From an uncultured Sphaerobacteraceae bacterium (GTDB taxonomy: Bacteria > Chloroflexota > Chloroflexia > Thermomicrobiales > UBA6265), in assembly GCA_964371945.1 (NCBI GenBank), contig CAYJPA010000014.1, forward strand, positions 6,492-70,491: a stretch of DNA of 64,000 nucleotides. Reading direction: 5' to 3'. Both the position numbers and the translations under genes were made by a program. This document shows positions 1 to 64,000 of the stretch, in pieces. The notes under the pieces were generated by a model. The model was not told the origin of the DNA, made no database searches, and worked only from the letters and a program-made list of their open reading frames with translations. The first letter of the stretch is position 1. Each line of letters begins with the position of its first letter.

Positions 1-165
1 TTGAGAGGGCGGTGTCCTAGGCCGCTAGACGAATGCGCCGCGACGAGCGATTTTAGCAGCAATCCTGCCCAGGGGTCAAACTCGATGCATTGCGGTCGCG
101 CCGTCGTTGCTGGATGATGTCGCGGTCGCCAACGATCATCACAGGACTGACGGACGGAGCGTGCT

Positions 166-1041
166 ATGCCTGTTTCAGCCGCAAATCTCAGTGAAAAGCT
201 GATCATTTCCGCTGCCCTTACCGGCTCCTGGCCGGCGAAGGCCCAGAATCCGGCCGTGCCGATCACGGAAGAGGAGATCGCTCAAGCCGCGATCGATTGC
301 TGGCGGGCTGGCGCCGCAATCGTTCACCTTCACGTCCGAAACGAGCAGGGCAAGGTGACGTGCGATCCGGCTCGCTACGCGAAAGCTCGCGATCTCATCC
401 GGGCAAGCGGCAGCGATGTGATCATCAACATGAGCACGGGCGGCGGGGCGGGGCAAACGACCGACGAACAGCGGGCGGAACCGATCTCGCTCAAGCCCGA
501 GATCGCATCGTTCGATTGCGGATCGCTCAACTTCGGTCAAACCGTGTTCGTCAACTCTCCTGCGTTTCTGGACGAGCTCGCGGCTCGAATGGGGCGACAC
601 GGCGTGCTGCCGGAGATCGAGTGTTTCGAACCGGGACACGTCGCCAATGCGTTGAGACTAATCGATGACGGGAAACTGAAGCCGCCGTTCTGGTTTCAAT
701 TCGTGCTCGGCGTTCGTGGCGGATCGCCGGGCACGGTCAAACAACTCCTCAACCTGATCGACATGCTGCCGGCCGGCGCGAAGTGGTCGGTGTGCGGTAT
801 CGGCAGGGCGCAATTGCCGTTGGGGATCGCCGGCATGGCGATGGGAGGACACGTTCGCACCGGTCTTGAAGACAACATCTTCTTTCACAAGGGCGAACTC
901 GCAACGAGCAACGCGCAGCTGGTCGAACGCCTGGTGAGAATCGCCGGCGAGATCGGGCGGCCGGTTGCCACTGCGGCCGAAGCGCGACAGCTGCTCGGAC
1001 TCAAAGCGCTTACGACTGCGCCCGAGGTCATCGCTCTGTGA
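166..1041 (+). CDS. 3-keto-5-aminohexanoate cleavage enzyme family (BKACE/DUF849)
   Basis: IISAALTG, AGAAIVHLHVR (HxH metal site), PEIECFEPGH and GGHVRTGLEDN motifs; GGAG upstream of ATG. Confidence 0.92.
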   Translation: MPVSAANLSEKLIISAALTGSWPAKAQNPAVPITEEEIAQAAIDCWRAGAAIVHLHVRNEQGKVTCDPARYAKARDLIRASGSDVIINMSTGGGAGQTTDEQRAEPISLKPEIASFDCGSLNFGQTVFVNSPAFLDELAARMGRHGVLPEIECFEPGHVANALRLIDDGKLKPPFWFQFVLGVRGGSPGTVKQLLNLIDMLPAGAKWSVCGIGRAQLPLGIAGMAMGGHVRTGLEDNIFFHKGELATSNAQLVERLVRIAGEIGRPVATAAEARQLLGLKALTTAPEVIAL

Positions 1042-2540
1042 CGCATCGCGTTGCCGCCGCCCAGATCTCGCACGAAACCAACGTCTTCAGCGTCGTCAAA
1101 ACCGATCTGACGGCGTTCGAGCGATCCGGGCTCGCGTACGGTCCTTCGATCGTCGATCGGGAGCGGGGCACCAATTCGGCGTTCGGAGGATTCGTCGAGG
1201 GGGCGGAAGCGAACGGCTTCGAATTGATCCCAATCATGTCGGTCTGGGCGACGCCATCCGGCGCGGTCACGGGTGATGCGATTCGGAAGCTCGTCTCGGA
1301 TCTGCAACATGGGCTCCGAGCGAGCGACAGGCTCGACGGGGTTCTGCTGGCGCTTCACGGCGCGATGGTGTCGGAGATCGACGACGACGGCGACGGTTTC
1401 ATCCTCGAGTCCGTGCGCGAGGTCGTCGGGCCAGCGATCCCGGTCATCTGCACACTCGATCTGCACGCGAACATCACCGAGCGGATGGTCAGGGCGGCGA
1501 CGGTGTTGATCGGATACGACACGTATCCCCATGTCGATATGGCCGTGAGGGCCCGCGAGGCCGCCGATTTGCTTGTTCGAGTTATCGCCGGTGACGTGCG
1601 CCCGGTCAGCGCGTTCGTGAAACCGCCGATGGCCCCGACTTCTCAGAACATGATCACGGACCGCGATCCGATGAGATCACTCGTCGCGCTCGCGCATGGG
1701 ATGGAAAAGCAACGGCATGTCCTGAACGTGACATTGTCGTGTGGTTTCCCACCGTCCGATGTGTTCGACACCGGCGTAACGACTCTCGTGACAACCGACA
1801 ATGACCCCGATCTCGCCGCGCAATTGGCGCACGAATTGGCGTTGCAAACCTGGGTGTCACGCGACGGGTTCCTGGGCGGCGTGACATCATTCGAGGAAGC
1901 AGCCGAGATTCTTCGCCGGCTTCCCGCCCGACCGGAGAAGCCGCTGGTTCTGGTCGATATCGGTGACAACCCCTGGAGTGGATCGCCGGGTGACAGCGCG
2001 GAGATCTTGCGGTTCCTACTTGAACTAGAGACAGAAAACGCTGCGGTGGCGATGGTGGTTGATCCCCAATCGGTCGAACGGTGCATAGAGGCGGGCGTTG
2101 GGTCGTGGGTCGATCTTCAGCTCGGCGGCAAAACCGACAGGCTACACGGTGATCCCCTCCCCCTCCACGGGTATGTCCGCTTGATCTCTGACGGACGTTA
2201 TGTCAACTCTGGACCGATGATGGCGGGCCTGCCGGTCGATCTGGGTCCCACGGTGGTGCTGGAATGCGGCGATCGGCGCGGGCCCGAGGTGCTGATCACG
2301 AGTTATGCGGAAACGCCGATCGATCTCAATGTCTTCCGCGCTCATGGTATCGAGCCCACGGCGAAGCGGGTCATCGGTCTGAAAGGCAAAGGGCATTTCC
2401 GGGCGGCGTTCGAACCGATCGCGGAACGAGTGGTGCTCGTCGAAGGACCGGGGATCTCCGGATCGGATTTCCGGCGATTGCCCTTCAAGCACATACGCCG
2501 GCCGATCTGGCCGCTTGATACAGGAGTCACCTTTGGTTGA
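1038..2540 (+). CDS. M81 family metallopeptidase (MlrC-like)
   Basis: SHETNVF, LALHGAM, LDLHAN, YDTYPHVD, DIGDNP, KGKGHFRAAF and RRPIWPLD motifs; GTGA overlap with upstream gene. Confidence 0.92.
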   Translation: MTHRVAAAQISHETNVFSVVKTDLTAFERSGLAYGPSIVDRERGTNSAFGGFVEGAEANGFELIPIMSVWATPSGAVTGDAIRKLVSDLQHGLRASDRLDGVLLALHGAMVSEIDDDGDGFILESVREVVGPAIPVICTLDLHANITERMVRAATVLIGYDTYPHVDMAVRAREAADLLVRVIAGDVRPVSAFVKPPMAPTSQNMITDRDPMRSLVALAHGMEKQRHVLNVTLSCGFPPSDVFDTGVTTLVTTDNDPDLAAQLAHELALQTWVSRDGFLGGVTSFEEAAEILRRLPARPEKPLVLVDIGDNPWSGSPGDSAEILRFLLELETENAAVAMVVDPQSVERCIEAGVGSWVDLQLGGKTDRLHGDPLPLHGYVRLISDGRYVNSGPMMAGLPVDLGPTVVLECGDRRGPEVLITSYAETPIDLNVFRAHGIEPTAKRVIGLKGKGHFRAAFEPIAERVVLVEGPGISGSDFRRLPFKHIRRPIWPLDTGVTFG

Positions 2541-3147
2541 TCGAGTTGGGGCCGGCCGGGATGTCCTTTGGAAACTGGTCGACGGTGTCGGCCTGGAACA
2601 CTCCCGGCTCGATCTTAGGAATGCGGGACCATTGATCTCGGGAACGGTCTTAACCACTGATGGAACCGAACCAGTGACGATCGATTACGCGGTCGAGTGC
2701 GATCGGTACTGGCACACGCGCGAAGTTGAGGTTCAGGTGCGGCGGGCTAGACAATCTGTGCCTGACATCCTCCATCTGACCGCCGACGGGAGCGGAGAAT
2801 GGAATCAACTCACTGAATCCGAGGAAGGGATCGTCAGTCTATCAGTTCCATCGATTCGCGGGTGCATCGACGTCGACCTGGCCTTCTCGCCGGTCACGAA
2901 CACCCTTCCGATCCGGAGGCACGAGCTCGTCGTCGGCGCGAGCGCGCGGGTCACCGCCGCCTGGGTGAAATTCCCGTCGCTGGAAGTCACCGCGCTTCCG
3001 CAACGGTACACCAGAGTCGGGCCACTGACCTACCGCTACGAATCATTCCAAACGAATTTCACCGCCCAGCTCGACGTCGACGAGCTCGGCCTTGTCACGT
3101 CCTATGAGGGACTGTGGGAGCGGGTGACCGGCGCGATGCTGATGTGA
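2533..3147 (+). CDS. Putative glycolipid-binding domain protein (DUF1089-like)
   Basis: GCIDVDLAFSPVTNTLPIRR, QRYTR and DVDELGLVTSYEGLW motifs; TTG start after AGGAG. Confidence 0.8.
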   Translation: MVDRVGAGRDVLWKLVDGVGLEHSRLDLRNAGPLISGTVLTTDGTEPVTIDYAVECDRYWHTREVEVQVRRARQSVPDILHLTADGSGEWNQLTESEEGIVSLSVPSIRGCIDVDLAFSPVTNTLPIRRHELVVGASARVTAAWVKFPSLEVTALPQRYTRVGPLTYRYESFQTNFTAQLDVDELGLVTSYEGLWERVTGAMLM

Positions 3148-3150
3148 GGT

Positions 3151-3636
3151 TCAGACGGCCGGGAAGAGGGTCACGCCCGAGACCGGTTGCAGCGCCTCGA
3201 GCAATTCAGCGGCGCTTTTTCCGGTTCCGGGAACGATGAGTCCCGGTGCGATCTCATTCAGCGGCACGAGGACAAAGGCGCGTTCATGCAAACGTGGGTG
3301 AGGCACGGTCAGTTTGTCGATCTGAATGATCTCCTGGTCATACACGAGCAGATCGAGGTCGAGTGTTCTTGGAGCGTTCTGGAATGTCCGCTCACGGCCG
3401 TGGGCTCGCTCGATTTGCAGAAGTGTCTCGAGCAGTTCCTCCGGCCGAAGGGATGTCTCGATTTCGGCGACCGCGTTCAGGTAAGGAGGTTGATCCAGGA
3501 ATCCGATAGGCTCGGTTTCATAGATCGGCGAAACGGATCGAATCGTGCCGATCCTGGAAAGGCGATCGATCGCGGAGTTGATCGTGGCCAGGCGATCTCC
3601 CAAGTTCGAGCCGAGAGCAACGAAGGCGATGCTCAC
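3151..3636 (-). CDS. folK: 2-amino-4-hydroxy-6-hydroxymethyldihydropteridine diphosphokinase
   Basis: ALGSNLGDR, YLNAV, PRTLDLDLL and PHPRLHERAFVL; GTG start overlaps folP stop (GTGA). Confidence 0.96.
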   Translation of the reverse strand: MSIAFVALGSNLGDRLATINSAIDRLSRIGTIRSVSPIYETEPIGFLDQPPYLNAVAEIETSLRPEELLETLLQIERAHGRERTFQNAPRTLDLDLLVYDQEIIQIDKLTVPHPRLHERAFVLVPLNEIAPGLIVPGTGKSAAELLEALQPVSGVTLFPAV

Positions 3637-4472
3637 GAGGCTCCCCTGACAACGGCGTCGGACATCCGAGCAACGCGCACGTTCGCCAGCACATCGTGAA
3701 CCCGGACGATATCGGCGCCGTTTACGATTGCCAGAGCGGTTGTCGCGAGCGTTCCTTCCAATCGCTGATCGACCGTCAAGCCGAGGACGTGACCGATCGT
3801 GCTTTTGCGCGAGAGACCGACCAGGATCGGCAGTTCGAGCGTCTTGAGCTCGCTCAATCGACGCAGCAATTCCAGGTTCTGGCGCCAATCTTTGCCGAAG
3901 CCGAATCCCGGATCGATGATGATCCGATCCGACCGGATCCCGGATTTGAGCGCGAACTCGACCCGGCGGGTGAGCTCGCGCAATACGCTCGCAACGAGAT
4001 CGTCAGCGATATCCGGGACAGCGTCGTGCATGACGACGACTGGAATTCCATGCCGAGCGGAGACATGCGCCAGTTCTGGATCGCCCGTGAAGCCGCGAAC
4101 GTCGTTGACGATCGATGCACCGGCAGTAATCGCGGTTTCGGCCACGGCGGCTTTGCTCGTGTCGATCGAGATCGGAATCGAAACGCGGCTCGCGATTTCA
4201 GTCAACGCCGGTACGATCCTGGCGATTTCGTCGTCTACCGAAACAGCCGTGTGTCCCGGGCGGGTTGACTCGCCGCCGATGTCGATAATGCCGGCTCCGG
4301 ACGCCTCGGCGGCTTCGGCAACCGCAACCGCCGTGGCGACGTCGCCGCGAATACCGTCCCCGCTGAACGAGTCCGGCGTGGCGTTCACGATCGCCATCAC
4401 GAAGGTGCGCGTACCCCAGTCGAATCTGTGGTTCGACCAGATTGTCGGTTGAGGTCGCGTGCGGCTTGTCAC
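3633..4472 (-). CDS. folP: Dihydropteroate synthase
   Basis: NATPDSFSGDG, DIGGESTRPG, DPGFGFGK, SRKS and VRVHDV motifs. Confidence 0.97.
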   Translation of the reverse strand: MTSRTRPQPTIWSNHRFDWGTRTFVMAIVNATPDSFSGDGIRGDVATAVAVAEAAEASGAGIIDIGGESTRPGHTAVSVDDEIARIVPALTEIASRVSIPISIDTSKAAVAETAITAGASIVNDVRGFTGDPELAHVSARHGIPVVVMHDAVPDIADDLVASVLRELTRRVEFALKSGIRSDRIIIDPGFGFGKDWRQNLELLRRLSELKTLELPILVGLSRKSTIGHVLGLTVDQRLEGTLATTALAIVNGADIVRVHDVLANVRVARMSDAVVRGAS

Positions 4473-5062
4473 CGTGGGCCGCCGCCCTGGCGCACGATGC
4501 CGAGAAACTCGGCGCGTGTCGCGGGACGTCGACGAAAGCCGCCGCGCATGGCGGAGGTGACCATCTCCGCTCCCGGTTTCTGTACCCCGCGAATGGTCAT
4601 GCAGGTGTGGACAGCTTCGATTACGACGCCACAGCCGTCGGGTTGCAGCTCCTCCATGATCGCATCCGCGATTTCGCTGGTCATTCGCTCCTGAACCTGC
4701 GGGCGGCGGGCATAACCATCGACCAATCGAGCGAGTTTGCTGAGCCCGACAACGCGGCCGTGTGGGATGTACCCGATATGTGCGCGACCCGTAAACGGAA
4801 GCAGGTGGTGCTCGCAGACCGAGGCGAAGGGAATGTCACGCAGCACGACCATCTCCTTGTGCTGTTCGTCGAAGGTGACGGCGAGATGTCGTCGCGGATC
4901 ATCATGGAGTCCCGCAAAGAGCTCGGCATAGGAGTCGGCGACGCGTCTCGGCGTTTCGATCAATCCCTCGCGGTCGGGATCTTCCCCGATGGCGATCAGA
5001 ATTTCACGGATCGCGCGTTTGATCCGCTTCCGGTCGAGCTCGAATGGCGTTTCGTCGCTCAT
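4469..5062 (-). CDS. folE: GTP cyclohydrolase I
   Basis: REGLIETPRRVA, CEHHLLPF, GLSKLAR, RPQVQER and HTCMTIRGV motifs. Confidence 0.97.
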   Translation of the reverse strand: MSDETPFELDRKRIKRAIREILIAIGEDPDREGLIETPRRVADSYAELFAGLHDDPRRHLAVTFDEQHKEMVVLRDIPFASVCEHHLLPFTGRAHIGYIPHGRVVGLSKLARLVDGYARRPQVQERMTSEIADAIMEELQPDGCGVVIEAVHTCMTIRGVQKPGAEMVTSAMRGGFRRRPATRAEFLGIVRQGGGPR

Positions 5063-5436
5063 ATGGCTCTTTCGTTGCGGTCGCGACGGATCCGTACGCC
5101 TGCGGAGTCGAGGATCGAGCCCTTGATCGCGACGCCTGGTTTGCGAATCGTGACGGTAACCGACTGGGCCGCGCTGAATGCTGCCAGGAGCTCGGTGGCG
5201 ATGGTGTGACCGAGCGCTTCCAGGAGATCGAAGCGCCGTTCCTCGACGATTGAGCGGACTCGCTTGAAAACCAACGAATAGTTGATCGAATCGTCTAGGC
5301 GGTCGGTTTGACCAGGTCTAGTCAAATCCGCTGAGATCGAAAGATCGATTACGAAGCGTTGCCCGCTGGTCTGCTCCTCGGGATTGACCCCGTGATAACC
5401 GTAGAAGCGCATGCCTTCGAGGAGAATTTCGTCCAT
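5059..5436 (-). CDS. folB: Dihydroneopterin aldolase
   Basis: FYGYHGV, EQTSGQRF, SINYS, LLEAL and IRKP motifs. Confidence 0.95.
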   Translation of the reverse strand: MDEILLEGMRFYGYHGVNPEEQTSGQRFVIDLSISADLTRPGQTDRLDDSINYSLVFKRVRSIVEERRFDLLEALGHTIATELLAAFSAAQSVTVTIRKPGVAIKGSILDSAGVRIRRDRNERAI

Positions 5437-5447
5437 GGTGTGGGTCG

Positions 5448-6629
5448 CTAGCGGACCCTGTAAAGCTCCCTGGCGTTGCCGGCCAGAATCAGACCAGCAG
5501 CTTCTTGAGCGTCGGCGTCACTCAGGAAGTCCGATTCTACGAGCTCATCCAGTGCCTGGGCGAGGGCCATCTTGCCGAGCTTGGCGCTGCTGTAGTTGAT
5601 CTCCGGCAATGTGTAGCCATCGGAGCCGTAGCAAATCTTGTTGAGCGGGGCCAGGGCCATCACGCCGGTGAAGATGTCCTTCGCTGCGTTGCCGGCGAAC
5701 GGAATCCCTTCGCTTACGTCGCAGTAGACGCGGGGGAGGACGTTCGACATGTAGGCCGCTTCACGGTGGTACGGGTATCCAGAGTGCACGAGCAGCACCC
5801 GGCAGCCACGGAAAGTCGGAAAGCGTAACAATTCCATCAGGAACGACGGCCGGCAAAGCACGAGATTGACTTCGAAATCGCCCATACCGGTATGGATTTG
5901 CATCGGCACGTCGTGCTCCATGCAGATCTCCATCGCCCGGCAGACGAGGTGATCGCGCAGCTTTTTCATGGAGCCGCCGCCGAGACCGCGACGAATCGCG
6001 TCGAGTGCCTGGGCTCCTTGATCGGCGGTCCGGCTCAAGGGTGAGATGTCCAGTCCAGTGCGGTAGGCGATGATCGATTTCAGGCCACGGTACCCGTTGT
6101 TGGTCAGTGCGTTGTTTACGGTGTCGTCGAAGGTTCGTTTGAATTCCGCCCAACCGAGATCGGTTTTCAGAAGCTGGGCAATCAACGGTTCAATACGGAA
6201 GACCGGGGTGATATCGATCGGCAGCTCCGCTTTGACCTCGGCCATTGGCAAGATCGACAGCGGCACGCCGAAATCGAACACGATCTCCTCGATTCCTGCA
6301 TCGCCGTACAGCTTGCGCACGTACTCCCTGTAGCCGGCGTCGACTGCTTGATTCCGCGCTTCCACCACGGCCACCAGCGTCGCTTCGACATCGAAGTAGC
6401 GGGCAAGATCGCGCACCATCCGCTTGTGGTAGGTCGTCCAGCGCTTGCCGAGCTGAAGCTCGTCGCGGACCTCATCGGTGAATTCGATGTCGCCCTGTTC
6501 CATGTATTCACGAGATCCGCCGCCGAATGCGGTCATATCCGTGAACTGCTCCGGCGTGACCCGTCCCTTGTTGAGGAAGGGATGAGCGTGAACATCGACG
6601 ACCGGCAAATGCGCGACTTCGACCATCAT
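5448..6629 (-). CDS. Amidohydrolase_2 family protein (FluG N-terminal-domain-like)
   Basis: DVHAH, KSIIAYRTGL, QIHTGMGD, LVHSGYPY and YGSDG; start overlaps the GS-like gene stop (TAATG). Confidence 0.88.
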   Translation of the reverse strand: MMVEVAHLPVVDVHAHPFLNKGRVTPEQFTDMTAFGGGSREYMEQGDIEFTDEVRDELQLGKRWTTYHKRMVRDLARYFDVEATLVAVVEARNQAVDAGYREYVRKLYGDAGIEEIVFDFGVPLSILPMAEVKAELPIDITPVFRIEPLIAQLLKTDLGWAEFKRTFDDTVNNALTNNGYRGLKSIIAYRTGLDISPLSRTADQGAQALDAIRRGLGGGSMKKLRDHLVCRAMEICMEHDVPMQIHTGMGDFEVNLVLCRPSFLMELLRFPTFRGCRVLLVHSGYPYHREAAYMSNVLPRVYCDVSEGIPFAGNAAKDIFTGVMALAPLNKICYGSDGYTLPEINYSSAKLGKMALAQALDELVESDFLSDADAQEAAGLILAGNARELYRVR

Positions 6630-7984
6630 TACACCTGCTCCAGATACATAGCCCGTTCCCAGGGATGAACTTCCACGTTGTAGTGCGCGAGCTCTTCGCG
6701 TTTGACGATCAGGAAGTGCTCGAGAATCGTCGATCCGATTGCGTCGCCGATGACCTTGTCTCCTTCGAGCGCATCCAGCGCCTCGGGAAGCGTTCGCGGC
6801 AGGAATCCAATCTTGTATCGCTCGATCTCCTCGGCGGTGAGATGACCGATGTCGCCCTGAAATGGCTCGGGAGGCTCGATCCGATTGCGAATCCCGTCCA
6901 ACCCCGCCCCAAGCAGACCAGCCATCAGAAGATAAGGCTGGCAGCTATTGTCCGAGGCCCTGAACTCCAGATGACGGCGTTTGCCGACGCCGGGAATACG
7001 GACGACACCGGAGCGATTGCCGTATCCCCAGTAGGTGTTCGCGGGCGCCCACGAGCCAGGGAGAAGCCGCTTGTAGCTGTTGACAGTCGGAGAGCCGAGT
7101 CCGGTCAGTGCGTCGAGGTGCGCCATAATCCCGCCAAGAAACCAACCACCGACCTCGGAAAGAGACGTTTGGTCCTCTTCGCTTGGGGTGAGATCGTTGT
7201 CGCCGGTGCGATCCCAGACACTGAGATGGGTGTGCAGGCTGCAGCCGGCGAAATGGGCATAGGGTTTGGGCATGAAGGTCGCGATGTAGCCGAATTGCTT
7301 GGCGATATCCCGGACCGCTTCCTTCAATGAGAAGTAGTCGTCGACGGCCTGAATCGGGTCGGCGTGGTGCACCGACATTTCGTACTGGCCGGGACCGTAT
7401 TCCTTCCCGAGTTGGGCCACCGTGACGCCCATGCCGCGAAGCTCATCGATCACGGCATTGACGAAGGGCTGCTCTTCCGCCAGCCCACGCAGGCTGAACA
7501 TCTTTGTGCCGTTGACCGGCTGGTACTCGCCGTGCTGGTCGCGGGTCAGGAGATAGAACTCAGGCTCCAACGCGGCCTGGATCGAGATGCCGGCAGACTT
7601 TAACTCGTCGACGACGGCCTGAAGCCTCGTGCGCGGGCAACCATCCCATACCGAGCCGTCGGTGGCACGCATCCAGGCATGGACACGCGCCGTCTTTGGG
7701 TAGCGAGGCAGAAGCGCATAACTGCGAGGATCGGGAACGGCCATGAAATCGCCCGAATCGCCAAGCCATTTCGCGTTGGCTGCCTGGTGATCGTTCGAGG
7801 TCATGTCGAGATTCGCGACCGCGAAGACGACTCCGTCGCGAATCGTGCTCCGAAAGGTCTCGCGGGGCATCGTTTTCGCCGATGCGCGTCCGCTGTAGTC
7901 GTGATAGGAGACCCAAAGGTGCTCGACGCCGTCTTCCTCGAGTCGCTGCAACAGCGCCTGGCCGTCGGCAGGTGTGTTAGCCAT
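6629..7984 (-). CDS. Glutamine synthetase-family gamma-glutamyl-amine ligase
   Basis: EPEFYL, EYGPGQYE, TFMPKP, HTHLS, NSYKRL, NRSGVVRIP and LEFR; flap is GSWAP rather than the GYEAP of true GS. Confidence 0.88.
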   Translation of the reverse strand: MANTPADGQALLQRLEEDGVEHLWVSYHDYSGRASAKTMPRETFRSTIRDGVVFAVANLDMTSNDHQAANAKWLGDSGDFMAVPDPRSYALLPRYPKTARVHAWMRATDGSVWDGCPRTRLQAVVDELKSAGISIQAALEPEFYLLTRDQHGEYQPVNGTKMFSLRGLAEEQPFVNAVIDELRGMGVTVAQLGKEYGPGQYEMSVHHADPIQAVDDYFSLKEAVRDIAKQFGYIATFMPKPYAHFAGCSLHTHLSVWDRTGDNDLTPSEEDQTSLSEVGGWFLGGIMAHLDALTGLGSPTVNSYKRLLPGSWAPANTYWGYGNRSGVVRIPGVGKRRHLEFRASDNSCQPYLLMAGLLGAGLDGIRNRIEPPEPFQGDIGHLTAEEIERYKIGFLPRTLPEALDALEGDKVIGDAIGSTILEHFLIVKREELAHYNVEVHPWERAMYLEQV

Positions 7985-9146
7985 GCGTCAATTCCTCGTC
8001 GGCGCAAATCGCCTGGAGCAGCTTTGCTAGAAGCGCGGTGCGCGGCACGATGCTGCTCAGTTCGATGTATTCCCGCGGTCCATGGTCGAGGCCGCCGATC
8101 GGTCCCAAGCCATCGAGGCCGGGTGTTCCCTTGTGAACGGCGTAGCTGACGTCAGAACCGCCGCCGGTGGCCGCTCCCTTCAGCGAGAAGCCAAGTTCTC
8201 CGGCAATGCCGATCGCGTGGTTTTCGAGTCGCATCGTGCCCGCGGAGCGCTCCATGGCGGGCATTCCCTCCCCTTCAAGGGTCATGTGGAGTTTCACGCC
8301 CGGAACCCATTCGGTGTCGGCTAGCTCCTGAAGGCCGGCCGTCAATTCCTCGAGATCGGCATTCGACCAGGCGCGAAGATCGAAGATCGCGGTGGCGTGG
8401 TCAGCAACGATGTTCGGGTTCGCGCCGCCGGTGATTCGGCCAGGGTTGAGTGTCATCCCCGGTTTGCGGCCGTTGAGCTTGAACGATTCGACGATCACAT
8501 TCGCGATCGCAAGCGTGGCGCTCGCGCCCTTCTCCGGCTCGACACCGGCATGGGCGGCTTTCCCGATCGCCTCGACCGTGACCCAGCGAGTGGCTTTCCG
8601 TGAAGTAACCACGTCGCCGTTGGCTCGAGCGGCTTCAAGCGTGAGCGCGGCGTGATGTTTTGGACCTTCGTCCTTCAGTAGTTCGGCCGAGTGACGGGCT
8701 TCGATCTCCTCATCAGAGACGATGATCACGGTGATGGTTTCGAAATCGGCCCAGCCTGCCTCCTTCAAAGCCCGAACAGCATAAAGACCGGTCAAGAGTC
8801 CAGCTTTCATGTCACATGTGCCGGGTCCGAGGATCGTGTCGCCGTCGACCGTGACAGGCCGGGCGGCGGCCGTTCCGTCTGGATAGACCGTATCGGCGTG
8901 ACCGATCAGAAGTACCCGTCCCCTGCCCGTGCCGTGGAGCCGGGCAATCAGATCGTTGCCCCAATCGGTCTGTGCGTTCCGTTTGGTTTCAAAACCCTGC
9001 GCTCGGAGATTGACCTCGAACCAGTCCAGGACTTCATCAACTCCCTGTTTGTTGTAGGTGCCCGAGTCGATCCCCGCCAGATGGCGAAGATCATCCAAGT
9101 AGCTCTCCAATTGACCTTCGAGATACCCAACGATCGGATCTGTCAT
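7977..9146 (-). CDS. M20 family metallopeptidase (carboxypeptidase G2-like)
   Basis: GHADTVY, GPGTCDMKAG, SDEEI, AAHAGVEPEKG, GGGSD and LDGLGPIGGLDH motifs. Confidence 0.88.
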   Translation of the reverse strand: MTDPIVGYLEGQLESYLDDLRHLAGIDSGTYNKQGVDEVLDWFEVNLRAQGFETKRNAQTDWGNDLIARLHGTGRGRVLLIGHADTVYPDGTAAARPVTVDGDTILGPGTCDMKAGLLTGLYAVRALKEAGWADFETITVIIVSDEEIEARHSAELLKDEGPKHHAALTLEAARANGDVVTSRKATRWVTVEAIGKAAHAGVEPEKGASATLAIANVIVESFKLNGRKPGMTLNPGRITGGANPNIVADHATAIFDLRAWSNADLEELTAGLQELADTEWVPGVKLHMTLEGEGMPAMERSAGTMRLENHAIGIAGELGFSLKGAATGGGSDVSYAVHKGTPGLDGLGPIGGLDHGPREYIELSSIVPRTALLAKLLQAICADEELTHG

Positions 9147-9156
9147 CGCCGTTTTA

Positions 9157-10503
9157 TCACCACCCGGCAAACTGGGCGACAGTCTCGTCGCTCACCTTGC
9201 CCGCCAGTACATCACTGATCGCTTGATCGAGAATCCCGACGCCTTCGTCGATGTCGTCACGAGTGACAATCAACGGCGGCGTGATCTCGAGCGCGTTGCC
9301 CCACATGCCGGCGTAATAGACGATCAATCCGAGCTCGAATGCGCGGTAAACAATCTTGGCCGCCGCGGACGCATTCGGTTCCTTCGATGTGCGATCGGTA
9401 ACCAGTTCAATGCCGGAGATCATGCCGAGTCCGCGGATATCGCCCACAATCTCATACTTCGAGAGCGCCTGCTGGAGGCACTGATTGAGATAGGCTCCGT
9501 TCTCCGCGGAGCGCTCAACCAGTCCTTCGGATTCGATCTCGTCGAGCACGGCCAACCCGGCCGCGCAGCAAGTAGCATTGCCCGAAGCGGTGAAAACGGC
9601 GAGTCCCGAGCCGACATCCATGATCTCTTTGCGAGCGACGATCGCGCTCAACGGCAGCCCACCGCCGAGCGACTTGCCGAGTAGAACCACATCGGCCGCA
9701 ACCTCTCCGTGCTCGTAGCCGAACATCCGCCCAGTGCGCCCGAGTCCGATTTTGATCTCGTCCATCACGAAAAAGATGCCGTGACGATCGCAGAGCAACC
9801 GCAACTTGGGTAGGAAATCGGGCGGCGGTACGACGTCGCCGCCGTCGGCCTGGACGGCCTCGGCGAAGACCGCGGCGATGTCCCGCGGTGGATAGATCGT
9901 TTTGAAGAGATAGTTCTCGAGGAAGTCGAGACATTGATCGGTGACATTGCCGGTTCCGTCACCAAAGGGATTGCGATACGGATTAGGGAAAGGCACCTTG
10001 ATCACATTTGAACCGCCGATGATCTCGTTGAGCGATGGGTGCGCTGACAGCGTCATGGTCGAGTCGTGCGTGCCGTGCCAGCTCCCGACGAACGAAACAA
10101 ATCGCCTGCGGCCGGTCGCCTTGAGGATCAAACGGGACGCGGCCTCTGCAGCGTCGGAGCCGGAGAGTCCGAACCAGACCTTCTTCTCGAAATCGCCAGG
10201 GACGAGCGACACCAGCTTTTCGGCCAGATCGGTGGCCGGCATATTCGCGCCAGAGAGCAGCCCGCCGAAGGTCGTGCGATCAATCTGCCGCTTAATGGCA
10301 TTGCGGACGCGCTCGTTGCTGTACCCCAGTCCCGCCAGCGCCCATCCTGAGCCAAAGTCGAGATACCGGCGGCCATCGACATCGAAGAGCCGCACACCCT
10401 CGCCATGTTCGATCGCGAATGGGAAATAGCGAATCTTGATGGCGTCGGCCACGAAACGAGCATCTCGTTCTAGAACCGATTGCGCGGTCATCGTCGCGAG
10501 CAC
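9157..10503 (-). CDS. Class III PLP aminotransferase (4-aminobutyrate aminotransferase-like)
   Basis: DVDGRRYLDF, SGSDAAE, SWHG, EAVQADGG, DEIKIGLGRTG and GKSLGGGLP; GGAGG upstream. Confidence 0.9.
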   Translation of the reverse strand: MLATMTAQSVLERDARFVADAIKIRYFPFAIEHGEGVRLFDVDGRRYLDFGSGWALAGLGYSNERVRNAIKRQIDRTTFGGLLSGANMPATDLAEKLVSLVPGDFEKKVWFGLSGSDAAEAASRLILKATGRRRFVSFVGSWHGTHDSTMTLSAHPSLNEIIGGSNVIKVPFPNPYRNPFGDGTGNVTDQCLDFLENYLFKTIYPPRDIAAVFAEAVQADGGDVVPPPDFLPKLRLLCDRHGIFFVMDEIKIGLGRTGRMFGYEHGEVAADVVLLGKSLGGGLPLSAIVARKEIMDVGSGLAVFTASGNATCCAAGLAVLDEIESEGLVERSAENGAYLNQCLQQALSKYEIVGDIRGLGMISGIELVTDRTSKEPNASAAAKIVYRAFELGLIVYYAGMWGNALEITPPLIVTRDDIDEGVGILDQAISDVLAGKVSDETVAQFAGW

Positions 10504-10516
10504 GGTCTACCTCCGT

Positions 10517-11644
10517 TCATTCCGTTTGCGGCATCGAGCTGTTCGCGGTTTTCTTGGACCCCACACGGTCGCTGTCATCGATGCGTGCCGGCTTCACCCT
10601 GGGCCAGGCGATCTCTCGTCCGCCGGTGAGCCCGGAGGGGCGCACGATCAGTATCAGAATAATACCGACGGCGATGATGATCTCGGTGAAGCCGACGAGC
10701 TGGAACGGCACGGCCGATTCAACCCACGTTCCCTTCGAGCGCTGGATATTCACCCAGTTCTCGACCTGGCGAAGTCCTTCTTGGGACATCGCGACGGCGA
10801 TCGCCCCGAGTACCGCGCCGCTGACACTGCCCGAGCCGCCAATGATCAACATCGCCACGATCAGGAAGGTCTCCTTGATATAGAAATTGTGCGGTGAGAA
10901 GTTCTGGATGAAATGCGCCCAAAGCGCCCCCGCGACGGCGGTCAAAAAGATGCTGAAGGTCCAGGCACACCATCTCATCAGCGCGGTGTTCACGCCGAGC
11001 GTTTCGGCGGCATCCTCATCCTCGCGGCTCGCCCGGAGCTTCAATCCGAGCGGCGACTCCTTGAATAGATACGCGACAAGCACACCAAGCGACGCCCAGA
11101 TTAGCGCGTCCCACAGATCGGTGTACTTCGGAATGCCGATGACCGTGGTCGCGCCCTTGGTGAGCTGCGTCCATTGCAGCGCAACCCGATTGATCACGAT
11201 CAGAAAGGCGAAGGTCGCGATGGTGAATGATGCCCCGCGCAGCCTGACGAACGCGACGCCGATGATCGCCCCGACCACGGTCGCGATCGCGCCCGCGGCC
11301 AAAATTGACGGTATGAAATCCCAATGCTGTTTGTAGAGCCACCAGTTGCGCGGCATGTCCGGCAGTGCGACTCGCTTTTGCCGCTGTGTCAGCGAGAACC
11401 AAATCGACGAGTAGGCGCCGATCGTCACGAACGCGTACTGTCCAAAACTGCCGAGCCCGGAATTGCCCTGAAACGACTGCAGCGCGACTGCAAGCAGCAG
11501 ATTGATGAACATCACGGTCACAACGCGGTCGAAAACGACATTGCCGCGCAGTTCGCTGATAAGGGCAACCGCAATCATGATTGCGATCAGAAGCACGGGC
11601 GTGGAAATCTGGCGGATGCGCATCACTCCCCGAGCGGCGGTCAT
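10517..11644 (-). CDS. livM: Branched-chain amino acid-type ABC transporter permease
   Basis: Polytopic membrane protein; GLKLRASREDEDAAETLGVN and IIGGSGSVSGAVLG. Confidence 0.85.
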   Translation of the reverse strand: MTAARGVMRIRQISTPVLLIAIMIAVALISELRGNVVFDRVVTVMFINLLLAVALQSFQGNSGLGSFGQYAFVTIGAYSSIWFSLTQRQKRVALPDMPRNWWLYKQHWDFIPSILAAGAIATVVGAIIGVAFVRLRGASFTIATFAFLIVINRVALQWTQLTKGATTVIGIPKYTDLWDALIWASLGVLVAYLFKESPLGLKLRASREDEDAAETLGVNTALMRWCAWTFSIFLTAVAGALWAHFIQNFSPHNFYIKETFLIVAMLIIGGSGSVSGAVLGAIAVAMSQEGLRQVENWVNIQRSKGTWVESAVPFQLVGFTEIIIAVGIILILIVRPSGLTGGREIAWPRVKPARIDDSDRVGSKKTANSSMPQTE

Positions 11645-11646
11645 CG

Positions 11647-12546
11647 CTATCTCGCCTCTCGCGAATAGGCGGGCTTGATCAATCCGTCAGGGCGGAAAAG
11701 GAGCACCACGATCACGATCCCGAAGAGCACAGCGTCGCGATAGTTGTTGACGCTCTGGGGCAGCCAGGTCTGCAGTCCCATCGTCAGGAACCCGAGGACA
11801 TAGCCTCCCAAAACCGCGCCCTTGAGCGACGACATGCCTCCGACGACTGATGCGATAAAGGCGATCAATACGGGCTGCAAGCCAACTGTTGGATAAGTTT
11901 GACCTGTTCGGCCGATCCAGAAGATCGCGACGATTCCGGCCATGAAGCCGCTGACCGCAAACGCGGCGGCAATCACCATATTGGCTTTGACCCCAACCAG
12001 GCGGGTCATCGTGAAATCGTCGGCTGCCGCCCGGAGCGCGAGTCCGATGATCGTCCGGCGCAGGAACATCGTCAGCACAGCCAGCGCCAAAATGCTCACC
12101 GTCAGGGCAATCAAGTCCGCCTGCTTGATCCGCAGATCGCCGATCGTGAAGTTCCTGATGAAGATGTCCGGCAAGTTTGGAGCGCGCGGGCGCGGAGAGA
12201 CCGTCAAGAGCGCGATGTTCTGCAGCAAATTGCTGACCGCGAATGACGTGATCAACATGGTCGTGGGCGAGGTGTTGCGTACGGGCCGAAAGGCAACGCG
12301 CTCCATCAACACTCCGGCGACCAATGCCGCGATGATGCTCAGAACCGCGCATATGATCCACGGCAACGGGGTATCGCCGAAGAGCAGCAGACCGTAGCCC
12401 CCAACCATCACCAGCTCGCCGTAGGCAAAATTCACGAGCCGGAGAATGCCGTAAACGATCACGAGGCCGAGCGCCATCAGCGCATAGAGACCTCCGAGCG
12501 ACAACGACGAGATGCCATATTGGAGCAGCTCATTGACATCCGGCAT
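11647..12546 (-). CDS. livH: Branched-chain amino acid-type ABC transporter permease
   Basis: GGLYALMALGL, LVNFAYGE, GLALRAAADD and FRPDGL. Confidence 0.88.
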   Translation of the reverse strand: MPDVNELLQYGISSLSLGGLYALMALGLVIVYGILRLVNFAYGELVMVGGYGLLLFGDTPLPWIICAVLSIIAALVAGVLMERVAFRPVRNTSPTTMLITSFAVSNLLQNIALLTVSPRPRAPNLPDIFIRNFTIGDLRIKQADLIALTVSILALAVLTMFLRRTIIGLALRAAADDFTMTRLVGVKANMVIAAAFAVSGFMAGIVAIFWIGRTGQTYPTVGLQPVLIAFIASVVGGMSSLKGAVLGGYVLGFLTMGLQTWLPQSVNNYRDAVLFGIVIVVLLFRPDGLIKPAYSREAR

Positions 12547-12547
12547 C

Positions 12548-13297
12548 TCAAACGGCCCCCGCCGGAACATCTGCTGCCTTCCGTCCACCGGATCCGAAAT
12601 AGGCCCGCTCGAGATCGGCATGCTGCCGGATTTCCGACGGCGCTCCCGCGAACTCGACTCTGCCGGTGCTGAGCAGATAGGCTCGATCGACGATCTCTAG
12701 CGTCATGCGGACGTTCTGCTCGACCAGCAAGATCGTCATCCCGAGATCACGCAACTGAACAATCAGTTTGAAGATTTCGACCACCAGTTTTGGGGCGAGC
12801 CCGAGCGAGGGTTCATCCATCAGCAGCAACCGAGGGCGGGACATGAGAGCACGCGCGACCGCGAGCATTTGCTGCTGCCCGCCGGAGAGCTTGCCAGCCG
12901 GTTGCTGTCGTCGTTCCTCAAGAATCGGAAAGAAGGCACACCAGCGAACGAGATCTTGATCGATCTGATCCCGGTCCCGAACTGAAGCAGCACCTAGCCG
13001 CAGATTCTCTTCCACGGTCAGTGATGGGAAGATCCGGCGACCCTCCATCACCGGCGCGACGCCTCGGCGCAAGATCGTTTCCGATGGTTGCCCGGCAAGC
13101 GATTGCCCGTCGTACACGATCGTCCCCGAAAGCGAGCGGACAACGCCCATGATGCTCAGCATCGTCGTGCTCTTGCCCGCGCCGTTCACGCCGATTAGAC
13201 CGACGATCTCGCCCTGGTTCACCTCGAGCGAAATGCCGCGGAGCGCTTTGATCGCGCCGTAGCTCACATGCAGATCGCTAACCGAGAGCAGGCTCAT
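12548..13297 (-). CDS. livF: Branched-chain amino acid-type ABC transporter ATPase
   Basis: GVNGAGKST, LSGGQQQML, DEPSLGLAP and LLVEQN. Confidence 0.92.
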   Translation of the reverse strand: MSLLSVSDLHVSYGAIKALRGISLEVNQGEIVGLIGVNGAGKSTTMLSIMGVVRSLSGTIVYDGQSLAGQPSETILRRGVAPVMEGRRIFPSLTVEENLRLGAASVRDRDQIDQDLVRWCAFFPILEERRQQPAGKLSGGQQQMLAVARALMSRPRLLLMDEPSLGLAPKLVVEIFKLIVQLRDLGMTILLVEQNVRMTLEIVDRAYLLSTGRVEFAGAPSEIRQHADLERAYFGSGGRKAADVPAGAV

Positions 13298-14048
13298 GGC
13301 CGACCTCCGCTCCCAGATAGGCTTCGATCACGGCCGGATCCCTTCTGACCTCTTCGGGCCTACCTTCGGCGATCGTGCGGCCGTAGTTCAGAACATGAAT
13401 CCGATCGCACAGACTCATAATCAACCGCATGTCATGGTCGACGATCAAAATGCCGCACCCAACTTCGCTCCGAATTCGCTCCATGGTCGGCAGAAGCACC
13501 TCGACCTCAGCGTCATTCAATCCCGCTCCTGGTTCATCCAACAGCAGAAAGAATGGGTTCGTGGCCAGCGCCCTGGCAATCTCGACCCTCCGCTCTTCGC
13601 CCTGTGGAAGGATTTTTGCAGGCACATCCGCGAGATGAGCGATGCCCATCTGGTCAATCGCCGCTTGCACGCGCCGATTCGCCTCACGCCGCGAAACGCC
13701 TTTGGCGCTGATCGCCGCGACTTCGATGTTCTCTCGTACTGAAAAGTCTTTGAAGAGTTTGACCACCTGGAACGTACGTGCCAACCCAGCTCGCGCACGG
13801 CGATGAGCTGTCCAGTTGGAGACATCCGTATCGTCGACGATCACCCGTCCGCTCGTGATCTTGAGCAGACCGGTCATGAGGTTGATGGTCGTCGTTTTGC
13901 CTGATCCGTTAGGGCCAATAAGCCCGAGGATCTCGCCCTGATCGAGCGCAAAAGAAATACCGTCGACAGCCCTCAGCCCGACGAAGTCTTTCGTCAGAGC
14001 GTCAGCGACCAACCGGTGCTCGGTTGCTGTCGGGACCGCGACCGTCAT
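13278..14048 (-). CDS. livG: Branched-chain amino acid-type ABC transporter ATPase
   Basis: GPNGSGKTT, ARTFQ, LDEPGAGL, HDM and VIEAYLG. Confidence 0.92.
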   Translation of the reverse strand: MTVAVPTATEHRLVADALTKDFVGLRAVDGISFALDQGEILGLIGPNGSGKTTTINLMTGLLKITSGRVIVDDTDVSNWTAHRRARAGLARTFQVVKLFKDFSVRENIEVAAISAKGVSRREANRRVQAAIDQMGIAHLADVPAKILPQGEERRVEIARALATNPFFLLLDEPGAGLNDAEVEVLLPTMERIRSEVGCGILIVDHDMRLIMSLCDRIHVLNYGRTIAEGRPEEVRRDPAVIEAYLGAEVGHEPALG

Positions 14049-14097
14049 TCAGCAAGGTACCTTGGGGGAAGTGAAAATGCCTAAGACAAACTTGAAT

Positions 14098-14123
14098 GCG
14101 GCCGGCACATCCGTGCCGGCCGC
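14098..14123 (-). terminator. Intercistronic stem-loop after the substrate-binding gene (partial terminator or mRNA stabiliser)
   Basis: GCGGCCGGCAC-ATCC-GTGCCGGCCGC, perfect 11-bp stem between livK and livG. Confidence 0.6.
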
Positions 14124-14139
14124 GAAACCTGACGACCTA

Positions 14140-15336
14140 TTACTCGGGTGTTACCGCGGGGATCCACTCCGGCTTCAATCGTTGCACATAGGTTGGCTTG
14201 CCCTCTTTCACCTCGATAATGAAGGCTTCTTTGTCAGGGAAGTGACCGCCGGCAGCGTCGTTCCAGGTCAAGTCGCCGCTCAGGAGATTGAAGGTTGTGC
14301 CTTCAAGCGCTTTCGCGAGCGCGGCCCCTTCCGTCGTGCCCGCCTTGGTTATGCCCTGGGCAAGGATTTGAATCGTGTCCCAACCCATCGCGCAGAACGC
14401 CACTTCTGGCGCCTTGCTGTATTCGGCCGTGAAATCGGTGATGAAGGTTTCCATCGCCGGTCCAGCCTCTGCGCCAATGAAACTGTGGGTCGAGATGTAG
14501 ATGTCCTTGCCGAGCTCTGTGCCGAGCGCCTTGTAGAAATCGGCGGTGTCCATCGAGTCGCCTCCCATGATCGGGAGCGTGACTCCAGCTGAGCGGACAT
14601 CCCGAATGATGGCCGAGTAATCGGGCATCTGCGACGAGATGAATACCACGGCGGGTTGCTCGGTTAGGTTGAGCAGGTTCTGCGCTTGCGCGCTCGCCTG
14701 CATGTCGTTGATCTGGTAGGTGTCTTCACTGACAATCGTGCCGCCGAGGTGGGTGAAGGTTTCAACGAAGTACTCACCCAACGATTTGGTGTACTCCGTG
14801 CCCTGGTCGACGATCGTCGCCGCGGTCGTCCAGCCCTTGACCGTGTAGGCGTACTGCGCGGCAGCCGCACCCATGGTTTGATTCCACATCGACACGGTGA
14901 ACTGCTTATCGCCTAAGGCTTCCGAACCGTAAAGGGGCGATGATGCGCAGAACGATAGGCCGACCAGGCCGGCTTCCTGCGCTGCGATGCCGGCCGGCGC
15001 GCCGTAGTCATAGTCGCAAGGAGTGACCATCACTTCAGCTCCCTGACTGATGACGTCTCTGGCAGCATTGCCCAATGTGGCTGGATCGGTTCTGCCGTCG
15101 AGCTCGATGAGCTGAAGTTGCCGGCCGAGAACGCCGCCGGCCTCATTGATTTTCTTAACCGCCAGTTTGGCGCCTTCGAGCGGTGGAACATCGTAGGCCG
15201 CCATCCAACCGGTGAGGTTCACAGCCGCCCCGATAATGATCGGGTCTTCCTGGGCCTTCGCGGTGCCGGACAATCCGGCAAACGAGACCGCCAACATGAG
15301 CGAAGCCAGAGCGATTCTGATGAGTTTGAAACGCAT
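14140..15336 (-). CDS. livK: ABC transporter substrate-binding protein (LivK/Peripla_BP_6 type)
   Basis: Signal peptide MRFKLIRIALASLMLAVS..AKA; IIIGAAVNLTG and INEAGGVLGRQLQL; GGAGGAGG SD before ATG at 15336. Confidence 0.88.
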   Translation of the reverse strand: MRFKLIRIALASLMLAVSFAGLSGTAKAQEDPIIIGAAVNLTGWMAAYDVPPLEGAKLAVKKINEAGGVLGRQLQLIELDGRTDPATLGNAARDVISQGAEVMVTPCDYDYGAPAGIAAQEAGLVGLSFCASSPLYGSEALGDKQFTVSMWNQTMGAAAAQYAYTVKGWTTAATIVDQGTEYTKSLGEYFVETFTHLGGTIVSEDTYQINDMQASAQAQNLLNLTEQPAVVFISSQMPDYSAIIRDVRSAGVTLPIMGGDSMDTADFYKALGTELGKDIYISTHSFIGAEAGPAMETFITDFTAEYSKAPEVAFCAMGWDTIQILAQGITKAGTTEGAALAKALEGTTFNLLSGDLTWNDAAGGHFPDKEAFIIEVKEGKPTYVQRLKPEWIPAVTPE

Positions 15337-15576
15337 GGTTCCTCCTCCTGATTGAACCGAAACTGCCGATCCGCTAACGCGTCCGTGAAAGAACTTCACG
15401 AACGTGACTTCAATCAGGAATTCTCTCCCGCGCCGAATACGCATCCGCGTTCGCTGGTCGCCGTCGAAAAATCCGTTCGAAGTCACCTTGTCCTAGGTCC
15501 CGACTAGTATAGTTGAGGTTCCTGGAGTTCGCGCGTGCAATCTGCACAAACTCCGTTCGATCAAGCCGAAGTTCGG

Positions 15577-16209
15577 ATGGGAGCTTTTTTGAAGTCGAGG
15601 TCACTGCGAGGACACGGACACTTGTGGCTCGTTCCAATCCTGCTCGGTCCTTCTGCTCTATTCGCGGTGTCTGTTCCGAATGGACTCGCATCCGACGCCG
15701 AGATAGTGCCGCCTGAGCAATGCGTCGTGCAGCCGCTGAGTGAATCCGATCTGCTTAGGTTCGCGGCATCTCCTGCCGCAAACACGACGGTGCCGAACGT
15801 GGGGCCTGACGGGGAGGAGGCCGACCAAGCGACCGTGGAGGCCATCTCCGCAACGATCCGGCGGAGCATCGCATGCGCCAACGCCAACGATCCGATGCGC
15901 GCATTCGCCCTTTTCACGCCGAGATACCTTCACGAACGCTTCAGCGGCGAGGGTCAGGATGATCTCGGACACTTGATTGCCGCACTGAGCCGGGACCCCG
16001 CCGTCGCGACATCGGAGGACCAACTCGCCCTCGTGTCAGTTGCGGACGCACGCGTATTGCCCGACACCCGGGTCGCCGCAGTTGTCACAACTGGGAACAC
16101 AGACATCTTGTTCGTCGACGAGGTCATCCTCGTTTGGCAGGACGATCGATGGTTGATCGATCAGGTCGTGCTGGGAAGCGCGACCGGCATTGGTACCCCC
16201 GTTCCATAG
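15577..16209 (+). CDS. Hypothetical exported protein (possible NTF2-like fold)
   Basis: N-terminal hydrophobic stretch, two Cys, DRWLIDQV near the end, C-terminal GTPVP; start uncertain. Confidence 0.65.
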   Translation: MGAFLKSRSLRGHGHLWLVPILLGPSALFAVSVPNGLASDAEIVPPEQCVVQPLSESDLLRFAASPAANTTVPNVGPDGEEADQATVEAISATIRRSIACANANDPMRAFALFTPRYLHERFSGEGQDDLGHLIAALSRDPAVATSEDQLALVSVADARVLPDTRVAAVVTTGNTDILFVDEVILVWQDDRWLIDQVVLGSATGIGTPVP

Positions 16210-16300
16210 CGCTCTATGCAGCCGCGACAGAAGCAATTACGATATCGTTTGACCACGCCGAAGCGTAGGGTCCGTCGAAAAACAGAGGGAGCACACACCA

Positions 16301-18712
16301 ATGGCCAGCAAGGCGCCACGCGCCTCCGAGGAGCCTGCCATTAGCCAGGAGGAGCTTAGGATTCTCCTGGAGATCGAACAACGGGTTCTTTGGCTTTCCA
16401 CGCTCATGATCCATCACGCGAACAACGTTCGCCCAAATCCTGAAAAGACCAAGGTGGGCGGTCATCAAGCATCCTCGGCGTCCGTCGCGTCGATCATCAC
16501 GGCGCTTTACTTTCATTTTCTTCGCGCCGGGGATCGCGTTTCGATCAAGCCGCACGCCTCACCGGTCTATCACGCCGCACAGTTCCTACTCGGCCGGCTC
16601 GACGGAAAATACCTGACGACGCTACGCGAGTTTGGCGGTCTCCAGGCCTATCCGAGTCGCACCAAGGATCCTGACCCGGTCGATTTTTCAACCGGGTCGG
16701 TCGGACTGGGCGCTGTCGCGCCCGTGTTCGCGGCGCTTGCGCACACGTACAACGAGCTGCACTTCGGGAAAGCAACTTCAAATCGCTTCATCTCTCTGAT
16801 CGGTGACGCCGAGCTCGACGAGGGCAATGTCTGGGAAACGGTCGCCGAGGAAGCGATCCGCGGCCTCAACAATGTCATCTGGATCATCGACCTCAACCGG
16901 CAGAGCCTTGACCGGGTCATCCCGGGCGTCAGGGCCGGTCGATTGAAGGCGCTCTTCGCCGGCGCGGGTTGGCAGGTTTTCGAGGCCAAGTATGGAACGA
17001 TGCTCGAAACCGCGATGTCGGGCACAAACGGTCTTGCGCTACGCCAGCGCATCGACGATATGAACAACGAGGAATATCAAGTCCTCATCCGGATCAAGGA
17101 CGGCGCCGAGCTCCGCCGCCGGCTGACAGACGTGGCCGATCCGGCATTTCGCCGCGCAATCCACGCGTCGGTGGCCGACGTGCCCGACGAGATCCTCAAC
17201 GATTTGATTGCGAATCTTGGCGGTCACGATCTTCCTTGCCTGTTGGACGTGCTTAGCAAGGCGGACGCCGTGCAGGACGCGCCATGCGTCATCTTTGCCT
17301 ACACGGTCAAGGGCCATGGTCTTCCGATGGCCGGCGATCCGCTGAATCACTCTCAACTGCTCACTCAGAGCCAGGTGGATGCGTTGCGCGAGGCGTGGGG
17401 CATCCCCGAGGCCGAGACGTGGTCGGGTTTCGATCCCGCTTCCGCCGCGGGTCGTTGGTGTGCCGATTCGGCCCAGCGGTTGACCGATGATATCCAGCCG
17501 GGCGAGCTTCTAGCCGCCAGTTCGGTGCCGAGCGATATCGGGATCAAACAGCCGCCCGTGACGTCTACCCAGGAAGCGCTGGGACGTACGCTCGGTCGTC
17601 TGGCGGATCTGCCCAACGTGCGAGATCGACTCGTGACAATGTCACCGGACGTCGCGACATCGACCCATCTATCCGGATGGATCAACAAGGTCGGGGTCTT
17701 CGCTCAGGAGACCGCGCATGATTTCGAAGACAGCGCCGCTCGGATGCTGAGATGGAATCCGGCCCCGGCCGGGCACCACATCGAACTTGGTATTTCAGAG
17801 ATGAACCTCTTCATGGCGCTCGGCCAATTCGGGCTGTCGTACGAGCTGACCGGCCAGCATCTAATTCCCATCGGAACCGTGTACGACCCGTTTGTTTGTC
17901 GCGGTCTCGATGCGTTGATCTACAGCCTGTATGTCGGGTCGAGGATGATCTTCGCCGGCACGCCGGCCGGCGTTTCGCTCAGTCCCGAAGGCGGGGCCCA
18001 TCAAAGCACGGTGACCCCGTCGCTTGGCATCGAGCTTCCGGGCGTGGTCTTCTATGAGCCGGCGTTTGGCCGAGAGACCGAGTGGGTGCTGCTCGACGCG
18101 ATTCAACGTTGCTGCGATCGCGAGCACGGTGTTTCGACCTACCTCCGCCTATCCACAAAGCCAGTGGACCAGACCCTGATCGATGAGCCACTGGAACGAT
18201 TCGGGGTCGATGGATTGCGGAGCCAGGTGCTGGCCGGTGGGTATCGGATCGTCGACCGGAAGCTCTCGGCGCCCGAACTGTCGACACGGGATGTCGTTCA
18301 GATCGCAGCCGGCGGGATCATGGTGGCAGAGGCAATCGCCGCGGCACAGCGGCTGCACGAGGAAGGCATCGCGGCGAATGTCATCAACGTGACCAGCTCG
18401 AACCGGCTCTACGATGCGCTACGGACTGCCAGGCGAAGACAGTTGAAAGATGCGGCGGCGAACCTCGATCTCGGTCATCTCGAAATGTTGATTCCGTCCG
18501 AGGAGCGCCGTGCTCCAATGGTGACGATTCAGGATGGCGCGTCGCATTCGCTGGCATTCCTGGGGTCGGCGTGGGGCGTTCCGGTGGTGCCGCTTGGCGT
18601 CGATGAATTTGGACAGTCCGGCTCGCGCCAGGATCTTTACCACACGACCGGCATCGATACCGATCAGATCGTCAATGCGGCAATGCTCGCACTGGAACTG
18701 GCTCAGAATTAA
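16301..18712 (+). CDS. TPP-dependent AceE/transketolase-like enzyme
   Basis: KVGGHQASSAS, STGSVGLG, GDAELDEG TPP motif, ELGISE and EGGAHQS. Confidence 0.88.
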   Translation: MASKAPRASEEPAISQEELRILLEIEQRVLWLSTLMIHHANNVRPNPEKTKVGGHQASSASVASIITALYFHFLRAGDRVSIKPHASPVYHAAQFLLGRLDGKYLTTLREFGGLQAYPSRTKDPDPVDFSTGSVGLGAVAPVFAALAHTYNELHFGKATSNRFISLIGDAELDEGNVWETVAEEAIRGLNNVIWIIDLNRQSLDRVIPGVRAGRLKALFAGAGWQVFEAKYGTMLETAMSGTNGLALRQRIDDMNNEEYQVLIRIKDGAELRRRLTDVADPAFRRAIHASVADVPDEILNDLIANLGGHDLPCLLDVLSKADAVQDAPCVIFAYTVKGHGLPMAGDPLNHSQLLTQSQVDALREAWGIPEAETWSGFDPASAAGRWCADSAQRLTDDIQPGELLAASSVPSDIGIKQPPVTSTQEALGRTLGRLADLPNVRDRLVTMSPDVATSTHLSGWINKVGVFAQETAHDFEDSAARMLRWNPAPAGHHIELGISEMNLFMALGQFGLSYELTGQHLIPIGTVYDPFVCRGLDALIYSLYVGSRMIFAGTPAGVSLSPEGGAHQSTVTPSLGIELPGVVFYEPAFGRETEWVLLDAIQRCCDREHGVSTYLRLSTKPVDQTLIDEPLERFGVDGLRSQVLAGGYRIVDRKLSAPELSTRDVVQIAAGGIMVAEAIAAAQRLHEEGIAANVINVTSSNRLYDALRTARRRQLKDAAANLDLGHLEMLIPSEERRAPMVTIQDGASHSLAFLGSAWGVPVVPLGVDEFGQSGSRQDLYHTTGIDTDQIVNAAMLALELAQN

Positions 18713-18758
18713 GATCGCCACGACATCGCTTGTGCCGCGTCGTGACAGTTTGGATTAC

Positions 18759-18917
18759 CTAATCCGAGTGCCGCACCGGCGGACGGACGTGTGGCGGCGG
18801 AAAGGGCTTCACTTGCCCGTGAGGCTGCACGCCTCGGCTGCCGGTGCCTGGAACCACTGGTGGAATCCTGGTCGCCTTGTCTTGAGCGATCCTATTTTGG
18901 TTCGACGTAGGTGTCAT
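18759..18917 (-). CDS. Putative 52-aa Pro-rich peptide overlapping the end of the DUF6338-like gene
   Basis: ATG at 18917 after AGGGA; MTPTSNQNRIAQDKATRIPPVVPGTGSRGVQPHGQVKPFPPPHVRPPVRHSD. Confidence 0.4.
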   Translation of the reverse strand: MTPTSNQNRIAQDKATRIPPVVPGTGSRGVQPHGQVKPFPPPHVRPPVRHSD

Positions 18918-19580
18918 CGTTCCCTGTTTGCTTTGACTTGTGCTGCACATTGGGCAAATCCGATCCTTCCAGAAAGTGAACGTATGCCATGACGTCGTGC
19001 GAAATCCAAACTCCCTGGCTTGTTGGAATCGGTTCCAGAAAATTACCCTCGACATCTAGTATCCAGGCCTCTTCCAAGTATATATCCGCTCGTTGGGGCT
19101 CGGTGGGCCAAACGATTGATTTCCGAAGACGCCTCCGACTGTTCCGGCTCCGTCTTTCAAATGAATACGAACGTATCTTGCTGACTCCTGCCGAAGAACA
19201 TAATCCCAGGCACTCGGCATTCGATCGACATATCCGAGTCCGATCCGATCAAGAATATCTTCTATCGGTTTCAGCGCCGCGATCCTGCCGCTGATCGCTC
19301 CAAGAACAGCTGGAGTAGCGAAGACCACCACGATTGCCCATAAAAAGATCTCCCAGCGGTGCCGAAAAAGCTGAGAATCGAAGTAGTAATTCAAAATTCG
19401 GTTTGACCAAGGAAAGGCAATTACATGAATTGCCACTCCTGCCGTGATCATTGTGACAAGGAGCCGAACGTCGGTCGTTTCCTTCAGGTTCGCGATCGAA
19501 AAACGTGCGAACTGAAAGAAGATGACGCCTGGAGAAACCAAGAACACTAGGATGATGACCGCTTCGACGGAGGTTGGCAT
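18892..19580 (-). pseudogene. DUF6338-like membrane protein split by a 1-nt frameshift near 19107 (pseudogene or sequence error)
   Basis: N-part has TM helices, PSAWDYV and VRIHLKDG..GGVFGNQSFG; it continues in the -1 frame as TEPQRADIYLEEAWILDVEGNF..GVWIS. Confidence 0.75.
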
Positions 19581-19770
19581 TCCCAGTCTTTCCCGCGTTC
19601 AAGACGCACACGAGCCAAATGGACCAGGCTGTCCGAAGCTCTTCACACTCGCTGAATGCCAGCAATTATACTGCAAGCTTAGCTGCGATCTATTGATCCG
19701 TGGCCCACAATTCTCAATACTCGCGGCGCTGGTTGATGACCGACGACCACAGCCCGAGACCACGGATGTT

Positions 19771-19816
19771 GAAAGAAAATAGCCGGTGCGGATGTCCGCA
19801 CCGGCTATTTTCTTTC
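19771..19816. terminator. Intrinsic terminator with A/T tracts on both sides, downstream of amtB and the small peptide
   Basis: GAAAGAAAATAGCCGGTGCGGA-TG-TCCGCACCGGCTATTTTCTTTC, perfect 22-bp inverted repeat. Confidence 0.85.
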
Positions 19817-19833
19817 GGTGACCGAGGGAAGTT

Positions 19834-19965
19834 CTACGCGGCGGCCTCATTGAGTTGGAGAGCAGGCGCCGTTGCTGCGCTTGGTGCAACCTTTCCCTTG
19901 CTCACGGGCGCCAGCAGCCAGCCGGCAATAAGAACTGCGAACAGCACGAATGCGAACAGGATCAT
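19834..19965 (-). CDS. 43-aa single-pass membrane small protein
   Basis: GGAGG 8 nt before ATG; MILFAFVLFAVLIAGWLLAPVSKGKVAPSAATAPALQLNEAAA; lies between the amtB stop and the terminator. Confidence 0.7.
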   Translation of the reverse strand: MILFAFVLFAVLIAGWLLAPVSKGKVAPSAATAPALQLNEAAA

Positions 19966-20015
19966 CTCGAGCACCTCCGTTGATTGATACGACCGGTTGA
20001 CAGCAGCCAAAACTT

Positions 20016-21248
20016 CTACAGCTGGTACGCGAGCTCGCCGTGCTGGGTCGGATCGAGACCAAGGACCTCTTCGTCCTCCGGAACCCGAAGTCCGATCACG
20101 ATGTCAACGACTTTCAAGATGACGAACGTTGCGGCGGCCGCGAATGCGGCGACAACGAGAACCGTGACAATCTGTTTCACGAATTGATCGAACCCGCCGT
20201 AAATCAGGCCGTCCTCGCCGATTCCATTGATCGAGGTTTTGGCGAAGATTCCGGTCGCAATCGATCCCCAGATACCGCCTACACCGTGGACAGCGAAGAC
20301 ATCGAGCGCGTCGTCGACCTGGAGCTTCTCTTTGAGCAGCTCGATCGCGAAGAAGCAGAAGACGCCAGCGCCAAAGCCGATCGCGATTGCGGATGCCGGA
20401 CTTACGAATCCGGCCGCGGGCGTAATTCCGACCAGGCCGGCGACCGCGCCAGCGGCGGCCCCGAGCACGCTCGGATGTCCATGCCGAATCCAGCTGACCG
20501 TCATCCACGTTAGCGCGCCCATCGCGGCCGCGGTATTGGTGACCACAAAGGCATTCGCGGCGAGTGCGTTCGCGCCGAGAGCGCTACCCGCGTTGAATCC
20601 GAACCATCCGAACCAGAGTAGCCCGGCGCCGAGCACGGTCATCGTCAGGTCGTGCGGCTCCATTTTTTCCTTGCCGAACCCGACTCGTTTACCGAGCATC
20701 AACGCGGCGACGAGCGCGGAGACGCCCGAAGTGATGTGAACAACCGTGCCCCCGGCAAAGTCCATCGCGCCGTAATCGCGAATCCAGCCGCCGACTCCCC
20801 AGACCCAGTGAGCGACCGGGGCATAGACTAGAGTGGCCCAAAGCAGGGTGAAGACAACGAACGCCTTAAATCGCTTTCGTTCCGCGAAGGCGCCGGTGAT
20901 CAACGCCGGAGTAATAACAGCGAACGCCAGTTGAAAGACCGCGAACGCCGAATGCGGAATTGTTGCGGCGTAATCGGCATTGGGCAACGCCCCGACATTT
21001 TTGAACCCGATCCAGTCAAGGTTGCCGATGATGCCGCCTTTGTCCGGACCAAACGCGAGCGTGTAGCCCCAAAGAACCCACTGGACGCTGATCAGGGCGA
21101 GGATGAAGAAACTGTGCATGATCGTCGCGAGCACATTCTTGCGACGAACCAGTCCTCCATAGAAAAAACCAAGCGCCGGAGTCATCAGGATCACGAATGC
21201 TGCCGACGTCAGAACCCATGCTGTGTCGCCTGAATTGATCGCCTCCAC
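20016..21248 (-). CDS. amtB: Ammonium transporter
   Basis: GDTAWVL, FFYGGLVRRKN, DFAGGTVVH, LWFGWFGFNAGS, DDALDVFAVHG and GLDPTQHGELAY; AGGAGG then GTG at 21248. Confidence 0.97.
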   Translation of the reverse strand: MEAINSGDTAWVLTSAAFVILMTPALGFFYGGLVRRKNVLATIMHSFFILALISVQWVLWGYTLAFGPDKGGIIGNLDWIGFKNVGALPNADYAATIPHSAFAVFQLAFAVITPALITGAFAERKRFKAFVVFTLLWATLVYAPVAHWVWGVGGWIRDYGAMDFAGGTVVHITSGVSALVAALMLGKRVGFGKEKMEPHDLTMTVLGAGLLWFGWFGFNAGSALGANALAANAFVVTNTAAAMGALTWMTVSWIRHGHPSVLGAAAGAVAGLVGITPAAGFVSPASAIAIGFGAGVFCFFAIELLKEKLQVDDALDVFAVHGVGGIWGSIATGIFAKTSINGIGEDGLIYGGFDQFVKQIVTVLVVAAFAAAATFVILKVVDIVIGLRVPEDEEVLGLDPTQHGELAYQL

Positions 21249-21538
21249 TCCGCAACGCCTCCTTCGCGAAACAAACATAGTCCTGGTCTGCTGGGGATGA
21301 GTCTACGTAGCCGCTCAAACCATGAACACGTGCATGAGATCGAAATTCCCGCGGTTGAATTGGTTAATGTGCACAGTTCGGGAAAATCTCCGCCTCGGTG
21401 CACTCCAGTGACGTCAAATCTGCCATTTCACATGCTCGAATGTCCCGATTCCGGTCCGTGCAGTTACCGTTTCGACGAGTCGCGCGTCATACAGTGCAGC
21501 GATGGTCGCGAGAACGAGTCAAAAAACCTGGACGATCA

Positions 21539-22093
21539 GTGCCGGATGACCACAAACTAACGACTGACAACGAACTGGTGCGGTTCGCGCTCCACGACCG
21601 GGAGCATTTCGGCGTGCTCTATGACCATTACGCGGTGCGCGTCTATAGGTTCTGCTATCGCCGGCTCGGGAGTCGGGACGAGGCTGAGGATGCGACAAGC
21701 GCGGTATTCATGCGGACACTCGAGCGCCTCCCTTCATTTCGAGACGGCTCCTTTCCGGCGTGGCTTTTCTCGATCGCCCGGACAACAGTCGCCGATCGCC
21801 ATCGAGCCCGTTTCATCGACCCGTTGCCCGCTTCTCACGATTCACTCGACCCCGATCCGTCGCCGCTTGAGTTGGCGATCGCAAGTGACCAGGCGCGTTC
21901 ACTTCGATCTCTGATGGACGCACTGCCACGCGATCAATTCGAAGTGATTGAGCTTCGTCTTGCCGGCTTAACCGGAGCCGAGATCGCGGAGGCAATGGGG
22001 CGGAGCGTGCCCGCCGTCAAGATGCTGCAACTTCGCGCAATGAAGCGGCTGCGAGAAGTCGCCATGCACAATTCACCGGAGGGACCACAATGA
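21539..22093 (+). CDS. ECF-type RNA polymerase sigma factor
   Basis: FGVLYDHY..VYRFCYRRL..AEDATSAVF, FPAWLFSIAR, and region-4 EIAEAMGRSVPAVK; start uncertain. Confidence 0.9.
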   Translation: MPDDHKLTTDNELVRFALHDREHFGVLYDHYAVRVYRFCYRRLGSRDEAEDATSAVFMRTLERLPSFRDGSFPAWLFSIARTTVADRHRARFIDPLPASHDSLDPDPSPLELAIASDQARSLRSLMDALPRDQFEVIELRLAGLTGAEIAEAMGRSVPAVKMLQLRAMKRLREVAMHNSPEGPQ

Positions 22094-22554
22094 GCACGCC
22101 CGCACATGAAGCCGATCGTTTGAACGATCTCTGGGACGCCCTCGCGAAATCGAACGATCCTGTGGTTGAGACAAGCGCTTCGCTGCTCGGCCTGCAGATG
22201 TTGCTCGCGGCTGATGCCGAAACCCCACCGCCCAGTTCTGAATTCCTGGCGTCTCTCCGGCAGTCATTGACCGCGGCCCCGCCACTGGGCCGCTGGACCT
22301 CACGAAGTCAACGCTCGCTGGGGATCGTCGCCTATCCGTTCGCGCCAAGCCGGAACGGGAATCACCTGTCGAAGCAGGCGATTCTCTTCGCGATTGCCGC
22401 TATCCTCGCGATCGCGATTCTCGGCACCGGTTTCACTCTTCGAGCAGGAGGGAGGCCGGAGATCGGATTGCCCACCGCCCAGGCAAGCGCTCTTGCCGCG
22501 ACTTCGACTCCGGTCGCGTTTCCGACCGAAATCGTCCGGCGAACGGACCGCTGA
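22090..22554 (+). CDS. Putative membrane-anchored anti-sigma factor
   Basis: ATGA overlap with the sigma gene; PPPSSEFLASLRQ followed by one TM segment (ILFAIAAILAIAILG). Confidence 0.6.
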   Translation: MSTPAHEADRLNDLWDALAKSNDPVVETSASLLGLQMLLAADAETPPPSSEFLASLRQSLTAAPPLGRWTSRSQRSLGIVAYPFAPSRNGNHLSKQAILFAIAAILAIAILGTGFTLRAGGRPEIGLPTAQASALAATSTPVAFPTEIVRRTDR

Positions 22555-22700
22555 ATGCGCGAACCGCGACAACCAAAAGAAGGTAACCGCCGCGCACGTT
22601 CGCTCCCCCTGGTAACGAGTCACATCGTATACTCGGATAATCCTTGCTGCGCTCTCTTTCGGCCGTGGTCAGGCTTGCAGTTCAGAGGTGTGAGAACCGC

Positions 22701-25289
22701 GTGACCGATCGAGAACCCCCAGCTCGCGCGAAACGCCCCGTTGTGGCGCATCGCCCGGGTAGCCCAAGTGAAAGCTCCACCGAATCCGGGGTCGAAGAGT
22801 CGACCCCGGCGCACCGGCCGGTCGCACCTCGAAAGTCCCGACGACGGGGTCGGACAGTGGTGGATGCGCAGTCGGGCCCACTTGAATCAAGTGCGCTCGC
22901 TGAACGTCAATCCTTCGAGTCAGAAACACTCGTTGCGGCCGGGCAGAGACCTCCGAGAACTGGAATCAGCTACGAGGCGGGACTCTACATCTTGTTCATC
23001 GTGGTTGCCTTTCTGACCCGGTTCTGGAACCTGGGATTCAAAGCGCTCCATCACGATGAGAGCCTACACGCCTACTATTCGTGGGTTTTCGAAACAGGCG
23101 GCGACTATCGGCATCATCCATTGATGCACGGTCCGTTCCTGTTTCACGCGAATGCACTGGTCTATCTCTTGTTCGGCGATTCCGATGCATCGAGCCGCTA
23201 TATGCCGGCATTTTTCGGCGTCATCCTTGTCGCGCTTCCGTATCTCCTCCGGTCACCGAGGTTGCTCGGACGCTGGGGCGCAATCTCAGCTTCCTTTTTG
23301 TTCCTGATCTCTCCTGTGCTTCTCTACCAAAGCAGATATATCCGCCACGACATATACACGGTTGTTGGGACGCTTCTGCTCTTCACCGCGATTGTGCGGT
23401 ATTGGGAAACCCCGGAACGCCGCTGGCTCGTCATCGGCGCCGGCACGATCGCCTTCCTACTCACCAACCACGAGATCGTCTTCGCAATCGTCGCGATCTT
23501 TGGCGGCTACCTCTATGGCGCTCTTGTGATTAGTCGCAGCCGCGCCTGGTGGCCGGAACGACGCCCAATTGTCCTCCAGGTGCTGGGACTTCACGTCGCG
23601 GCGCTCTTGCTGGTTTTGGGCGTGATTGCATTCATGCCGACCGGATACAAAGACCGGATCTTCGATATTCCCTGGGAAGACCCAACCACCCAGCAGCAAA
23701 CCGGCTACTACCAGGATTTGTTGACCAACCCGCTGGTGCTGAGCGTCATCGCCGTCTTGGTGGCGTTCGTCGTTGGTATGTGGACAGTGCTCAGCACCGT
23801 CCGGGATGTCGAGCAAGGGGAAGAGGGTTGGCTGCCGGCACTGTTTGGAGAACCGTCGGCCCAAACGGTCGAGTCTGGCATTCGCAATGCCTGGGCGGAC
23901 AAAACGGGTCTGACGATCGCAACCCTGGTCGCGGTTTTCATCTTCGTCACACTCTTCACAAGTCTCTACACCAATCTCTACGGCCTCGTGAGCTCGACGA
24001 TCGCGACCGACGGCACGCTGCTGTACTGGCTCGGTCAGCACGATGTGCGGCGCGGAGAGCAGCCCTGGTTTTACTTCATGCTGCTGCTTCCCCAATATGA
24101 GTTTTTCGCCGTGGTCTTCGGTATTCCAATGGCCGCAATCACCGTGGTTCGAGTGATCGGGAACGTGAACGGCAGGCTCGATTCCGGGAAGAACTTGTTC
24201 GTCCGGTTCATGATCACCGTCTGGCTGGCAGGAGTTTTCGTTGCGCTTTCGCTGGCCGGCGAAAAGATGCCCTGGCTACTGGCCCATATCGCGTTGCCGG
24301 CAACCTTGCTTGCGGCGATCTTCATCGGCGGATTGATCGAGCATATTGCAGCGGCTAGGCAAGATCATGTTCGCGGTAGATTGGGAGCTCGCTGGTTCGA
24401 TTGGCCGGACCGGGCGCTCGTCGCGCTCCTGCTCTCCGCCGCGTCCTGTTGGTTTTTCCTAGCGGGTTCGCTCAGCCGCGGCCGCTTTCCGGAACCCCGT
24501 CAAGCAGGCGGATGGACACGGACGATTACGTCATTCGCCGCCGATCACTGGTGGTGGTTGGCGATCCCACCGGTCGCCGGAATCGCGGCAATCGTCGTGG
24601 CGACGATGGTTCGTGGAAGCAAGCGATCTGGCCTGGCAGCGCTCTCTGCTGCCACGATCATTCTCATGCTCCTGCAGATTCACACGGGTTGGCGTCTGTC
24701 GTACGTAAGCCCTGATGTACCCACTGAGATGATGATCTACACCCAAACCTCGCCAGATGTCACCAGAATCGTCGGTGAGCTCTCTGAGCTTTCATATGAG
24801 CTCACGGGAAATGACGGCATCGAAGTCTGGTACGACAGCGGGGTCTCCTGGCCGATGCAGTGGTATCTCCGCAACTTCCCAAACAAGCGTTTCGTCGGGA
24901 GCTCGATCAGCGGTCCACCTGACGACGTTCCGATTTTGATTATCTCTACTCAGTACGAGGCGAATTTTGACGACTACCTTTCGGGATATAGCTCAACCGA
25001 ATACGTGCTGCGTTGGTGGTTCCCGGAGGATATCTACCGGGACTTCGCAATCGCGCCAGAGATTCCGCCGGGACGCTCGGCATGGAAGTCGAAAGACGAT
25101 CCACATGGAATCATCGACATTGCTGGATCGATCGCCGATACGATCGAAAACGATCTCTCACCAGAAGGGCAGGCACGGCTCTACCGGTTGCTGCTCTATC
25201 GAGATCTCGAGCAGCCGTTGGGCCAATACAACTTCAAGGTCTATATCCGGAACGACTTGATTCCCGTTTTGAACGCGATTCGATATTGA
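22701..25289 (+). CDS. TIGR03663-like GT-C (PMT-like) membrane glycosyltransferase
   Basis: RFWNLG..LHHDESLH, MHGPFLFH, SRYIRHD, YWLGQHDVRRGEQPWFYF, GEKMPWL and YTQTS; many TM segments. Confidence 0.8.
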   Translation: MTDREPPARAKRPVVAHRPGSPSESSTESGVEESTPAHRPVAPRKSRRRGRTVVDAQSGPLESSALAERQSFESETLVAAGQRPPRTGISYEAGLYILFIVVAFLTRFWNLGFKALHHDESLHAYYSWVFETGGDYRHHPLMHGPFLFHANALVYLLFGDSDASSRYMPAFFGVILVALPYLLRSPRLLGRWGAISASFLFLISPVLLYQSRYIRHDIYTVVGTLLLFTAIVRYWETPERRWLVIGAGTIAFLLTNHEIVFAIVAIFGGYLYGALVISRSRAWWPERRPIVLQVLGLHVAALLLVLGVIAFMPTGYKDRIFDIPWEDPTTQQQTGYYQDLLTNPLVLSVIAVLVAFVVGMWTVLSTVRDVEQGEEGWLPALFGEPSAQTVESGIRNAWADKTGLTIATLVAVFIFVTLFTSLYTNLYGLVSSTIATDGTLLYWLGQHDVRRGEQPWFYFMLLLPQYEFFAVVFGIPMAAITVVRVIGNVNGRLDSGKNLFVRFMITVWLAGVFVALSLAGEKMPWLLAHIALPATLLAAIFIGGLIEHIAAARQDHVRGRLGARWFDWPDRALVALLLSAASCWFFLAGSLSRGRFPEPRQAGGWTRTITSFAADHWWWLAIPPVAGIAAIVVATMVRGSKRSGLAALSAATIILMLLQIHTGWRLSYVSPDVPTEMMIYTQTSPDVTRIVGELSELSYELTGNDGIEVWYDSGVSWPMQWYLRNFPNKRFVGSSISGPPDDVPILIISTQYEANFDDYLSGYSSTEYVLRWWFPEDIYRDFAIAPEIPPGRSAWKSKDDPHGIIDIAGSIADTIENDLSPEGQARLYRLLLYRDLEQPLGQYNFKVYIRNDLIPVLNAIRY

Positions 25290-25380
25290 CGATAGATACC
25301 GGCCGAAAGCCGGAGTCGAGCAATGTCGCGGGTGTTCTCCCCGCGAATCGAGGGTTGAGATAGTCACTAGAGGCTGAACC

Positions 25381-28300
25381 ATGGCGGAAACCACAATCGG
25401 CGAGCAAAGCCAGCGGACACCGTTCCTTGAGCGAACGGTCAATCTGACGACCATTTCATGGACGACCATCGCCTGGATTGCGGTCGTTGTCGTCGCGGTT
25501 GCGTTCCGGTTGCCAGATCTTGGTCACCACGCGCTTTCGATCTCTGAATCGCAACTCGCGGACAGTGGCTACCGTTTCTATTCGGGGCATACCACCGGTC
25601 CGGGGAACGACCTTTCTAACGTCGGACCCGTGGCGCTGATTTTGGAAGCATTTGCGTTCTTCTTGTTCGGAGCTTCAGACATTTCGGCGAGAATCGTTCC
25701 AGCGTTACTCGGAATCGCCATGATTCCAATGGTGCTGGGACTTCGACCCGCGATCGGCAACACACGAGCGTTGGGCGCGGCATCTCTGCTCGCCCTGTCT
25801 CCGATCGCTGTTTACACATCCCGCATCGCCACTCGCGAGATCTTTGTCTCCGCGTTCTCATTGCTCGTTATCGTCGCCTTCGTCAGGTTCGGTCTCGCGG
25901 GCCAGACCGACGACGCTCGACGTCGTTGGGCACTCATCGCCGGTGCCGCACTCGCGGCAACCTTCGGGAGCGGACCAAGTTCGATCAGCGTTGTGATCGC
26001 AATCGGCATCGCGCTCGGCGCAACGACGCTTCTCGATGCAAACCCAGACAACGCGATCCGGAGATCGCTGGCGGCGGCCCGGGAAACCAAGGACTCCGGC
26101 TATTACTTGCTCATCGGTTTTGGCTTCGCACTCTTGACTCTCTTCTCCCGGCTTTTCACCGATTTCACCGCGCTGGCCGGAATTGGAGAAACGGTCGCGG
26201 ATTGGGCGCGTTTGGTCACAACCGCCTCGAGCGCAACGCCCACACAATTCTTTCTGTTGGCCGTGCTCGCGTACGAGATCTTTGCCATCGTCTTCGCGCT
26301 CGTCGCCGCATTTCGGAAGCCGCCTTCCGATCATGGTTCATTGCCGTGGTCCGTCTTCGCGATGTGGTTCGCGGCCGCCCTGTTGCTGTTCAGCTTCAGT
26401 TCCGGCGGGGCCGCTGAGCACGCGATTCATGTTGCGCTGCCAGTTCTCCTTCTTGGCGGCGGCGCACTAGGCGAGGTTATCTCCGACCTCGATCCACGGC
26501 AGATTGTCGGGGGCCGTACCGGTCTCTTGGCGCTTGCGCTCGTCGGTTTCACGATTGCCGCAATCTCAGAGATCGTACTGCTCAGCCGGATCAATGACGC
26601 GGCCGATGACGGACAAGCGGTCTTTGAAGCGATTGCCACGATCGCGCTCGCGGTTGCTCCGCTCGGAATTGGCGTCTATGTTCTGGCCCGAGCAGATCGC
26701 GCGTCCGGTCAGATCGGACGAGCCGGCGCGACAGTGCTCCTGGCCGCCGCCATCTTTTTGGGGGCGTATACCCTGCGTTCGTCGATCATGCTCAGCTTTT
26801 ACAACGCCGGCAAATCGACCGAGCTCCTCGCGCAAAAGACATCAACGCGGGCGGTTGACCAAATTGTCCGCCGGGTCACCAATCTCTCCCGCGACACTAC
26901 ACTGGACGATGGTTCCGCCCGCGATCCTGAAGGGGGCCACGGCCTAACGATCGCGATCGACAGGAGCGTCCAATGGCCCTATCGCTGGTATTTCCGGGAT
27001 TTTCCTGATGCGGAGGTGTGGGCCGTTGGGCAGACGCCGTTGAGTGGAGCTCAAGTTCTGATCGCACCCGACGAAACCGGCATGGCCGAAGCAGGTTATG
27101 GACCCCGAGCATTCCCAACGATCAACCGCGTTCCGTCGACTTATCTCGCGCCTGAATTCGGCACGATATTGCGATCGATCTTCTTTCCTAACAGGTGGGA
27201 GGATGGGGCCCGTTACCTCTTGTTCCGGACAATGTCGACCACCGCGGAGCCCGAAACGGTGACAATAGGCCTCGTGGGTGAACTGGCAAACAGAATCGTT
27301 CCCGACACAGGTCCATTCGGCCTGTACGAAAAAATCGGGGCAGGCAATGGCCGCGGCCAATTCAATCAACCACGGGGCATCGCCGTCTCCCCGGACGGCG
27401 AGCAGATCTTTGTGGTCGATATGGGGAACGCACGAATCGAGTATTTCGACGCGCTCGGAACCTTCATCGATTCATGGGGTGACTCGGACAGCAGCGATCT
27501 CGGCCTTGCCAAGACCGACTCTGGACTCGGACCAACCGGAATTGCCGTTGGTCCAGACGGGTTGATTTATGTCGCGGATACCTGGGATCATCGTGTTGTC
27601 ATACTGGACAATACCGGTCGCATTGTGCGCGAATTCGGCCAGTTTGCCGATACCGCGGATGCCCCGGAGGCCTCCGTCGAACAAGGCAGTTTCTTTGGAC
27701 CGCGGGCGATCGCGATCGCGAACGACGAAATCTATGTGGTCGACACGGGCAATGAGCGTGTTCAGGTCTTTGGGCTGGACGGAACATTCATTCGCGCCTT
27801 CGGCGGCGCGGGATCATTGCCGGATCAGCTTCTGGAGCCGGTAGGCATCGCAATCGATGCAGATGGACGAGTCTTCGTCGCCGACTCCGGCAATGCCCGT
27901 ATAAGTGTCTTCTCCTCGACTGGAGTAGCGCTTGAACAGTGGCCGGTCGACGCCTGGAACGGGAATCAATACTTCGAGCCCTATCTCGCGTTCGACGACG
28001 CGGGGCTGCTCTACGCCTCTTCATCGTCCACCAGTAGTGTCGAGGTTTACGATCCGACGGGTACACTGGTGCTCGCGATCCATCAAGTGGGCGCCGATCA
28101 ACTTGACCAGCCGGTAGGTCTCGCCTGGACGCCTGAAGGATCGCTGCTGATCACGGACAAGGGTCGCAACGCGGTCTTCCGGTACACGCCGATTGTCGAA
28201 AGCGTTCTCCCGGTCGACGACGGGACGGGGAGCCTCGAAGAGGAACTGGCCGCATCGCCAGTGGCCTCGCCGGTCGTCGATGAGGGTATCCCGGAGGAAC

Positions 28301-28443
28301 AATCATCGCCGGCATCTCCCGCGGCATCTCCGATGGCGTCGCCATTCGCATCGCCCGTGGCGTCGCGACGGGCTTCGCCAATCGCATCGCCAACCGGTTC
28401 TCCAACTCCGAGACCGACGTCAACACCAATCGGCAACGGTTAA
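25381..28443 (+). CDS. Degenerate TIGR03663/GT-C-like membrane protein fused to an NHL beta-propeller and a Ser/Pro-rich tail
   Basis: N-terminal half paralogous to the upstream gene; NHL repeats (QFNQPRGIAV, IYVADTWDHRV, FFGPRAIA, VFVADSGNARI); SPxASP repeats at the C-terminus. Confidence 0.8.
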   Translation: MAETTIGEQSQRTPFLERTVNLTTISWTTIAWIAVVVVAVAFRLPDLGHHALSISESQLADSGYRFYSGHTTGPGNDLSNVGPVALILEAFAFFLFGASDISARIVPALLGIAMIPMVLGLRPAIGNTRALGAASLLALSPIAVYTSRIATREIFVSAFSLLVIVAFVRFGLAGQTDDARRRWALIAGAALAATFGSGPSSISVVIAIGIALGATTLLDANPDNAIRRSLAAARETKDSGYYLLIGFGFALLTLFSRLFTDFTALAGIGETVADWARLVTTASSATPTQFFLLAVLAYEIFAIVFALVAAFRKPPSDHGSLPWSVFAMWFAAALLLFSFSSGGAAEHAIHVALPVLLLGGGALGEVISDLDPRQIVGGRTGLLALALVGFTIAAISEIVLLSRINDAADDGQAVFEAIATIALAVAPLGIGVYVLARADRASGQIGRAGATVLLAAAIFLGAYTLRSSIMLSFYNAGKSTELLAQKTSTRAVDQIVRRVTNLSRDTTLDDGSARDPEGGHGLTIAIDRSVQWPYRWYFRDFPDAEVWAVGQTPLSGAQVLIAPDETGMAEAGYGPRAFPTINRVPSTYLAPEFGTILRSIFFPNRWEDGARYLLFRTMSTTAEPETVTIGLVGELANRIVPDTGPFGLYEKIGAGNGRGQFNQPRGIAVSPDGEQIFVVDMGNARIEYFDALGTFIDSWGDSDSSDLGLAKTDSGLGPTGIAVGPDGLIYVADTWDHRVVILDNTGRIVREFGQFADTADAPEASVEQGSFFGPRAIAIANDEIYVVDTGNERVQVFGLDGTFIRAFGGAGSLPDQLLEPVGIAIDADGRVFVADSGNARISVFSSTGVALEQWPVDAWNGNQYFEPYLAFDDAGLLYASSSSTSSVEVYDPTGTLVLAIHQVGADQLDQPVGLAWTPEGSLLITDKGRNAVFRYTPIVESVLPVDDGTGSLEEELAASPVASPVVDEGIPEEQSSPASPAASPMASPFASPVASRRASPIASPTGSPTPRPTSTPIGNG
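28250..28440 (+). repeat. Low-complexity tandem ASPx coding repeat
   Basis: Encodes ASPVASPV...SPASPAASPMASPFASPVAS..ASPIASPTGSPTPRPTSTP. Confidence 0.7.
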
Positions 28444-28459
28444 TTGAGGAGGGACGGCA

Positions 28460-29896
28460 ATGACCAGGCTGCAGCAGGTTCATCTCCCGAAAACGCGGTC
28501 CATGTGGCTGCAGGAAGCGCTCGCGCTCGAACCCGACGCGGATCGTGTTGAGCCGATCACGGGAGCCTACAAAGCAGATATTTGCATCGTAGGCGGTGGA
28601 TACACGGGACTGTGGACCGCGCTTCGGATCAAGGAGCTGGATCCCTCGGTCGATGTCGTCCTAATTGAGGCGGACATTTGCGGTAGCGGTGCCAGCGGCC
28701 GCAACGGCGGTCTCGTTCTCGGTTGGTGGTATAAACTCGCGACATTGATCAAGATCTGTGGTGAGGAAGAGGCGCTCCGCCTCGTCAAGGCAGCCAGCGG
28801 CGCCATCTCCGAGATCGGCGCGTTCTGCGAGCGACATGGCATCGACGCTCATTTCCGCCAGTGCGGCCGTCTTCAAACTGCCACCACGCCGCTTCATCTC
28901 GGCAAATGGGAAGAGACCGTCGCCACAACCGAACGGTACGGGCTTGACGCGTTCGACCGGCTGATGCCAGAAGAGGTTTCAGCGCGCGCTGGTTCCCAGG
29001 TCTACCAAGGCGGTGTGCTCGAAAAGGATTCGGCGACCGTGCAGCCAGCGCTCCTGGCTCGAGGAATGCGCATGGTCGCCATCGAGCAAGGCATCAAAAT
29101 CTTCGAAAAGTCGCCGGTGGTATCGATCGATCGCGGGAACCCGCCCGTCGTCCGAACGGCGCATGCCGCCATTGTCGCCGGCAAGGTGATCCTCGCCACG
29201 AACGCGTGGACAGCGTCATTGCACGAAGTGCGCCGGCATATCATTGTCGTTTCGACCGATATGATCGCAACCGCACCGATTCCCGAGCGACTCAAGGAGA
29301 TCGGTTGGTCAGGCGGCGAATCGATTACCGACTCCCGCCTCATGGTGCACTACCACCAGGTCACGCACGATGGCCGAATTGCGATCGGGCGGGGAAGCGG
29401 AGCACTCGCGTATCTCGGTCGCGTGACGAGCGCGTTTCAGGGTGTTCGGGCGAAGGCGGATGTCGTCGAACAGGGATTGCGGAAGCTCTATCCGCAACTG
29501 GCGGACGTGCCAGTTACGCACAGATGGGGCGGGCCGATCGATCGGAGTCGATCCGGCACCCTCGTCTTCGGCAAGCTTGGCGGCGATCCGAGAGTCCTGT
29601 ACGGAATCGGCTATTCGGGCACCGGCGTCGCGCCATCGGTGCTCGGCGGGAAAATCTTGGCCTCGACCGCGCTCGATCGGGTCGACGAGTGGTCGACCAC
29701 GCGCCTGAACCAGGGTCCGGTGCTGCTCTATCCCCCCGATCCCGTCCGGTTCTTCGGCGGCATCGCGGTCAGGCAGGTGCTCACGAAAAAAGAGGAGGGT
29801 GAGGAGGACGGAGTCGTTCCGAGTCAACTTGCGGTCAAGATTTCCGCACTCGCCGAGCCGACCCTTCCGCGAAATCTCGATCGCTCCACCCCTTGA
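28460..29896 (+). CDS. FAD-dependent oxidoreductase (PuuB/DAO family)
   Basis: IVGGGYTGLWTA, GASGRNGG, VILATNAW, HRWGGPID and GYSGTGV. Confidence 0.88.
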   Translation: MTRLQQVHLPKTRSMWLQEALALEPDADRVEPITGAYKADICIVGGGYTGLWTALRIKELDPSVDVVLIEADICGSGASGRNGGLVLGWWYKLATLIKICGEEEALRLVKAASGAISEIGAFCERHGIDAHFRQCGRLQTATTPLHLGKWEETVATTERYGLDAFDRLMPEEVSARAGSQVYQGGVLEKDSATVQPALLARGMRMVAIEQGIKIFEKSPVVSIDRGNPPVVRTAHAAIVAGKVILATNAWTASLHEVRRHIIVVSTDMIATAPIPERLKEIGWSGGESITDSRLMVHYHQVTHDGRIAIGRGSGALAYLGRVTSAFQGVRAKADVVEQGLRKLYPQLADVPVTHRWGGPIDRSRSGTLVFGKLGGDPRVLYGIGYSGTGVAPSVLGGKILASTALDRVDEWSTTRLNQGPVLLYPPDPVRFFGGIAVRQVLTKKEEGEEDGVVPSQLAVKISALAEPTLPRNLDRSTP

Positions 29897-29902
29897 CCGA
29901 CG

Positions 29903-31129
29903 TTATGGGATTGTCGTCGGGGTTCCATCAACCTCCGGTTCGGTCAACAGCCAGTCGTTGAACCGCAACGTTATTGCCTCTAGATTGTCCGCCCACCAGT
30001 TCCAGTTCTGCACGAATTGGACCGATTTGTTGATTAGCGAGCTTGGCAACTGCGTTGCTCGATCCGCACGCAACAATTCGAAAGCGCCAGGATTAACCGG
30101 TCCAAACGGAACGAGGCGACCGAAATTCGCGCTCGGTACCGCGCGTGTCGCGAAATTGATGAAGTCCATCGCGAGATCGCGATTCGGCGCACCCTTAGGA
30201 ACGACCCAGGCGTCAGCCGAAAGCATCCCGCCGTACCACTGGAAGCGCACCTCGTCTCCAACACCAAGCTGCCATGGCCGTACGTTCCAGGCACTCGCCA
30301 TACCGACTTGACCGGCAACGACCAGCTCAACCGGCTGCTTGCCGTCCTCATACCAAACCGCCACGTGATCACGGATCGCATCCAGCCGGGCGAAAGCCCG
30401 CTCGACATTCAGTGGATAGAGATCTTCCTTCAAAACGCCATCGGACATCAGGGCAAACTCGAGCGTTCCGACCGGACTATGACGCAGCGCCCGCAGATTC
30501 AGTGGATCTGGTTCTTCGTCCTCAACGATCGGTTTGACATCCCAAAAGTCCTCCCAGCCCTGCGGGACATTTGAGGAGCCTGCTGGGTAGACCACGACGG
30601 TCGAGAAGAAGGCCGCGCCGACGCCATACTGCAGCGCAATCTCGGGAAAGAGCTGAGACTTGTCGACAACCGCGTAGTCGATCGGTTCCAGGTATTGCGC
30701 CCGTGCAAGAGCAATGACCTGCTCCATTGGCAGAGTCATCACATCCCAGGTGACTGACTCCTGCTCGACCTGCTCCCGGAAGCGGTCGACATCCGCGATT
30801 TTGATCTGAAAGGCGGCGCCAGTTGCCATCGAGAAGGGATCAAAGAAGGCCTCCTCCTGAGCGCTTTGGTAGTCGCCACCCCAACCGGCCATGGTCAAGG
30901 TGCGCCCAGCCCATTTTTCCGGATTGGAGTATCCGGCCACGGGCGACGCGATCGGGCCCTGGGTTGCGGTCGGCGCCAATTCAGGCTCGGCGGTCGATGT
31001 CGGCGTTAGCTCTTCCTTGGGTTCGTTGTCGTCTCCGCAGGCCGACAGCGCGACCGCCAACCCCGAACCACCAAGGAGTCCTAGCGCCCGTCGGCGAGTC
31101 ATCGATCGTCGTCCAGATTCGAGCCCCAT
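29903..31129 (-). CDS. Polyamine-type ABC substrate-binding lipoprotein (PotD/PotF-like, Tat signal)
   Basis: TRRRALGLL...LSAC lipobox; GWGGDYQ, WEDFWD, LEFALMSDGV..LYPL and WVVPKGAPN. Confidence 0.85.
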   Translation of the reverse strand: MGLESGRRSMTRRRALGLLGGSGLAVALSACGDDNEPKEELTPTSTAEPELAPTATQGPIASPVAGYSNPEKWAGRTLTMAGWGGDYQSAQEEAFFDPFSMATGAAFQIKIADVDRFREQVEQESVTWDVMTLPMEQVIALARAQYLEPIDYAVVDKSQLFPEIALQYGVGAAFFSTVVVYPAGSSNVPQGWEDFWDVKPIVEDEEPDPLNLRALRHSPVGTLEFALMSDGVLKEDLYPLNVERAFARLDAIRDHVAVWYEDGKQPVELVVAGQVGMASAWNVRPWQLGVGDEVRFQWYGGMLSADAWVVPKGAPNRDLAMDFINFATRAVPSANFGRLVPFGPVNPGAFELLRADRATQLPSSLINKSVQFVQNWNWWADNLEAITLRFNDWLLTEPEVDGTPTTIP

Positions 31130-31401
31130 AAACCAATGCTCCAAGCAACCAGATATCCCCTGATCAAATCGTCCGCGCTTCTCATATTGGGCATTCGCTC
31201 TAGCCATGGGCAATTCGCCCGGTTTCACGGTGCAATCTTACCGTTATTGCACATACGGGGTACGATGTACGATCACAAAGACGTTGCCGATTTCAACTAC
31301 AGTCCCTAGCGCGTCCCCGTGCGATGCTAGGATGACGAACCGACCGGAGCGCCTCGGAGTCGCACCCAGAGCTCATGAGAGGACGAAGAACGTAGAATCC
31401 G

Positions 31402-32880
31402 ATTCGAATCGCGTTGGCCGGGTTCGCACATGAGACGAATACTTTCGCGCCCTGGCCGGCCGATCTCGAGGATTTCCAAGCCAATGGCTACTTCAGCGGA
31501 GACGAATTGCGATCGCGGGCGGGAACGAACAGTGTGGTCGGCGGCGTGGTCGACGCGATCGCGGCTGACAACTCGCTCGAGTTGGTCCCACTGACCGCAA
31601 CCAGCGCAATCCCGGGAGGTCTGGTCACGGCGCGGGCAGCGAACCAAATCGAAACAGAGATCGTCGAGGGACTCCTGGCAACGCGACCGGATGCAGTCGT
31701 GCTTGATCTCCACGGCGCAATGGTCACCGAGATCAGCGATGATGGCGAAGCGACTACGCTGCGAAAGGTGCGGGAAGCAGTTGGGGCAGAGGCGCCGATT
31801 GTTGCGGTGCTCGATCTCCACACGAACATCTCGCACGAGATGATTCGATACTCAGACGTGCTGATCCCTTACCACACATACCCGCACGTCGATCTCGCTG
31901 AGCGCGGAGCAGAAGCGGTCAACTTGGCAAAGCGAGCGGCGCTTGGCGAAGTCAGACCTAGTTCGTTCCTGACCAAGATTCCGATGATGCCTCCAGGGCC
32001 GAAGCAGTATTCGGGCGTTGAACCAACGGTCTCGATTATGAACCGGGCGTTTGAGTTGGAACGATTGCCAGGAGTGTTGAATGTCGGTGTCGCATTTGCG
32101 TTTCCCTATGCCGATTGCCCGTTTCCCGGCATGGGCGTGGTCGCCACGACGGACAACGCGCCCGACCTTGCCGAACGATGCTCGCAGGAGCTTGCAGATT
32201 TCATTTGGGAGCGCCGCGAGGAGTTTCGGCCGGAGGCGATGACTGTCGAAGCTGCGATCCATGAGGCGATGGAATCAGTGGAAGGTCCGGTCGTTCTCGC
32301 CGATCTCGGTGACAATCCTGGCGGCGGGACCGCCTGCGATGGAACTAAATTGCTCTGGGGACTGCTCGATCTGGGCGCGCCCAACTCCGCCCTGGCGGTT
32401 ATCGTCGATCACGAGGCACTTGAAACGGCGATCGCCTCCGGCGAGGGGGCAACGATCTCGATCCAACTCGGCGGAAAGACCGACGACCTTCACGGCTATC
32501 CCGTACCGATCACCGCCGTCGTGCGCTCCCTGTCGGACGGTCACTTCATCTATGAGGGGCCGATGAACGCGGGCGTTGCCGGCACGCTCGGGCGAACGGC
32601 GGTACTGGTCTGCGAGGGGCGACACGGCAACACGGTCGAGGTGATCGTTTGCGAGCGTCGGGTGCAAGCGCTTGACGCGGCGATCTTCCGATCTCAAGGA
32701 ATCGAACCGGCCGAGCGGAAGATCCTGGTCGTCAAGTCCGCGGTTCATTTCCGCGGATCGCTCGCGCCGATCGCAAAACGGATTATCGAGGTTAACACGC
32801 CGGGCTTGACCAGAATCGATTTCACCCGATTTCCATACCGGCGGTTGCCAAGACCGATCTGGCCGCTCGACGATATATAG
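31402..32880 (+). CDS. M81 family metallopeptidase (MlrC-like), second paralogue with an anomalous start
   Basis: (I)RIALAGFAHETNTF, LDLHGAM, LDLHTN, YPHVD, DLGDNPGGG, KSAVHFR and RPIWPLD; in-frame TAG at 31393 precedes the N-terminus. Confidence 0.88.
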   Translation: MRIALAGFAHETNTFAPWPADLEDFQANGYFSGDELRSRAGTNSVVGGVVDAIAADNSLELVPLTATSAIPGGLVTARAANQIETEIVEGLLATRPDAVVLDLHGAMVTEISDDGEATTLRKVREAVGAEAPIVAVLDLHTNISHEMIRYSDVLIPYHTYPHVDLAERGAEAVNLAKRAALGEVRPSSFLTKIPMMPPGPKQYSGVEPTVSIMNRAFELERLPGVLNVGVAFAFPYADCPFPGMGVVATTDNAPDLAERCSQELADFIWERREEFRPEAMTVEAAIHEAMESVEGPVVLADLGDNPGGGTACDGTKLLWGLLDLGAPNSALAVIVDHEALETAIASGEGATISIQLGGKTDDLHGYPVPITAVVRSLSDGHFIYEGPMNAGVAGTLGRTAVLVCEGRHGNTVEVIVCERRVQALDAAIFRSQGIEPAERKILVVKSAVHFRGSLAPIAKRIIEVNTPGLTRIDFTRFPYRRLPRPIWPLDDI

Positions 32881-33038
32881 GTGTCGCCGAGGCTGGATAT
32901 GATTCATGGTTGCCGTTTGCCGTATGGAACGGTACCCTGACCATGCCACGGCAAATGCGCGGTGGTCTGTGAGACTCTGGCCAGCGCGCTTCATCCCGTG
33001 CCGGCCACAGCGGCGATGGCCGGAGGATCGAGAACAGC

Positions 33039-33302
33039 ATGGACACCTATAACATTTATATGGACGAAATCCCTACCGGGAGCGAGCTCGACGGGGAAGC
33101 CGGCTACGAAGTCGAATTTCGGGTGGCGGCAAACAGCCAGGACGACGGCGATCCCGAGAACAACGCGGTTCTCGCGGGACTTGATCTTGTCGACTTGATC
33201 AATCTTCGCGACGCGATCCAGGGCGAGATCGACAACTTCGCGCTGATCGCGCTCGAGGCGCTTTCTGACGAAGACGACGTTGTAGAGGAAGCAGAGCCGT
33301 AA
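33039..33302 (+). CDS. Hypothetical small acidic protein
   Basis: 87-aa Asp/Glu-rich ORF with ATG start and GGAGG upstream. Confidence 0.7.
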   Translation: MDTYNIYMDEIPTGSELDGEAGYEVEFRVAANSQDDGDPENNAVLAGLDLVDLINLRDAIQGEIDNFALIALEALSDEDDVVEEAEP

Positions 33303-33371
33303 GGGCTGCGGCGGCGAACGTTTGACACGAACCGGCGGCGGTGCGACGCGGCCGAGGGAAAGGCTTCAGGT

Positions 33372-33461
33372 TTGACAGAGTAACTCCTCACCCACTTATT
33401 CGCGTGGTGATCCGGTGATTTCGATCGCTTCATCTGCGATCCACCGGCTCAGAGGAGTTTC
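33372..33461 (+). promoter_or_regulatory. Putative translational attenuator leader of the ABC-F gene
   Basis: AACTCCTC (33382-89) is complementary to the SD GAGGAGTT (33452-59); nested CCGGTG/CACCGG and GATCGC/GCGATC stems; TTG-ACA-GAG-TAA mini-ORF at 33372. Confidence 0.55.
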
Positions 33462-35081
33462 ATGCTAACTGTCAGTAATGTTTCGAAGCGCCTTGGCGAT
33501 CAGCTCGTACTCGATCGCATTTCATTCACGGTTAATCATGGAGATCGGATCGGTTTGGCCGGCCCGAACGGGGCCGGCAAATCGACGCTTCTCGCGATCA
33601 TGTCAAAACGGCTTCCAGCCGATACCGGCTCCGTATCCATGCCTCCCTCGACCACCATCGGTTTTCTTCGTCAGGGGTTCGCCGACCTGCAAGGCGGCAC
33701 GCTCGGGATGATGCTGGACGAGCAGCTTCGCGGACTGTTATCCGCCGCCGAACGATTGACGCTCGCAACGGAGGATCTTTCGAACCCGGCCATCGAACAA
33801 TCCACGAGTCTTGCCAGGTTTGCCGATGCGACGGAGCAGTTCGAGGACCTCGGGGGTTACGCGACTGTCGACGAGCTCACTCTGTTGCTAGGCAAGTTCG
33901 GACTCGGTCGAGTGCCATTCGATACACCGTTGCACGAGCTCTCCGGCGGCGAAAAGACGCGAGCAGGCCTGGCCGCGATTCTTGCCGCCCGGCCCGATTT
34001 GTTACTGCTTGATGAGCCCACGAACCACCTCGATCTCGACGCGTTGCTCTGGCTGGAGGAATTCGTGCGGTCGTACCGGGGAGCGATCGTGATCGTTTCA
34101 CACGATCGTGTCTTCATCGACAAGACCGCATCCCAGATTTTGGAGCTCAGTGACGAATCCAGGTCCGTAACTGCTTATCCCGGCAACTACAGCGCATACA
34201 TTGCCGCGAAGCAACGGGCCGCCGAAGCGCAATTGGATGCTTTCGAGCGTCAACAGCGCGAGATTCAACGAATCGAACGCGACATTCGCGCGGTCGCGTC
34301 TCACGGCCAAAAGACGGAGGGCGAAACCACCAATGACTACATACGAGGGCGCGCGAAGAAGGTGGCCCGCACTGCCAAGGTTCGAGAGCGCAGGCTAGAA
34401 AGAGTTCTTGATTCGAGCGATCGGATCGAGAAGCCGGGCAAACGATGGGGTTTGGCGCTCGAGCTGGACGCGGTCAAACCGAGCGGTCGAGACGTGATCA
34501 TTGCTGACCGGGTCATTCTCCGGTTTGGCGAGCGAACGATCCTGAGCGGCATTGACCTGCACATTCGAGCGGGCGAACGGGTAGCGTTGGTGGGCCCAAA
34601 TGGCGCCGGGAAATCGACGCTCCTGCGCGTGCTGTCAGGTCGAATGGCCCCGGAGTCAGGGACGGTCAGACTTGGCGCGGCGGTCGAGCTCGGGATCTAT
34701 GACCAGGAACAAGAGAATGTCGATCTGGGCCGTTCGGCGCTGGATCAGGTTCGCTCAGCGAGCTCCGGAGAGGAGAGCGAAATCAGGACGTTCCTGCACA
34801 GGTTTCTCTTTACCGAGGATCAAGTACGCCGGCCAGCCGGCGAGCTTTCGTACGGAGAGCGCGCCCGGCTTTCGCTCGCATTGCTCGTGAGAAGGGGAGC
34901 GAACGTCTTGTTACTGGACGAGCCGCTCAATCATCTCGATCTGGACGCGCGTGAGCGCTTCGAGGATGCCCTATTGGACTTCGACGGTGCGGTTGTAATC
35001 GTGTTGCACGACCGCTACGCGATCGAGCGGTTGGCGACCCGGGTGATCGAACTTCGAGATGGCAAGCTCAACGAGCGCTAA
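33462..35081 (+). CDS. ABC-F family ATPase (possible ribosome-protection type)
   Basis: Two NBDs (GPNGAGKST twice, LSGGEKTR, DEPTNHLD, DEPLNHLD), no TM segments, long linker with DYIRGRAKKVARTAKVRERRLER. Confidence 0.9.
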   Translation: MLTVSNVSKRLGDQLVLDRISFTVNHGDRIGLAGPNGAGKSTLLAIMSKRLPADTGSVSMPPSTTIGFLRQGFADLQGGTLGMMLDEQLRGLLSAAERLTLATEDLSNPAIEQSTSLARFADATEQFEDLGGYATVDELTLLLGKFGLGRVPFDTPLHELSGGEKTRAGLAAILAARPDLLLLDEPTNHLDLDALLWLEEFVRSYRGAIVIVSHDRVFIDKTASQILELSDESRSVTAYPGNYSAYIAAKQRAAEAQLDAFERQQREIQRIERDIRAVASHGQKTEGETTNDYIRGRAKKVARTAKVRERRLERVLDSSDRIEKPGKRWGLALELDAVKPSGRDVIIADRVILRFGERTILSGIDLHIRAGERVALVGPNGAGKSTLLRVLSGRMAPESGTVRLGAAVELGIYDQEQENVDLGRSALDQVRSASSGEESEIRTFLHRFLFTEDQVRRPAGELSYGERARLSLALLVRRGANVLLLDEPLNHLDLDARERFEDALLDFDGAVVIVLHDRYAIERLATRVIELRDGKLNER

Positions 35082-35086
35082 GAAAC

Positions 35087-35824
35087 TCAGTCCGGCCTTC
35101 GACCGCCAAAAACGGCGAGCTCGAAGTATTTGAAGTAACAGTCGACATCGTCGAAGCCGGCCTCAACCAGCCAAGCGCACTGCTCTTCAACCGGAGCGAG
35201 CACGTTTGCCGGCTTGTCCTCGCGTTCAAAGTACTCACCCGCGACCTGGGCCGGCGTCCGGCCCGTACCGAGCTGGCTCTGATACGCGACCAGCGAATCG
35301 ATCATCGAGCGGTCGAACTGCTCCTCCAGCCACTCCGTCGGGGAGGCCACATGTTCGGCATTGAGAAACATCCCGCCAGGGGCAATCAACGAATAGATCT
35401 CAGAATAGAGTGCGCGCTTCCGCTCGTGGGTCAGGTGATGAATGGCAAATCCGGAAACGACGGCGTCGTACGGAGCGTCGTGCGCGACGCGTTCAACCCA
35501 AGTTGGACTCGCAAGATCGGCGAGGATGAACCTCGGTAACGAGATGTCGGCCTCGAGCAAATCGCGCGCCGCATCCATCATCGGTTCGGAAAAGTCGACC
35601 AGGTAGGCGCGTGCATCGGGGTACTGGGCGAGAATCGCAATCGCGAGCAATCCCGATCCAGATCCCAAATCAAGGAACCGGCCGATCGGCCTGCCGCTGG
35701 CGGCAAGCAATCTCAGCATGATCTCAATCTGGTCGCTGGCATAGGGTATGCCGCCGCGAACACCTTCGAGAAATCGCTTTACGAGCCAGTCATTTTTCCA
35801 GACTTCATCGGGACGATGCGCCAC
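35087..35824 (-). CDS. Class I SAM-dependent methyltransferase
   Basis: FLDLGSGSG, VDFSEPM, AVVSGFAIHHL and PGGMFLNAEH; GGAG before GTG at 35824. Confidence 0.88.
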   Translation of the reverse strand: MAHRPDEVWKNDWLVKRFLEGVRGGIPYASDQIEIMLRLLAASGRPIGRFLDLGSGSGLLAIAILAQYPDARAYLVDFSEPMMDAARDLLEADISLPRFILADLASPTWVERVAHDAPYDAVVSGFAIHHLTHERKRALYSEIYSLIAPGGMFLNAEHVASPTEWLEEQFDRSMIDSLVAYQSQLGTGRTPAQVAGEYFEREDKPANVLAPVEEQCAWLVEAGFDDVDCYFKYFELAVFGGRRPD

Positions 35825-36173
35825 GCTCACTCCAATTAAGCAACATGACGTTGCATTCGACTGCACGACTTCCTGACTACAGCTTAATCGACCTCGCGAC
35901 CGGCCGCACGACGACCTCAGTCCGACTCGGGTTGTCGCCAAGCGAATCGAGCAGACCTCGTCTGCTGCGCGATCCGACGGGGCCGCAAACGACGGTTGAC
36001 GTTGCTCCGTACAATCAAGTTTTTGAAAAATTCTCACTGACCAGGTATCATGCGTATCGATCAGGATCGACTCGAAGAGCGTTCGCGGGATTTCAAGGAT
36101 TTCTCCTCAGCCATGGTTTGGGGCCGACCTCCAGCATACGTACACCATGGAACAATCCGGGGTCAGTCCAAAC

Positions 36174-36218
36174 TTGACACGGTCGGTTGACACGCTTACG
36201 TCAGCCATTTCCTATAAT
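36174..36218 (+). promoter_or_regulatory. Putative sigma70 promoter of the dpp operon
   Basis: Perfect TATAAT at 36213-18; TTGACA at 36174 and 36187 (spacing non-canonical). Confidence 0.4.
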
Positions 36219-36392
36219 TCAAGGCGAGTAAGCATCCGGAAAGGAGGACCCAGCCCAGGCAATCGCTGAGCCGGAGCATACGAGAGAAATCTGGCGATTG
36301 ATCTCGATTTGCCTGACCATTCCCCTTATCCGATCGGGAAGCGCGAAACGGAGACTCCGCTCGGCTTCTCAGTCGAAGAACAGGAGCGAACA

Positions 36393-37988
36393 TTGTCGAC
36401 TTACACAAGCATGAAGCGGCCAATGGCCCTTCTCGGAATCCTGGCAATGCTGGGAATGTTCCTGGCGCCAACAGCGGCCGTAGCCCAGGATGCAACACCA
36501 TCTCCTGGCGGCGGAGTACTCGTTGGCGCGTTCGATGTTGGACCGGGCGGATGCCCAGAGTGTCCGAATCCGCTTCAGGCCGGCGCCGGATTCACCTGGT
36601 ACGAAAAGTACTTCTCAAAATTGATGCTCTACGATGTGAATTTCACCGCCGTTCAAGGCGAGCTCGCCGAATCGTGGGAGATCAATGCGGACGCCACTCA
36701 GTACACCATCAAGCTTCGTGAAGGTGTGCTCTGGCACGATGGAGAGCCGTTCACCTCGGCAGACGTCAAGTTCACCATCGAGCTTGCGGCCAATCCTGAT
36801 AGCGCAAGCTACATCGGCGCCAAATTCGCCAGCGTTTCCTCGATCGAAACGCCCGACGATCTGACCGTCGTGCTGAACCTCTCCGTGGGCAATGCCACGT
36901 TGCTCGATGCATTCACCTTCCTGGTGATGCTACCGCAACACGCGCTCGCGGATATCGCTCCGGCGGATCTGACCACCTCGACCTGGTGGCTGGACAACCC
37001 CATCGGCACCGGGCCGTTCAAGTGGAAGGCGTACGAGCCGGGTCAATTCATCGAGCTCGAAGCGTTCGACGGCTATTGGCGCGGACGACCGGCGCTCGAC
37101 GGCATCATCAACCGCTTCTTCCCCGAGGCCGGGAGCTCGGTCATCGCGTTGAGATCCGGTGACATCTCATTCACCTATCTGACGACCGACGAGGCGCTCG
37201 CGCTCGAAGGCGATGCGGCCGTGACAGTCCTGTCCGGTCCGTCACAGGTGGTCAATTACTTCGGCTTCGATCTCTCGGACCCGCGGTTTGCGGATCAGCG
37301 CGTGCGCCAAGCGTTCATGTATGCAATCGACCGTCAGGTCATCATCGACCAGCTCTACGCGGGCCAGGCGACTGCTGTTCCCTGCGCCTATCTGCTGCCT
37401 CAGTATCTTCCGGCGGAATCGAACGGGTACGCTCAGGACGTTGCGATGGCGCAATCGTTGCTCACCGACGCCGGGTTTGACACAAGTCAACCGGTTGAGA
37501 TTCTGACCTACTACGCCGATCAGTTGTCGCAGGACGTGCTGGTGACGGTGCAGCAATTCATGGCTGATGCCGGGGTGACGATCGAGATTCGATCGGTCGA
37601 CGTCCCGACCTACAATCAAATCACACCCGACCCCGCGCAGTGGGACATCACGTATGCCGGCGCTGCAAACGGACCGGACCCCGATGTGCTCTCGACGCAC
37701 TTCGAGTCAAAGGAGGCCAACCCGAACGTTCTCAATCGCTCGAGTATTAAGGATGCGGAGCTCGACGCACTCTTCGCGCAAGGTCGCTCGGAGACCGACC
37801 CTGCAGCGCGTGCGGCCGCTTACCAGCAAATCTGTTCAATCATGAACGACCAGGTTTACTGGGCGCCGATGTGGGTTACGACCCGGTTCGGCGGCGTCAG
37901 CAATGCGATCGAAAACTTCGTCTGGACGCCTGCTCCCGGCGGCGGGCGCTATTACGATGCCTCGGAAACGTGGAGCATTCCTGCCTAA
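36393..37988 (+). CDS. Peptide/nickel-type ABC substrate-binding protein (SBP family 5)
   Basis: Signal peptide; LAESWE..YTIKLREGVLWHDGEPFTSADVKFT, PIGTGPF and VRQAFMYAIDR; AGGAG before TTG. Confidence 0.92.
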   Translation: MSTYTSMKRPMALLGILAMLGMFLAPTAAVAQDATPSPGGGVLVGAFDVGPGGCPECPNPLQAGAGFTWYEKYFSKLMLYDVNFTAVQGELAESWEINADATQYTIKLREGVLWHDGEPFTSADVKFTIELAANPDSASYIGAKFASVSSIETPDDLTVVLNLSVGNATLLDAFTFLVMLPQHALADIAPADLTTSTWWLDNPIGTGPFKWKAYEPGQFIELEAFDGYWRGRPALDGIINRFFPEAGSSVIALRSGDISFTYLTTDEALALEGDAAVTVLSGPSQVVNYFGFDLSDPRFADQRVRQAFMYAIDRQVIIDQLYAGQATAVPCAYLLPQYLPAESNGYAQDVAMAQSLLTDAGFDTSQPVEILTYYADQLSQDVLVTVQQFMADAGVTIEIRSVDVPTYNQITPDPAQWDITYAGAANGPDPDVLSTHFESKEANPNVLNRSSIKDAELDALFAQGRSETDPAARAAAYQQICSIMNDQVYWAPMWVTTRFGGVSNAIENFVWTPAPGGGRYYDASETWSIPA

Positions 37989-38001
37989 GGGACTCCGCTC
38001 A

Positions 38002-38035
38002 GTCACCCAGGGAGAATTGATTCTCCCTGGGTGAC
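38002..38035 (+). terminator. Intercistronic stem-loop after the SBP gene
   Basis: GTCACCCAGGGAGAAT-TG-ATTCTCCCTGGGTGAC, 16-bp inverted repeat. Confidence 0.65.
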
Positions 38036-38081
38036 CCTCCAGACAGCCTCACGATCCGCGAGAGGATACGCCGGTAACGTT

Positions 38082-39038
38082 ATGGGACGATATGTGCTCC
38101 GCCGGATCATCATTGCTCTTCCCATATTGTTGGCGATCACATTTATCATCTTCTCCTTGCAGCAAATCAGTCCCGGCGATCCGCTAAACGCCTACCTGCC
38201 TCCGGATTTTCCCGTGCCGGAAGCACAGCGAGAAGCAATGCGGCATCAACTAGGCCTCGATCAACCATTCCTGACCCGCTACGTCTACTGGCTGCGCGAA
38301 ACATCTCAGGGAAACCTCGGCGTACGCACCAAAACTCATGAGCAGGTGACCGATGCGATCTCGGGCCGGGTGAGCGCGACCCTGCTCCTGATGGGCACGG
38401 CCATGCTCATCGGCACGATCTTTGGCATCGTATTTGGTGTCCTTGCGGCCATTCGCCAGTATTCGATTCTTGACGGAATCCTGACGATCTTTGCATTTCT
38501 CGGCATCTCGATGCCCGTTTACCTCACCGGTTTGCTCGGACTCTACTTCTTCGCGCTCAAACTGGACTGGTTTCCGGCCGGCGGCTTTTCCAATCCCGGT
38601 CAACCCTTTTCATTGACTGATCGGCTACATCATCTTGTTTTGCCTGCCTTCATCATCGCAATCAATTACATCGCGCAAACCATGCGATATACGCGTTCCG
38701 CGATGCTTGAAGTGCTCGGTCAGGATTACGTTCGCACCGCACGGGCCAAAGGACTCGGCGAGCTATCGGTTGTGGGAAAGCATGCGCTGCGCAATTCGCT
38801 TCTCCCAATCGTCACGATCATCGGCGCGTACTTACCAAACCTGCTTGGTGGAGCAATTTTCATCGAGTCGATCTTTGGCTGGCCGGGACTTGGTCGGCTG
38901 CTGCTGGATGGTGTCGAGTCGCGCGATTTTCCGTTGATCATGGGATTGACGTTCGTGCTCGCAATCGTCATCCTCGCTACCAATATCCTCACGGACATCG
39001 TCTATGCCGTTGTCGATCCGAGAATCCGGTTTGAATGA
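38082..39038 (+). CDS. DppB/OppB-like ABC permease
   Basis: PGDP, LGLDQP, DYVRTARAKGL, HALRNSLLP and ESIFGWPGLG. Confidence 0.92.
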   Translation: MGRYVLRRIIIALPILLAITFIIFSLQQISPGDPLNAYLPPDFPVPEAQREAMRHQLGLDQPFLTRYVYWLRETSQGNLGVRTKTHEQVTDAISGRVSATLLLMGTAMLIGTIFGIVFGVLAAIRQYSILDGILTIFAFLGISMPVYLTGLLGLYFFALKLDWFPAGGFSNPGQPFSLTDRLHHLVLPAFIIAINYIAQTMRYTRSAMLEVLGQDYVRTARAKGLGELSVVGKHALRNSLLPIVTIIGAYLPNLLGGAIFIESIFGWPGLGRLLLDGVESRDFPLIMGLTFVLAIVILATNILTDIVYAVVDPRIRFE

Positions 39039-39942
39039 GCGCGCGCAAACACCGCATTCCTCCGGCCAGGATGCCTTTGGTCGTCGTGTCCGGGTCATGA
39101 GTCCGAGCCGGCAAGCAGTCCGGCGCTTCTCGCATCACAGACTCGCGATGACCGGATTAGTCACATTCCTCCTGATCGCCTTGATGGCCACCTTTGCGCC
39201 GCTGGTGACCGAGTACGAGCCAAATCTGATCGTATTGCAGGATCGGAATCAGGGTCCAAGCTTGGACCACTGGTTTGGGACCGACCGGACGGGCCGCGAC
39301 GTCTATTCCCGGGTCGTATACGCGGGCCGGGTTTCAATTGTGGTCGGAGTTCTGGCGGTCGCGATCTCCGTTGCGATCGCGCTTTTGCTTGGATCGCTAG
39401 CGGGCTTCTTTGGCGGCAAGGTCGACATGATCGTCATGCGCTTTACCGATGTGATCATGACCTTTCCGCCGGTGGTGATCTTCGTCACGGTCGCCGCCCT
39501 GGCGAGACCGGGCGTGCAGAACACGATCTTGGTGATCGGGCTCTTGAACTGGCCGATTCCGTGCCGTTTGGTGCGGGCGAAGATACTGTCGGTCCGCGAG
39601 ACCGAGTTTGTGACGGCTGCCCGGGCAATCGGCGCGCCGACCAGGCGGATCATCACCCTTCATGCGTTGCCAAATGTGATTGACGTGATTGTGGTCTACT
39701 CGACGCTCGGCATCGCCGTCGCGATTCTGTTGGAGGCCGGTCTCAGTTTTCTTGGTCTCGGTGTCCAGCAACCGACGTCAAGCTGGGGCAACATGTTGAA
39801 CGTTGCGCGCAACATCAGCGTGCTCGAGTCGTCGCCCTGGCTGTGGATCCCGCCCGGCGTCGCGATTGTGCTCACCGTGCTCGCCGTCAACCTGATCGGC
39901 GACGGTCTCCGCGATGCGCTCGATCCCAGAATGAAACTATAG
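39031..39942 (+). CDS. DppC/OppC-like ABC permease
   Basis: HWFGTDRTGRDV, EFVTAARAIGA, EAGLSFLGLG and GDGLRDALDP. Confidence 0.92.
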   Translation: MNERAQTPHSSGQDAFGRRVRVMSPSRQAVRRFSHHRLAMTGLVTFLLIALMATFAPLVTEYEPNLIVLQDRNQGPSLDHWFGTDRTGRDVYSRVVYAGRVSIVVGVLAVAISVAIALLLGSLAGFFGGKVDMIVMRFTDVIMTFPPVVIFVTVAALARPGVQNTILVIGLLNWPIPCRLVRAKILSVRETEFVTAARAIGAPTRRIITLHALPNVIDVIVVYSTLGIAVAILLEAGLSFLGLGVQQPTSSWGNMLNVARNISVLESSPWLWIPPGVAIVLTVLAVNLIGDGLRDALDPRMKL

Positions 39943-39984
39943 GTGTCCTTGACGGGTTTTCCTGGAACCTGTTGACTTGGACTA

Positions 39985-40896
39985 CTACTCGATCCGATTG
40001 ACCAGCTTGCCCAGCTTTTCGATTTCGGCCTCGACAACATCTCCGGCCTTCAGGAATGTGGCTGACGCTGCTCCAACCCCACCCGGCGTTCCCATGCAGA
40101 GGAGATCGCCGGGACGAATCGTCACAAAGCGCGATAGGAAGGCGATCGCCTCCAGAATCGAAAAGATCATCTCTCCGGCCGACGAATGCTGCCGTAGCTC
40201 GCCATTCACTTTGAGCGCCATTTCCAATGCATTCGGATCCCCGGCTTCATCTCTTGTCACAAGATAAGGTCCGATCGCGGCGAACGAATCGCACCACTTT
40301 CCGAGCAACCAATCAAAGAGCCCATCCCCGGTGCGCTGAGCTCGCCCTTCAGCGATTTTGAGCGAGCGGGCAGACACGTCGTTAAACACGACATAGCCGG
40401 CCACGTGCTCGTTCGCCTGGTCCTCGGGGATGTGCCGTCCCGTTTTGCCGATTACCGCGGCAATTTCGATCTCATAGTCGAGTGTGTCCGAGTCTGGCGG
40501 AATGCGGATCGGATCGCCGCTGCCGATCACTGCCGTGCCGGGCTTGATGAAGGGCCGCGGGTTGATCTTCGACTTGTCGACCGCCGGCGCGCCCGATTCC
40601 ATGATATGAGACTGGTAGTTTCCAGCGAGCAGAAAGATCGTCGGCGGATTGGGTACAGCCGCGGTGAGTTTTACGCTCTCCTCCGGAAACGACATCAGGT
40701 TCCCTGCCGCGGCCCTCGCGCTGATCTGCCTGACGGCGTCAATTGCGGCCTCGCCGAGCGCGAGGAGCTCGGTTACGTCTGATGGCAACGAACGACCGAT
40801 CGCGACTCCGCCGCCGGCCAGATCGACGATCCGGTTGGCAACGGCGATGCCGGCACGAGGTGCTCCGCCGTCCTGGACGTATGTCACGAACCGCAT
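39985..40896 (-). CDS. Fumarylacetoacetate hydrolase family protein
   Basis: NYQSH, DYEIEIAAVIG, FNDVSAR, GKWCDSF and GTPGGVG. Confidence 0.9.
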   Translation of the reverse strand: MRFVTYVQDGGAPRAGIAVANRIVDLAGGGVAIGRSLPSDVTELLALGEAAIDAVRQISARAAAGNLMSFPEESVKLTAAVPNPPTIFLLAGNYQSHIMESGAPAVDKSKINPRPFIKPGTAVIGSGDPIRIPPDSDTLDYEIEIAAVIGKTGRHIPEDQANEHVAGYVVFNDVSARSLKIAEGRAQRTGDGLFDWLLGKWCDSFAAIGPYLVTRDEAGDPNALEMALKVNGELRQHSSAGEMIFSILEAIAFLSRFVTIRPGDLLCMGTPGGVGAASATFLKAGDVVEAEIEKLGKLVNRIE

Positions 40897-40929
40897 TCGA
40901 AGCGCCCTTTCATACTCTCTTGCCGCCGC

Positions 40930-42006
40930 CTACCAACCAACAGCAGCCCTTTTTCCGGTCTTTGCCGATTCGTATGCGGCATCGATGACTCTCAGCGCGT
41001 TGACGAGATGCTCGCCATTCGCCAAAGGCTCGCGATCGTGGGCGATCGAGTCGAGCAAGTCCTGAATGATCGCGGGAGCATTTGCGCCATAGCCCGGCAC
41101 ACTGTAACTCTTGTACGTAAGTCGCTCTTCAATCACCGGATCCGACGGGGTGCCGGCGCCGATCCAGTCGACCGTGCCATCGAATCCGACACGAACGGAC
41201 CCCGCGCTTCCTCGAACCGCGACATACCCGTCCGACATGGTTCGTGGAAGCACATAAGCGCTGTGCATCGTGCCTATTGCCCCATTTTCATAGCGTAGCG
41301 CGAGCGACATCACATCCTCGACCTCGATTCCGGCATTGTTGACCTGACCCGACATCGCTTGAACCTCGACGATTCGCTCGCCCGTCAACCAGAGTAGTTG
41401 ATCGATGTCATGCACGGCGAGCCAAAGGAGGATGCCGCCCCCCTGAAGATCGCGGGAGAAGATGTGGTTGGCTGGATTGCGAACGAGCGGCGACGAGGTG
41501 TTGAAGACCGCGTCGGTGGAAAGCAGGCGCCCGGTTCGCCCTTCCCGGATCATCGATTGCGCGTGACGCCAGCCCCGCCCATAGCGACGGAGAAGTCCGG
41601 AGGCAACCTTGACACCGTGCCTACTCGCGAGCGCGAAAGCAGCCTCGGCTGTCGCCGCATTCGGTGCGCCGGGCTTGTCGATCAGCATGTGAACCCCCGC
41701 GGCCGCGAACTTGATCACGGCGCCGGGTGCATGCAGGTTCGGAAGCGTGATGAGCGCGATATCCAGATCGTGATCAGCGATCAATTCGTCAAGATCGGTG
41801 ACAAACGGAAGTTGGCGATAGCGCTCCGGCAACCGCGGACTCAGATGGGGATCGTGGAACGACGGCGCCAATGACGCGCCCATGTCAGGATTCGGATCGT
41901 AGAGCGCGACGACGTCAAGTTGCTCAGGAAAGAGCTCCAGGCTCTCCGCCCAGCCGGTTGAATGGTAATGATCGATACCAGCGATCCCGACACGAAGTCT
42001 CGTCAC
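40930..42006 (-). CDS. Gfo/Idh/MocA family oxidoreductase
   Basis: RVGIAG, PNLH, GVHMLIDKP and GGGILLWLAVHDID. Confidence 0.88.
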   Translation of the reverse strand: MTRLRVGIAGIDHYHSTGWAESLELFPEQLDVVALYDPNPDMGASLAPSFHDPHLSPRLPERYRQLPFVTDLDELIADHDLDIALITLPNLHAPGAVIKFAAAGVHMLIDKPGAPNAATAEAAFALASRHGVKVASGLLRRYGRGWRHAQSMIREGRTGRLLSTDAVFNTSSPLVRNPANHIFSRDLQGGGILLWLAVHDIDQLLWLTGERIVEVQAMSGQVNNAGIEVEDVMSLALRYENGAIGTMHSAYVLPRTMSDGYVAVRGSAGSVRVGFDGTVDWIGAGTPSDPVIEERLTYKSYSVPGYGANAPAIIQDLLDSIAHDREPLANGEHLVNALRVIDAAYESAKTGKRAAVGW

Positions 42007-42022
42007 CTTACCGCCCTCGAAG

Positions 42023-43042
42023 TTAGGTCCAATCAAACACGGCGCCAACCATCGATTTGTCGCCTGACACGAACCGGCTTAGTACCGGCTCGATCTCTTC
42101 CGGCCGGAATCGATGCGTCACGAGCTTACCGAGATCGATCTTGCCGCGACCCGCCTGTTCGAGCAAGTAGGCGTAATTCGCTTCCCGGGTGAAGGTATGG
42201 GGCGAGTCCGCGAGCGACTCTTCGGGATCGTAGCCGCAACCAACGATTTCGATCTTCTGGTAGTGCAATTTGCTCGGAAAGCTGTAGAGCAAGCGATGGA
42301 GCTTGAGCGCGTAGTCAGCGTCCGGCGGCTTGCGATAGAGTCCCATCAACGCGATTCGGCTGTACGTCCGGGTTAGCGAGAACGCCTGCTCGAATCCTGT
42401 CCATGCCCCGCTTGTCTCGAGTACCAAATCGATTCCCCTTGGTCCAACGAACCCGGCGATCTGTTCGTCCGCGTCTGGGGAGCCCGCCTGTACTACGGCG
42501 CCGAGACCGAGCGTCGAGGCAAACGCAATTCGCTCTGTTGCGACGTCAAGCGCAATCACTCGCGCTCCCATCATGTCGGCGACAAGCGCCGCGGATGCTC
42601 CTACCAGGCCCAGACCGACCACGGCGACATTCTGGCCCGCCTCATACCGTCCGAGATGCAGCGCGCTGACCGCCCATCCCGCCAAGTAGGAGAGGCTCGC
42701 CGCCTCCGGCGAAACTCCGGCCGGTATCCTGTGCGTCTTGCGGGCGGGCACGACCGCCATCTCCTGGTGCCCCACTCCGTTCATGGAGACTGGATCGCCC
42801 ACCGCCAGACCGGTGACTCCGCTCCCGACGGAAGTCACCACTCCCGATCCCATATAGACGCAATCTTGCGGCACAGCTTCGCTTGTGCCCGCGTATGATC
42901 CGGTTTGAAAGATGTAGGTGTTGCTGCCCGGGCTGATCGCCGTGTGGGTGATGTTGACCTGAACTTCTCCGGGTCCGGGGTCGGCTTTGGGCTCGTCGAG
43001 GCAGGCAATCACTCCCGGCGACGTCACGTAGTAGTGTTTCAT
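42023..43042 (-). CDS. MDR/zinc-type alcohol dehydrogenase-like protein
   Basis: ISPGS N-terminal motif, GVVTSVGSGV..GD, VVGLGLVG Rossmann motif and LVTHRF. Confidence 0.82.
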   Translation of the reverse strand: MKHYYVTSPGVIACLDEPKADPGPGEVQVNITHTAISPGSNTYIFQTGSYAGTSEAVPQDCVYMGSGVVTSVGSGVTGLAVGDPVSMNGVGHQEMAVVPARKTHRIPAGVSPEAASLSYLAGWAVSALHLGRYEAGQNVAVVGLGLVGASAALVADMMGARVIALDVATERIAFASTLGLGAVVQAGSPDADEQIAGFVGPRGIDLVLETSGAWTGFEQAFSLTRTYSRIALMGLYRKPPDADYALKLHRLLYSFPSKLHYQKIEIVGCGYDPEESLADSPHTFTREANYAYLLEQAGRGKIDLGKLVTHRFRPEEIEPVLSRFVSGDKSMVGAVFDWT

Positions 43043-43289
43043 GGAGTCAGGCCAGTTCCGTTCAGATCGTCCGATTCGTGAATTACTCCGACAATCCTAC
43101 GAAACTATCGAGCATTTTGTGAGGCACGGGGTGGCGGCCCTTTGAGGCGCCTCCGAACAAGCATCGACCCGGCCAATTCCCGGTGATTCGACCGGTTTGG
43201 ATCGCTCGATCGTGCTGGTATCCACACCTTTTGACGGGATCTGAGTCCCGCGGCCCGGAGGCGCCAAGAATCGAACGGGCAAAGCATCA

Positions 43290-43913
43290 CTAGCGAGCGA
43301 GGCTCGCGAGCGCGATCACGCCGAAGGCCAGAATGATCAGGCCGGAGAGGCGGTTGATGAACGTCAACCGTGAAACGGTGAGCCTTTCGCGCAGCCATGC
43401 GGTTCCGCTGATCAAAATCGCCCACCAGAGCGTCGATCCCGTGAAGACTCCGATCACGAGCGCGACCGCGGATGCTGTGCCAACGTCGTCATTGACAAAG
43501 CCAATACCGGAGAAAATCGCGACAAACGAGAGGATCGTGGTCGGATTCGTCAGCGTCAGGCCCAAAGTCGAAAGAAACGCGCCCGCGCCGCGGACTCTGG
43601 CGTTCTCTCCGGCTCGCGGAACGTCGAGCGCTCTTGTGCGAAATGTCCGCCAGCCCAGCCAGAGCAGAAATGCTCCGCCGATAAGTCGAACAAAGTCTTC
43701 GATATCGATCAGAAACGAAGAAACGGAGCTCAATCCAAATGCGGCGATCGCGCCATAAACCGCGTCCGCCGTCGCGATGCCAAAGCCCGAGAGCAACCCC
43801 GCGATTCTGCCTCGCGCCAGCGTCCTCCGAATGCACAACACCGCCATTGGACCAATGGGTGCCGCAACAGAGAGTCCAATCAGGGCTCCTCTTGGAAAGA
43901 GCGACCAGTCCAT
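43290..43913 (-). CDS. LysE family amino-acid exporter
   Basis: AAPIGP..LCIRRTL, GIATADAVY and LTLTNPTTIL. Confidence 0.92.
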   Translation of the reverse strand: MDWSLFPRGALIGLSVAAPIGPMAVLCIRRTLARGRIAGLLSGFGIATADAVYGAIAAFGLSSVSSFLIDIEDFVRLIGGAFLLWLGWRTFRTRALDVPRAGENARVRGAGAFLSTLGLTLTNPTTILSFVAIFSGIGFVNDDVGTASAVALVIGVFTGSTLWWAILISGTAWLRERLTVSRLTFINRLSGLIILAFGVIALASLAR

Positions 43914-43916
43914 GCC

Positions 43917-44387
43917 TCACGTTCCGCCGCGTAGATCGAGCGCGGTGGTCTCCTTTGGAGACGAGAGCGCGATGGCGGTGTGCGACCGTGCAACACCCGG
44001 GAGGCTCTTAATCTGGCTCGAGATGAGCCTCTCGAGCGCCGCGGTTGTCGCGACTCGTACCTTCAAGAGGTAGGAAAAGTCACCCGTAACGTGATGGCAC
44101 TCGAGAATCGCCGGAATACTCGCCACCGCTTCGAGGAAACCGCGATCATGTTCAGGACGCTCAATCACAATCTGAATGAACGCGCAAAGCTCGAGGCCGA
44201 CTTCAGTCGGATCAAGCTGTGCCGCGAATCTGCGAACGATTCCTGAAGTGACGAGCTTTTTCAGCCTGGCGTTAACGCCAGAGATTGATAGACCAACCTC
44301 CGTTCCGAGATCCGCGTAGGACCTGCGATCGTCTTCTTGCAAGAGCTCCAGCAAACGAATATCGACCTCGTCCAGATCGTCTCGCAA
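43917..44387 (-). CDS. Lrp/AsnC family transcriptional regulator
   Basis: LDEVDIRLLELLQ..HTH and ECHHVTGDFSYLLKV. Confidence 0.93.
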   Translation of the reverse strand: MRDDLDEVDIRLLELLQEDDRRSYADLGTEVGLSISGVNARLKKLVTSGIVRRFAAQLDPTEVGLELCAFIQIVIERPEHDRGFLEAVASIPAILECHHVTGDFSYLLKVRVATTAALERLISSQIKSLPGVARSHTAIALSSPKETTALDLRGGT

Positions 44388-44425
44388 CGAGGACTCCTTC
44401 CACCATGAATTGCGTCAATCGAAGT

Positions 44426-44442
44426 GAATAGCGAAACTATTC
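44426..44442. promoter_or_regulatory. Palindrome upstream of lrp-lysE (candidate autoregulatory operator)
   Basis: GAATAG-CGAAA-CTATTC about 40 nt upstream of the regulator start. Confidence 0.35.
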
Positions 44443-44557
44443 GCTTGTTTTCCGGAGACTATAGCAATTTCTACGTGCCAGGGGCAATCTGGCAGCAGTG
44501 CATGGCCTCAACGGCCAGACTTGGCAACCCGCTCCGTGACTCCGTGAGGAGATTCAA

Positions 44558-46783
44558 TTATTGAACTGGAAGCCGATAGTGCTCGATAAGCCAGTGCTGG
44601 ACATCAAATGGCTCGGTTCCGTCGGCGACCTTGACGGGCCGGTAGTCGCCGCTCGGCTGGAGAATCGATGTATTCACCGTATCTCTCAAGTACGCGGGCA
44701 TCACGACATCGCGCAAGTGCGCCTTGTTGTCCCCATCCTCCACTGGAAAGATGACCTCGACCCGGCGATCGAGGTTCCGCTCCATCAAATCGGCGCTACC
44801 GAGGTAGAGTTCGTCGTTGCCGTCGTTATGGAAGTAATACATCCGGCTGTGCTCGAGAAATCGCCCAACAATGCTTCGGACGCGGATCGTCTCGCTCCAG
44901 CCTGGGACGCCGGGCCGGAGGCAGCAAATCCCTCGAACGATCAGGTCAATTTCGATGCCGGCCTGAGACGCCGCGTACAGCGCGCGTACAAGATCCCGAT
45001 CGACCAGCGAGTTCATCTTGAAGATCAGCCGCCCGTTGCCGGTGCGCTTGTGCACCGCGACTTCGCGCGCGATCTTGTCAAGTATCCGCTGGCGAAGGTG
45101 CATCGGCGCCACGAGTAACTTCCGGTACTCCTCTTGTTTTGAAAAACCGGTGAGCACATTGAAGAGCTCAGACACGTCTCTCGTCAGATCCTCGCGCGCG
45201 GAGAGCATTCCAATATCTTCGTAAATCCTGGCGGTGGTTGCATTGTAGTTACCCGTGGAAACATGCACATACCGCCGCAGCCCGTCGTGCTCGCGGCGAA
45301 CGATCAATGTCAGCTTGCAGTGGGTTTTGAGCCCCGCCAGCCCGTAAGCGACATGCACACCGTGCTCTTCGAGCTCATGCGCCCAGGCGATATTGTTCTC
45401 CTCGTCAAATCTGGCCTTCACTTCGATCAAGACGGCGACCTGCGTGTCGTCGTCGCGGGCCTCGATTAACGTCGGAATCAGTGGCGAATCCTTGCCGATC
45501 CGATAGAGCGTCTGCTTGATCGCCACGACTTCCGGATCCCTCGATGCAAGTTGCAGGAAGTCCGTTACCGCCCCAAACGACTGATATGGGTGATGGACCA
45601 GCACGTCTCGTTCGCGAATGTGCTCGAAGAGATCGGTCACGGGCCAGTTGAACGCTTCGGCCTCGGACGTCTCGGCGAACGGCGGGCGGCCAAGCGCGGC
45701 CGGCGCAAACGCGGCGTCTTTCAGATCGGGCCGATCCAACTTTGAGATCTCAAAGAGCGATTCGAGACCCAGCGGCCCATCGACGATGTAAACATCGCGC
45801 TCAACGGCGCTGAGCTGCTCCATCAGCCATTGCCGGACGTCTTCCGGCATGGAGGTATCGACCAACAGCATCACGATCGAGCCAAACATGCGTTGCGACA
45901 GCTGCCTCTCCATTGCCAGCAGGAGATCTCGAGCCTCGTCTTCATCCTCGTCGATGTCGATGTCGGAATCGCGATTGACATGGAACGGGTAAGACGCGAC
46001 GACGTTGTTTCCTGGAAAGAGTCTCGGCAGGTTCGACGCGATCAAATCTTCCAACCAGACGAAGCGGTGATTCCTCCTTCCGTTCGAAGCGCTTGTCGCG
46101 TCTGCATCGGGAACCGGAACAAAGCGGTCCAAAACAGCGGGGACCTTGATCCGCGCAAAGCGCGACCCAGTGTCAGGAGTACGCAGCACCGCGATCAAGT
46201 TGAGGCTGTGATTCGAGACAAAGGGAAACCGGCGTCCGCGATCGACCGCTTGAGGAGTCAGAACGGGGAAAATATCCCGTTCGAAATACTCTTGCAGCGC
46301 CCTGACTTCCCGGCGTTTCAGTTCGTTCATCCGAACAGTTTCGATGCCCTTCGCATGGAGCTCCGGAAAAAGGTCGTCCCGCAACAGTCTCGATTGCTGA
46401 TCGAGCAGCTCCTGAACAAGTGTTTTCAGCAGCCCTGCCTGTTGTGTCGGAGTCCGGCCGTCCGGTCCTGGGTCGGCAATGCCGGCAGTCAGCTTCCGCT
46501 TAAGGCTGGCGACCCGAATCATGAAGAACTCATCGAGATTGGCGGCGAAAATTGCCGCGAATTTTACTCGCTCAAGGAGCGGGGACGATTGGTCGGCGGC
46601 GAGGTCGAGGACTCTGCGGTTGAACTGCAGCCAACTCAGTTCGCGATTGATGTAAAGATCTGGAGAGAGCGGGGAGAGTTGCAGTGGCGGAATGGCTGCC
46701 GCATCGGATGCTTTCTTTGACGAATTTACACCACGACCCGGCGGGTTATCGTTTTCCTGATCGGCTTTTCGCTTACTCGGCAC
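44558..46783 (-). CDS. ppk1: Polyphosphate kinase 1
   Basis: NRELSWLQFN, NLDEFFMIRVA, HHPYQSF, KQTLYR, KARFDEENN, KTHCK, TGNYN and RFLEHSR. Confidence 0.97.
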   Translation of the reverse strand: MPSKRKADQENDNPPGRGVNSSKKASDAAAIPPLQLSPLSPDLYINRELSWLQFNRRVLDLAADQSSPLLERVKFAAIFAANLDEFFMIRVASLKRKLTAGIADPGPDGRTPTQQAGLLKTLVQELLDQQSRLLRDDLFPELHAKGIETVRMNELKRREVRALQEYFERDIFPVLTPQAVDRGRRFPFVSNHSLNLIAVLRTPDTGSRFARIKVPAVLDRFVPVPDADATSASNGRRNHRFVWLEDLIASNLPRLFPGNNVVASYPFHVNRDSDIDIDEDEDEARDLLLAMERQLSQRMFGSIVMLLVDTSMPEDVRQWLMEQLSAVERDVYIVDGPLGLESLFEISKLDRPDLKDAAFAPAALGRPPFAETSEAEAFNWPVTDLFEHIRERDVLVHHPYQSFGAVTDFLQLASRDPEVVAIKQTLYRIGKDSPLIPTLIEARDDDTQVAVLIEVKARFDEENNIAWAHELEEHGVHVAYGLAGLKTHCKLTLIVRREHDGLRRYVHVSTGNYNATTARIYEDIGMLSAREDLTRDVSELFNVLTGFSKQEEYRKLLVAPMHLRQRILDKIAREVAVHKRTGNGRLIFKMNSLVDRDLVRALYAASQAGIEIDLIVRGICCLRPGVPGWSETIRVRSIVGRFLEHSRMYYFHNDGNDELYLGSADLMERNLDRRVEVIFPVEDGDNKAHLRDVVMPAYLRDTVNTSILQPSGDYRPVKVADGTEPFDVQHWLIEHYRLPVQ

Positions 46784-46831
46784 GTCTCGCTCCAGCCGCT
46801 GTGCGCGGTCGAATCGAGTGGCGCCGTCTAG

Positions 46832-47086
46832 CTAGCTGCCCGATCCGACCGACTGGTGCTCTTTTTCATCGACGACATCACGGATACGGCGCATTGCCAG
46901 CACCGGCACAAACGTTGTGACTTTGATCGAATCCCGCCAGAGCTCCCGCACCGCCTGATGCGCGACGTCCTCAAGAAAGGCTTCATCGGCAACGCCGTCA
47001 AATGCCCGTTTCGCGTCGATGACGATTCTACGTGTTACCGCGTCTTCGGTCTTGAGCGCGTCTTTGTTGCCAAGGAGCGTGTCCAT
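46832..47086 (-). CDS. Small three-helix-bundle (DUF3562-like) protein
   Basis: AVRELWRDSIKVTTFVPVLAMRRIRD resembles the A(R/K)VxxFVPLLA motif; GAGGGG SD. Confidence 0.65.
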   Translation of the reverse strand: MDTLLGNKDALKTEDAVTRRIVIDAKRAFDGVADEAFLEDVAHQAVRELWRDSIKVTTFVPVLAMRRIRDVVDEKEHQSVGSGS

Positions 47087-47265
47087 CGTCACCCCTCGAC
47101 CCAGCGCCACGGGGAACTTGCGCTCCCCTCAGCGGTCAGGTCCATTCTATGTCAACCCAAGCTCGAAATCGTTAACGCTGTTCCCGAAGCCCCACGCCGG
47201 GGACAATCGACCGGATCGACCATCGCAATGGTGCGCGTCCGGACACCCCAAAATCGAACCTTGAT

Positions 47266-47282
47266 TGTTAAAATTCTGTAAA
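47266..47282 (-). promoter_or_regulatory. PhoP-box-like direct repeat upstream of the ppk1 transcription unit
   Basis: Minus strand TTTACA-GAATT-TTAACA (11-bp period), matching TT(A/T/C)ACA-N5 repeats. Confidence 0.5.
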
Positions 47283-47343
47283 ATCGTTGGGCTATCTCCG
47301 TGCAGCTCGACCCGAATATTTTCAACATCCACTTAGCCGCACA

Positions 47344-47793
47344 TCATCTAGACGGCTTATCCGTTTTTGGGTCCATCATCTGCTCGGCTCGAAGTTGCGG
47401 GCCAGGCGCGACGCGAAAGACCAGTCTTGACAACTCCTCTTCCTCGACCTTGGTCCTTATCACGAATGTTCCAAGCGCTTCAAACGTATGATTGATATTT
47501 ACTGCAAGCATTAAACGTTGCGACTGACCTGGCGTGCTGCCAGGGGGCCGCCCAACCTCCAGTTCAGCGGTGAGCGTCGCAATCAATTTCTCGTCTTCAG
47601 TGCTGAATTCAATCTCGACATTGTGTCGATAGTTTGTTTCGTTCCATTCCACAAGAAACGAGGTGGCGATGGCGAAATTCTGGGAGTGCGGAAGAGAATT
47701 GACGACAAGGTTGTCCCACCCCCCGCCCATGGTATAAAGCTTACCATTCAGAACTTCTGCGTAATCCGCTACGAGAATCCATTCAGTCCGCAT
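47344..47793 (-). CDS. DUF6941-like beta-rich protein
   Basis: ILVADYAEVLNGKLYTMGGGWD N-terminal motif; alternating beta-strand pattern. Confidence 0.7.
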   Translation of the reverse strand: MRTEWILVADYAEVLNGKLYTMGGGWDNLVVNSLPHSQNFAIATSFLVEWNETNYRHNVEIEFSTEDEKLIATLTAELEVGRPPGSTPGQSQRLMLAVNINHTFEALGTFVIRTKVEEEELSRLVFRVAPGPQLRAEQMMDPKTDKPSR

Positions 47794-47812
47794 GACGTGC
47801 GTAGCCTTTCGT

Positions 47813-47838
47813 ACTACAAGTACACTACAATTTGTAGT
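47813..47838. promoter_or_regulatory. Operator-like repeat in the divergent promoter of the TA islet
   Basis: ACTACAA at 47813 and palindrome ACTACAA-T-TTGTAGT at 47824-38, overlapping -10-like TACACT/TACAAT. Confidence 0.6.
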
Positions 47839-47862
47839 TGATCTTATGGGGAGTTTGGACGA

Positions 47863-48137
47863 GTGTCAAGGGTTACCGTTGAGGGCCTTACAATCGATGA
47901 TGTGAACGAGGATAAGTTTTGGGCTCATGGCATTCTGGCCGAACAGTCTTGCGGCTTCTGGACTTTGTTCATACGATAAAGAAGAATCGGAGCCGCCGCC
48001 GGGCATCGCATCTTCTCATCGGACGAGACCGGCAAGGAAGATGCATTGCAGTACCGATCGAAAGGACACCGATCGGAACGATCTGGCGTCCAGTGACCGC
48101 CTGGTACTGCAAGAGTCACGAAGAGTCTTGGCTATGA
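47863..48137 (+). pseudogene. BrnT-like toxin with a -1 frameshift at 47946 (pseudogene or sequence error)
   Basis: GGGGAG SD then GTG: MSRVTVEGLTIDDVNEDKFWAHGILAEQ joins VLRLLDFVHTIKKNRSRRRASHLLIGRDRQGRCIAVPIE..WRPVTAW if one G is added. Confidence 0.65.
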
Positions 48138-48153
48138 GCGAAGGAGGCATTAA

Positions 48154-48498
48154 GTGAGTGACGCAGAACTGAAAGAGCTACAAAGTCCCGAAACATGGGA
48201 GCACACGGCTGAAGACAGGCGTGAGCCGGTTAGGTCGCCTCGCGCCATTGTGTCGGTAGCTTTATCAAGAGACGACTTTGAATTCGTGTCCGCCGCCGCC
48301 CGGAGCATGGAAATGAGAACGTCTGAATTCATCCGCGTTGCAGCGGTCGAAAAGGCTCAAATCCACTCCAGGCGTGCGACCGTCATTTCAGCCTCTGGAA
48401 GCTTAGAGGTACGCACGCCTTACCCTGTAACCCACCTCCGTGGATCTAGAGTGCAGCTTGAGTCTGACCCCAAACTTGTGATGGTAGGCAAATTGTAA
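48154..48498 (+). CDS. Putative RHH/CopG-like antitoxin with a C-terminal extension
   Basis: AGGAGG SD; IVSVALSRDDFEFVSAAARSMEMRTSEFIRVAA ribbon-helix-helix pattern; follows the toxin-like gene. Confidence 0.7.
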   Translation: MSDAELKELQSPETWEHTAEDRREPVRSPRAIVSVALSRDDFEFVSAAARSMEMRTSEFIRVAAVEKAQIHSRRATVISASGSLEVRTPYPVTHLRGSRVQLESDPKLVMVGKL

Positions 48499-49337
48499 GA
48501 CATGTGGCGGCAGCCGGGGCGCAATTACTTGTCCGATGCCAGTCCTCGACTCGTTTGGAGTTTGTCTGGACTTTCTCTCGAACGCCAGCACCAGCCCCGG
48601 AGTGATAGTCGTCAGCATTCCCAATAACACCACGTTTGCTTTTGGCGTCTCTGGAATTACCTTGACGCGTTCAAAGCACAAATCACTTCAAACACGTGAT
48701 ATCCGTCTTCAACCACGCTGACAGACTCATCAACTCAGTTCTTTCTAACCTCGATGTCGAACGCGCCCAGTGCAACGAAAACGGCGTTGATGATCCTGGC
48801 GGAATTCATCGCCGGGTCGAATCTGAATTCGACAGAGATGTCTTCGTCGAGTGCGAAAGAGGTGGGAATGTGTGCTCGCGAAGAGTCCACGGATGACCCA
48901 AATGGGGTACTCACCGTGCACCGGCATGTCGATATCGTTTGGTTTGGTCAATCACATCGTTCTCATATGCACAACGATGATCACGAATTCCGCGTCGCTC
49001 CTTGGCATCCATTATGATTAGCTACTGCCCATCGACTGGGCACACCAGTTCGTCCGGCGGTGATGACCATGCACGGCGTCGACCAGTCCTTCAACTTCAA
49101 TTCTTCGCCGTATCGCAATCGGCGCGAAGGCATCAACGCCGGCCCAGGCGTGATTTTTCCGCCTGCGACCTATCCCCGCCACGACGCATGCGAGGCGTGG
49201 CGCTTCTCGTGGCTCGCAAGCGGCGTCGATCCTCCCTCGAAACTTTCCTAAAGCACATCGTCGGTTGTCGGACGAGTCGGGTCAATTGATTTCCCGCGTC
49301 TCGAGCTGGCTATTCAGTTTTGCGAGAAGGGTTCAAC

Positions 49338-50774
49338 ATGTTCACGATCAATTCAATCGATCAATTACTTGCACCAGGATATGACACGGACAAAGTCCGC
49401 CAGGCGATCCGCGACAATGTCTGGCTGCATTTCACCAACATGCAAGAAGTGCAAAGCGCGGAGAGCCGCCCGCTTGTGCTCGTGCGAGGGGAAGGATGCA
49501 CGGTTTGGGACAGCGAAGGTAACGAATACCTCGATCTCCTCGCGGGCATTTACTCCGTGAACGCCGGTTATGGCCGTAGACGGATCATGGAAGCCATGAT
49601 GGCGCAGCTCGAGAGCCTCGCCTTTGTGAATCCATTTGGCTTCACAAGCGTGCCCACGGCGGTGCTCGCCGACCGGTTGGGCGAGCTTGCGCCTTTGGGA
49701 GGGAATGCGCGCATCTTCTTCACCTCGGGGGGCTCGGAGGCGGTCGAGAGCGCCCTTAAACTTGCGAAGCAGTATCAGATGCAGCGCGGCTTTCCGAATC
49801 GGTACAAGACGATTTCACGCCGAACCGCCTGGCACGGCACAACAATTGGGGCACTCTCGGTCAACGGGCTCACCGCCGCCCGAAACTCGTTTGGTCCCCT
49901 GGTACCCGGAGCGCGCCACGTGCCAATGTCGCATCGTTATCGCTGCCCCTACTGCCAGAAGGATTCGGCATGCAATATGACCTGCTATGACGAGATCGAG
50001 CGCATGGTCGAGTTCGAGGGTCCAGAGACGGTTGCGGCGATCATCACCGAGCCGGTGCAGAATGCAGGCGGGTGTATCCCGCCTGGCTCAATGGACTACT
50101 TCAAAAAAATCCGCTCGCTCTGTGACGAAACCGGCATTCTGATGATCATGGATGAGGTGATCTGCGGGTTCGGACGCTTAGGTGAGCTTTTTGCCTCGAC
50201 CTATTACGATGTCGTCCCAGACCTCATCACAACCGCGAAGGGGATCACCTCATCGTATGCGCCGCTCGGCGCGGTCATGGCTCGGAAATCGATCGCGGAC
50301 GTCTTCAACGACGGCCCTGGCTTCCTCCACGGGTTGACCTTTGGCGGACATCCAGTTTGCACCGCGGCGGCGATCGCCAACCTGGACATCTTTCTCGAGG
50401 AAGATCTGGCAGGCAAGGCAAAGGCGACGGGCGCCTATTTGCGACATCAATTAGAATCGCGGCTTGGCAATCACCCGAACGTTGGCGATATTCGCGGCGC
50501 CGGGCTCTTCCTTGGGATCGAAGTCGTCTCCGACAAGGCAACCAAGGAGTCCCCCCCGTACGACGCGGAGGTGCTGCAATGGATGACCGATCAAATGCGA
50601 TCACAAGGTCTCATTCTGCGCAACGACGGACGCGGCGACCCGACCACGCAGCTTTGCCCGCCGCTTGTGATCACCACGGAAGAGTGCGACCGGGTCGTGG
50701 ACGTACTTGAGCACACGTTCAACGGACTTGGCCGCAAGATCGGCTCAATCGGCACCGCACATACGGTGGCGTAG
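49338..50774 (+). CDS. Class III PLP aminotransferase (omega-amine:pyruvate type)
   Basis: WLHFT, WDSEGNEYLD, SGGSEAVE, AWHGTT, EPVQNAGG, DEVICGFGRLG and AKGITSSYAPLG. Confidence 0.92.
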   Translation: MFTINSIDQLLAPGYDTDKVRQAIRDNVWLHFTNMQEVQSAESRPLVLVRGEGCTVWDSEGNEYLDLLAGIYSVNAGYGRRRIMEAMMAQLESLAFVNPFGFTSVPTAVLADRLGELAPLGGNARIFFTSGGSEAVESALKLAKQYQMQRGFPNRYKTISRRTAWHGTTIGALSVNGLTAARNSFGPLVPGARHVPMSHRYRCPYCQKDSACNMTCYDEIERMVEFEGPETVAAIITEPVQNAGGCIPPGSMDYFKKIRSLCDETGILMIMDEVICGFGRLGELFASTYYDVVPDLITTAKGITSSYAPLGAVMARKSIADVFNDGPGFLHGLTFGGHPVCTAAAIANLDIFLEEDLAGKAKATGAYLRHQLESRLGNHPNVGDIRGAGLFLGIEVVSDKATKESPPYDAEVLQWMTDQMRSQGLILRNDGRGDPTTQLCPPLVITTEECDRVVDVLEHTFNGLGRKIGSIGTAHTVA

Positions 50775-50784
50775 TGAAACCTGG

Positions 50785-50827
50785 ACGCAACAAGGGCCCG
50801 GCGGATTTTGCCGGGCCCTTGTTGCGT
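50785..50827. terminator. Bidirectional terminator between the convergent aminotransferase and ftsH genes
   Basis: ACGCAACAAGGGCCCGGC-N7-GCCGGGCCCTTGTTGCGT, 18-bp stem. Confidence 0.8.
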
Positions 50828-50841
50828 TAGTTTCGATTGAC

Positions 50842-52872
<2,031 letters not shown>

Positions 52873-53063
52873 TTATGCGTTCCATTTCCTGTCGGCACCA
52901 CTGTTGGAGGATCCGGCGGTTGTTTCGCGGGGATTTCGCTCCCGGTCGGTGTTCATGCAATACACGCAACAATGCGCCACATGGCGCTGTTTTCATCATG
53001 AATGCTAGGTGGTTCCCGATCAGATGTCTATGTACGTCGCACCAGATGCTACGTTCATGCTAC

Positions 53064-53960
53064 TTAAACGGAGAACCGGTCGCGCTCGCCACTGATCCGC
53101 CAGGAGTTGGTGTAGACGGCTCGACGTCCATCTAGCACGCGTCCGACCAGTGTTGCCCCAGCCGCGTGCGCGATCCGGACGGCCTCCGCGGTTGGCAGAG
53201 ACCGGGTCGCGATAATAGGGAATCGAGCTCGCCACGCCTTCAACATGATATCCGCGCTGACCCGGCCCGACAGACAGAGAATTCTGCGCTCGATCGCTGG
53301 TTCCTTTAGAATCGCCTGACCGACGACTTTGTCAACCGCGCAATGGCGAGACAGGTCTCGCATCGCGACTACATTGCCGGATCGATCGATCGATGCGGCA
53401 TGATGGTGTCCACCTGCACTGCAGTCCCTTCGGAAGATTTCAAACGAGTAATTCACAACCTTGAGGAAAGTTGCGGTCGAAACAACCCAGCCATTGTCTT
53501 GATCTTGTCCCGGCAGTGCCTCTAGTCCGAGGTCATCCAGTGCCTCACCGCAAAATGCGCTAGCATCGAAACCTACCCCCATCAGTGCCTGCCAGGTCGT
53601 TCCCCCGGGCCCAGGCGCGTCAATCATGACCGAAACCCTGTTCGCGCGCACGGTGACTGAGCGAATCTCGCCAGCATCCCGCACGAATCCGTGGCTGTAG
53701 ACCCATCCTGCGCCTAGTTCGCGAAGATCGCTCGGAGTACAGAGCAATGTGGCCGCCGGCCGGCCGTTGATCTCGATCGTGACTGAGTATTCTTTTGGCA
53801 GGTCATCGATCGCGGGCTCCGCGTCGAACATCGGCGTGTCAGCCTGGTCGCTTCGAAGGGAAGGAAGTGTCGCCGGCTGGGAGACATCACGCGGCGTCAA
53901 GGAGCTCACCCATGAACGACGCGCAACGTCGTATCGGCGCATCGAGTCACCTCGTTGCAC
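53064..53960 (-). CDS. fdhD: FdhD-like sulfurtransferase (divergent)
   Basis: CTPSDLRELGAGWVYSHG, GGHHHAA, DLSRHCAVDKVVG, SGRVSAD and SLPTAEAV. Confidence 0.75.
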   Translation of the reverse strand: MQRGDSMRRYDVARRSWVSSLTPRDVSQPATLPSLRSDQADTPMFDAEPAIDDLPKEYSVTIEINGRPAATLLCTPSDLRELGAGWVYSHGFVRDAGEIRSVTVRANRVSVMIDAPGPGGTTWQALMGVGFDASAFCGEALDDLGLEALPGQDQDNGWVVSTATFLKVVNYSFEIFRRDCSAGGHHHAASIDRSGNVVAMRDLSRHCAVDKVVGQAILKEPAIERRILCLSGRVSADIMLKAWRARFPIIATRSLPTAEAVRIAHAAGATLVGRVLDGRRAVYTNSWRISGERDRFSV

Positions 53961-54063
53961 AACTATTGCTCCTCAGCGGGGTTGTTTGATCGGGGTTAAT
54001 TGGTAACCAGCACCAGCGGTGCCTCACTGTCAATATAGGACCAGATGACGGAGATGTCGAGTC

Positions 54064-54414
54064 CTAGGACCCCTCTTTTTTTGTCCACCATGCTGGAACC
54101 GCAAAGGGATCGGGTTCGCCGTGTGCATAGCCGGACCACTCAACGAGCGGTGAGCGCCGAAGAATGCCTGGAATCACTTGACCGTGGATGACCATCTTGG
54201 AATATGTCTCGTTCTCCCCCCACCGGGCGAGCGCCTCGTCGTAGGCGGCTTTGGCTTCTGGATCGGTCTGCAGTACCTCGATGAACTGCACGGTCGTGAA
54301 CTGATCGGCGTCGATTCGTTCCAGAATGTCGACCGCGGCGGGCGTGAGGAGCTCGATCAGCTCGTCAACGAGGTCCGGCTTGATGATGTCGCCATGACCT
54401 CGATTGGTAGCCAT
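54064..54414 (-). CDS. Hypothetical protein
   Basis: 116-aa ORF, AAAGGTGA SD, host-like codon usage. Confidence 0.7.
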   Translation of the reverse strand: MATNRGHGDIIKPDLVDELIELLTPAAVDILERIDADQFTTVQFIEVLQTDPEAKAAYDEALARWGENETYSKMVIHGQVIPGILRRSPLVEWSGYAHGEPDPFAVPAWWTKKEGS

Positions 54415-54546
54415 AACTCACCTTTCAGAGCTTGAACCGAGTAAACATCTAGGATGACGCCACCGAACGGGCCTCAAGGTGAATGATAGGATGTAGCGAA
54501 CCCACTGCCATGCGGGTTCAAAGTTGCCCGCTCAGGAGAATTCCAA

Positions 54547-55779
54547 ATGATCGACTCAATCGCGTCAACTGACTCCCTTCCCTCCTCTGCCGATGCCGTC
54601 GTGATCGGCGGCGGTGTCAACGGTCTTTCGACCGCATTTCAGCTCACCAAGCGTGGCGTCAAGAATGTCGTGGTGCTGGAGAAGGGTCATTTGGGATCAG
54701 GCGCGTCCGGCAAGTCGGGAGCGCTCGTGCGTGCGCACTACTCCAATGTCCCCGAAGCACAATTGACGCATGAAAGTCTCAAGATCTTCAAGAACTGGGG
54801 CGACCTCGTGGGTTACGGCGATCCAGGATACATCGAGACCGGATTCGTCCGGGTCGTCGCTCCCGAAGATGAAGCGGCGCTCTGGGCAAATGTGGCCGCG
54901 ATGCGAGAGGAGCTCGGCATCGACACGTGGGTCGTCACGCCAAAGGAGCTCGCCGAGATCGAGCCACTGATGCGGACCGACGATCTCACCGTCGCCGCCT
55001 TCGAGCCTGCAGCCGGCTACTGCGATCCCAACTCGACGATCTACGGATTCGCGCGGGGCGCGCAGGCGAATGGCGCCAAAATCGGAACATTCTCCACCGC
55101 GACACGGGTCATCGTAGAGAACGGACGCGTGACGGGTGTGGCAACCGATAAGGGCACGATCGCGACCGAAAACGTGTTGATTGCCGCGGGAGCAACCGCC
55201 GACAGGCTGTTGACACCGCTCGGGATCGATCTCGGGTTGATCCCATGGCGTTCGCAAGTTGTCGTCTTTCGGTGGCCGCCGGAGATCGACCACGCTCGAA
55301 AACACCGTGTCGTGATCGACTCGACCCAGCACTCATGGTTCCGGGTCGAAGGCAATGCCGGCACGTTGATCGGCGCCGAGTATGGCGACCGGAAGGCGGA
55401 TCCAGACAATTTCAACGAATCGGTCGATCAGGGTTATGTCGATCATGCACGCAGCGCCCTGGCCAATCGGTTTCCGGCGTTCCAGCATTCGACGATGCGG
55501 GGCGCGTTTTCGGGTGTTTACATGCAGAGTCCGGATTCCCATCCGATCATCGATCAAATCTCCGATATTCCCGGCCTGTACGTGATGGCGGGAGATGCCG
55601 GCACATCGTTCAAAACGTCCCCCGCGATCGGGGTCTGTCTCGCCGAATGGATTACCGACGGCATTCCGAGCCTGGTTGATCTCACTCCGTTTCGCGCGTC
55701 CCGGTTCGCGGAAGGCAAGCCGTGGGTTGACGAATTCTCGTACGACGCTCGGGGCGCGGAGCGAACGATTGCCAGGTAA
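54547..55779 (+). CDS. FAD-dependent oxidoreductase (sarcosine oxidase beta/DAO family)
   Basis: VIGGGVNG, GASGKSGA, GYCDP, SPDSHPIID and GTSFKTSPAIG. Confidence 0.9.
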   Translation: MIDSIASTDSLPSSADAVVIGGGVNGLSTAFQLTKRGVKNVVVLEKGHLGSGASGKSGALVRAHYSNVPEAQLTHESLKIFKNWGDLVGYGDPGYIETGFVRVVAPEDEAALWANVAAMREELGIDTWVVTPKELAEIEPLMRTDDLTVAAFEPAAGYCDPNSTIYGFARGAQANGAKIGTFSTATRVIVENGRVTGVATDKGTIATENVLIAAGATADRLLTPLGIDLGLIPWRSQVVVFRWPPEIDHARKHRVVIDSTQHSWFRVEGNAGTLIGAEYGDRKADPDNFNESVDQGYVDHARSALANRFPAFQHSTMRGAFSGVYMQSPDSHPIIDQISDIPGLYVMAGDAGTSFKTSPAIGVCLAEWITDGIPSLVDLTPFRASRFAEGKPWVDEFSYDARGAERTIAR

Positions 55780-55787
55780 CGGAGATA

Positions 55788-56834
55788 TCAGTCCTCGCTG
55801 ACATCTCCGCGACGGAGCGAGACGTAGCTTTCATATCGAGCGACTGAGATAGCGCCCTCTTCCAGCGCTTCTCGGATCGCGCAGCCCGGTTCGTGCAAAT
55901 GCGTGCAATTCGGGTAGAAGCACGAACCGAAATACGGGCGGAGCTCGGGGAAGTACGAGTCCATCTCTTCGTTCAAGACTCCCTGGATCGACAGGGCGCG
56001 AATTCCGGGCGTGTCCGCGACGTAGGTGTCGCCCGGCAATCGGAAGATTTCGGCGGCGGTCGTGGTATGGCGACCTTTGCCGGTCGATCTGGAAATCTCG
56101 CCAATGAGGCGTGTGCGATCGGGATCGAGCCTGTTCAGTAGGCTCGATTTTCCGGCGCCGGACGGACCGGCGACGACCGTGATCTTCCCGTGCAGCCGCG
56201 CGGCTAGCTCCTCAATGCCCGTGCTCTCGCGAACCGAAAAATAAAGCACTGGATAGATCGGCTCGTAGTCGGCGAACAGACGGTGAGCAAATGACAGCGC
56301 CTCCCCTGGTTCTCCTTCATCCAGATCGACTTTGTTGATCCCGATGATGACCGGCAATCCACGTGACTCCGCCAGCACCAGAAATCGGTCAAGCATGCGC
56401 CGGTGAGGCTCCGGGTTGCGAACGGAGAAGAAGAGCAGCGCTTGATCGGGGTTCGCCAGAATGACCTGTTCGGTATCTTCCGTGCGGCGGGCGAGACGAG
56501 CGAGAACCGAAGAGCGAGGCTCAACTGTCTCGATTTGGCCCTCGCCTTCGCCGACATCCGTCACCCAGACTCGATCGCCAACGGCGACAAGATCCGTTCT
56601 CAGTCGCTCACGCCGGAGCGAGCCCCGAACCGTGCTCAGGAGAGCTCTCGGCTCATCGCGTAACTGAACGCTGAAGAATTTGCCAAACGCACGAACAACG
56701 ATGCCGGGAAGTGCCGTGGGGGAGGCGTCCGGGGGATAGCTCCAGGGAATCACCTGGACTCCACGCGCCTGTCCCTTTGAATCAAGTTCGATACCGGATT
56801 TCGCTCGCCGCTCGAGCACCGACCGTCTAGTCAC
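55788..56834 (-). CDS. rsgA: Ribosome small subunit-dependent GTPase A
   Basis: AVGDRV, NKVDL, GPSGAGKSSL, GRHTTT, DTPGIR and the C..C.H.EPGC zinc site. Confidence 0.95.
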   Translation of the reverse strand: MTRRSVLERRAKSGIELDSKGQARGVQVIPWSYPPDASPTALPGIVVRAFGKFFSVQLRDEPRALLSTVRGSLRRERLRTDLVAVGDRVWVTDVGEGEGQIETVEPRSSVLARLARRTEDTEQVILANPDQALLFFSVRNPEPHRRMLDRFLVLAESRGLPVIIGINKVDLDEGEPGEALSFAHRLFADYEPIYPVLYFSVRESTGIEELAARLHGKITVVAGPSGAGKSSLLNRLDPDRTRLIGEISRSTGKGRHTTTAAEIFRLPGDTYVADTPGIRALSIQGVLNEEMDSYFPELRPYFGSCFYPNCTHLHEPGCAIREALEEGAISVARYESYVSLRRGDVSED

Positions 56835-57086
56835 GAATTCGCTCTAAAACCATCATCCTCGTTCCCCTAACGTTGCCAATTCTTACCCTGGAGTCTACAC
56901 AGACTGTGCTCACGGGGCGACCCCGCTATTCCGCGCGAACAACGAGCGCTATTTGGGATTCGGAATAGTCACTTCCTTTTTGTAACTGCTACTATTATCC
57001 AAACCCCGGAAGCGATGTTTTGTGTGCATCGTGTGAGGTCGATTGCGGTCCCTGCTGGGCCAGTGAAACGGTTGAGGAGCTGCAAC

Positions 57087-59072
57087 ATGGACACCGCGTT
57101 GTTAATCGCTCGCTTGATCCTCGCCGCGGTGTTTGCCGTGGCAGGTGTTGCGAAACTTCTCGACCGCGAAGGTTCCCGAGAGGGACTCAAAGGCTTTGGC
57201 GTTCCCGCGAATATCGCGGGGCCCGGCGCGGTGGCGCTTCCGATCGTCGAGATCGCGGTTGCCGTTCTTCTGCTCCCGGTCGATACCGCCTGGTACGGAG
57301 CACTGGGTGCGCTTGTGCTGTTGCTCGCTTTCGTTGGCGGCATTGGCTACAACATGTCGGTGGGCCGCACACCCGATTGCCATTGTTTTGGCTCTCTCCA
57401 TTCCGAACCGGCCGGCTGGTCAACACTGATTCGTAATGGCGTTCTCGCCGCGATCGCCGTCTTTGTGGTCGCCGGCGGACCGAACGACCCAGGTCACAGC
57501 TTGATCGGTTGGATCGGCGATCTGTCCACGGGCGAGATTATCCTATCGATCTTCTCCGTGATTGCGCTGATCGCAATTGCGGGCGAGGGTTGGCTGCTCG
57601 TGCATCTCCTCGGCCAGAATGGCCGCGTACTGCTCCGTCTGGATGCAATGGAGGCCATGATCGCCGCGGGCGGAGCCGCGCTTCCTCAGGCGAATGGCGT
57701 GCGGGCCGCCCCGCAGGCGCCTCCCGCGGGTCTTCCCGAGGGCGCTCCGGCGCCGGCATTCAGGCTCGAAGGCATTCACGGCGAGACCATGACGCTCGAG
57801 GCGCTGCGCGCCGCCGGCAAACCAGTGATGCTGGTTTTCTCGGATCCATCATGCGGCCCGTGCAACGCGCTCCTTCCCGATTTGACGAGATGGGAGAAAG
57901 AGCACTCGAGCCAGTTGACCTTTGCTGTTATCAGTCGCGGGGATGCCGCAAAGACTCGCGCCAAATTCTCCGACCTGGGGCTGTCGCACGTGCTCATCCA
58001 AAAGGATCGGGAAATTTCCGATACGTATAAAGCACATGGCACACCGACCGCTGTGATCGTGAAAGCAGATGGGACGATCGGGAGCCCGGTCGCTGGCGGA
58101 GCCGAGTCGATTCGCACGCTTTTTGCAAAGACCACCGGGACGCTGCCGCTCAACGCGATTCCTGCCAGACCGGCTTCAAACGGCGGCGCTAACGGGACCG
58201 CGCCCTTACCGACGGCTCCAAAACCGAGCAAAGTCGGAAATGCCGCTCCTTCCATTTCTTTGCCTGACCTTGACGGCAAAACCGTGAGCCTGGCCGATTT
58301 CAAGGGCAAGAACACCGTCGTTCTCTTTTGGAATCCGGGATGCGGATTTTGCCGGCGAATGGTCGACGACATCAAGAAGTGGGAATCCGACAAACCAGAA
58401 TCCGCCCCGGTGCTACTCGCGGTCTCCACCGGAACGCCTGAAGCGAACAAGGAGCTCGGACTCGGATCAACGGTCATCCTCGACGAGGGATTCAGTATCG
58501 GGCGCGAGTTTGGAGCCAGCGGCACACCATCCGCGATACTCGTCGACGGGAACGGCAAGATTGCGTCCGAGTTGACGGTCGGGGCGCCAGGTGTGCTGGC
58601 GTTGCTCAGCGGCGAGGACCCCGCGAAAGCCGGCAATGGCGCGGCGCCGGACGCCAAGACGATCAAAAAAGGTGATCACGCGCCGGAAGTCAAATTGAAT
58701 GACGTCGAAGGCAAGCCATTCGATCTCGTCGATATGAAGGGATCGAAGACGCTCCTCGTTTTCTGGAATCCGGGATGCGGTTTCTGCAGCCGGATGGTTG
58801 ACGACGTGAAGGCATTCGAAGCGAAACCGCCGAAGAACGCGCCGAAGCTTGTGTTGGTCTCAACGGGCACACCCGAAGCCAATACGGCGCTCGGCCTCAG
58901 CTCAATTACATTGTTGGATCAAGGATTCGATACCGGCCGTGCGTTTGGCGCATCCGGAACCCCGTCGGCCGTGCTAATCGATGCTCGCGGGAAGGTCGCC
59001 TCGGAAGTGGCCGTTGGAGCCCCAGCCGTCCTGGCGCTGGCCGGTGTAACCCCCGAAAAGGTCAACGTCTAG
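57087..59072 (+). CDS. MauE/DoxX-like membrane domain fused to three thioredoxin-like (redoxin) domains
   Basis: DCHCFG MauE motif in the TM region; CGPC, CGFC and CGFC CxxC motifs, each followed by a GTP cis-Pro loop; GAGGAG SD. Confidence 0.85.
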   Translation: MDTALLIARLILAAVFAVAGVAKLLDREGSREGLKGFGVPANIAGPGAVALPIVEIAVAVLLLPVDTAWYGALGALVLLLAFVGGIGYNMSVGRTPDCHCFGSLHSEPAGWSTLIRNGVLAAIAVFVVAGGPNDPGHSLIGWIGDLSTGEIILSIFSVIALIAIAGEGWLLVHLLGQNGRVLLRLDAMEAMIAAGGAALPQANGVRAAPQAPPAGLPEGAPAPAFRLEGIHGETMTLEALRAAGKPVMLVFSDPSCGPCNALLPDLTRWEKEHSSQLTFAVISRGDAAKTRAKFSDLGLSHVLIQKDREISDTYKAHGTPTAVIVKADGTIGSPVAGGAESIRTLFAKTTGTLPLNAIPARPASNGGANGTAPLPTAPKPSKVGNAAPSISLPDLDGKTVSLADFKGKNTVVLFWNPGCGFCRRMVDDIKKWESDKPESAPVLLAVSTGTPEANKELGLGSTVILDEGFSIGREFGASGTPSAILVDGNGKIASELTVGAPGVLALLSGEDPAKAGNGAAPDAKTIKKGDHAPEVKLNDVEGKPFDLVDMKGSKTLLVFWNPGCGFCSRMVDDVKAFEAKPPKNAPKLVLVSTGTPEANTALGLSSITLLDQGFDTGRAFGASGTPSAVLIDARGKVASEVAVGAPAVLALAGVTPEKVNV

Positions 59073-59092
59073 CCGAATCGATCACTTGCCAG

Positions 59093-59120
59093 AAAGGGCG
59101 GCCGATTGGCCGCCCTTTTT
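59093..59120 (+). terminator. Intrinsic terminator
   Basis: AAAGGGCGGCC-GATT-GGCCGCCCTTTTT; a second hairpin lies at 59167-59186. Confidence 0.8.
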
Positions 59121-59208
59121 GCGCCCTAACGCTAGATTCGGATAGGGTACGGTTTACCACACGTAGGGGCGGCTCGTGAGCCGCCCTCGGCACGGCGCTT
59201 CGAACGTT

Positions 59209-59553
59209 TTATGAGGCAGCTTCAGGCCTTGGCGATGCGTCGCTCGCGAGCAATGCTTCCGGGGCCCCGGTGCTGAGAACGGCGATCGAAGTTGATCCGT
59301 CAGGGCCCGCGGCTCTCGCCTGTTGAGCCTGAGTCAATCTGGCGGTTGCGGTCGCGACATTCTGAGTCTTGCGTTGATAGCGGCTACGGGCCTTGTCGAA
59401 CGCCTTCTGTGCCTTTTCCAATCGATTCTGGGCCTTCAGTACGGTGCGTTCAGCATCCCGTTCTGACTGCAGCAGCTTCTTTTCGGCCTTGGCTGAAGCA
59501 CGAAGGAGCTCCTTCGCGGTCGCTGCTTCCAACTGCATTTTCCCTTCAGCCAT
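59209..59553 (-). CDS. Hypothetical Ala/Lys/Arg-rich coiled-coil protein
   Basis: GGAG before ATG at 59553; helical basic sequence. Confidence 0.65.
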   Translation of the reverse strand: MAEGKMQLEAATAKELLRASAKAEKKLLQSERDAERTVLKAQNRLEKAQKAFDKARSRYQRKTQNVATATARLTQAQQARAAGPDGSTSIAVLSTGAPEALLASDASPRPEAAS

Positions 59554-59596
59554 TTCGTCTCCATGCATTCGCTACTGAGGTCCGGCGGAACGCTCA

Positions 59597-59632
59597 TTAA
59601 CACTTCGTTACAGATCGAAGCCGCCCTATGAT
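59597..59632 (+). promoter_or_regulatory. PhoP-box-like repeat and -10 element upstream of ppx-CHAD
   Basis: TTAACA-CTTC-GTTACA followed by TATGAT at 59627. Confidence 0.4.
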
Positions 59633-59711
59633 ACATTAGGCAGGACGCGCCAATCGAGTATGGCACATACATTCGAACCGCTGTCTTGTCGCTCGAAAGC
59701 GAACCTTCGGA

Positions 59712-60650
59712 GTGAAACTCGTGTCAATTGTTAAGAACGACGGCGATCCTGGCGATGAGATCATCGCGGCGTTCGATCTCGGCTCCAATTCGATTAAGAT
59801 GACCGTCGCTTCACGTCGCCCCGGGGATGATGACAATATCGATGAATTCCTCTGGCGCTCGGAGACCGTCCGTCTCGGACAAGGCATCGACAAAACAGGC
59901 GAGCTGGCGCACGATCGCGTCGACGCGGCGATGGATGCGCTGACTCGGTTCTCGGCGGATGCTCGCGACGCCGGCGCAACGAGATTGATCGGAGTCGCGA
60001 CGGAGGCGACCCGAATTGCTCGCAACGGCGAAGCGTTTCTCGGCCGTGTCGCGAACGAAACCGGGATCGAGATTCAATCAATTAGCGGCGATCGCGAAGC
60101 AACGCTTACGTTTCTTGGGTTGAAGGGCGAAGTGGATCTTTCAGGTGATGTAGTCGTCGCGGACATCGGCGGGGGCAGCACCGAAATCATTATCGCCAAG
60201 TCAGAGCACGTGCGGTGGTCCCAATCATTCGCGTTAGGCTCCGGGCGGTTAGGCGAGCGCCACCTGCATCACGATCCTCCAACCATGGACGAAATCGCCG
60301 AGGCGGGAGCGGAGGCAAAAGCGGTCATTGCCGCCGCGCCGATCGCCCAGGCCGCGGGAGGTCGATTGATCGTCGTCGGTGGCACAGGCGAGTACCTCGA
60401 TCGACTCATTCCAGCGGGCAAGCCACGTGAAACGGGGACCTTGGACGTCATCCTGAAGCAATTGACGGAGATCTCATCGTCTGACCTCGCTGCGCACCTT
60501 ATGATCCCAATTGCCCGGGCGCGGGTTCTTCCCGCGGGGATCGCGATCGCGCGTGCTGTCGCAGAGACCATGGGACCTGAAACCTTCGAGGCCGCGAAGA
60601 GCGGGATTCGCCGCGGTCTCTTGCTGGCCGCATTTGCGGGAGAGATTTAG
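59712..60650 (+). CDS. ppx: Ppx/GppA family exopolyphosphatase (short form)
   Basis: DLGSNS, VRLGQG, VATEATR..N, SGDREA, DIGGGSTE and SGIRRG. Confidence 0.9.
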   Translation: MKLVSIVKNDGDPGDEIIAAFDLGSNSIKMTVASRRPGDDDNIDEFLWRSETVRLGQGIDKTGELAHDRVDAAMDALTRFSADARDAGATRLIGVATEATRIARNGEAFLGRVANETGIEIQSISGDREATLTFLGLKGEVDLSGDVVVADIGGGSTEIIIAKSEHVRWSQSFALGSGRLGERHLHHDPPTMDEIAEAGAEAKAVIAAAPIAQAAGGRLIVVGGTGEYLDRLIPAGKPRETGTLDVILKQLTEISSSDLAAHLMIPIARARVLPAGIAIARAVAETMGPETFEAAKSGIRRGLLLAAFAGEI

Positions 60651-60651
60651 C

Positions 60652-61158
60652 GTGGCGAAGACAAACGAATCGGGTCTCGATCCCGAGGCATCTTTTCGTG
60701 ACGGCATGCGAGCATTGATCGGAACTCGGTTCGGTGCCGTCTGGCAGGCAGTGCCGGTTGCGATCGAAGGTGTCGATCCCGAGGGTGTGCACGATGTCCG
60801 GGTGGCGTCGCGGCGATTGCGCGCGGCGATGGATGTCGCGGCCGGATGCTTTCCCAATTCCTGGTACAAACCGCTCCATGCCGTCGCCAAAGAGATCACG
60901 ACGGAGCTCGGCGAGGTTCGCGATCGTGACGTTCTGATCGAGTATCTGACCGCCGAGAAAGAGGCCGTTTCGCCGAACGAACGAGCGGGACTCGATCGCC
61001 TGCTCGTGCGGATCGAACGCGAGCGCGATGTTGCCCGGGTTCACATGCTCGATTTCCTTTCGAAGCTCGAAGCGAACGATGTTGCCGGTGAATCCGAGCG
61101 GCGGTTTGGTTCATCCGCGTCCGCGCCCTGGTCGCAACCAGAGAAGGGCACATCGTGA
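60652..61158 (+). CDS. CHAD domain protein (N-terminal half-domain)
   Basis: DPEGVHDVRVASRRLRAA and LGEVRDRDV. Confidence 0.85.
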   Translation: MAKTNESGLDPEASFRDGMRALIGTRFGAVWQAVPVAIEGVDPEGVHDVRVASRRLRAAMDVAAGCFPNSWYKPLHAVAKEITTELGEVRDRDVLIEYLTAEKEAVSPNERAGLDRLLVRIERERDVARVHMLDFLSKLEANDVAGESERRFGSSASAPWSQPEKGTS

Positions 61159-61751
61159 CCAGGGCATGGCCGGTTCCAGGCATCGATCCAGGCGATTCGC
61201 TCGCCGCCAATGCGCGCAGAATTTTGGCGGTGCGGGTTGCCGAGTTTTACTCGTATCAAACGGTGATTTCCGATGAGCAAGCGGTCGAAGAGCTGCACGG
61301 CCTACGTATCTCGGCCAAACGGCTGCGGTACACGCTAGAGCTCTTCCGAGTCGTCTTCGGCGATCTGGGCGAACAGCAGATCGAACGAGTCAAGCAGATC
61401 CAGGAGCTTTTGGGGCAGGTGCACGATCACGACGTTCGCATTGCCATTATCGAAGACGAATTGAATGTACTCGCCGCGGAACAAACGGCAACACTGGGCC
61501 GGACGCTTGCAACCTCGCCCACCTCCGCGCACGATGCCATCACGACCGCTGCCCTTCGTCCACCGCCCGACGATCCACGTCGTGGGCTGCTCGCCCTCCT
61601 CGGCCGGCAGTACACATCGCGGCACAATGTCTATGTATCGTTTCTTGAGCACTGGATTAGCTACCAGGCGGAAGGAATGAGATCTGACCTGGTTCGGCTC
61701 TCGTCACGGCCAGTTGCGAGTTCGAACAACGTCGACGCTGACGGCGGATAG
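61155..61751 (+). CDS. CHAD domain protein (C-terminal half-domain)
   Basis: LHGLRISAKRLRYTLE and QELLGQVHDHDV; GTGA overlap with the upstream gene. Confidence 0.85.
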   Translation: MTRAWPVPGIDPGDSLAANARRILAVRVAEFYSYQTVISDEQAVEELHGLRISAKRLRYTLELFRVVFGDLGEQQIERVKQIQELLGQVHDHDVRIAIIEDELNVLAAEQTATLGRTLATSPTSAHDAITTAALRPPPDDPRRGLLALLGRQYTSRHNVYVSFLEHWISYQAEGMRSDLVRLSSRPVASSNNVDADGG

Positions 61752-61839
61752 CTTTTACCGTGCCGGCATTGACGGTGCTGTTGTGTCGGTTTTGATGGCG
61801 CCTGGTACTGACATTCAGCAAGACATTTGAGGACGACGA

Positions 61840-63102
61840 ATGGACCTGAATACGGTTTCTCGAATCACCGCATCCGTTGACGCACGGCGAGATGAACTGA
61901 TCGCGTTCGCGCGGCGGCTGGTCCAAACACGGAGCGTCACCGGCTCGGAAGGCGCCGTCCAACAAGTCGTCGCCGGGCAAATGAGCCTTTTCGATCTTGA
62001 AGTCGATATGTGGGAGCCCGATCCCGACGAGATGGCGCCGTACGCGCTGCACATCGGTGAAATCGATAGTTTCGAAGGCCGCCCGAACGTCGTCGGCGTC
62101 CAAAGAGGATCCGGTGGCGGGCGTTCCGTGATCTTGAACGCGCATATCGATGTCGTTGACGCGGGAGAAGAAGCCCGCTGGTTCTATCCTCCGTTTGTCG
62201 GGGAGATCGCGGACGGCAGACTTTACGGTCGCGGATCGTGCGATATGAAGAGCGGCTTCGTTGCCAATCTTTTCGCCCTGCGGGCCGTTCGCGATGCCGG
62301 TGTTTCACTTTCTGGCAACGTAATCGTGGAGAGCGTCATTTCTGAAGAGGATGGAGGTGCCGGCACGCTGGCAGCCATCCTTCGCGGCTATCGCGCCGAT
62401 GCGGCGATCATCACGGAGCCGACCAAACTGGCGCTTGTTCCGGCTCATTGCGGGTCGCTCGTCTTCCGCCTGCATGTGGAAGGGAAATCCGCTCACGGCG
62501 CGGTCAGGAATGAGGGCGTCAGCGCAATAGAGAAATTCTCATATCTGCACAAGGCATTGCTTGATCTCGAAGCGAGTCGGAACGCTTCGATCACACACCC
62601 GCTTTTTGCAGAAATCGAGAACAAGATCCCGATCAGCGTCGGCGTGGTTCATGCCGGAACCTGGGCATCGTCCGTCGCCGAATCGTTGATCGCGGAGGGA
62701 CGCGCCGGGCTCGTTCCAGGTGAAACCATTGAAGGTTTCTGTGCCGAGCTCATCGCCGCGGTCGACTCGGCTGCCGGCGCCGATCCATGGCTGAATGAAC
62801 ACCGTCCGGTGGTGGAGTGGTTTGGCGGGCAATTCGAGCCGTCCGAGGTGTCGATCGACTCCCCGGTCGCGCAACTGGTCATCGACTCTCACCTCGCTGT
62901 TCACGGAACAGCGCCGGCCATTGAAGCTGCGACATACGGCGCCGACATGCGCCATTTCGTCAACTTCGCGGGAATTCCCTGCGTGATGTACGGCGCCGGC
63001 GATGTGCGGGTCGCGCATCACACTGATGAATTCGTGCCGCTGGACGAAGTCGTCGCGCTGACAAAAACGGTCGCCGTCGCGATTGCCCGCTGGTGCGGTT
63101 GA
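61840..63102 (+). CDS. ArgE/DapE family deacylase (M20)
   Basis: GRPNVVG, LNAHIDVV, YGRGSCDMKSG, EEDGGAG, TEPT and AHHTDE. Confidence 0.9.
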   Translation: MDLNTVSRITASVDARRDELIAFARRLVQTRSVTGSEGAVQQVVAGQMSLFDLEVDMWEPDPDEMAPYALHIGEIDSFEGRPNVVGVQRGSGGGRSVILNAHIDVVDAGEEARWFYPPFVGEIADGRLYGRGSCDMKSGFVANLFALRAVRDAGVSLSGNVIVESVISEEDGGAGTLAAILRGYRADAAIITEPTKLALVPAHCGSLVFRLHVEGKSAHGAVRNEGVSAIEKFSYLHKALLDLEASRNASITHPLFAEIENKIPISVGVVHAGTWASSVAESLIAEGRAGLVPGETIEGFCAELIAAVDSAAGADPWLNEHRPVVEWFGGQFEPSEVSIDSPVAQLVIDSHLAVHGTAPAIEAATYGADMRHFVNFAGIPCVMYGAGDVRVAHHTDEFVPLDEVVALTKTVAVAIARWCG

Positions 63103-63223
63103 CAAGCTCCTGTCTACATGAGTTGACCATGAGTAAACTTTGGCTAAAGCCCTCCTCGAAATAGGGATAACAGTCCAAGTCCGCGACCGGTCAACTCGTA
63201 CTCAATTCGATAGGAGCCTCAGG

Positions 63224-64000
63224 ATGACCTCGAAGACTATTGCTTCACCTCCGATTGCCTCATCTGTCACCGGCCGAGTTTTCATCACCGGTGGCATTGG
63301 TTTTGTTGGCCGGAACATCCGCGAAGCGCTGGGTGACCGTCCGATCCGATTGCTCGTTCGCAATAAAGCCGAGGCACAGGGACTTGAATCGTCCCAGGTC
63401 GAGATCGTTGAGGGAGATGTCACCAAACCTGAAACAATTCGAGGCACGATGACTGGATGCCAGGCGGTCATTCACCTGATCGCGATTATCGAGGAGACCA
63501 AGGGTTCCACGTTCGAAGGCGTCATCCACGGCGGGACGGTCAATGTGGTCGACGAGGCGAAGCGAGCCGGCATCAGGCGCTTGATCCACATGAGTGCGAT
63601 GGGCGCTCTGAACAATCCCCAATACCCCTATTTGAAGGCCAAGTGGGACTCGGAACAGGCAGTCAAGACCTCGGGACTCCCGTGGACCATCTTCCGCCCT
63701 TCGGTCATCTTTGGGCCCGGCGACGGCTTCATCAATGTGCTTGCTGATCTGGTGCGAAAAGCTCCGGTTATTCCGGTTGTGGGCAGCGGCAGAAGCAAGT
63801 TTCAGCCGGTGTCGATCATAGAGGTCGCGCTTGCATTTGCGCGTGCTCTCGATGAGCCGACAACCGCGGGGCATGTGTTCGATCTCGGCGGACCGGAGAT
63901 CCTTACCTACGAGGAGATGCTGGATACGATTTCCGCGAAACTGGGCAAGAAAAAGCTGAAGGTTCACGTTCCAGTGCGGCTCATGAAAGCGGTCGTCAAA
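63224..64000 (+). CDS. NDUFA9-like NAD(P)-dependent SDR, runs off the window end
   Basis: Read directly (absent from the ORF track): VFITGGIGFVG, AVIHL, HMSAMGA, YLKAK, RPSVIFGPGD and FQPV; AGGAG SD. Confidence 0.88.
   Translation, partial: MTSKTIASPPIASSVTGRVFITGGIGFVGRNIREALGDRPIRLLVRNKAEAQGLESSQVEIVEGDVTKPETIRGTMTGCQAVIHLIAIIEETKGSTFEGVIHGGTVNVVDEAKRAGIRRLIHMSAMGALNNPQYPYLKAKWDSEQAVKTSGLPWTIFRPSVIFGPGDGFINVLADLVRKAPVIPVVGSGRSKFQPVSIIEVALAFARALDEPTTAGHVFDLGGPEILTYEEMLDTISAKLGKKKLKVHVPVRLMKAVVK

Follow-up and report, generated by a model that had tools for sequence, protein, structure and literature searches.

A DUF6941 gene, a BrnT-like toxin gene and the gene of an RHH antitoxin with a long C-terminal tail stand side by side in the DNA studied here and in its relatives, and this three-gene arrangement is far beyond chance. 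The genes form a conserved module, whose probable mode of action we read from gene context. By analogy with the toxin-antitoxin-chaperone (TAC) systems, we think it fairly probable that the module is TAC-like; that is, DUF6941 would be a non-SecB chaperone that stabilises the antitoxin through its tail.

In PMC5105189 and bioRxiv 2024.02.24.581848, the TAC systems described (HigB1-HigA1-SecB(TA), Rv1955-1957, of M. tuberculosis; HigBAC, CmdTAC and MqsRAC of E. coli; and HicAB-TAC) all have a SecB-like chaperone, which is the sensor in phage defence. According to PMC5105189, these systems were originally defined by a variable antitoxin extension and a third gene across unrelated toxin-antitoxin (TA) families, and the chaperone-addiction element (ChAD) of M. 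tuberculosis HigA1 is likewise variable and lengthens the C-terminus by about 45 aa. The preprint bioRxiv 10.1101/2024.02.24.581848 adds that the chaperone stabilises the antitoxin, that phage proteins compete for the chaperone, and that SecB-type ChADs depend on aromatics.

Outside subscription journals and supplements, the literature search turned up nothing that mentions DUF6941 or PF22091 by name, and nothing on TAC chaperones other than SecB or on TAC in Chloroflexota; the supplementary neighbourhood tables of bioRxiv 2024.02.24.581848 and PMC13069673 could hold such loci under other names. If our reading is true, a structurally unrelated protein does the job of SecB, and chaperone addiction evolved twice. 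It would also provide a first testable function for the large DUF6941 family, a hint of what replaces SecB in phyla without SecB, and a new class of candidate sensors.

The locus, its toxin and its antitoxin

The window, that is, the whole stretch of 64,000 nucleotides that was analysed, carries the three genes in an islet which is richer in AT, as the original prediction had said: its GC is 0.52, that of the genome is 0.597, and only 1.0% of 1155-nt stretches of the genome are equally low. The islet is flanked by a polyphosphate kinase gene on one side and a class-III aminotransferase gene on the other, and no insertion-boundary repeats stood out around it. Pfam and sequence inspection gave no credible gene in the 820 bp that lie 3' of the antitoxin (48499-49319, GC 0.547). 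A 92-aa ORF without a Pfam match is located between DUF6941 and the polyphosphate kinase gene (46832-47110, minus strand). The named relatives are Chloroflexota throughout, and the nearest are Thermomicrobiales/Thermomicrobia.

A 149-aa DUF6941-like gene had been described as diverging from a toxin-like and an RHH-like gene across a 69-bp spacer, and this arrangement is present. The DUF6941 gene (47344-47793, minus strand), whose product is the candidate non-SecB chaperone and tail-binding partner, matches PF22091 in Pfam with an E value of 3e-20 (73 bits, with the cut-off at 27). It was the sole match to the family in a profile search of the 5.4-Mb genome. The spacer occupies 47794-47862 when the toxin start is placed at the GTG at 47863.

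Two overlapping divergent promoters can be read in this spacer. The sigma-70-type promoter for DUF6941, TTGACA-17-TAAGAT (47841-47869, minus strand), matches 10/12 positions in the promoter scan, which found 1 site against 1.2 by chance. Its -35 box overlaps the toxin start, and this overlap of TTGACA recurs in most homologues. The toxin-antitoxin promoter, ATGACG-17-TACAAG (47792-47820, plus strand), was not called by the scan; we infer it because TTGACA-17-TACAAT stands at the same place in homologues, e.g., L046 and L062. Its -35 box overlaps the DUF6941 start codon, and in many loci the start of each gene overlaps the -35 box of the opposite promoter. CTACA/TGTAG repeats lie at 47814, 47825 and 47833. 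Of the 47 non-identical spacers of homologues, 42 contain TGTA[AG]T, where shuffled sequence gives 5.1. The repeats are likely an operator, through which the RHH protein would repress both promoters.

The toxin gene (47863-48137, plus strand) is frameshifted. Compared with the family profile, which was built from 17 rows (15 intact homologues and the two pieces from the window), frame 1 covers profile positions 2-28 and meets a stop at 47977-47979, and frame 3 covers positions 27-91 and ends at 48137. The frame switches near 47940-47946. Logan contigs from four samples of one study, two of which are possibly the source of the window DNA, each span the frameshift and show no indel relative to the window. 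Because the frameshift is identical in these four assemblies of one study, the copy is probably a pseudogene, and an error of a single assembly is unlikely. A programmed frameshift is also unlikely, since intact copies predominate and broken relatives break at other sites; the toxins of L227 and L244, for example, break at profile positions 59/60. Among 72 loci with an adjacent DUF6941, 49 have an intact toxin and 8 a split or partial one, and in the other 15 no toxin was detected. The genome of the window also carries a second, intact pair of a BrnT-like toxin and an RHH protein (G000:C1:76861-77411, corresponding to L222:1486-2036).

The original prediction had called the toxin BrnT-like, and modelling of an intact homologue, L032, bears this out. 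The model was confident (pLDDT 93) and resembled 7vd7 (Z 10.4, rmsd 3.1, 86 aligned) and Brucella BrnT 3u97 (Z 8.2, rmsd 2.8, 74 aligned); the row after these two reached Z 6.8. The toxin family is predicted, on this homologue, to have a BrnT-like (BECR) fold. By sequence, 11 of the 17 alignment rows matched PF04365 with a best E value of 0.0014, all below the curated cut-off, and 7 of the 17 also matched DUF4258. A more distant DUF6941-linked toxin, L023, clears the PF04365 cut-off. The family profile gave nothing significant against PDB sequences and did not reach BrnT.

The antitoxin ORF (48154-48498, plus strand) encodes 114 aa. Its RHH core gave weak Pfam matches to DUF6290/NikA, and the antitoxin family profile found NikA 2ba3 and MazE6 7wj0 in the PDB at E values of about 0.007-0.008. 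The first part of the gene (48154-48357) encodes an acidic N-terminal portion with a conserved Trp, which is the putative toxin-binding region, and the RHH core (about 48241-48357). The remaining part (48358-48498) encodes the C-terminal tail and the stop codon. About 45 extra residues had been claimed; we count 46 after the RHH core, and the tail sequence quoted at that time is correct to the letter. The tail resembles known ChAD elements, co-occurs with DUF6941 and is a candidate chaperone-addiction element.

In 59 aligned antitoxin homologues, the tail is 33-55 residues long, mostly 42-47, and the mean pairwise identity is 0.15 in the tail vs 0.59 in the core. S/T and G/P are frequent in the tails, and charged residues are scarce. 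Aromatics make up 6% of the tails and 6% of the rest of the antitoxin, and the window tail has one. In 32 of the 59, Thr is the last residue but one. In a toxin-less Dehalococcoidia clade, the N-terminal part of the antitoxin drifts or degenerates, and the dN/dS values are 0.04 for the core, 0.12 for the tail and 0.03 for DUF6941 (10 and 5 sequences, with high synonymous divergence). Since the tail is under purifying selection in a clade without the toxin, it should have a job that is independent of the toxin.

The locus resembles BrnTA of Brucella abortus (3u97) and the Salmonella TA complex 7vd7 in its toxin-first order, in the BECR/BrnT fold of the toxin (in the homologue model) and in its RHH antitoxin. 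It differs from BrnTA in that the toxin is below the PF04365 cut-off, the window toxin is frameshifted and a third gene is present. In addition, 46 residues follow the RHH core here, whereas the RHH of BrnA is located at the C-terminus according to PMC11980606.

Predicted fold and relatives of DUF6941

The alignment-based AlphaFold2 model of DUF6941 (pLDDT 93.6) has 10 strands and one C-terminal helix, and the protein is predicted to be an Ig-like beta-sandwich. In the VIA fold search, its best matches were the Ig-like domain of AlkC (5vi0; Z 10.1, rmsd 2.3, 100 aligned) and the carbohydrate-binding domain of Wzt (6o14; Z 9.6, rmsd 2.4, 102 aligned). Foldseek neighbours include PDE6D/UNC119 with E values of about 3e-4 to 2e-3, and uncharacterised phage proteins with a TM of 0.7 are also among the fold neighbours. 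DUF6941 thus shares its overall fold with these Ig-like binders but differs in sequence; because about 10% of residues are identical and a large number of unrelated Ig domains tie within 1 Z unit, no function is transferable from the fold.

SecB has an alpha/beta fold. For DUF6941, Pfam at E values up to 1 gives PF22091 alone, and so no SecB (PF02556); no NCBIfam family was matched. SecB entries are absent from the listed fold matches, an absence which excludes no fold. The DUF6941 profile found nothing significant among PDB sequences, and an Atlas feature search with a homologue (P0018) returned DUF6941 clusters alone. In total, 7,641 clusters at 50% identity match the DUF6941 profile at E values up to 0.001. 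DUF6941 is present in 166 of 401 genomes of the phylum, and SecB exceeded the cut-off in none of 151 phylum genomes, with one weak match. One protein of 2675 aa (P0099) contains 16 stretches that match the DUF6941 profile and is possibly a repeat protein of the same fold.

We predicted the complex of DUF6941 (residues 1-135) with the tail (residues 66-114). The scores, obtained without controls, were 0.12, 0.40 and 0.26 against a mark of 0.32, and the result is evidence neither way.

With regard to mobile elements, tblastn with DUF6941 gave no phage matches (query L021) and no plasmid matches (window query), and the viral contigs contained no relative of the window DUF6941 or antitoxin. PADLOC and PHROGs gave no match for the window proteins or for two toxin homologues. 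In Anoxybacillus phage A403 (L327:35864-36822), a DUF6941 gene over the PF22091 cut-off is coupled to a gene for a 184-aa protein next to the integrase, in the lysogeny region. This 184-aa protein has an N-terminal extension, a coiled coil and a hydrophobic C-terminus.

Linkage of DUF6941 to toxin-antitoxin genes and to the tail

An antitoxin-based search gave 75 metagenome loci and 23 genome loci, near-duplicates and kin included. In 57 of the metagenome loci, DUF6941 was visible or at least 560 nt of upstream sequence was present, and the other 18 were too short to judge. A divergent DUF6941 adjoins the toxin-antitoxin genes in 54 of these 57 loci, and two of the three exceptions, L094 and L101, have no tail. 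The genome loci are all from Chloroflexota (23/23), and DUF6941 is adjacent in 18 of the 23. The other five are tailed without an adjacent DUF6941. Three of the five genomes carry DUF6941 elsewhere; two gave no DUF6941 match, and both of these are incomplete and have partial toxins.

In two Thermomicrobiales loci (L226:1972-2649 and L228:1974-2561, both on the minus strand), the divergent slot holds another gene of 195-225 aa that has no Pfam family. This gene faces an intact toxin and a tailed antitoxin, and it is a possible third type of partner. It may resemble GvpU-like proteins.

We also searched the 401 phylum genomes with the toxin profile, a search in which loci were not chosen on the tail or on DUF6941. 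It gave 58 matches in 43 genomes. We inspected 56 loci and kept 52, the window among them; we dropped L258 because it lies at a contig end, L270 and L294 because their RHH core was not significant, and L293 because it has 135 nt of upstream sequence, and L288 was counted as DUF6941-positive on a match with an E value of 3e-25. A tail of 41-86 residues (median about 50) was present in all 24 loci with an adjacent DUF6941. In the 28 loci without it, the tail was 0-24 residues in 23 and 37-73 in five. With a threshold of 30 residues, which was chosen after the bimodal spread was seen, the Fisher p value for tail against DUF6941 adjacency is 3e-10, uncorrected for kinship. The tail had been expected to co-occur with DUF6941, and these counts agree with that expectation. 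The genome contains its own internal control: on contig C1, the intact paralogous pair lacks DUF6941, and its tail is 16 residues long.

A quick phylogeny by IQ-TREE shows 9 and 7 changes of the two traits, and in no independent pair do they go opposite ways. Short-tailed sisters without DUF6941 stand beside tailed, DUF6941-positive rows at several places in the tree (L277/L281, L261/L262, L288/L283, and the window clade vs L222/L285/L275). A phylogenetically independent-pairs test on 3-4 pairs on starred branches was not significant (median p 0.5, none opposite), and with so few pairs it is unable to reach significance. That is, the tree-corrected test points in the same direction as the raw counts and is underpowered.

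Starting from DUF6941 itself, we examined 145 loci from 150 listed matches of 207, and the Pfam scan of their neighbours covered 300 of the 972 candidate ORFs. A TA gene with Pfam or HMM support adjoins DUF6941 in 22 of the 145 loci (15%), or in 27 with calls by eye. A rough expectation, based on 117 hits to four TA families in 18.6 Mb of five genomes, is about 1.2% per locus and 2.9% in the richest genome. The enrichment beside TA genes that the original prediction anticipated is therefore found in Chloroflexota, the one phylum from which all TA-linkage data for DUF6941 come. The 22 loci comprise BrnT/RHH (10), ParE/YafQ (6), HicB (4) and PIN (2), and the PIN pairs (L007 and L013) look incidental. 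The TA-linked copies span 18 genus codes and toxins of widely differing sequence. Most BrnT-type loci are divergent, and same-strand layouts occur in L271, L277, L209, L021 and L113.

All four HicB proteins adjacent to DUF6941 (L021, L113, L194 and L209) have an extra C-terminal tail, and L209 shows the classic order of antitoxin, tail and third gene. Among the ORFs displayed for 20 HicB loci of five genomes, a tail was present only in the two that are adjacent to DUF6941; the remaining ones are larger fusions or stop where the HicB or RHH domain does. Where ParE/YafQ pairs lie downstream of DUF6941, small genes seem by eye to be extended N-terminally. Genes of 75-83 aa without a Pfam match lie directly downstream of DUF6941 in L008, L010, L014, L018 and L024 (about 1210-1480, minus strand), ahead of ParE/YafQ in L010, L014 and L024. 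They have S/T/I-rich N-terminal extensions, which are candidate addiction tails.

About 80% of DUF6941 genes have no adjacent TA gene. Their contexts include murA, uvrA and leuS (named by eye) and HSP20/SixA neighbourhoods, and the DUF6941 tree shows family-specific clades in such fixed contexts together with patchy TA-linked copies. In seven loci of one family (L133, L136, L137, L143, L145, L149 and L164), DUF6941 is the last gene of a run of HSP20, histidine-phosphatase and DUF6941 genes. Such a run would be in line with a proteostasis role for DUF6941.

Gene pairs that look TA-like by eye also occur beside DUF6941 in L159 (3-410, minus strand) and L213 (624-1476, plus strand), and downstream of it in L130 and L161. 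L159 weakly matches PADLOC PDC-M32A (E 1.8e-6). A CmdTA-like or GNAT identity for these four was suggested by eye only and found no Pfam or PADLOC CmdTAC support, and the four are outside the count of 22.

A proposed mechanism and its rivals

Several features of the module are those of TAC. It combines a type II TA pair with a small third gene. In its antitoxin, the DNA-binding core is conserved and the long C-terminal extension is variable, and two-component relatives have a short extension. The third gene pairs with unrelated TA families (BrnT/RHH, HicAB and ParE/YafQ) and also exists as stand-alone copies, and its clades in fixed contexts beside patchy TA-linked copies recall housekeeping and TA-dedicated SecB. 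Other features differ. The third protein, for which Pfam gives no SecB match, is predicted to be an Ig-like sandwich of the all-beta kind, and its gene is mostly divergent from shared overlapping promoters, not in the TA operon. BrnT/RHH is outside the TAC families named in the consulted passages of PMC5105189 and bioRxiv 2024.02.24.581848; the tails are S/T/G/V-rich, not aromatic/basic as in the TAC systems covered there; and some partners seem N-terminally extended. Because homology to SecB and a common operon are lacking, we do not class the module as a member of TAC, although we predict that it works alike. We favour DUF6941 as a tail-binding stabiliser because a variable antitoxin extension and a third gene recur across unrelated TA families, as in TAC.

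We propose the following. The N-terminal part of the antitoxin would neutralise the RNase toxin, and the RHH core would repress both overlapping promoters via the CTACA repeats. The S/T/G/V-rich tail would make the antitoxin unstable or aggregation-prone unless it is bound by DUF6941, probably via beta-strand addition. Misfolded or phage proteins would then titrate DUF6941, the antitoxin would be lost, the locus de-repressed and the toxin freed. The idea of DUF6941 as a non-SecB third component, which the original prediction had put forward, stands in part: the Pfam result, the Ig-like model, the enrichment beside TA genes and the link to the tail speak for it, and the predominance of non-TA copies and the broken toxin speak against it.

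The same co-occurrence of tail and DUF6941 would also fit if DUF6941 acted on the tail in the opposite sense, as an anti-antitoxin, a protease adaptor or a ligand-gated sensor that removes the repressor/antitoxin. The selection on tail, RHH and DUF6941 in toxin-less relatives would suit such a regulatory switch, the fold neighbours (the Wzt carbohydrate-binding domain, PDE6D and UNC119) are ligand-binding Ig sandwiches, and the frequent penultimate Thr could be a degron. We nevertheless regard this reading as unlikely. Tails without an adjacent DUF6941 are a minority, with partial toxins in two of the five genome cases, and a protective role fits this somewhat better; the sole known precedent for a variable antitoxin tail with a third gene is stabilisation (PMC5105189). 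Slightly less likely still, in our view, is that DUF6941 is a co-regulated stress-protein cargo under the RHH repressor and never contacts the tail, which would have its own job in oligomerisation, as a degron or with another host factor. The conserved overlapping promoters and repeats, the many non-TA contexts and the different gene in the divergent slot of L226/L228 are all compatible with a cargo. A cargo, however, leaves unexplained why every DUF6941-adjacent antitoxin of the toxin-based search is tailed while close sisters without DUF6941 are untailed, and why HicB proteins gained tails beside DUF6941.

Simple hitch-hiking, in which a single encounter of DUF6941 with a tailed brnTA pair in an island rich in TA genes was followed by joint inheritance, appears very improbable to us. 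The non-significant independent-pairs test, the single phylum that supplies all TA data, and the clustering of TA genes, with PIN pairs that look incidental, would agree with it. The linkage nevertheless extends over very different toxins, 18 genus codes and several unrelated TA families, it occurs in both divergent and same-strand layouts (L271, L277, L209 and L021), and the tail is under purifying selection. Against the TAC-like reading itself we count the tails without an adjacent DUF6941 (5/28 toxin-found and 5/23 genome loci), the partner swap in L226/L228, the roughly 80% of DUF6941 genes in non-TA contexts, and the divergent position outside the operon. We also count against it the tails that are not enriched in aromatics, the viral contigs without relatives, the restriction to one phylum and the non-significant tree test.

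Taking the TAC-like reading further, we suggest tentatively that DUF6941 is a family of Ig-fold holdase chaperones which replace SecB in lineages that lack it. Beside housekeeping copies, TA-dedicated ones would addict BrnT/RHH, HicAB and ParE/YafQ via C- or N-terminal tails, and would form a second, convergent class of chaperone-based stress and phage sensors.

In the present genome, the toxin arm is probably dead, and what is left would be a feedback pair of DUF6941 and the repressor, as in the toxin-less relatives. Those relatives, the Dehalococcoidia loci L088-L099, L243 and L245-L247, have DUF6941 and a tailed RHH protein, with an 88-nt spacer in which the promoter motifs are kept. Their pair is possibly a domesticated stress switch.
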